This document shows, piece by piece, positions 1-22,513 of a DNA stretch of 22,513 nt. Position numbers and translations under genes: made by a program. Numbering within the stretch: the first letter of the stretch is position 1; every line of letters starts with the position of its first letter. Under the pieces are notes generated by a model. It saw nothing but the letters and a program-made list of their open reading frames with translations, searched no databases and had not been told where the DNA came from. The stretch is from Promethearchaeota archaeon (GTDB taxonomy: Archaea; Asgardarchaeota; Lokiarchaeia; Sigyniarchaeales; SOKP01). Where the stretch lies: contig JAFGOA010000040.1 in the NCBI GenBank assembly GCA_016926735.1, positions 1 to 22,513 on the forward strand. The letters run 5' to 3'.

Positions 1-1
1 T

Positions 2-886
2 ACAAAAGGATATTGGGGTAATGATACTGAAATAATGTATATATTTTCTTCAGATGGAGTAACATGGTCGAATGCAACAGTTATTTCCGATGGATTTAAT
101 GGAGTATATTGGAATAGCGGAAAGAGTAATTGCCCTAATATCGCAGTAGATTATTCTGGAAAGATTCATGTTGTATGGATGGACGAAACAATAGGTCCTT
201 GGTCGTATAATACTAAGGATCAAGAAATAATGTATGCATCTTCTTCAAATGGAGTAACCTGGTCGAATGTAACTGTTATTTCCGAGGGATATAATGGAGT
301 ATATTGGAATAATGGAGGATGTGGTGATCCTATTATTGCAATTGACTCAATAAATAAAATACATATTGTATGGTATGATTTTACAATTGGATCATGGGGT
401 AATGATGGAGAGATAATGTATATAGAATTAGTCGAAGATGATTCTCCCGTTATAATCGATCCTCCTCATTATGAAGATGGAAAAATCATTTGGACTGCTA
501 TTGATGATGATCCTAACAGATATACGCTTACTCGCGGTGAAAGTCTAGTTGCATCTGGTATATGGCAATCTAATGTACCTGTAATAGTTGATATAGGCTA
601 TTTAGATACAGGTAGTTATACATTTACAGTCTCATTAACTGATCAAGCAGGATACAGTGTATTTGACTCAGTTCAATTCATGATATTTTTCAAAATGGGA
701 GATGTAAATCATGATGGAGTTTTAAATATTGTTGATTCTCTACTTGTTGCTCAGTATTATGTTGGTCTTAATCCCTCCCCTTTTTATGTTAAAGAAGCAG
801 ATGTAGATTATAATGGAAATATAGATATCATAGATGCTTTAATGATTGCTCAAGCATATGTTGGTTTGAATGAATTACCTTTCTAG
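2..886 (+). CDS. Secreted/surface protein, 5'-truncated by the window: Asp-box (BNR-like) beta-propeller repeats, an Ig-like segment and a C-terminal type I dockerin
   Basis: The frame is open from position 2 (TKGYWGNDTEIM...), so the ATG at 35 is internal. Repeats contain SSDGVTWS and SSNGVTWS (Asp-box SxDxGxTW-like). The C-terminus has two Ca-binding dockerin repeats, GDVNHDGVLNIVDSLLVAQY and ADVDYNGNIDIIDALMIAQ (about 698-883). Confidence 0.8.
   Translation, partial: TKGYWGNDTEIMYIFSSDGVTWSNATVISDGFNGVYWNSGKSNCPNIAVDYSGKIHVVWMDETIGPWSYNTKDQEIMYASSSNGVTWSNVTVISEGYNGVYWNNGGCGDPIIAIDSINKIHIVWYDFTIGSWGNDGEIMYIELVEDDSPVIIDPPHYEDGKIIWTAIDDDPNRYTLTRGESLVASGIWQSNVPVIVDIGYLDTGSYTFTVSLTDQAGYSVFDSVQFMIFFKMGDVNHDGVLNIVDSLLVAQYYVGLNPSPFYVKEADVDYNGNIDIIDALMIAQAYVGLNELPF
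29..421 (+). repeat. Intragenic tandem repeat of about 62-65 aa (propeller blades)
   Basis: GA(A/G)ATAATGTAT recurs at 29, 224 and 410. GGAGTAACNTGGTCGAATG and AATGGAGTATATTGGAAT are each present twice. Confidence 0.85.
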
Positions 887-1006
887 AGCCTTATTTCTAT
901 TAAAAAATTAAGAATGTAAAAAATTTTATTTTAATTTCTTAAAGTTTAAATTTTCCATGCTTTATTATTATTATAACGAAGAATTTAAAAAAAGTTCGAG
1001 ATTAAA

Positions 1007-1588
1007 ATGAGTAGTGAAAAAGAAGGATTAAGAAAGCTAATTATGTTGATTTCAGAATTGAGAGCCAAGGACGAGGAGAGATATGAGGCTCATGTTGATT
1101 TTATGAATCAAACAATTAAAATGATTAGCGCAATAGAATCTCAAATGAATAAACATTGGAAAACGGTTTTAGAATCATTGAAGGAATTAAATGAGAATAT
1201 AAATACTAATTTAGATTCATTACTTACAGGAATTAATCCAAAGGGATTAAGAGAAACATCAAAATCATTAAGAGAAATAATGGATACAATGAATAAAAGC
1301 GTTCAATCTATGAATCTTGAAAAAGTTTTAAGTGAGTTAAAAGAACTAAAGGGAGCTAATATACAATATGTTCCTATGGCGGCTCAAGAGGTTGCTATTG
1401 GACAGCAGCCTGAGCAGATTTCTACTGGCATTGCACCTGTGGGATTAAAAGCTCCAGGGAAAACCGCCTCAACTGCTACCAATCAAGATGCTCAATGGGT
1501 TGATCCTAATGAGGCTGCTGAAAAGAAAAGAAAAAAAGAAGAAGAGGAGCCTCATTTATTGAAACCAAGTGACTTTTTTGGTTCTTAA
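1007..1588 (+). CDS. Hypothetical protein: helical/coiled-coil N-terminus, low-complexity linker, short C-terminal motif
   Basis: 193-aa ORF with heptad-like helical sequence over about the first 115 aa, an A/P/Q/T-rich linker, and a KKRKKEEEEPHLLKPSDFFGS tail. A T-run follows the stop. Confidence 0.75.
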   Translation: MSSEKEGLRKLIMLISELRAKDEERYEAHVDFMNQTIKMISAIESQMNKHWKTVLESLKELNENINTNLDSLLTGINPKGLRETSKSLREIMDTMNKSVQSMNLEKVLSELKELKGANIQYVPMAAQEVAIGQQPEQISTGIAPVGLKAPGKTASTATNQDAQWVDPNEAAEKKRKKEEEEPHLLKPSDFFGS

Positions 1589-1705
1589 ACATTTTTTTAC
1601 TTAATACTAAATATTTTTTTAAAATTTCTACTAATTATAATTAGATTAGAATAACCAAGAAAAAGTCAAATCCATTTTTAAATCTAATTAGATTTTATCA
1701 ATTAC

Positions 1706-1941
1706 AGCAAAAGAAAACACCTTCCTTTCGGGGGCTGATGAATTTTGCTTTTGTAAATCTTTAACCTCTCATCATTTAAAAACAAAAAAAATATAAGAAT
1801 AATTAATGCAACTCATTCGACAAGTTCAATTTAAATCCTTTACATCTATTTTTTGATAGAGGATGTCTGAGCCGCCCATTAGTGTTAGAAATTAATTGAT
1901 GTTTAACCTAAAAATCTCACTCCTTTAGGTGAGTAGTTCAA
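1706..1941 (+). mobile_element. Non-autonomous IS200/IS605-family mini-element (internally deleted IS605/IS1341-type; left end + tnpB 3' remnant + right end)
   Basis: TTAC at 1702-1705 immediately precedes the left-end hairpin AGCAAAAGAAAACACCTTCCTTTCGGGGGCTGATGAATTTTGCT. The right end AAATCTCACTCCTTTAGGTGAGTAGTTCAA ends in TCAA, as in the IS608 architecture (TTAC/TCAA cleavage sites, hairpin with a T-rich loop). No target duplication is seen. Joining 1705 to 1942 restores GCC ATG TAA in frame for the neighbouring minus-strand gene. Confidence 0.8.
1775..1899 (+). pseudogene. tnpB: Eroded 3' tip of a tnpB gene
   Basis: Three fragments in shifting frames: FKNKKNIRIINA (1775-1810), IRQVQFKSFTSIF (1815-1853) and DRGCLSRPLVLEIN* (1855-1899). 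They resemble, from memory, the IS1341-type TnpB C-terminus (F....G..INADxNGAxNIxRK...RG.L..P..). The DxNGAxN segment is deleted and there is a frameshift in a T-run. Confidence 0.6.
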
Positions 1942-2795
1942 ATGGCGCCCATAATATCTGAATAAATATTTAACTTAATATTATAAAATTCATCAATTAT
2001 AGCTAAAAGAAAATCAAAATATTCCTTCTTGTATTTTCTTGTAAAATTCTTTTCAAGAGTATCTTTAATTTGCATTTTGTTAATACTTTCTTTTTTTTGA
2101 GAAAATGTATCAATTATAAAATTTACTTCTTGATGAATCAATTTCATTCTTTTTTTTAAAAGAGGAATTGCTTTATCTTTTTGTTCATAAAATTCAGCAA
2201 TTATGCTATTTATAACTTTTAGATTTTTAGTAAAATTTTTAATCCCTTTAGTTTTCATATCTTGAATAAGAACGGTATTTTCCATTAATTTATTGAGTTC
2301 AAAGGTTTTATCTTTAATAACTTTCACATTATAAGTAAAAAGATCTTTCATAATTGTTTCAAGGAATTTTAATAACATACTCTTATCATTATCATCCAAT
2401 TCTTCACTTATAATTATAACATTCTTTTTTAATAAAATAGCTTTAAAAATATATTCATAAATAATCGTTGGGAAAAAACTTTTTATTAATTTAATTTGTG
2501 TATCGTTTAATGACGATTCTTTTTGAGGATCATAATCAAGACCATCTATTAATTTAATATCGTCTAATAAAATATCTACTTTTTGATATCCTCTAATATG
2601 AAAATTTTTATCTAAATATATTTGAAAATGATGCTCACAGCAATATCCTGGAGGTATACTCACTGTTGTTAGAGTTTTACTAACTTTAATTGAATTTAAA
2701 GGTATAAAGAGATCTTTATTCTTTTTACATTCAGGACATATAATATTAACCTTTATTTTAACATCAGAATCCTCATCTAATTCTATATTTTTCAT
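1938..2795 (-). CDS. Hypothetical protein with N-terminal zinc ribbon (CPEC...CCEHHF)
   Basis: 285-aa ORF containing ICPECK and CCEHHFQIYLDKNFHIRGYQKVD. An AGGTG SD-like motif lies upstream. The stop codon lies inside the mini-IS right end. Confidence 0.8.
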   Translation of the reverse strand: MKNIELDEDSDVKIKVNIICPECKKNKDLFIPLNSIKVSKTLTTVSIPPGYCCEHHFQIYLDKNFHIRGYQKVDILLDDIKLIDGLDYDPQKESSLNDTQIKLIKSFFPTIIYEYIFKAILLKKNVIIISEELDDNDKSMLLKFLETIMKDLFTYNVKVIKDKTFELNKLMENTVLIQDMKTKGIKNFTKNLKVINSIIAEFYEQKDKAIPLLKKRMKLIHQEVNFIIDTFSQKKESINKMQIKDTLEKNFTRKYKKEYFDFLLAIIDEFYNIKLNIYSDIMGAI

Positions 2796-3027
2796 ATGTG
2801 GAGCACCCTAAATAATACAAATTAAATAAAATAAAAAAGTTTTATTACAAAATTGATGTTCAATTCTAAAGATAATACTAAAAAAATTAAACTTTTCTTA
2901 ATAGGTAATATATCAATTAACAATAACATATATAAATATTTCTCAGAAAAATTCAGATATTCTTTTTTATTTCTGTAAAAAATCTAAATGTGATTATACC
3001 AAATTAATAGAAAGCTTAAATGCCTAA

Positions 3028-4377
3028 TTAATATATGAATAATTCCATAAACGCTTCTAACCTAGTTCGAGTTTGTTCAATATTCTCCCCAATTTTATTA
3101 AAAGACATAACAGTAGTTGGGATTTCAAGATTTCTTTTAATTTTATTCCTTAATAACGTATAACAATTTGCGATACTATGGCATCCAAAAACTTGATTGA
3201 ATATCATACCATCTATTTTAAGCTCTTTAGCAGAATTCATATAATTATCAGTTAAAGCATTTTGATCATATCCTATTCCATCTGTAGTTATATTCATTAA
3301 AAATTTAGCATATTCTTCGATTGGGTCTGAATTATTAGAAGAAGGTATCTCCTCTAAAAACTTGAATATTAACCAATCAGCATAAATAGTTCTTGCACCT
3401 AATTTATATAAAATTTCATGTGTTTCAGGTTCCCACCCTCCAAACACAGGCGTTATTAATAATTTAGGCATTTTAGATACATCCATTCCTATCCCTTTCC
3501 GCTTTCTTTCATTTATTTCATTTTGTAATTGTGTAATATTTTCAAGATAACTTTGAGCATCTGAATTAAGATCTTGAAAACTAAGTCCTAAAAGAACTAA
3601 AATTTCTGCGAAAGTGGCAGGATTACAAGGATAAAAATCATCTATACAAGAATTTCTAAGAATAGAGTTATAAATTTTCTTTATTTGATTACCAAGTTGG
3701 AATTGTTTTCTTAAACTATTATCAGTTATTAGATTTCCAGTTAGCTCTTCTAATTCTGATATTGCATTTTTAATATTTTCTTCTAATAATTCTACACTAT
3801 TCCCCAAATTTCTTGGAGGGATATCAATCCAAATCTGTTTAGAATTAGGAATGATATATTTTAATGATTCAGAATATTTATTCCAAGCACTACATCGAAT
3901 TGAATAGTTTAAATTTGCATCTATATTTTTACCTTTAGATAAAAACATACCTGTAAGATTAGTGATACCATAGCAAAAATCATTTGACACACCATTTTTT
4001 ATTCCAAGATCATATAATTCATTATATTTTTCATTAATTGTATGTATTACATCATCAAGTACATTATCTAAGATATTTAAAACATCAAATTGCTTTGCAA
4101 AACCTAAAAGTTTTGAAGTCACATTCCATCCGAATAAACTCGATGCTGATCCTAATGCTGATAAATAATTATGAATTTTATACTGTTCCATTCGAATAGG
4201 AAAGACAGGTATAGCAGAAGCAGCAAATACCAAATCTGAAAATGGTAAAGCAATTCCTACTAACTTTTTTTTGTCAGTAAATTTCTTTTTTTTTAAATAA
4301 TTTCTTCCTGCAAGAAAATTGTAGGAAAGACGTAATACAGATTTAAAAGATACAATATCATCAGTAAATAAACTCAT
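3028..4377 (-). CDS. 2-hydroxyacyl-CoA dehydratase family subunit (HgdA/B, FldB/C, BcrB/C-like)
   Basis: Candidate Fe-S cysteines in DFCYG, IRCSAW and FGCHS. Family-typical IDGMIFNQVFGC and C-terminal EQTRTRLEAFMEL motifs. It starts 1 nt after the partner subunit. Confidence 0.85.
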   Translation of the reverse strand: MSLFTDDIVSFKSVLRLSYNFLAGRNYLKKKKFTDKKKLVGIALPFSDLVFAASAIPVFPIRMEQYKIHNYLSALGSASSLFGWNVTSKLLGFAKQFDVLNILDNVLDDVIHTINEKYNELYDLGIKNGVSNDFCYGITNLTGMFLSKGKNIDANLNYSIRCSAWNKYSESLKYIIPNSKQIWIDIPPRNLGNSVELLEENIKNAISELEELTGNLITDNSLRKQFQLGNQIKKIYNSILRNSCIDDFYPCNPATFAEILVLLGLSFQDLNSDAQSYLENITQLQNEINERKRKGIGMDVSKMPKLLITPVFGGWEPETHEILYKLGARTIYADWLIFKFLEEIPSSNNSDPIEEYAKFLMNITTDGIGYDQNALTDNYMNSAKELKIDGMIFNQVFGCHSIANCYTLLRNKIKRNLEIPTTVMSFNKIGENIEQTRTRLEAFMELFIY

Positions 4378-4378
4378 A

Positions 4379-5515
4379 TTATATCATCTCTAAAAATGCT
4401 TCTATCCTTGTCGATAGTTGCCCTCTATTCGAACGAGAATAGTCTCTTTCTAAATTTAAAACATTTATTCCTCTATCTTTTAGCTGATTTTTCAAATTAG
4501 TTTGAAATAAACTAAAATGATCGCAAAATTTTATAATATGATTAATTATTGCCGGTTTCTTATTAACATCCTTATTAAAACGGTTTACCCACCTTTCTAA
4601 AAAATTAAGTTTATTCTCAAGATATTCAGGAATACAATGATCTCCATATAGGTTATTTTCAAACCTTTTTGTAAGAATATTTAATGGATTTTCTATTTTT
4701 CTCAACGTCTCTTTTTCAAAAATTTGGGAATAGTAATTATAACCAATCCAAGAGTCAAAAAAAACAATATTACCTCCACTCTCTTCTATAAGATCTATTA
4801 AATAATCTCCTATGAAAATAGAGCATCCTGTTAATATTATATTTTTATAATTATTATTTTTTGTAAAATCTTTTTCTTCATATCTATCAATGAACCTTTC
4901 CAATTCAGGTTGAATATCAGGACCAAAAAGAATAGATTTTTGAATAAGTTCTAACTTTTGTGATCCTAATATATCCAAATTTCCAATTTTACTCAAAACT
5001 TTTTTAAAGTTATTATATTTTAGAATACTTTCTCTTAATTTTTCATCTGAGATTTTTGCTTTAGTAATAGATTCTATTTTTTTTTTTAGATTATCTAATT
5101 CGATTCTATAATATTTAAAAGAATTTTGATTCCTTGCATATGCAACATAAAAATCCAAACGAGGTAGTTTAGAGGTTTCAGAAATAATTTCTGATACACA
5201 AATATCTGTAACGCAATGATTTGAAAGTAAGATATAATCTACATTCTGTAAAAATTCAAACATATTGGGTATTAAATGATATAATCCTAGACAGCTCTGA
5301 GCAAAACTACATGTTGAAGGAGGCAAGAAATCATGACTTGAATTCATCAAATCATCATTTCCAGCAAAAATCATTCTTAAAGGAACAATATCAGCTGCAT
5401 CAAAAAGTTCTTCTGGAATATTATCGTGAGCTAGAAATGCAATAATTTTTTTTCCTTCTTTTTTCTTAATTTCTAAGAATTTATTATATTCGGATAAAAG
5501 TTCTGATGAATTCAT
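4379..5515 (-). CDS. 2-hydroxyacyl-CoA dehydratase family subunit
   Basis: Motifs IPEELFDAADIVPLR, STCSFAQSC, SNHC, KFCD and C-terminal GQLSTRIEAFLEMI. Confidence 0.88.
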   Translation of the reverse strand: MNSSELLSEYNKFLEIKKKEGKKIIAFLAHDNIPEELFDAADIVPLRMIFAGNDDLMNSSHDFLPPSTCSFAQSCLGLYHLIPNMFEFLQNVDYILLSNHCVTDICVSEIISETSKLPRLDFYVAYARNQNSFKYYRIELDNLKKKIESITKAKISDEKLRESILKYNNFKKVLSKIGNLDILGSQKLELIQKSILFGPDIQPELERFIDRYEEKDFTKNNNYKNIILTGCSIFIGDYLIDLIEESGGNIVFFDSWIGYNYYSQIFEKETLRKIENPLNILTKRFENNLYGDHCIPEYLENKLNFLERWVNRFNKDVNKKPAIINHIIKFCDHFSLFQTNLKNQLKDRGINVLNLERDYSRSNRGQLSTRIEAFLEMI

Positions 5516-5615
5516 ATATCAGTATAAAATAAATAAAGATAGTACATACTAAAAAGATTAAATAATTGATAAAATTTATTGATATAAAAAATTAGAGAAA
5601 ATAGGTATGTAGGAA

Positions 5616-6386
5616 TTATTCTTTATCCATTGAGATCAAAGCAGCTCCAATAGCCCCGGTTAATTGGGGATATTCTGGAATAACAATTTCAAATCCCAAT
5701 TCGACTTCTAAATATTTTTTTACTGCTATATTTTTAGCAACCCCACCACAAAAAACCAATAATGGTTCAACATTCATACGTTTAGACATTCCGGCTACTC
5801 TTTTAGCGATAGATTGATGAATACCTGCTGCAATATCTTCTTTTGGGACTTTTTGAGCAAATAGACTTATTATTTCACTTTCAGCAAAGACAGTACACGT
5901 TGAGGAAATTGATGCAATATTTTTAGATTTAAGGGCTAATGCACCCATATCCTCTATTGGCACATTTAATGCATCTGACATTACTTCTAGAAACCTACCC
6001 GTTCCAGCAGCACATTTATCATTCATTTGAAAATCAATAACTTTACCTGACTTTGCAGAGATTATAATTACTTTAGAATCTTGCCCACCGATATCTATAA
6101 CTGATCTAGCATTAGGAAAAAAATATTGAACGCCCTTCCCATGAGCAGTGATTTCTGTTATACGATTATCTTTAAAATCAATAGTATTACGCCCATATCC
6201 TGTGCTTGTTACATAAACATCTGATTTTTTTAAATTATTCTGATCTAATATTTCTGTAAATAAATTATAAGCTACTTTTTTAAAATCATAAGTGGATCTA
6301 GCTACTCTCCAATCAATTAACTTTTTATCTTTATCTAATAAGATAATTTTAGTTACTAAAGATCCTATATCAATTCCTATAAACAT
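5616..6386 (-). CDS. hgdC: ATP-dependent activator of 2-hydroxyacyl-CoA dehydratase (HgdC/BadF-BadG/BcrA-BcrD ASKHA ATPase)
   Basis: Motifs GIDIGS, TGYGR, EITAH, IDIGGQDSK, MNDKCAAGTGRFLE, STCTVFAESE, GGVAKN and GAIGAAL. Confidence 0.93.
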   Translation of the reverse strand: MFIGIDIGSLVTKIILLDKDKKLIDWRVARSTYDFKKVAYNLFTEILDQNNLKKSDVYVTSTGYGRNTIDFKDNRITEITAHGKGVQYFFPNARSVIDIGGQDSKVIIISAKSGKVIDFQMNDKCAAGTGRFLEVMSDALNVPIEDMGALALKSKNIASISSTCTVFAESEIISLFAQKVPKEDIAAGIHQSIAKRVAGMSKRMNVEPLLVFCGGVAKNIAVKKYLEVELGFEIVIPEYPQLTGAIGAALISMDKE

Positions 6387-6449
6387 ACTAATATACTAAA
6401 TTATAAAAAAAAGAAAAAGATTTTCATAAATTTAAATTAAATCTATTAA

Positions 6450-7247
6450 TTATTTTAATTCTTTAGCTTGGCTAATCCAATCCTCTACATCTTTCAATAG
6501 AGGTAACTTTCTAAGTATATCAGGTTTTTCTTTATCTAATTTCTCAAGTCTTTCCAATGTATTTTTTGGATTTCTTTGAGCTAGTTCTTTTACAGAATCA
6601 ACACCAATTTGGTTTATAGCATCAGCAAATTCAGGACCTATGCCTTTTATTCTCATTAAATCTGCATGTTCTTGCCATTTATCAAGTAATTTTGCTGAAA
6701 TACCTGTTTTTTTAGCTAATGCTTCAATATCATCTTTTGTCATAGATAATAAATTTTCAACTTTTTTATATCCAGCACTATCTAATTTTTTCGAATATTT
6801 ATTTCCTATACCTTCAATATTGGCAATATCCATTCCTGGACCTTCTTTTTCTATTTTTATATTATACTTATCCTTAGATGCTTTAATCCAATCTTCGATA
6901 TCTTTCAAAAGAGGTAATTTCCTGATAACATCAGGTTTTTTTTTATCTAATTCCTCGATCTTTTTTAAAGTATTTTGAGGATCTCGATAAGCTAATTCTT
7001 TTATAGAATCAATACCAATTTGATTTAGAACATCAGCATATTCTGGCCCTATACCTTTTATTTCAATTAGATCGGCATTATCTTGCCATTTATCAATAAG
7101 TTTTGGTGAGATTTTTGTTTTAGCTGCGAGTTCTTTAATTTGAACCCAAGAAAGGGATGATAAATCCGTAGTTTCAATTAATCCCTCTTTTTCTAAAGTT
7201 TTAGCATAATCTTTCCCAATACCTTCAATTTCAATTAATTTCAACAT
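6450..7247 (-). CDS. DUF4332-like helix-hairpin-helix protein, two tandem copies of the module
   Basis: IEGIG, IKGIGPE(Y/F)AD, QIG(I/V)DS(I/V)KELA and RKLPLLKD(I/V)EDWI each occur twice, about 138 aa apart. Confidence 0.8.
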   Translation of the reverse strand: MLKLIEIEGIGKDYAKTLEKEGLIETTDLSSLSWVQIKELAAKTKISPKLIDKWQDNADLIEIKGIGPEYADVLNQIGIDSIKELAYRDPQNTLKKIEELDKKKPDVIRKLPLLKDIEDWIKASKDKYNIKIEKEGPGMDIANIEGIGNKYSKKLDSAGYKKVENLLSMTKDDIEALAKKTGISAKLLDKWQEHADLMRIKGIGPEFADAINQIGVDSVKELAQRNPKNTLERLEKLDKEKPDILRKLPLLKDVEDWISQAKELK

Positions 7248-7355
7248 TTATCACTTAAAGTTTTAAAAATATGATAGTGTAAAATAAAAAAGTAGTATAT
7301 TTAAATCTATTTTTAAAAAACTAAAGATTAATTTAAATAATTTTAAAAATACAAA

Positions 7356-8051
7356 TTATTGAAATAATCCTAAAATAATTGTTGTTAATAATAATGTTAT
7401 AATGAATGCTCCTGCCATCTGAATAATATATTTAATTATTGAGCCATTTGAAATTATTCCTAAAAATACTCCTAATAGAATAATAAATATTCCTGTAATT
7501 AAAAATGACAAAATAAAGATCATCATATCAGGTTCAGAAATAAAAAAGAAAGGGATTAGAGGAACTAAACCTCCAATAAATGGAGCACCTCCATTAACAA
7601 AAGATACAATTATTCCAGCAAAGGATTCAGCTCTTTCATGTAATGTCTTTATTTTTTTCTTCTTCTTTACTAAGGAAATTTTAGATTTACGAATAGGCAT
7701 TAACATTGCCTTTTCTATATCTTTGTCAGTATCACTTTCGATTATTTCATATTTGTGATTTTCACTAAAATTACCCATAGCTTTCTGTATATCACTTTTA
7801 ACCTTATTTTGTTCAGCTTTTTCAGAGAGAAATGAACCAGAAAATCCAGAAATAAACATAGTTATTGAAGTACTTAATCCAGACATTACAATTATTGATG
7901 ATATTATTTTCTGCCCACTTAAAAATAATACAAAAGATCCTAAAATAACACCTATAATTGTTAGCATCCCATCATAAAAGTTATTAACAAAATATCTTCT
8001 AGAGATAGCCCCAATATCAGTTATTTTAGCATAAGTTTTCCATTTTGACAT
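7356..8051 (-). CDS. VIT1/CCC1-family membrane transporter (archaeal type)
   Basis: Motifs RRYFVNNFYDGMLTIIGVILG, SGFSGSFLSEKAE and GGLVPLIPFF, with about 5 hydrophobic segments. Confidence 0.8.
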   Translation of the reverse strand: MSKWKTYAKITDIGAISRRYFVNNFYDGMLTIIGVILGSFVLFLSGQKIISSIIVMSGLSTSITMFISGFSGSFLSEKAEQNKVKSDIQKAMGNFSENHKYEIIESDTDKDIEKAMLMPIRKSKISLVKKKKKIKTLHERAESFAGIIVSFVNGGAPFIGGLVPLIPFFFISEPDMMIFILSFLITGIFIILLGVFLGIISNGSIIKYIIQMAGAFIITLLLTTIILGLFQ

Positions 8052-8195
8052 TTTGAGAATTTTTGATGATAACTGTTTTAAATTTGTTTTTAATTATAAA
8101 ATACAGTGATATTTTCTCTATTTATTTATTTTTTAAAAACTATTATTTTTATATTCAAAATAATATATATTACTAAAAGTTAATAATTTATTGAA

Positions 8196-8843
8196 TTGAG
8201 AGATATGCAAAAAATAAAGAATCAAATACTTACTTTAATGATAGAACACTCAAGAATAATATATTCAGTTATGAGTTCTATGGCAGTTTATTATAATTTA
8301 TGGCAAGATGATGTCGATTCTCATAAAATTGAACTGGAAAAAAAGCGTAGTAAGATGCAAATTTTAGAGGAAGATGCTGATGGAATAAAGATTCGTGTGA
8401 TTAAAGAATATTCTGAGGTTCAAGCTCAAGGTTTAGGAGATTACATGGCATTAATTTTAAGCATGGATAATACAATTAATTCAGCTTTAGAATTTGTTGA
8501 TATAATATCGAAAATCCACCCAAAAGAAGAAATCAATGAAGAAATAAAGAAGAGATATCATAATCTCATAAATAATCTTCTTAAAATGGGAGATGGTTTA
8601 AAACTTGCAATAAAGGATCTTAGAGATAGCCCTCAGGAAGTCTTTAAAAATACAACCATTATTCATGAAGTAGAAAATATTATTGATAAGATATTCAGAG
8701 AATTTCTAGATTATTTATATGGGAATAATGACATAGAGATAAGATTATTACTCAGAATAAGAGATAGTATAAAAATCTTAGAAGAACTAGCTGATCGGAT
8801 ACATGATATAGCAGATGTAATAAGAGTACTATTATATCAATAA
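8196..8843 (+). CDS. DUF47/PhoU-like phosphate transport regulator family protein (true start may be ATG 8205)
   Basis: Duplicated helical motifs LEEDADGIK and VENIIDKIFR, plus LEELADRIHDIADVI. Confidence 0.75.
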   Translation: MRDMQKIKNQILTLMIEHSRIIYSVMSSMAVYYNLWQDDVDSHKIELEKKRSKMQILEEDADGIKIRVIKEYSEVQAQGLGDYMALILSMDNTINSALEFVDIISKIHPKEEINEEIKKRYHNLINNLLKMGDGLKLAIKDLRDSPQEVFKNTTIIHEVENIIDKIFREFLDYLYGNNDIEIRLLLRIRDSIKILEELADRIHDIADVIRVLLYQ

Positions 8844-8917
8844 TCTATTATGATATTAAATGAAATAATATCAACAATTCAATTAAATTTTCTTTCTATT
8901 TTATTTTAAAAAAAGAA

Positions 8918-9529
8918 TTAGGGTTTAAACCATTCAAAGAAATAATAACTTATTGTTGATGGATTAGCGATAACAAATTTCTTTCTGACTGAGGTGGCTA
9001 ATCTACCAGCTCTAACCATATCGATAGCGCCTAGCTTAGAATCATGATGTAAAACATGTACAATAAAGGGAGAATGTTCTAATCCTGGTCCTTTCTTATA
9101 TACAACAAAATCCGCTCCAAATTTTAACCCTGGACGAGGTATATACCCTTTTTCTCTTAAATCATTATAGATTATATATTTTTCTTCAAATTTATCATGA
9201 ATATTTTTAGATTTTTCATAAAATTCCTCAATAGAAAGATCTCTAGCACTTTTAACATCGTAAATAGTTATTTTCTCCCTTTTAAGAAGGTAATAGGCTT
9301 CAATTAAAGATAATTCAGAAGGTTTAGAAAAATATTCTAAACGAGGTTTACTTATTCCTAAAGGAGCTCCAAAGAATTTTTCTTTTGCATACAAATACGA
9401 AGCATATAAGGGATTAAATACAATAACTCTTGAATTTATAAACTTAGTTGGAATTTTATTGGGAATATCATAGTCATCGAGGTCATCAAGAGTAATTTTC
9501 TCTTGTTCTTGTCTTTCCATATTCATCAC
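8918..9529 (-). CDS. endA: tRNA-intron lyase (splicing endonuclease), catalytic subunit; probable true start ATG 9520
   Basis: LSLIEAYYL and VYNDLR-like IYNDLREKGY motifs. GLKFGADFVVYKKGPGLEHS carries the catalytic Tyr and His. RAGRLATSVRKK carries the catalytic Lys. Confidence 0.93.
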   Translation of the reverse strand: MMNMERQEQEKITLDDLDDYDIPNKIPTKFINSRVIVFNPLYASYLYAKEKFFGAPLGISKPRLEYFSKPSELSLIEAYYLLKREKITIYDVKSARDLSIEEFYEKSKNIHDKFEEKYIIYNDLREKGYIPRPGLKFGADFVVYKKGPGLEHSPFIVHVLHHDSKLGAIDMVRAGRLATSVRKKFVIANPSTISYYFFEWFKP

Positions 9530-9790
9530 TTAAGATCTATGTGTTTATGATATTTTAAATCTTTTATCGTAGTTCCAATTTTTTATCATTAAATTAAAAA
9601 TTATATTTTTTACTAAGGATAACAAAAATTATTTTAATAAGTTTTAAATTATGTTCAACCTAACTATTCTATGGGATAAGATTTAAAGTATATATATATA
9701 TAACTTAAATCTAAGTAATAATAGGATAGTAATAACATTACAAATCATTGAAAGTATAGAAAAATAAATAATATTAAATAAAATATTAAG

Positions 9791-10687
9791 GTGATTATCA
9801 TTCAAAGAAAAGCAACTCATGCTGGAGATTGGTATTCGGGAAAAAAAAATACTCTTTTAGATGAATTAGAACATTTATTTTCTGATAAGGACTTTGGGCC
9901 GGGGCAATTACCATATTATGAAAATAAGGAATTAAGGACTATAATCGGAGGAGTATCTCCACATGCAGGATACAGATTTTCTGGTTATTGTGCTGCTCAT
10001 ACGTATCTCAATTTATTTAAAGAAAAGATACCAGACACAATAATAGTATTAGGAACTATACATAATCCTTGTAGATATGCAAATGTAGCTCTTTTTAAAA
10101 AGGGTGAATGGGAAACACCTCTAGGAAGTCTAGTTGTTGATGAGGATCTAGCTAATATAATAACAGAAAATAGTAATATTATTCAAGCAGATTATAAAGC
10201 ATTCACAGGATTATGTGAAAGTGAACACAATATTGAAATTCAATTACCTTTTATCAAATATTGTGCTCAAGATAAAAATGTAAAAATCCTACCGATTAAA
10301 CTTGGATATAATACCTTTCATAATTATGAAATTTGTGAGCAAATTGCTGAGGATTTAGCTAAATCAATTAATTTATATGATAAAGATGTTATTATAGTAG
10401 CTTCATCAGATATGCAACATAAAACAGTTTTAGATTCTAAAAAACTGGAAAAGTTTAAATTAAAAGATCAGAAAGTAATAGATGCATTCAATGGATTAGA
10501 TGGAAGGAAATTAATGGATATAGTTAAGGAACTCTCGGTTTGTGGCCCACAAACAATAACAACTTTGGTTCTTACTTGTAAAAAATTAGGAGCAAAAGGA
10601 GGAAAAGAATTAAAACATTATACCAGTGTTGATAAAGCAGGATTTGGATATTGTGTTGGCTATTTTTCAGGTATAATTATAAAATAA
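9791..10687 (+). CDS. MEMO1-family protein (AmmeMemoRadiSam system protein B)
   Basis: Motifs AGDWY, SPHAGYRFSG, WETPLG, EHNIEIQLPF, ASSDMQH, SVCGP and VGYFS. Confidence 0.92.
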   Translation: MIIIQRKATHAGDWYSGKKNTLLDELEHLFSDKDFGPGQLPYYENKELRTIIGGVSPHAGYRFSGYCAAHTYLNLFKEKIPDTIIVLGTIHNPCRYANVALFKKGEWETPLGSLVVDEDLANIITENSNIIQADYKAFTGLCESEHNIEIQLPFIKYCAQDKNVKILPIKLGYNTFHNYEICEQIAEDLAKSINLYDKDVIIVASSDMQHKTVLDSKKLEKFKLKDQKVIDAFNGLDGRKLMDIVKELSVCGPQTITTLVLTCKKLGAKGGKELKHYTSVDKAGFGYCVGYFSGIIIK

Positions 10688-10709
10688 AAAAAAATAGGAT
10701 TTAAAAAAA

Positions 10710-11651
10710 ATGTCTGATAAAAAAGAAAATACTGAAGATTTTTTAAGTATTTGGAGAAAAAAAAATGCTCCAGGTTCAGAAAGACCCTCTGTTATAGGAG
10801 ATGCTCTTGAAGAGCTTGAGACAATCAAAAGAGAGAATATGACACTTAGAAATAAAATAAATGAAAATATTAATTTAATAAGGAATTCAGAATCCGTATT
10901 AAAAAATGCTTTAGATGAAAGAGATATGTATAAACAACAAAATCAATATCTCTCTGATGATTTTCAAAAAAAAATACAAAATCTAGAGTGGTTATTAAAA
11001 CAAAAAGATGAAGAAGTTGAATTGAAAATAAATCAAATTAAAAATAAAGAGATAGAAATTAATGAATTGAAGCAACAAACAAATCAATCTTCTTCATTTA
11101 ATCAGGGAGCTAATTCTGGATTAGTGCAAGAACTTCAATCAAAAATTACTAAAATGAATTCTGAAATTGATAGTCTAAAAGAAGAGAATAATTCTTTAAA
11201 AGAAAAATTAAAAAATATCACTTCAAGTTCGGGAAGTAGTGCTCTAGAAACCTTATGTCAAGATCTTCAAACAGATTTGAATCGTTATAAAAGTATGGCT
11301 GATGCTCTAAAGAGAGATAATGATATGATGAAAAATATGATTAACAGTAAGGAAAATATCGAGAAAATAGATACAGAAGATTTAAAAAGATTCAAATTAG
11401 AGAATGAAGAATTAAAAACAAGAAATTTAGAATTGGAAACATTTATAAATAGAAATAAAATTGATGATCTTAAGAAAAAGGTCGAAGATAATAAGATTAT
11501 TATAAAAGAACTTAAAGAAGCAAATAAATTATTATCTAAAGCTGCTCCAGGAGCTATGAAAGGTTTGATAGATGAATTACAACTTAGAATAAATAAATTA
11601 AAAATAGAACTTAATGATAAAGATAGAAAGATTAAGGAACTAGAAAAGTAA
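10710..11651 (+). CDS. Long coiled-coil hypothetical protein
   Basis: 313 aa, rich in E/K/N/L with heptad periodicity and short S/G linkers. It begins 22 nt after the MEMO1 stop. Confidence 0.8.
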   Translation: MSDKKENTEDFLSIWRKKNAPGSERPSVIGDALEELETIKRENMTLRNKINENINLIRNSESVLKNALDERDMYKQQNQYLSDDFQKKIQNLEWLLKQKDEEVELKINQIKNKEIEINELKQQTNQSSSFNQGANSGLVQELQSKITKMNSEIDSLKEENNSLKEKLKNITSSSGSSALETLCQDLQTDLNRYKSMADALKRDNDMMKNMINSKENIEKIDTEDLKRFKLENEELKTRNLELETFINRNKIDDLKKKVEDNKIIIKELKEANKLLSKAAPGAMKGLIDELQLRINKLKIELNDKDRKIKELEK

Positions 11652-11696
11652 TAATTCTAAATTCCTTTTTTTTAAGTCTGTAATTTTTAATGTGGG

Positions 11697-12291
11697 ATGA
11701 GCTAAAATACATTTAAATTTTCATTTTGCTATAGGTATTATAATTTCTTCAATCTATGCTTTTTTTTATCCTATTTCTTATATTGATTTTTGGATTATTA
11801 CTGCATTTTCTTGTATATGTGATTTCGATATATTATTATCTAATTATGCAATAGAAAAAAATCATAGAAATTTATTTACACATTCAATTATCCCAAGCTT
11901 ATTTATGATTATAATTGGGATATTATTGAATTGGATTATTTTAATCATTTCAGGATTAGCATATTTTATACACATTTTAATTGATACCTTTGATTGGGGT
12001 ACAAATTTTTTTTATTTTTATCATAAAAATCTCGGTTTTAGACTGCTTTACTTAAAAGAAGAAATAGAAAAAATCGATATAGAATATAAAATTCATAAAG
12101 CGTATTTTGACTTAAAATATTACAATAATAAAATTATACTGTCTTTGGAAATAAGTATATTTATTCTTATGGTTCTGATATTAGTAATTATCGCTCCAAA
12201 ATACATCTATGCTGTCATTTTTTATTTTTTAATCCTTTCATTACATCTTTTAAGATATTTTCAATTAAAGGAAGATAACAAAGAGAATTAA
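11697..12291 (+). CDS. Membrane-bound metal-dependent hydrolase (YdjM/DUF457-like); start codon out of frame, possibly a pseudogene or an assembly error
   Basis: The frame of the listed ORF (11905) is open back to 11701: AKIHLNFHFAIG...CDFDI...NHRNLFTHS...HILIDTF, the H/DxD/HRxxTHS/HxxxD pattern of the family. The nearest ATG (11697) is 1 nt out of frame. Confidence 0.7.
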
Positions 12292-12390
12292 ATTCTTTTT
12301 TTGTGGTTTTTATTATTAATAATATAAAAATTAATAAAATGTAATATCAAATATTATCTAATATACTTTAAAATAATATAATAGTTAAAA

Positions 12391-12837
12391 ATGATAAATT
12401 CAGAAGAAATTTCTACAAGCGTAGGCATAAAATTGGAAAAAGAAATGATTTTTAAATGCGACTTAGGGGATATAAATGTTAAAGAATGTTATATTGATGA
12501 TACTAATAAAAATGAAGCAGATATGTGGGGACCTAATCCTGCAAGAATGATAGGGATGGCTACAATTGGGTGTTTGTCAGCAAGCTTTATATTTTGTATG
12601 AAAAAGAAGAATTTAAATATCAAAGATTTAGAATCTGAAGCAAAGATAATAATTCGGAGAAATGAAAAAGGGTTATGGAGAATAAAGAAAATAGATGTAA
12701 TCATAAAACCTAAATTGGATACTCCAGAAATGAAAAAAAGAGCAGAACAATGTCAAAAATTTTTTGAAGATTATTGTACAGTAACCCAATCAATAAGAGA
12801 AGGTATTCCTGTAAAAGTAAATTTTGATTATAAGTAA
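12391..12837 (+). CDS. OsmC/Ohr-family protein
   Basis: GPNPARMIGMATIGCLSAS and YCTVTQSI contain the two conserved cysteines. Confidence 0.85.
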   Translation: MINSEEISTSVGIKLEKEMIFKCDLGDINVKECYIDDTNKNEADMWGPNPARMIGMATIGCLSASFIFCMKKKNLNIKDLESEAKIIIRRNEKGLWRIKKIDVIIKPKLDTPEMKKRAEQCQKFFEDYCTVTQSIREGIPVKVNFDYK

Positions 12838-12934
12838 TAATTATATAGTATATAGTATATATTTTGGTCAAGTAACTAGAATATTCTTGTCACTTTTCTT
12901 TTAAAAGATATAATAAATTACTTAATGAATAATT

Positions 12935-13918
12935 TTAATCTATTATCCCATCATCAGTAATTGAGAAAATAGCATCTGCTTCAGGTAAATGTGGAGCATC
13001 CACAACTTTAGCGACTCTTTGTTCTCCTTTTCCTTTTCTTAAAAATACTCTTATAGTTGCCCCATGAGCAATTATATTACCACCAGTATGAGTAATAGGA
13101 TTACCATAGAAAACATCAGGTTTTGATGACACTTGATTTGTAAACATAACCGCCAATTCATCATATGTTTCTGATAAACGGAGTAAATCATGAATATGAC
13201 TATTGAGAATTTGTTGTCGTGATGAGAGAGTTCCCCTTCCGATATATTCGCTGCGAAAATGAGTTATAATAGAATCAACAATTATAAGTTTAATATTTTT
13301 TTCTTTAATTAATTTTGATGATTCTTTTGTTAATAGTATTTGATGATCACTATTATATGCTCGACCCACTATTATATTTTTAAGAACTTGATTATAATCT
13401 AAGTCTTTAGCTTCTGCCATATTGATAATTCTTTCAGGTCGAAATGTTCCCTCAGTATCAATATACAAAGCATTTCCTTCGAGACCACCCAATTCATATG
13501 ACAATTGTACATTTACACATAGTTGGTGTGCAACTTGTGTTTTTCCTGTTCTATATTCTCCAAATAATTCAGTTACAGACCCCGGCTCAATCCCTCCACC
13601 TAGTAACTCATCTAAATTGTTACTACTTGTTGTTAATTTATTTAGAGCTCTTCTTTTTTCCCATATTTTTTCAGCAGATTTAAAACCCATTTTCTCAATA
13701 TCTTGAGCAGTTTTTATAAGAGTTAAAGATGTTTTTTCACCCAGTCCACTCTCCTCTATTAATTTTGAAAGAGGATAGAGAGCTAACGATCTAATTGTTA
13801 TTATTCCTGCATCTTTTAACTTTTTTAATGTGGCAGGACCTATTCCCGGAAGAGCATCTAATGTTAATTCTTTAGAATTCTTATCTGAATTAATCGAATC
13901 ACTTTTTTTTTTTGCCAT
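12935..13918 (-). CDS. radA: DNA repair and recombination protein RadA
   Basis: N-terminal HhH (LPGIGPAT), FKSA polymerisation motif, Walker A GEYRTGKT, YIDTEGTFRPERI, Walker B IIVDS and GGNIIAH. No intein. Confidence 0.96.
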   Translation of the reverse strand: MAKKKSDSINSDKNSKELTLDALPGIGPATLKKLKDAGIITIRSLALYPLSKLIEESGLGEKTSLTLIKTAQDIEKMGFKSAEKIWEKRRALNKLTTSSNNLDELLGGGIEPGSVTELFGEYRTGKTQVAHQLCVNVQLSYELGGLEGNALYIDTEGTFRPERIINMAEAKDLDYNQVLKNIIVGRAYNSDHQILLTKESSKLIKEKNIKLIIVDSIITHFRSEYIGRGTLSSRQQILNSHIHDLLRLSETYDELAVMFTNQVSSKPDVFYGNPITHTGGNIIAHGATIRVFLRKGKGEQRVAKVVDAPHLPEADAIFSITDDGIID

Positions 13919-14622
13919 ATGACAATCACTCTAAACTTATGATTTTAAAAATCTCTATTTTTATATTATCAGAAAAAATAAAATTTTAATTTTAATAATA
14001 AAAAAAAAACAATGATTTTATAGTTAATAACTTAAATAGGCAAATAAACTTTTATAGAAATATTTTCAATTTAATATCTAATATTTAGATGTTCATTTTA
14101 TCAAAATAGAAAAATAAATGCGAAATTTAAACTTCTACTTGAAAATAAAATAATTTTTTTTAATTTAGTTATTAATTTATTTTAGAATTGGTTCTTTTAT
14201 TCTAAGTAATATAGATTACAATTTAAATATTTTAATGTATTAGATTAAAATCATAACAGATATTCAGATTAGTAATAATATAGGTCGATAAAATATGAAT
14301 ATAAAGAAATTCCTAATCAATTATTAAATCTAAGTTTAAAAGGGAAAAGATCATTAATTTGATAAAAATGTAAGGAGCAGAGCAGATTAATGAAAAATTT
14401 TAACCAATTAAGGTAAAACTTAAATAATAGATAGGATTATAATATTTTGAGATTAAATATAATTTGAAATATTTTCATGTTATCATGTATTATAGATCTC
14501 AACTATATATTTTAAATGTAATATGATGAGTAAAATCTAATATATTTAAGAATTTACTATTTGATGATATAATTAGATTGATAATCTTTATAATTATTTA
14601 ATATCTAAGAAGATTTTATGAA

Positions 14623-14799
14623 ATGGATGATAAAGAATATTTAGAATTAGCGAAACCAAAACGTTCAATTCCAGAAATTAAAGGAAAAAAAATTGTCTTC
14701 AGAGGAGAAAAAACAAAAACATATTCTTCTTTAAATCCTAATGAAAAGACAATTTTAAAAAATAAATTAAAAGAAATTATAGACGTTCATTTAGAATAA
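14623..14799 (+). CDS. Small hypothetical protein (58 aa), absent from the ORF track
   Basis: ATG 14623 to TAA 14799 encodes MDDKEYLELAKPKRSIPEIKGKKIVFRGEKTKTYSSLNPNEKTILKNKLKEIIDVHLE. Codons are purine-rich and coding-like. It ends 3 nt before the next ATG. Confidence 0.6.
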   Translation: MDDKEYLELAKPKRSIPEIKGKKIVFRGEKTKTYSSLNPNEKTILKNKLKEIIDVHLE

Positions 14800-14802
14800 A
14801 AG

Positions 14803-15381
14803 ATGATAATAAATTTGGAAGGAAATAAGAATAGTATATTAGTCAATTCAGAAGAAATTAAGAGAGATAATCAAGATAGGATATGTAAGACAATTTATAA
14901 TTACCTTATTTCAAATAAAGTAGAATTAAATAAGGATCTAAAAATCTTAATAAATAATAGAAATAAGCATTATTATCATGAGATTTTGAAAATATATATT
15001 CCTTATGGTTTTTTCAATTTAACAACTTCTAATAAAGGTACATATATATTTCTTTTAAATCAATTACCAAAAGAAGAAAGAATTCCAATTTCAATTTTAA
15101 ATATATTTAATGGAAAATCCTTATTTGAATTTGCTCTAAAATTTAAAAAATTTGATATTATTCTTGATTTTGATTTGTTTAATTCCAATATAAATACTAC
15201 AAGTATAAAAAATTCTTTTAGATTTATTTATAGACATTTGTTAAAGAAAAGAGGATTCTTTTGTATTACTAATAAAAACAATGGAGCTGTTCCAAAAAAA
15301 TTTTTTATGAAAGAAATAGAACCAAAAGTACAAATAAATATAAAAAAAAAAATTGATCTGTTATTCTATAGAAAGAGCTAG
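14803..15381 (+). CDS. Hypothetical protein, possibly a degenerate class I SAM-methyltransferase fold
   Basis: 192-aa ORF. KFDIILD...IYRHLLKKRGFFCI resembles the C-terminal MTase motifs (FDxI...LKPGG). No glycine-rich SAM-binding motif is present. Confidence 0.5.
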   Translation: MIINLEGNKNSILVNSEEIKRDNQDRICKTIYNYLISNKVELNKDLKILINNRNKHYYHEILKIYIPYGFFNLTTSNKGTYIFLLNQLPKEERIPISILNIFNGKSLFEFALKFKKFDIILDFDLFNSNINTTSIKNSFRFIYRHLLKKRGFFCITNKNNGAVPKKFFMKEIEPKVQINIKKKIDLLFYRKS

Positions 15382-15387
15382 ATTCTT

Positions 15388-16599
15388 TTATATTTTATAA
15401 TTTATAACATATTTCTTAAGTATTTTTACATAATCTTCTAAATGTCTTAGCATTAAAAAATGCTCTTTTACATACTCTTTTCCTTTCTTTCCCATATCTT
15501 CTGCTAAATTTGGATTTTTCAGTAATTTTAAGACTCTATTTGCGCATTCTTCTATATTATTAACTAAATATCCAGTTTCACCATCAATAATTTGAAGAGG
15601 TATACCTCCAACATCCCCTCCAATAACGGGAGTTCCTTTCCATAAAGCCTCAGTTACTGTTAATCCAAATCCTTCTCTTAGAGATTTTTGTATCACAACT
15701 TTAGAAACTCTTTGGAGTGCATTGACTAATAAACTATTTTCCGCTGTAATTATATTGATATCTGGATCATCTTTGACATATTGTAAGATTTTATTATAAA
15801 TTTCAAATCCTTCAGGATCATCTTGAGCCATATTTCCTAATAGAACTAATCGACAATCAAATTCTTTTTTTATAATTTTAAAAGCTCTAATCACACCTAA
15901 CGGATCTTTCCATTTATCAAATCGAGAAATTTGAGAGATAATAGGTTTATTATTAGGAATATTAAAATCATTTAGTAAAGATTCAATCTCTGTTTGATTG
16001 AGCATTCTATTTTTGTTATTAAAAGGATTTATTGAAGGATTTATGATATATTGTGGTAAGTTTAATTTTTGCTTGTATTTTTCCATTGAAACAACAATTC
16101 CATCATATCTATGGATAAAATTTTTAAGAAATTTCCATGTTGGATTAAATTTGTTAGAAATATCAATATGACATCTCCAAATCCAAGGTTGTCTTTTTTC
16201 ATAAAATTGAATTAAAGATAATGGTTGAGGATCGTGAATAATTACACAATCTGTATCTTCAACATGATTATATATTGAATTCTTGCGATTATTATCTAAA
16301 TATACTCTTTTTTCATGATCAGTAAGCTCAGTTTCTTCACCTTGTAAAGTATTATGTAATTTTTTAGTTGTTTGAAAAAATTCAATAGATCCTTTAATTT
16401 GGTGCCACTCTGTTTTAATCCCGAGTTCATTCATTATTATAATTAAATCATTTAAGATTTCTGCTACACCACCTCCATAGATTGTTGAGTTAATATGAAC
16501 AATACTCTTATGGCAGAGAGGTTTAGAAATTTCATATAAATTATGAATATATTCATAATCGACGATTTTTTCATATTGATCTATTATGGTTTCCATCAT
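15388..16599 (-). CDS. treT: Trehalose synthase TreT-like GT4 glycosyltransferase
   Basis: Motifs HINSTIYGGGVAEIL, IHDPQP, WIWRCHID, SRFDKWKDPLGVI, DDPEG and QKSLREGFGLTVTEALWKG. Confidence 0.88.
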   Translation of the reverse strand: MMETIIDQYEKIVDYEYIHNLYEISKPLCHKSIVHINSTIYGGGVAEILNDLIIIMNELGIKTEWHQIKGSIEFFQTTKKLHNTLQGEETELTDHEKRVYLDNNRKNSIYNHVEDTDCVIIHDPQPLSLIQFYEKRQPWIWRCHIDISNKFNPTWKFLKNFIHRYDGIVVSMEKYKQKLNLPQYIINPSINPFNNKNRMLNQTEIESLLNDFNIPNNKPIISQISRFDKWKDPLGVIRAFKIIKKEFDCRLVLLGNMAQDDPEGFEIYNKILQYVKDDPDINIITAENSLLVNALQRVSKVVIQKSLREGFGLTVTEALWKGTPVIGGDVGGIPLQIIDGETGYLVNNIEECANRVLKLLKNPNLAEDMGKKGKEYVKEHFLMLRHLEDYVKILKKYVINYKI

Positions 16600-16624
16600 T
16601 TTATATATTTCTTTAATAATTATA

Positions 16625-18820
16625 TTATTTTTTAATCATTTCCTTTAATAAATTACGGCATTCTTCTACAGAGAAAATATTATATTTAGCATTAGTTCTT
16701 GAAAATCCTATTTTTATCGTAAAAGAATTACTAATCGAATTAATTAATTCAAACATATCTTCATCCGTTATATCATCCCCTACAACAAATATGAACTCGG
16801 GGTCATAATCCTTAAGTAAATAATTAGAAATTGCAATACCTTTATTTATTAAAGCATTCTTTATTTCAACAACTTTATTTCCATCAAGTATAGTCAAGTC
16901 TTCTCCATGTGTAAAATTCTTCAGAAAGTCAACTAATTCTCTAGTTCTTATATCCGCAAGCTCTGATTCCACTTTTCTATAATGCCATACTAAACAAAAT
17001 TCTTTTTCTTCTATAAAAGACCCAGGTGTTCTATTGACGTATTTTTCTAAAATTGGTCTTATATCTTCTTTCCAATTATTTTTTAAATAATCTATTGTAT
17101 TCCATTCATCCATTAAATGTTTTATCCATAATCCATGCTCAGCAATTAATATAATATCAAGATTTTTAAACCATTCTGAAAGTGTTTCTTTATTTCTCCC
17201 ACTAACAACAGCTACTCTATTTTTTTTATCTTCAATAAGAGTTTTTAATATTTCTATAATCTCATCATCAGGTTTAGCTTCTTTAGGATCATTATAGAAT
17301 TGTACTAAGGTTCCATCATAATCAAGAATTATTAATCTTTTTTTTGCTTGATTATACTTTAAATATAATTCTTCTTTTTTTGTGTGATTTAAATATCTTA
17401 TTGTTTTATCTTGAGGTTTTTCTTTTACTAAGAGAAGATTTTCAAGTATATCTTCTGCCCAATTTAAAACATCATAATTTTTAATTCTTTTTTGCATTAC
17501 ACTCATTCGGTCTATTTTTTCATCTCTAGACATTGTTAAAGCGCTATTAATTGCTTCAATCATTTGGTTTTTATTGTTTGTATTAACAATAATGCTTTCA
17601 AATAACTGTTTTGCAGCACCAGCCGTTTCACTTAGTATAGGTATCCCCTCTCTATTTAATTTGGAAGCAATATATTCTTTTACAATTAAATTCATTCCAT
17701 CTCTTATTGGTGTAATTAGAATAATATCTGAGATCATATATAATGCTACAAGTTCTTCTATGTTTAAAGGTTTATGTCGATAGAGAATAGGATTCCATCC
17801 AATTTTACTAAATTTTCCATTGATTTTACCTACAAGTTCATCAATTTCCTTTTTTAAATTTTGATATTCCTCTACATCAGAACGAGAGGGGGCAATAACA
17901 AACATCAAAATAACTTTTTCTCTCCAATTTGGATAATTATCTAAAAATAATTCAAAGGCTTCCAATCGTAATTTTATCCCTTTGGTATAATCCATTCGAT
18001 CAATTGAAAGTATCACTCTATAGTGACCAATTTCTTTACTTATGTCTTTTGCCTTATTTTTTACACTTGAAGTATTAGCTATTTTCTGAAATTTGTCATA
18101 ATCTATTCCCATTGGAAAAGTATCCACCTTAATATTTCTTCCATGTAAATTTATTTGATTCATCGTAAAATCAATTGATAATAATCTGCGAACGCTACTC
18201 AAAAAATGCCTTTCGTAATCATAAGTATGAAAACCAATTAAGTCTGAACCTAAGAGTCCTTCTAAGATTTCTTCTCTCCAAGGTAGCAATCGAAAAATTT
18301 CATAAGAGGGAAAGGGAATATGTAAGAAATATCCAATGGTAGCATCAGGTATCCCATTTCTTATAAGATTAGGTAAAAGCATAAGATGATAATCTTGAAT
18401 CCATAAAATATCATCAGATTTCACAATTTCTAATATAACTCTGAAAAATTTATTATTTATTATTTTATAAAAATTCCATAATTCATCTTCAAATGTAGTA
18501 AATTCAATAAAATAATGAAAAAGAGGCCAAATAGTTTTGTTACAAAAACCCTCATAAAATTTTTCTTTTTCTTCTTGAGTAAAAAAGATAGGATAACAAT
18601 TATATTCTTCTTTTAGATGTTCTTTTATTTCATTTTTATTTGCTTCAACTTTTTCTTCGACTATTCCAGGCCATCCAATCCATATACCATTATGTGATTT
18701 ATGAAATGATTCTAAACCTGTGGTTAAGCCTCCCAAACTCCGAGTATACGTAATTTTATTATTTTCTTTTTTAACTGAAACGGGTAATCTATTTGAGATA
18801 ATTACTAATCTTCTTTCCAT
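16625..18820 (-). CDS. Bifunctional trehalose-6-phosphate synthase/phosphatase (OtsA-OtsB fusion, TPSP)
   Basis: GT20 motifs SNRLP, WIGWPG, WPLFHY, QDYHL, FLHIPFP, DRMDYTKG and DGMNLIVKEY. HAD motifs LDYDGTL, VSGR, NKG and GDDITDEDMF. Confidence 0.95.
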   Translation of the reverse strand: MERRLVIISNRLPVSVKKENNKITYTRSLGGLTTGLESFHKSHNGIWIGWPGIVEEKVEANKNEIKEHLKEEYNCYPIFFTQEEKEKFYEGFCNKTIWPLFHYFIEFTTFEDELWNFYKIINNKFFRVILEIVKSDDILWIQDYHLMLLPNLIRNGIPDATIGYFLHIPFPSYEIFRLLPWREEILEGLLGSDLIGFHTYDYERHFLSSVRRLLSIDFTMNQINLHGRNIKVDTFPMGIDYDKFQKIANTSSVKNKAKDISKEIGHYRVILSIDRMDYTKGIKLRLEAFELFLDNYPNWREKVILMFVIAPSRSDVEEYQNLKKEIDELVGKINGKFSKIGWNPILYRHKPLNIEELVALYMISDIILITPIRDGMNLIVKEYIASKLNREGIPILSETAGAAKQLFESIIVNTNNKNQMIEAINSALTMSRDEKIDRMSVMQKRIKNYDVLNWAEDILENLLLVKEKPQDKTIRYLNHTKKEELYLKYNQAKKRLIILDYDGTLVQFYNDPKEAKPDDEIIEILKTLIEDKKNRVAVVSGRNKETLSEWFKNLDIILIAEHGLWIKHLMDEWNTIDYLKNNWKEDIRPILEKYVNRTPGSFIEEKEFCLVWHYRKVESELADIRTRELVDFLKNFTHGEDLTILDGNKVVEIKNALINKGIAISNYLLKDYDPEFIFVVGDDITDEDMFELINSISNSFTIKIGFSRTNAKYNIFSVEECRNLLKEMIKK

Positions 18821-19170
18821 ATCTATTATTCACTGAATATATTAGAGTTATTTTATTTATGTGATTTTTTAATATAAGTATATAAATTTATTTTTTCTAC
18901 ATTTTTTAGATTAATCAAGAATTTAATTTTAAAAAAAATATATTTCTATGTTCTTATTTTCTAAAAAATATATAATAGATTTGATGTCTATTGTTTTTAA
19001 ATAAATACACTTTTATTGACAATAAAGATAAGTAAATAAATTATTTAATTTTAAGGTTTTGAAACAAATTTGATACAATAAATCAAAAATTAATGAATAA
19101 AATATCACTAATATACTCTATAATAACAAATTTTAAAATAATCAAGAAAAAAATATAAATAATTATTTAA

Positions 19171-19875
19171 TTATTTTATTTCTTTTCCACTTCTTGTGAT
19201 GATTAGCAAGATGATAATTAGGATAACTAAGAATAAAACAGTTAACACCCACATTGCTTCAGGTATCCATAAATAACCAAGTATTAAGAAGGGTATAAAG
19301 AAAATAGCATCAACGATTAATAATACTGGAAAAGGTACTTCTTCACCTTTAATATCTAAAAGAATCGGTCCCATAATCATAATGATTAATATCGTCATAA
19401 GTACTTTAAAAGTTATAGCTAAATTTGGATCTACAACTCCACTAGCATATATATTAGGAAGGAAAAAAATCCCAAGGATAGGAGGATTAGTAGTAGCATC
19501 TAGCGTTTGTAAAGATGTATCAATATATGGTATAATTCCTGCTACAAGAATTTGAATAATTACTGCTAATATAAAGAACATAAAAATATCATTATAGTTC
19601 TTAGTTTTTCTGTAGACTAAAATAATATCTCTTAATATACATAAAGTCCATAATATAAAAAGGATAATATATGCAATAATGATTGTTTGATTAAAACCAG
19701 AATATTCAAAGGTTAATTTTACAGCCCACATATAATTCACAGGAAGAAGCGCAACAAGATATGCCAGATATCTATATCGTTCATTTCTTTTAAAGATATC
19801 AAATAATAGAAAAATTCCAAAAATAACGAATAAAATTATCAGTACGATTAAACTATTAATAAATTCAGAGTCCAT
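19171..19875 (-). CDS. Multi-pass membrane protein of unknown function
   Basis: 234 aa with about 7 hydrophobic segments and no recognised motif. Confidence 0.75.
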   Translation of the reverse strand: MDSEFINSLIVLIILFVIFGIFLLFDIFKRNERYRYLAYLVALLPVNYMWAVKLTFEYSGFNQTIIIAYIILFILWTLCILRDIILVYRKTKNYNDIFMFFILAVIIQILVAGIIPYIDTSLQTLDATTNPPILGIFFLPNIYASGVVDPNLAITFKVLMTILIIMIMGPILLDIKGEEVPFPVLLIVDAIFFIPFLILGYLWIPEAMWVLTVLFLVILIIILLIITRSGKEIK

Positions 19876-20121
19876 GATTTTGTCATTTCTTTTTTTTTTT
19901 ACATAAAACTAATTTATATATTAATAATTAGTTCACGTGTTTTTAAATTTTTAATAATCCAATCTTAAAATATATTATCTTAATTATGAATGTTAGCTTT
20001 TTTTTTAAAAATCTATAAAAATAAATTCTAACTTTCTTTTCGGGTTTTTATCATGGAATAAAAATATAATTATGAAAATTCCCTTAAAAAAAGTGAGATT
20101 AATTATTATAATATATAAAAT

Positions 20122-21510
20122 TCATTCTATAGCGGATTGGATTAATTCAGCTAATACAGAAAGTTCATGTTTTGCTTTTTTTGTATCTGTAGATTCAGCT
20201 GATAAAAGTATAGCATTTCGAGAAATAGCTAATTTCAATATAATAGCAACATCCTCTTTTATTATTTTAAGATCATTTAAAATATCATAAAATCGATAAT
20301 TGTGTTTTATTGCAATATCTCTTACAATCTGATGTATATTTTCAAGGTTATTAGATGATATTGGAATAGTTTTATTTATATTAATACCCTTTGGAAATCC
20401 TTTAATTAAAGAGCTAATTAAATCATCTTGGTTAGTCATAATTTCAAGGACCTTAAGTAAAATTAGATTACCATCACTAAAAGGAGCAAAATTAGGAAAA
20501 TAGAAATTTAATTCATCAGACGCTGCAAAACAGGCTCTTTCTTCTCTTATCTGTCTTGAAATTGAACCAGGATAATTATTTATTTCTTTTACAGAAAATC
20601 CACTTTCTTCTATAAAATTTTTAACCACGGAGGATATTTCAGGATTAATAATTATTGTATTTCCTTTTGAATTTTGAATTCTTTCATTATAAGTCATAAA
20701 TAACATTAAAAGATCTTCAAAACTTATTTCAGCACCATTTTCATCAATTATTAGAATTCTAGATGCATCAACGTCAAAACAAATCCCTAAATGACTTTCT
20801 GAAGCCTTAACTATTTCAGCTGTATTTCTGATAGTTTTTATATTAGGGATCGTCCCAATCCTTTGTCTATAATGTGTATTAAGAGCAATTATTTCTGTTC
20901 CTATATCGTTAAGTAAAAGAGGAATAATTTGTCCAACAGGACTATATGCACAATCAATTACAATTTTCCAATTTTTATCTCCAATTTTTTTTTTATTAAT
21001 AAATTGTTCTAGAGATTTAATATAGATGTCTTCTGTTTGAGGAATACCTGTTAATTTACCAATACTATTTGAATCAGCTCTGTTGATCTTTTTAGGAAAA
21101 TTATTATAACTGTCAATAATGTCTTGATTTTCTTGTTCGGAAATATTAATACCTTGAGCGTCTACAAACCTAATACTAACATCTTCTGGATATAAATGTC
21201 CACCAGAAAAATATATACCACCACTAGCTCCAAATCTTCTTATTGTGAATTGTAATAAAGGAAACGTACAACTTGACAAATTCAAGGTATTAATTCCTGA
21301 ACTCATTAATCCTGACGAAAATGCCCTTTTCAACATTCTACAATCATAATGATAATCTCTACCAATAATGACAGATTCGTTAGGATCAAATTGACTACCA
21401 TATATAACTGCTAATTTACTTGAAATCTCTGGAGTTAATTCAAAATTACCCTTACCAATGATTCTTCCTTCTTTTAGGAAAGTAAATTGATTTACGTTTT
21501 CTTTACTCAT
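20122..21510 (-). CDS. Alpha-D-phosphohexomutase (PMM/PGM) fold protein with degenerate active site
   Basis: Family scaffold ELTPE, IIGRD, MLKRAFSSGLMSSG and IVIDCAY is present. However SGGHLYP replaces TASHNP and FDVDASR replaces FDGDADR. Confidence 0.8.
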   Translation of the reverse strand: MSKENVNQFTFLKEGRIIGKGNFELTPEISSKLAVIYGSQFDPNESVIIGRDYHYDCRMLKRAFSSGLMSSGINTLNLSSCTFPLLQFTIRRFGASGGIYFSGGHLYPEDVSIRFVDAQGINISEQENQDIIDSYNNFPKKINRADSNSIGKLTGIPQTEDIYIKSLEQFINKKKIGDKNWKIVIDCAYSPVGQIIPLLLNDIGTEIIALNTHYRQRIGTIPNIKTIRNTAEIVKASESHLGICFDVDASRILIIDENGAEISFEDLLMLFMTYNERIQNSKGNTIIINPEISSVVKNFIEESGFSVKEINNYPGSISRQIREERACFAASDELNFYFPNFAPFSDGNLILLKVLEIMTNQDDLISSLIKGFPKGININKTIPISSNNLENIHQIVRDIAIKHNYRFYDILNDLKIIKEDVAIILKLAISRNAILLSAESTDTKKAKHELSVLAELIQSAIE

Positions 21511-21700
21511 GATTATTAATATTAAAACAATATCTATTAAACTTAATTTATCGTTTATAAATTATTATATTTAAATGATGATTATGGATAAATTAAGTTT
21601 AATTAATATTTTGAAAAATATAAGTATAAATTATTTTATGTGTTCATAAATATTAATTTTAAATTTAAAATTTATAAGAATTAGTATAATACAGATAATT

Positions 21701-22513
21701 ATGACAAAAAAATTAGGTTATTTTTCATTAATATTACATTCTCACTTACCTTGGGTATTAAATCATGGAATATGGCCACATGGAACTAGTTGGTTAAATG
21801 AAGCTGCAGCAGAATCTTATATTCCTATTTTAGAAGAAGTTAATAAAGTAATAAATGATGGATATTCTCCAAAATTAACAATTGGTTTAACACCAGTATT
21901 ATGTGAATCTCTTAACCATCCCTCATTCATAAATGGTTTTCAAGGATATTTAGAGCAAAAAATTAATGCTGCTTTAAAGGATCAACATGATTTTAAGCAA
22001 AATAATTATCGGATTGAACATATTAGATTAGCAGAAAGATGGGAAGAATATTACTCTAGAATTAAAGATCTATTTATCGAAGTATATAATAAGAATATTA
22101 TTGGAGCTTTTAAAGAATTACAAGATAGGGATTATTTAGATATAATTACTTGTGGAGCAACTCATGGTTATTCAGCTCTACTTTCACGTGAATCATCTAT
22201 TCATGCTCAATTTAAAATCGGTGTTGATAATTATAAAAAACATTTTGGACGACCGCCTACAGGAGCTTGGATACCAGAATGCGCTTACAGACCAGGTTAT
22301 AGATGGAAAAATCCTTTAACTGGAGAAGAATATGATCGCCCCGGCGTTGAACAGATCCTAGCAAACAATGGAATTAAATATTTCTTTATAGACACAGTAT
22401 TACTCTTAGGAGGGAAGTCAATGGGCGTTTATGCTGCAAGATTTCCATTACTCCAACAATTATGGCAACAATTTGCTTCTCAATATAATGAAAAACCATT
22501 AGATTTTGAAAAA
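21701..22513 (+). CDS. GH57 1,4-alpha-glucan branching enzyme, 3'-truncated by the window (not in the ORF track)
   Basis: Starts at ATG 21701: MTKKLGYFSLILHSHLPWV...WLNEAAAESYIP...LTPVL...ITCGATHGY...GAWIPECAYRPG (nucleophile Glu). The frame is open to the window end. Confidence 0.9.
   Translation, partial: MTKKLGYFSLILHSHLPWVLNHGIWPHGTSWLNEAAAESYIPILEEVNKVINDGYSPKLTIGLTPVLCESLNHPSFINGFQGYLEQKINAALKDQHDFKQNNYRIEHIRLAERWEEYYSRIKDLFIEVYNKNIIGAFKELQDRDYLDIITCGATHGYSALLSRESSIHAQFKIGVDNYKKHFGRPPTGAWIPECAYRPGYRWKNPLTGEEYDRPGVEQILANNGIKYFFIDTVLLLGGKSMGVYAARFPLLQQLWQQFASQYNEKPLDFEK

Follow-up and report, generated by a model that had tools for sequence, protein, structure and literature searches.

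Positions 1699 to 1941 of the window (the whole 22,513-nt stretch that was analysed, which is contig C33 of a genome of 3.88 Mb in 238 contigs) very probably represent a non-autonomous, internally deleted copy of an approximately 1.35-kb IS200/IS605 element that encodes tnpB only, similar in kind to the PATE-like derivatives. The family to which it belongs is of the tnpB-only (IS1341) type and is widespread in Promethearchaeota (Asgard) MAGs. Elements of this sort have already been well described, and as a PATE-like derivative of an IS1341-type element the copy introduces no new mechanism. Nevertheless, for a tnpB-only IS family that is common in Asgard genomes, it allows both ends, the TTTAT target and the probable TAM to be fixed to the base, and one clean pair of occupied and empty sites is available between congeners. 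This information should be of use in masking such relics in Asgard MAGs, in the correct reading of gene ends (the element provides a stop codon for the host gene while leaving its protein unchanged) and in the choice of TAM and guide boundary for work on Asgard TnpB nucleases.

Boundaries and target site of the insertion

The element is located in a 349-bp spacer between convergent open reading frames at 1007-1588 (+) and 1938-2795 (-), in DNA with a G+C content of about 22-30%. A previous sequence-only reading had noted two G+C-richer hairpins in this AT-rich intergenic region, which are indeed seen between the convergent reading frames, and had interpreted them as the ends of a 236-bp IS608-type element. 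The features that define the insertion are as follows:

1699-1941, + strand (the top strand is the + strand of the window): whole mini-element, 243 bp; excision of exactly these bases gives the allele of congener G003
1694-1698, + strand: target and left cleavage motif TTTAT, in flanking DNA outside the element; the empty site (G003:C546) reads CTTTAT/ATTGCT, the slash marking the junction
1938-1941, + strand: right cleavage motif TCAA, the element's terminal 4 nt; homology with every right-end copy ceases after TTCAA, with which the empty site concurs
1938-2795, - strand: host open reading frame, 285 aa, no Pfam match, its last sense codon split by the insertion

Contig C546 of G003 aligns with window positions 1241-1698 (97%) and 1942-2900 (96%) with nothing between, and since the site is empty in this close relative the intervening 243 bp can be identified as an insertion. 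Congener G002 is likewise empty at the orthologous site. The empty allele in G003 reads ...AGGCTTTAT/ATTGCTCCCATAATATC, whereas the occupied sequence in the window reads ...AGATTTTAT followed by the element (CAATTAC...GTAGTTCAA) and then ATGGCGCCCATAATATC. Window position 1698 is joined directly to 1942 in G003 and no bases are repeated at either junction, in agreement with the earlier proposal that there is no target-site duplication. Displacement of the boundaries by one base in either direction fails to reproduce the empty allele, and we therefore place the element at 1699-1941, with a length of 243 bp and no duplication. The G003 allele is equally compatible with a site that was never occupied and with one from which the element was precisely excised, and it cannot tell these histories apart.

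These boundaries bear directly on the assignment to the IS608 type, according to which the element was inserted 3' of TTAC at 1702-1705. This tetranucleotide does occur at that position and the right end resembles that of IS608 (GAAT as the family consensus, TCAA as the cleavage motif), but the empty site places the left junction after 1698 rather than after 1705. Homology between copies breaks exactly after TCAA, as had been predicted, but it does not break after TTAC; it extends a further 7 nt to the left, to 1699, taking in CAATTAC, so that the element is 243 bp rather than 236 bp long. Moreover, the position of TTAC is variable among copies, which read CAATTAC, CAATTCT, CAATTAT, CAATTAA or CAATTAG, and the presumed guide adjoining the left hairpin is AAAA, not AAAG. 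Insertion 3' of TTAC is refuted by the empty-site allele, and a 236-bp IS608-type element is extremely improbable.

The actual target is TTAT, mostly in the form of TTTAT. It directly precedes the left end in 18 of the 19 copies found in a first scan (one of the 18 has G rather than T just before TTAT; the sole exception reads CTAT) and in 11/11 copies from other Asgard MAGs. At the right, all copies of the family terminate in GTTCAA. We presume that TTTAT is the TAM of the family's TnpB. The same pentanucleotide is the target and proven TAM of ISGst2 TnpB, in a genome that also has protein-less PATE-like copies, and the TnpB elements of the archaeon Sulfolobus similarly use an AT-rich pentanucleotide as target, although their TAM is TTTAA rather than TTTAT. 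Just 5' of the insertion site there is a 15-nt inverted repeat (1633-1647/1681-1695, 87% complementary), the right arm of which overlaps the TTTAT target; as it is also found at the empty site of G003, the target would lie at the foot of a potential single-stranded DNA hairpin.

It might alternatively be supposed that the 243 bp are vertically inherited intergenic DNA with a function for the host, for example as terminator hairpins for the convergent genes. On the minus strand, the right hairpin and a T-run just behind the stop of the 1938-2795 reading frame fit a simple terminator pattern, as a pattern match only. The closest relative, however, precisely lacks these 243 bp, and the sequence is multi-copy and bears remnants of tnpB. 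When the orthologous loci of relatives were checked, an empty-site allele (G003) was found and not vertically conserved sequence. Inherited host DNA is refuted as the origin and has hardly any likelihood left as an explanation; any role as terminator would be no more than a by-product of the insertion. As regards the host gene, its terminal codons AT/A TAA are split by the element, whose tip restores AT/T TGA, the TCA of the element supplying the stop TGA. Both the window allele and the empty G003 allele end in ...SDIMGAI before the stop, and the end of the protein is unchanged by the insertion.

In congener G001 the same junction (...CTCTTTAGGGTGTGGTAGTTCAA/ATAGCACCC) contains a different, decayed and repeat-rich insert (L023, G001:C18, about 1225-1523), the interior of which matches other repeat families of the genome carrying the window and not the window element. 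An old insertion shared with G001 was rejected, as the window copy is 94% identical to a copy in its own genome, the G001 flanks are only ~78% identical and the occupant matches other families. The G001 insert appears to have arrived independently at this TTTAT site, which may be a hot spot. Conceivably, the repeated use of this junction is due not to chance but to homing guided by RNA, or to convergent genes offering a strong single-strand hot spot at their 3' ends.

Terminal hairpins and presumed guide tetranucleotides

The two ends of the window copy contain the following features:

1699-1717, + strand: left linker, 19 nt (CAATTACAGCAAAAGAAAA), containing TTAC at 1702-1705; AAAGAAAA is nearly invariant 5' of the hairpin foot
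1714-1717, + strand: presumed left guide tetranucleotide AAAA at the end of the linker (in IS608 the distance is 19 nt and the guide AAAG)
1718-1737, + strand: left subterminal hairpin CACCTTCC-TTTC-GGGGGCTG, degraded in its pairing by a C.C mismatch and T.G pairs; the conserved ATGAAT comes next (1738-1743)
1912-1915, + strand: presumed right guide position, AAAT here and GAAT in all but one other family copy examined
1916-1933, + strand: right subterminal hairpin CTCAC-TCCTTTAG-GTGAG, which is longer by 2 nt in every other copy

Comparison of copies reveals a common plan. At the left end, TTAT is followed by CA plus 16-17 nt ending in AAAGAAAA, an 8-bp hairpin with a TTTA or TTTC loop, and ATGAAT; at the right end, GAAT is followed by an 8-bp hairpin, 4 nt and TCAA. 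The hairpins are on the same strand, in direct orientation and alike, and there are no terminal inverted repeats. The stems vary by subfamily with compensating changes, both at the left (CACCCTCC/GGAGGGTG, CACCGTCC/GGGCGGTG, CCCATTCC/GGGATGGG and CTCCATCC/GGATGGAG) and at the right (CTCACTCC/GGGGTGAG versus CCATAACC/GGTTATGG), while the TTTA loop, AAAGAAAA and ATGAAT remain fixed between subfamilies. A further stem can be drawn around the left hairpin by pairing 1707-1712 with 1743-1748; it reads GCAAAA/TTTTGC in the window and GCTCAA/TTGAGC in the G002 copies. Because these changes compensate between subfamilies, the left end may form a larger, two-tier structure. Folding of the entire region 1695-1950 as DNA or RNA gave no better result than shuffled sequences, the structure signal being confined to the local hairpins.

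The ends of the window copy have decayed from this plan. Its right hairpin is followed by TAGTTCAA and the element ends at 1941, exactly as described beforehand. The suspected absence of about 2 nt from this hairpin, taken as a sign of decay, is supported by comparison with all other copies, which read CTCACTCCTTTAGG(GG or TG)TGAG and have the 2 nt that the window copy lacks. The predicted energy of the right hairpin is -3.1 kcal/mol compared with -4.6 to -6.0 kcal/mol in intact copies, and that of the left hairpin, as single-stranded DNA, is 0 kcal/mol compared with -6.7 to -8.5 kcal/mol.

In IS608 from Helicobacter pylori, 19 nt separate the left cut (TTAC) from the hairpin foot downstream, GL (AAAG) reads CL (TTAC) and GR (GAAT) reads CR (TCAA). 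The window family resembles IS608 in having same-strand subterminal hairpins, the same 19 nt between left cut and hairpin foot, GAAT as the presumed right guide (in the family consensus) with TCAA as the right cleavage motif, and insertion 3' of a tetranucleotide without duplication. It differs in that TTAT/TTTAT is combined with AAAA instead of TTAC with AAAG, in that 8 nt, as against 10 nt in IS608, lie between the hairpin foot and the right cut, and in that the parent element carries tnpB only, without tnpA; there is no nucleotide similarity between IS608 and the family. In the family GAAT occurs together with TCAA at the right and AAAA together with TTAT at the left; the window copy itself has AAAT at the right. 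The correlated change at the left end, from AAAG/TTAC in IS608 to AAAA/TTAT, would agree with the IS608 pairing rule.

Full-length parents and the internal deletion

The window sequence matches repeat copies in its own genome and in those of congeners far beyond chance. Its left block (1693-1791) matches C144 at 94% (E 3.5e-39) and C151 at 78% (with 1690-1960 as the query) in its own genome, where further matches are located on C4, C67, C130, C222 and C71. The right block (1855-1942) matches C160 at 90% (E 9e-28), C173 at 84% and C151 at 81%, again in the same genome. Congener G003 has at least 10 copies of the left end at 90-93%, and the right part is matched there at 92-93%.

On C151 the left and right blocks are 1.35 kb apart on the same strand and enclose a 396-aa open reading frame. 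This full-length copy (C151:17388-18734) encodes a protein with OrfB_IS605 (PF01385, E 2e-18) and Cas12f1-like TNB (PF07282, E 8e-23) domains, which can be aligned to solved structures of Cas12f and TnpB; the alignment takes in the NADxNA motif as well as the second CxxC pair. A second full-length copy, G002:C249, is 1343 bp long and has a 395-aa reading frame; the full-length proteins end with DRGCLNHPLELKIY or DRGCLSRPLVLEIS. As in other elements of the IS1341 group, these parents (C151, G002:C249 and others) carry tnpB alone between ends of the IS200/IS605 type. The expectation that a full-length tnpA/tnpB element would share both ends is consequently borne out for tnpB, in the form of C151, but not for tnpA.

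Comparison with the full-length copies shows that the window element consists of their positions 1-142, a junction of about 14 nt and positions from about 1254 to 1343. Approximately 1.1 kb has been deleted, including tnpB codons ~12-382, while 16 + 14 remnant codons and both ends have been retained:

1806-1856, + strand: tnpB 5' remnant, ATG and a further 15 codons (MQLIRQVQFKSFTSIF) ahead of stops; full-length TnpB starts MQLVRQVQF
1855-1899, + strand: tnpB 3' remnant (DRGCLSRPLVLEIN, then a stop), in a frame different from that of the 5' remnant

Homology to the full-length copies ends at ~1840 and restarts at 1855, placing the deletion junction at about 1841-1854. The longest remnant frame of tnpB has 16 codons and no protein-coding gene is left in the mini-element. 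The proposal of a non-autonomous IS200/IS605 derivative with both ends and no transposase gene is upheld, the ends being those of the full-length tnpB element. Among 41 genomes, no match crosses the deletion junction: each one either stops at ~1840 or starts at 1855, and this points to a one-off deletion product rather than an amplified mini-family.

Among the closest analogues are the PATE-like derivatives related to ISGst1 and ISGst5 of Geobacillus stearothermophilus, which likewise lack genes, have both ends and are presumed to be mobilised in trans. In contrast to the PATEs, the window copy has an archaeal (Asgard) host and degraded ends; it is the sole product of its deletion rather than one member of an amplified mini-family, and no more than 87 nt of its right-end RNA region survive. 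It differs from the IS1341-group elements of Sulfolobus in host lineage and in having lost tnpB.

Its own genome contains one full-length copy (C151, with a weak left hairpin), the deletion copy in the window, two 5'-truncated copies (C160 and C173) and rearranged left ends on C4, C67, C71 and C144; the family looks moribund in this genome. Among the rearrangements, C4:3679-3747 has a left end and, behind it, the reverse complement of that end (TATCAATTACAGCAAAA ... TTTTGCTGTAATTGATA), so that the hairpin lies within a long and almost perfect palindrome. Micro-elements of 47-48 bp are present on C130 (18948-18994) and C222 (30034-30081), and also in L056 (G002:C89) and L072 (G006:C99). Flanked by TTTAT, each consists of a left linker, one hybrid hairpin that combines the 5' arm of the left hairpin with the 3' arm of the right, and TAGTTCAA. 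Such single-hairpin micro-elements occur in several subfamilies and genomes and look like solo scars, comparable to solo LTRs, that arose when the two similar hairpins recombined or when slippage occurred between them.

Two other repeats were encountered during these comparisons. Sequences starting with CAGTACCGAGTATTTTTTT occur six times in two genomes immediately behind the TTTA loop of an IS200/IS605 hairpin (C71:8647, C112:4835, C144:12459 and C174:9481 in the genome carrying the window; C650 and C378, L077 and L078, in G003), as if another mobile element were targeting hairpin loops. A 224-aa reading frame by the CAGTACCGAGTAT motif on C174, running to the end of the contig, has no Pfam match. 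A second repeat family, on C1, C13, C69 and C78 of the same genome, has copies ending in GTGTGTAGTTCAC or GTGTGTAGTTCAT and a conserved right end of ~70 nt (...GGAAGCCACGA.CTTCA.GTCGTGTGTAGTTCAC); this family probably constitutes a separate tnpB/IS200-IS605 lineage, distinguished by its terminal motif.

Right-end RNA and mobility

The right end might have been retained for the sake of an RNA. One further feature is relevant to this question:

1942-1957, + strand: flank 3' of the right end, which would form the guide part were an omega RNA transcribed here, as judged from the known TnpB/omega-RNA layout

According to this explanation, an omega RNA with a guide beginning at 1942 directs a TnpB, such as that of C151, to cut the empty TTTAT-ATGGCGCC site, favouring retention of the copy. 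Protein-less PATE-like elements often encode omega RNAs according to the literature, the genome has an apparently intact TnpB (C151), and the last 87 nt of the element are retained with three predicted stems, one of which shows compensation in a distant copy (GGAUG/CAUCC versus GGGUG/CACCC). However, when the right 230 nt of eight full-length copies are folded as an alignment, five stems are predicted, the first of which is removed by the deletion while the 5' arm of the second is severed. The deletion series in the same genome (C160, C173, C144, C130 and C222) retains stretches of the right end that vary in length, the shortest being half a hairpin, which argues against selection for the RNA; in addition, the deletion junction is common to no other copy in 41 genomes and the terminal hairpin of the window copy is damaged. 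Retention through such an RNA is improbable. We would give slightly less credence still to the mini-element as a protein-less, trans-acting guide-RNA gene, the 87-nt scaffold and flank guide of which would let C151 TnpB re-cut the empty TTTAT. A known RNA gene was also considered and rejected: Rfam searches of 1300-2300 and of two full-length copies returned matches at chance level only, and no tRNA was found.

As far as movement is concerned, the family would be expected to follow the scheme established for IS608 and the ISGst elements. A dimer of a Y1 HUH TnpA would bind both same-strand subterminal hairpins on the single-stranded top strand, and the tetranucleotides 5' of the hairpin feet would pair with the cleavage motifs, AAAA with TTAT in the flank and GAAT with TCAA at the tip of the element. 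The element would leave as a single-stranded circle, the donor resealing as TTTAT/A, and the circle could re-enter 3' of another TTAT. The family's TnpB, together with right-end RNA, would re-cut empty TTTAT sites.

No Y1 TnpA was found in the assembly carrying the window (estimated to be 99% complete), either with the Pfam HMM PF01797 or when three TnpA proteins of relatives served as tblastn queries. The assembly is in 238 contigs and IS-type repeats are often left unassembled, so that a TnpA gene could have escaped assembly. TnpA genes are present in congeners G002, G003 and G006, on elements with other targets (TTAC, TTAA-like). BLAST comparison of the mini-element with six TnpA loci of relatives revealed neither shared ends nor similarity; the TnpA-bearing elements have in common with the family only the general layout, namely AAAG or AAGT, a hairpin with a CTTTAGG loop, and ATGAAT. 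Judged by predicted hairpin energies and the rules for IS608, the window copy is most likely an immobile relic. Its left hairpin is predicted to be unfolded and its right hairpin is short of 2 nt; AAAT stands at the right guide position, just 87 nt of the omega-RNA region remain, and TnpA was not found in the assembly. Mobilisation by a TnpA encoded elsewhere, as had been suggested, appears doubtful for this particular copy.

With respect to the TnpA proteins of the congeners, that of G003 (L032, G003:C396, 396-821, - strand) reads WSPSHVLATTS where that of G002 reads WSPSYFLATTG. The tyrosine at the expected Y1 catalytic position seems to have been replaced by histidine, and this G003 copy may therefore be inactive. 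Elsewhere in the window, a 283-aa reading frame at 35-886 (+) matches the dockerin domain of type I (PF00404, E 4.6e-9), here in the genome of an Asgard archaeon.

Follow-up and report, generated by a model that had tools for sequence, protein, structure and literature searches.

A tnpB-deleted IS200/IS605 derivative at the stop codon of a Promethearchaeota gene retains part of an omegaRNA scaffold and is probably a relic

The window analysed here, a stretch of DNA of 22,513 nucleotides, is a whole contig (C33) of a Promethearchaeota assembly of 3.88 Mb (26% G+C, 238 contigs, 99.3% complete), so that the Asgard archaeal host suspected in an earlier note, made from the sequence alone, is borne out. 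Between two convergent genes, at 1007-1588 on the plus strand and 1938-2795 on the minus strand, lies a short insertion that the note had proposed to be a protein-free guide cassette for a TnpB supplied in trans, or equally an inert relic. An Rfam search of 1500-2200 gave no match near the gathering score. Further upstream, window positions 1-886 hold what appears to be the 3' part of a gene with internal repeats spaced 195 nt and a dockerin-like duplicated motif at its C-terminus. The features of the insertion and its flanks are the following.

1694-1698, plus strand: target motif/TAM TTTAT in the host left flank, placed from family left ends and from the empty site in sister genome G003
1699-1941, plus strand: whole internal-deletion element, delimited by the G003 empty site; full-length relative at C151:~17388-18734
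1714-1737, plus strand: left-end DNA guide AAAA and left hairpin (1718-1737), aligned with five G003 left ends
1775-1780, plus strand: TATA-like box retained from the tnpB promoter; the ATG follows 31 nt downstream
~1806-1839, plus strand: tnpB 5' remnant, codons 1-11 (MQLIRQVQFKS), running into a 16-codon mini-ORF that ends at 1856
~1840-1854, plus strand: junction filler of about 15 nt, unique bases, with the 5' arm of a hairpin described in the earlier note
1855-1899, plus strand: tnpB 3' tip, codons 383-396 and stop, out of frame with the ATG
1861-1877, plus strand: omegaRNA nexus stem-loop, 4/5 pairs, A1863-C1875 mismatch
1868-1872 with 1936-1940, plus strand: pseudoknot of the nexus loop, 5/6 pairs possible
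1879-1911, plus strand: omegaRNA stem-loop 2 (SL2), 9/9 pairs, its 3' strand including ACCTAAA
1912-1941, plus strand: right end, with DNA guide 1912-1915, hairpin 1916-1933 and terminal TCAA
1938-1941, minus strand: last Ile base and TGA stop of the host gene (1938-2795), supplied by the right end; protein end GAI unchanged
1942-1961, plus strand: would-be guide in the host flank, antisense to the host gene's 3' end, positioned from the G003 empty site

The orthologous site is empty in the sister genomes G003 and G002. In G003 (contig C546) the sequence corresponding to window 1500-1698 is joined to that from 1942 without a gap, at 94-95% identity, and the element therefore comprises 1699-1941, 243 bp. 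The empty site is precise: the insertion comes directly after a fixed motif of 4-5 nt, on its 3' side, and has left no target duplication. Of the 16 distinct left ends of the family, all of which begin CAATT, 14 are preceded by TTTAT and the other two by GTTAT and TCTAT, respectively; the right end terminates in TCAA at 1941. An obligatory A after TCAA, found at 9 of 12 right ends, was tried as part of the boundary and discarded because copies on C130, C222 and L067 differ. The right end at 1941 and the guide start at 1942 had both been placed correctly in the earlier note. Its predicted TAM, TTAC, has to be given up: the TTAC at 1702-1705 is inside the element, and the empty sites and the 16 left ends put the left end at 1699 after TTTAT. 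Judged from these alignments, the predicted TAM is TTTAT, or TTAT in its shorter form. Presumably the AAAA before the left hairpin specifies TTAT, as the IS608 pairing rule predicts. TTTAT is also the motif of ISGst2 (PMC10055086). Neither TTAT nor TTAC followed by the 8-nt seed of the 1942-1961 guide has a match anywhere in the assembly, and the sole possible target would thus be the empty allele.

By homology, the element is an internal-deletion derivative of a tnpB-only (IS1341-type) IS200/IS605 element. A cognate tnpB was sought elsewhere in the genome and was found in a single full-length relative, on C151, which encodes a 396-aa TnpB. Window 1699-1839 matches the left end, leader and first 11 codons of this relative and 1855-1941 its last 87 nt, that is, codons 383-396 and the right end. 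Both halves are 78-93% identical to full-length copies, the closest being in G003 (90-93%), and the parent protein scores above the NF040570 cut-off. Codons 12-382 of tnpB, about 1.1 kb, are missing, so that no protein-coding gene stands between the ends, just the mini-ORF and the 14-codon out-of-frame tip. Homology to the full-length C151 and G003 copies hence confirms the tnpB-deleted IS200/IS605 derivative that had been proposed, and it also changes the account of what the deletion left. The stretch of about 125 nt previously read as C-terminus-like coding sequence proves, from the two matches to C151, to be largely N-terminal sequence and filler: C-terminal sequence is confined to 1855-1899, with N-terminal codons and then filler before it. 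Nor are the tnpB 3' tip and right end the sole remains, for the left end, the promoter box and 11 N-terminal codons were kept too. A TATA-like box lies at -30 to -34 of the tnpB ATG in 29 of the 31 distinct family upstream regions listed, the window included, and since this conserved box is intact, transcription of the remnant is plausible; a sigma-70 promoter scan is unsuited to archaea.

The source of the filler was looked for, with scattered AT-rich matches at most; an inverted copy of adjacent bases is possible and does not rise above chance. The deletion junction itself occurs once in the genome and is absent from 134 family genomes. Such a junction might be the product of assembly, a repeated full-length element having been collapsed to a short one, and the assembly is indeed of metagenome type, in 238 contigs, with many element copies that break contigs. 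A mis-join would, however, draw on shared sequence, whereas some 15 bases at the junction are unique and each half has changes of its own that the other copies in the genome lack. We therefore regard an artefact as extremely improbable.

The insertion falls at the very end of the minus-strand gene. Read on that strand, TTTAT at 1694-1698 contains the original TAA stop of the gene; the filled allele ends in Ile-TGA and the empty allele in Ile-TAA, and the same protein results. The insertion is thus silent because the right end re-creates Ile-stop. On the minus strand, just past this stop, the right-end hairpin followed by a T-run resembles a terminator. In G001, a more distant species of the same genus, a right end from a different subfamily, of which the 3' half remains (G001:C18:11422-11441; L021, L231), occupies exactly the same nucleotide of the host gene and likewise gives Ile-TGA, G002 and G003 being empty; either this target is tolerated repeatedly, or an old insertion was lost by excision and the site then re-occupied. 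It could be argued that the remnant persists by serving the host gene, through the stop codon, the minus-strand terminator-like hairpin or a short RNA antisense to the gene's 3' end. The stop codon is indeed located in the right end, the stem at 1916-1933 does have its T-run, and in G001 the right-end half alone has been kept at the same nucleotide. Yet the empty alleles encode an identical protein end, so that the host gains nothing new, and retention of the last four bases avoids damage while leaving the rest of the remnant unaccounted for. Service to the host gene is thus a very unlikely explanation.

A second explanation is that the remnant is a stand-alone omegaRNA. The tnpB promoter would give an RNA of about 155 nt, which TnpB, from C151 or from an unassembled copy, would trim to load the 87-nt core and cut empty alleles at TTTAT plus 1942-1961, thereby favouring retention or homing of the mini-element. 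Its RNA scaffold was assessed with a covariation model built from an alignment of 39 family right ends from genomes and metagenomes. Five helices are supported: 93.5% of cells are paired and 16 pairs are changed on both sides, a result that none of 500 shuffles and none of the slid controls reaches. Pairing across the 39 rows is 96.9% for the 5' hairpin, 95.9% for the nexus, 95.3% for the pseudoknot between nexus loop and terminal GTTCA, 90.9% for SL2 and 89.4% for the right-end hairpin. The 5' hairpin, nexus and end hairpin are recovered by RNAalifold unaided, and the five-helix layout agrees with published omegaRNAs. The 5' hairpin has 9-10 of its 10 pairs in all 39 rows; it overlaps coding sequence and shows few two-sided changes, yet its fourfold-degenerate positions are 96-100% fixed, compared with a mean of 71% for 27 sites upstream.

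In the window copy the omegaRNA core structure is present in its last 87 nt, as three stem-loops (nexus, SL2 and end hairpin) and the terminal pseudoknot, the end hairpin keeping 6/8 pairs. The deletion ends 6 nt before the nexus and has removed the 5' hairpin, and the complete family scaffold is therefore not retained. The covariation-model score is 72 bits, against 122-149 for complete scaffolds, most of which are in the training set of the model; held-out complete scaffolds score about 124-145 bits. Disruption of the scaffold stems relative to intact copies, which would have spoken against a guide, is thus found in part: the 5' hairpin is lost and there are mismatches, while the core stems are largely kept. 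Predicted nexus pairing in the window RNA is 0 to 0.09 in every context tried, compared with at least 0.98 for 7 of the 12 controls; in the prediction, the A-C mismatch and competing pairs with bases of the junction or guide keep the nexus from forming. Low values are also obtained for three controls that have mismatches in the nexus, and nearest-neighbour folding is blind to the pseudoknot and to protein-assisted folding, so this prediction weighs little. Some other copies have a mismatch in the nexus too, among them a two-site element found on metagenome contigs (L130/L152). Among solved structures there are just distant TnpB/Cas12f matches, none of them close for the window RNA.

The pairings that had been singled out from the sequence alone are a different matter. 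ACATC/GATGT at 1842-1866, ACCTAAA at 1906-1912, TTTAGGT at 1924-1930 and the 20 nt at 1942-1961 are all present as written, and neither pairing stands out from background. In 2000 dinucleotide shuffles of 1775-1941, a perfect 7-nt complementarity arises in 85% and a 5-bp stem with a loop of at most 15 nt in 97.5%. The 1842-1866 hairpin spans the deletion junction and is found in no intact copy; since one of its arms is filler and the other the 5' strand of the nexus, its formation would be at the expense of the real fold. The ACCTAAA/TTTAGGT pairing, suggested as a pseudoknot or alternative fold, is kept in 71% of cells across the 39 family sequences, without covariation and not above shuffles, and we rejected it also because it depends on two changes seen in the window copy. 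The actual pseudoknot of the family joins nexus loop 1868-1872 to 1936-1940.

The ends of the element are themselves damaged. Subterminal hairpins are present on both sides (1718-1737 and 1916-1933) and both carry lesions: C1720 faces C1735 on the left, where all five G003 left ends have G at the 1735 position, and the right-end hairpin is 18 nt long as against 20 nt in 38/39 family rows. The right DNA guide is AAAT, compared with GAAT in 32/39 rows. No Y1 tnpA was found in the 99.3% complete assembly by Pfam model, tblastx or a relative's TnpA as query, although tnpA and other repeats may be unassembled among the 238 contigs; Y1 transposase is present in G002, G003 and G006. With one copy, a junction absent from the 134 family genomes and no tnpA found in the assembly, the element appears not to have been mobilised as a unit and is probably immobile. 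Other derivatives in the same genome have different breakpoints: a 135-bp copy on C144, a rearranged one on C67, half-ends on C4, C71 and C148, and 5'-truncated copies on C160 and C173. So many remnants with differing breakpoints point to erosion rather than to the spread of one cassette.

The TnpB on C151 is an open 396-aa ORF that keeps D188, E327/E328, D363 and the zinc finger. At eight columns that are otherwise invariant, however, it has changes of its own, four of them from Gly to a charged residue (G113E, G129E, G190R and G292E), of which one lies two positions from D188; such changes number 0-1 in the cleanest relatives and up to 17 in others. In common with all family members it has Gly at the position of the usual RuvC-II Glu, and with NADVN the parent TnpB fits, by its sequence, the description of the RIIr-5 clade (PMC10691335). 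The minimal RNA-guided self-retention system that had been envisaged would need a transposase to generate the empty allele, and none was found, and a working TnpB, which is doubtful.

Several observations do favour a guide acting in trans: the TATA box is at its conserved position, the nexus, pseudoknot and SL2 keep 4/5, 5/6 and 9/9 pairs, the deletion stops short of the nexus, empty alleles exist in sister species, the C151 TnpB retains the residues named above, and action in trans is established (PMC10691335; 10.1101/2023.11.20.567912). In ISDra2, moreover, everything 5' of the pseudoknot-bearing stem is dispensable (PMC10097598), and multi-copy tnpB-less minis of about 210 bp from another subfamily in G002 appear to begin at the nexus, without the upstream hairpin. 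Against this, the conserved 5' hairpin, lost here, is kept in the tnpB-less elements L128, L130/L152 and L144 (the search pattern did not require it), and 5' erosion of stem-loops abolished cleavage for most CboIStron constructs. In the folding prediction the nexus strands are engaged by junction and guide sequences, and a single copy, a transposase that was not found, a doubtful TnpB and an assembly devoid of target add to the case. We consider a functional stand-alone omegaRNA unlikely. Transcription may occur; that the RNA also folds, is loaded by TnpB and meets its target is unlikely. The remnant is probably a decaying one-off relic that no longer works as a guide, and the lost 5' hairpin, the lesions and the single copy favour this branch of the original proposal. 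We infer that a full-length tnpB-only element entered by peel-and-paste directly 3' of TTTAT, where the convergent gene has its stop codon, that codons 12-382 would later have been lost in one deletion with short filler, and that a remnant with both ends, promoter and 87-nt core then decayed.

PATEs often encode omegaRNAs that are acted on in trans, and protein-less elements are excised by TnpA (Meers et al. 2023, PMC10055086); stand-alone omegaRNAs also work in trans (PMC10691335). OmegaRNA-only elements acting in trans are therefore already published (PMC10055086), and the window holds a damaged further example. It resembles the PATE-like ISGst elements of Geobacillus stearothermophilus (PMC10055086) in its two hairpin ends, lack of a protein gene, right-end omegaRNA and reliance on TnpA and TnpB in trans; unlike them it is a single copy in an archaeal (Promethearchaeota) host, with damaged ends, no scaffold 5' hairpin and no transposase found in the genome. 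With ISGst2-like IS605/IS1341 elements (PMC10055086) it shares the TTTAT motif, palindromic ends with DNA guides and an omegaRNA overlapping the tnpB 3' end, and differs in its TCAA right end and in a parent TnpB with Gly for the RuvC-II Glu and NADVN. Like the OMEGA stand-alone omegaRNAs, it has no effector or transposase at the locus and an effector locus in the genome; those, according to PMC10691335, were evidently mobilised and shown to work in trans, whereas mobility is argued against here. In contrast to the Halobacterium salinarum IS200/IS605 omegaRNAs (sotRNAs; PMC12558985), the window copy is without the first hairpin.

As a relic the element carries little weight beyond illustrating the erosion of tnpB elements in Asgard genomes and the fact that a TCAA right end can fall on a stop codon without effect on the protein. 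A more far-reaching reading, which we hold to be doubtful, sees the 87-nt core as a natural minimal omegaRNA: lacking the 5' hairpin, it would still act in trans with a RuvC-rearranged Asgard TnpB that recognises TTTAT as TAM, and it would guard an insertion site, at a stop codon, that has been occupied in two species. Were it to work, it would be a short natural scaffold for a little-studied TnpB clade and would show that the 5' hairpin can be spared, to the benefit of compact editors; the idea of omegaRNA-only elements acting in trans is nonetheless already in print. By-products of the analysis are the corrected TAM TTTAT, the covariation-supported five-helix model for the Promethearchaeota family and the L130/L152 candidates. 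These last (JGI metagenome contigs, L130:~4790-5187 and L152:~7455-7855) are the same tnpB-less element of about 405 bp, 93% identical at two different sites. It has a left end and promoter followed by some 200 bp of non-tnpB sequence, and its omegaRNA is complete, the 5' hairpin included; on sequence grounds it would be a better stand-alone guide candidate than the window element.

Further internal-deletion derivatives of the family are L128, L144, L213, L214, L031 and L212. Several of them have 3' breakpoints about 30-45 nt upstream of that in the window, just outside the 5' hairpin, L212-L214 having been chosen by model score and so forming a biased sample for breakpoints. Classic PATEs of about 45 bp, left and right ends fused at the hairpin, lie at C130:18948-18994 and C222:~30035-30081, and the rearranged copy at C67:24820-24930 begins with half of a left end, continues through a perfect AT-rich palindrome and an inverted fragment of the tnpB start, and finishes with the right-end terminus. 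G002 has at least 43 right ends (L226-L250), among them a multi-copy PATE of about 45 bp and the ~210-bp minis (L236, L243, L246, L250), with promoter and a compact scaffold from the nexus onward. Lastly, a mobile element with ends starting CAGTAC sits repeatedly in the TTTA loop of IS200/IS605 end hairpins, in this genome (C71:8610-8683, C144:12437-12573, C112, C74, C85, C133, C134) and elsewhere (L110, L111, L133, L235, L239), in several subfamilies and species, which looks like a targeting preference.

Follow-up and report, generated by a model that had tools for sequence, protein, structure and literature searches.

An IS200/IS605-type mini-element silently replaces the stop codon of a zinc-ribbon protein gene in a Promethearchaeota genome

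A gene for a zinc-ribbon protein in a Promethearchaeota archaeon terminates in a stop codon that lies within the end of a transposable element. The locus raises the questions of what the insertion did to the gene, and of whether such elements seek out stop codons or are tolerated there. The window (the whole 22,513-nt stretch of DNA analysed) is contig C33 of its own genome, G000, and was compared with three other genomes of the genus (G001, G002 and G003) and with metagenome contig Ga0307445_10078390 (L056). Two convergent genes define the locus:

1938-2795, minus strand: host gene, a 285-codon ORF for a 285-aa CpXC-like zinc-ribbon protein of a Promethearchaeota family, function unassigned, ending ...SDIMGAI
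1007-1588, plus strand: convergent neighbour gene of 193 aa, whose synteny in G001-G003 and L056 anchors the orthology of the locus

A Pfam search gave no match for the host protein, whose closest Atlas clusters are Promethearchaeota hypothetical or "CpXC-like" proteins, which places the genome among the Asgard archaea. Orthologues in the genus share 97% (G003), 77% (G002) and 71% (G001) protein identity with it, the allele on L056 is 95% identical, and a database orthologue (P0003) is 73% identical. Elsewhere, at 2-886 and 3028-6386, the window encodes a dockerin-domain protein with repeated "GVTWSN...IHVVW" units and, adjoining it, a 2-hydroxyacyl-CoA dehydratase cluster of two HGD-D subunits and a BcrAD/BadFG activator ATPase. 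A fused trehalose-6-phosphate synthase/phosphatase is found at 16625-18820.

On its own strand the host gene ends GGC GCC ATT TGA, where TGA pairs with 1940-1938 and the final T of ATT with A1941. The original prediction that a transposon end supplies this stop is confirmed: TGA and the T before it are the reverse complement of TCAA at 1938-1941, the last four bases of the element. The site and the element are delimited as follows:

1694-1698, plus strand: target and transposon-adjacent motif (TAM) TTTAT, from the empty sites in G003 and L056; A-TAA-A on the gene strand
1699-1941, plus strand: 243-bp element, internally deleted and protein-less, seen as an exact 243-column gap against two empty alleles

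Three alleles of the locus are free of the element (G003, L056 and G002), and the first two were used for the gap alignment. Aligned with them, the window shows a single 243-nt gap at 1699-1941, between ...TTTAT and ATGGCGCCC..., with no duplicated bases. Both empty sites read TTTAT followed directly by AT(G/T)GC..., and shifting both boundaries by one base in either direction is incompatible with them. Among 18 copies with unrelated upstream flanks, left-end conservation begins at about 1693-1699 with CAATTAC(A/T)AGCAAAAG..., and TTTAT stands directly 5' of 16 of the 18 (variants TCTAT and GTTAT). The right boundary at 1941, correctly placed from the start at TCAA, is supported by the two empty sites and by 82 related right ends, all of which finish ...TAGTTCAA. 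The ends, CAATTAC... and ...TAGTTCAA, carry no terminal inverted repeats, and the element inserted without target-site duplication.

These boundaries differ from those first proposed, which put the left edge at 1705/1706 and described a 236-bp element of IS608 type, inserted 3' of TTAC (1702-1705) into a gene that ended ...MGAM TAA, with the last residue changed from Met to Ile. TTAC does occur at 1702-1705, the join of 1705 to 1942 does give ATG TAA in frame, and the right end TCAA is the same as that of IS608. However, the segment 1699-1705 (CAATTAC) is conserved in nearly all other copies despite their unrelated upstream flanks, the two empty alleles lack 1699-1941 rather than 1706-1941, and every orthologue ends MGAI. 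The empty allele expected under a TTAC target would read ...ATCAATTAC followed by ATGGCG. The exact reconstruction of an empty site had been taken as independent support for the boundaries, and such support is weak in AT-rich DNA: when the left join was placed arbitrarily at 131 positions from 1600 to 1730, 16 of the joins (12%) gave an immediate stop and 41 gave one within three codons. An IS608-type insertion at TTAC was rejected and retains next to no probability; TTAC lies inside the element, and both the left ends and the empty sites place the boundary between 1698 and 1699.

On the gene strand, the join of 1698 to 1942 yields GGC GCC ATA TAA A. The empty allele of L056, whose right flank is identical to that of the window, reads GGC GCC ATA TAA A, that of G003 reads GGA GCA ATA TAA A, and that of G002 reads GGT GCT ATA TAG. 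The ancestral TAA is thus the complement of 1697-1695, inside the target TTTAT, and the ATG TAA obtained arithmetically from the 1705-1942 join is not what real empty alleles carry, which is ATA TAA. Orthologues had been expected to end MGAM before a TAA; instead, ...YSDIMGAI ends every orthologous protein examined (G000, G001, G002, G003, the L056 contig, P0001, P0003 and P0004). Since all orthologues end MGAI and the empty site carries ATA, the insertion was silent: ATA became ATT, both of which encode Ile, and TAA became TGA. The supposed Met-to-Ile change falls away, the pre-insertion sequence GCC ATA TAA already specifying Ile, and an insertion that had been judged almost neutral proves to be fully silent. 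One 97%-identical variant of the host protein (P0002, ENA, 246 aa) no longer follows the family sequence beyond about residue 231 (…TFSKLTRIVFDKHQYFL); its divergent tail could be another insertion or a contig end.

Searching genome G000 with window positions 1690-1960 as query recovered partial copies of the element on a dozen contigs and a full 1.35-kb relative at C151:17388-18735 (minus). The latter encodes a 396-aa protein that matches PF01385 OrfB_IS605 (2.3e-18) and PF07282 Cas12f1-like TNB zinc ribbon (8.1e-23) and is therefore a TnpB. Judged from its sequence, the window element derives by internal deletion from an IS200/IS605 element of the TnpB-only, IS1341 type; its ends, hairpins, target use and TnpB-encoding full relative all agree with the IS200/IS605-type mini-element that had been proposed. 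The right-end pattern CTTTNGG-N(2-7)-GTAGTTCAA has 7, 7, 64 and 5 matches in G000, G001, G002 and G003, respectively, and a reversed-pattern control has none in the same four genomes. Nearly all non-redundant right ends (79 of 82) fit an 8-bp stem, a TTTN loop and an 8-bp stem followed by TAGTTCAA. The stem covaries between subfamilies at pairs 2, 3, 5 and 6 (pair 5: CG 26, GC 19, TA 22; pair 3: AT 64, CG 8). The left-end hairpin is likewise conserved among copies. Sister subfamilies have left ends after TTTAC and include 190-, 112- and 47-nt forms.

Several further members of this superfamily were observed. G002 shows an expansion to 64 sites (e.g., L139, L142, L117 and L127), many of them at contig ends, and its 47-nt micro-elements have the left end fused to the right end via a shared hairpin. 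In G000, C4:3683-3747 holds a solo left end of about 62 nt that is perfectly palindromic (CAATTACAGCAAAA...TTTTGCTGTAATTG) and has T(C/T)TAT as its flank on either strand. In G003, a 442-codon frame (L049/L068; G003:C401, right end at about 9795) enters a right end 38 nt before its TAA, and its last 13 codons are apparently element-derived.

The Y1 transposase domain, PF01797, was found neither in G000 (a 99%-complete, fragmented assembly) nor in G001. G002 and G003 do carry the domain, within tnpA-tnpB units that resemble the window family in their left-end hairpin and ATGAAT tail. A G002 unit, for example, has the left end TTTAC followed by CCTTCTTCCACCAGAAAGCCACGTCC-TTTA-GGGCGTGG-ATGAATGG, the same architecture as that of the window element. 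The TnpA-bearing loci of G002 and G003 have related ends only, without the ends of the window's subfamily. The window copy was presumably mobilised by a Y1 TnpA acting in trans. PF01797 occurs in the two genomes with an empty site (G002 and G003) and was not found in the two occupied ones (G000 and G001), a distribution that is anecdotal at n = 4.

Within the element, both ends and two fragments of tnpB can be recognised:

1718-1737, plus strand: left-end subterminal hairpin CACCTTCC-TTTC-GGGGGCTG, then ATGAAT, from the left-end comparison
1806-1856, plus strand: tnpB start remnant MQLIRQVQFKS..., ATG at 1806, matching the C151 TnpB N-terminus MQLVRQVQFTS
1855-1899, plus strand: tnpB 3'-end remnant (DRGCLSRPLVLEIN and stop), the last 14 codons, matching the C-terminal peptides of C151, C160 and C173
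1916-1933, plus strand: right-end subterminal hairpin CTCACTCC-TTTA-GGTGAG, from the right-end comparison
1934-1941, plus strand: invariant tail TAGTTCAA, from the right ends; its final five bases, TTCAA, are the transposon-encoded motif (TEM)

The start remnant stops at a TGA after 16 codons, at a deletion joint that is shared by no other copy in the four genomes. The 3'-end remnant belongs to what is, in full copies, the coding region of the guide-RNA scaffold; the window copy aligns with the last 87 nt of these copies and has kept only those 87 nt of the scaffold region. Its left part is 90-93% and its right part 92-96% identical to copies in G003. Compared with the family consensus CACCCTCC...GGGGGGTG, the left hairpin contains a C:C mismatch and folds weakly (z = 0.16), and the 3' arm of the right hairpin is 2 nt shorter than the consensus GGGGTGAG. 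Single-strand folds of the window copy's own ends were no better than shuffles because the hairpins of this copy are damaged. With both hairpins slightly damaged, the copy is probably a decaying fossil with poor mobility; it may excise poorly, and the state of its hairpins suggests that mobility has been lost.

How could a transposon exchange one stop codon for another? The target TTTAT and the tip TTCAA are identical except at positions 3 and 5. A full element, or an already shortened derivative, would have inserted as single-stranded DNA directly 3' of the plus-strand TTTAT. Read on the opposite strand, this target is A-TAA-A, in which the first A completed the final codon of the convergent gene (ATA, Ile), TAA was its stop and the last A followed. 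The right tip, TTCAA, brings T-TGA-A to the gene strand in the same register, converting ATA TAA A to ATT TGA A with the protein unchanged and the base after the stop still A. Almost all of tnpB has been lost from the window copy through internal deletion. Given the similarity of TAM and TEM, the stop-for-stop replacement would be a geometric consequence. The suggestion that motif and tip are complementary to stop codons in register stands, with the amendment that the pair is TTTAT/TTCAA; TTTAC, with the reverse complement G-TAA-A, is used in a sister subfamily. We conclude, with a probability of about 0.9, that a TnpB-only IS200/IS605 element silently replaced the stop at TTTAT and persisted through motif geometry and purifying selection, not through targeting of stop codons.

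The closest known parallel is ISGst2 of Geobacillus stearothermophilus, which encodes TnpB2 (Meers et al., 2023; PMC10055086). In the sections of that paper drawn on here, TTTAT is the target and the experimentally verified TAM of TnpB2, and its similarity to the right-end motif TTCAC is stated; DNA guides adjoining the hairpins recognise each of the two motifs by base pairing. The same sections describe a right-end motif TTCAN, which differs from the TAM at positions 3 and 5, as well as subterminal hairpins, scarless insertion and excision, and PATE-like protein-less derivatives. The reverse complement of the ISGst2 TEM, GTGAA, also holds a TGA in register with the TAA of the reverse-complemented TAM. 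ISGst2 differs in being bacterial, in having TTCAC where the window element has TTCAA, and in owing its mobility to a TnpA of its own genome; the G000 assembly yielded no TnpA. These sections describe no stop-codon replacement for ISGst2, and no explicit prior description of IS605 tips supplying stop codons was found in the literature searched.

Among archaea, the solo-tnpB elements of Sulfolobus islandicus (PMC10640517) are also tnpB-only and of IS1341 type; TTTAT is inferred at their left boundary, and their omegaRNA is encoded at the tnpB 3' end and the right end. They are full-length, active elements of Crenarchaeota, and the likeness is drawn by motif and architecture. IS608 of Helicobacter pylori resembles the window element in inserting 3' of a short motif without duplication, in right-end cleavage after TCAA and in having imperfect hairpins near both ends, but its target is TTAC, which occurs by coincidence inside the window element, and it carries its own tnpA. 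PATEs and other protein-less IS200/IS605 mini-elements (Haloquadratum, Geobacillus) have similarly kept both ends and lost their genes; the window copy, unlike these, is a singleton deletion product and not an amplified PATE family.

Whether stop codons are preferred was addressed by a census of 82 right ends in the four genomes, a right end being scored when the TGA of its tip is the exact stop of an open frame of 100 or more codons on the opposite strand. Genes were represented by a stop-to-stop ORF proxy of at least 100 codons, and the background was taken from G000 only. Six right ends are on stop codons and the other 76 lie elsewhere. The six are:

G000 C33 (the window): open frame of 289 codons
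G001 C18 (orthologue of the window gene): open frame of 298 codons
G002 C30: open frame of 401 codons
G002 C65: open frame of 181 codons
G001 C131: open frame of 125 codons
G002 C92: open frame of 102 codons

The G000 orthologues of the G002 C65 and G001 C131 genes (L126 and L087) have the same end position, and that of the G002 C30 gene (L086) ends one residue later; these three are therefore real gene ends. For the G002 C92 gene (L130), the orthologue alignment stops nine residues short of the end. Only two long frames enter a right end in another frame. The G000 background comprises 67,924 TTTAY sites, of which 534 (0.79%) coincide with the TAA that ends an opposite ORF of 100 codons or more; when it is limited to TTTAY sites outside long ORFs, 3.3% are on stop codons. 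The binomial tail for 6 of 82 is P = 5e-5 against all TTTAY sites, but P = 0.055 against the non-disruptive sites (an approximately 2-fold excess), and 0.09 with TTAY as the motif.

The host gene now also has a terminator-like signal downstream:

1910-1933, minus strand: terminator-like signal formed by the right-end hairpin and a following ATTTTT, 5 nt past the new stop

One such site is found at 1910-1933 against 0.2 expected; it is the one result considered from a scan for bacterial-type signals, whose promoter part has no meaning for an archaeon. Its T5 run is unique to the window copy and arises from a single G-to-A difference from the G003 copies.

A second occupied allele is found in G001. 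There the orthologous gene (71% identical) ends GCT ATT TGA, and the opposite strand continues ...CTTTAGGGTGTGGTAGTTCAA followed by ATAGCACCC. The 21-nt right end CTTTAGGGTGTGGTAGTTCAA, at L018:1478-1500 (G001:C18), lies just left of the gene end at L018:1501, supplies this gene's TGA and is joined at the identical nucleotide. It is a stub: the 5' hairpin arm is missing, an unrelated repeat adjoins it, and no left end was found at this locus in G001. Among the 82 junctions, G000 and G001 are the only pair with orthologous right flanks.

These observations bear on how the element came to be at this site and why it stays. The original prediction regarded such sites as a possible safe harbour, and in its active form this would mean preferential targeting or retention at the TAA stops of opposite genes, with the right end as a portable stop-plus-terminator module. 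The excess over all TTTAY sites (6 of 82 against 0.8%, P = 5e-5), the one nucleotide occupied in both G000 and G001 (the sole orthologous shared junction among the 82) and the resemblance of the gene-strand right-end hairpin plus T5 to a terminator would fit such a role. Against it, the excess over non-disruptive sites is only about 2-fold (P = 0.055-0.09), 76 of the 82 copies are away from stop codons, the T5 run is absent from other copies, and the chance of one cross-genome coincidence is about 0.02-0.08 over all pairs. The last figure is a rough estimate, obtained either from all cross-genome pairs and some 16,000 tolerated sites or from the stop-codon pairs and the 534 stop-codon sites. 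We consider an active safe harbour improbable, and a true safe-harbour preference is not borne out by the census. The counts support a reading in which insertions within genes are purged, stop-codon sites are harmless and the residual excess is at most 2-fold, so that these sites are "tolerated" and not "targeted". A stop-codon site is among the few harmless places near a gene, and persistence there is explained by motif geometry and purifying selection. The borderline 2-fold excess and the occupation of the same nucleotide in G001 nevertheless leave room for some real site preference.

The shared nucleotide could also reflect shared descent, that is, one insertion common to G000 and G001 that TnpA later removed precisely from the lineages of G002 and G003. 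The identical junction, the scarless excision of IS200/IS605 elements (described in the portions of PMC10055086 used here) and the presence of TnpA in exactly the two empty-site genomes, with none in the two occupied ones, are consistent with this history. However, the window copy is 90-96% identical to the G003 copies while the coding flank is only 77% identical between G000 and G001, the window's subfamily is essentially absent from G001, and the 21-mer of the G001 stub recurs exactly in G002, in right ends of another subfamily. Two gains are as parsimonious as two losses. A common ancestral insertion appears unlikely, and two independent insertions at this nucleotide, which we judge probable, are favoured over one ancestral insertion with two excisions. 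The cross-genome coincidence is suggestive of a hot spot without being compelling. In its strongest form, this would make the gene end a recurrent insertion hot spot for two subfamilies in two species, with the right end kept by selection as a stop-and-terminator module, which we regard as doubtful, at about the same level as active safe harbour. If true, it would imply that IS605-type tips have been repeatedly exapted as gene 3' ends in Asgard archaea. Silent replacement at TTTAT, tolerated and not targeted, remains the preferred reading.

The junction also has consequences for guide RNA, which concern the sequence immediately beyond the right end:

1942-1961, plus strand: right flank, the predicted guide portion of any omegaRNA from the right end, by geometry

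The original prediction held that such a guide would be antisense to the 3' end of the host mRNA, and the geometry agrees for a putative guide at 1942-1961: this segment is antisense to the last 6-7 codons of the host gene and matches perfectly the L056 empty allele after TTTAT. A guide next to the TAM is the standard geometry, and a homing model for TnpB is given in the sections of PMC10055086 drawn on here. Transcription of a guide RNA from the window's right end is presumed. A scan of the whole window against Rfam gave no match, and an alignment of the right-end region of six close copies showed no compensatory changes.

This locus provides a base-exact case, verified by empty sites, in which an IS200/IS605 element silently replaces the stop codon of a gene. 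The swap reveals no new mechanism and is an expected by-product of the target motif of this transposon family. For annotators, it indicates that a transposon can provide the 3' end of a gene in these genomes, and that mini-element boundaries guessed by analogy with IS608 can be several bases off. For work on TnpB, the locus offers an Asgard TnpB family with a natural TAM (TTTAT), a predicted guide and an empty allele that matches it, with TTTAT-ATGGCGCCCATAATATC as a candidate target of the C151 TnpB with its omegaRNA.
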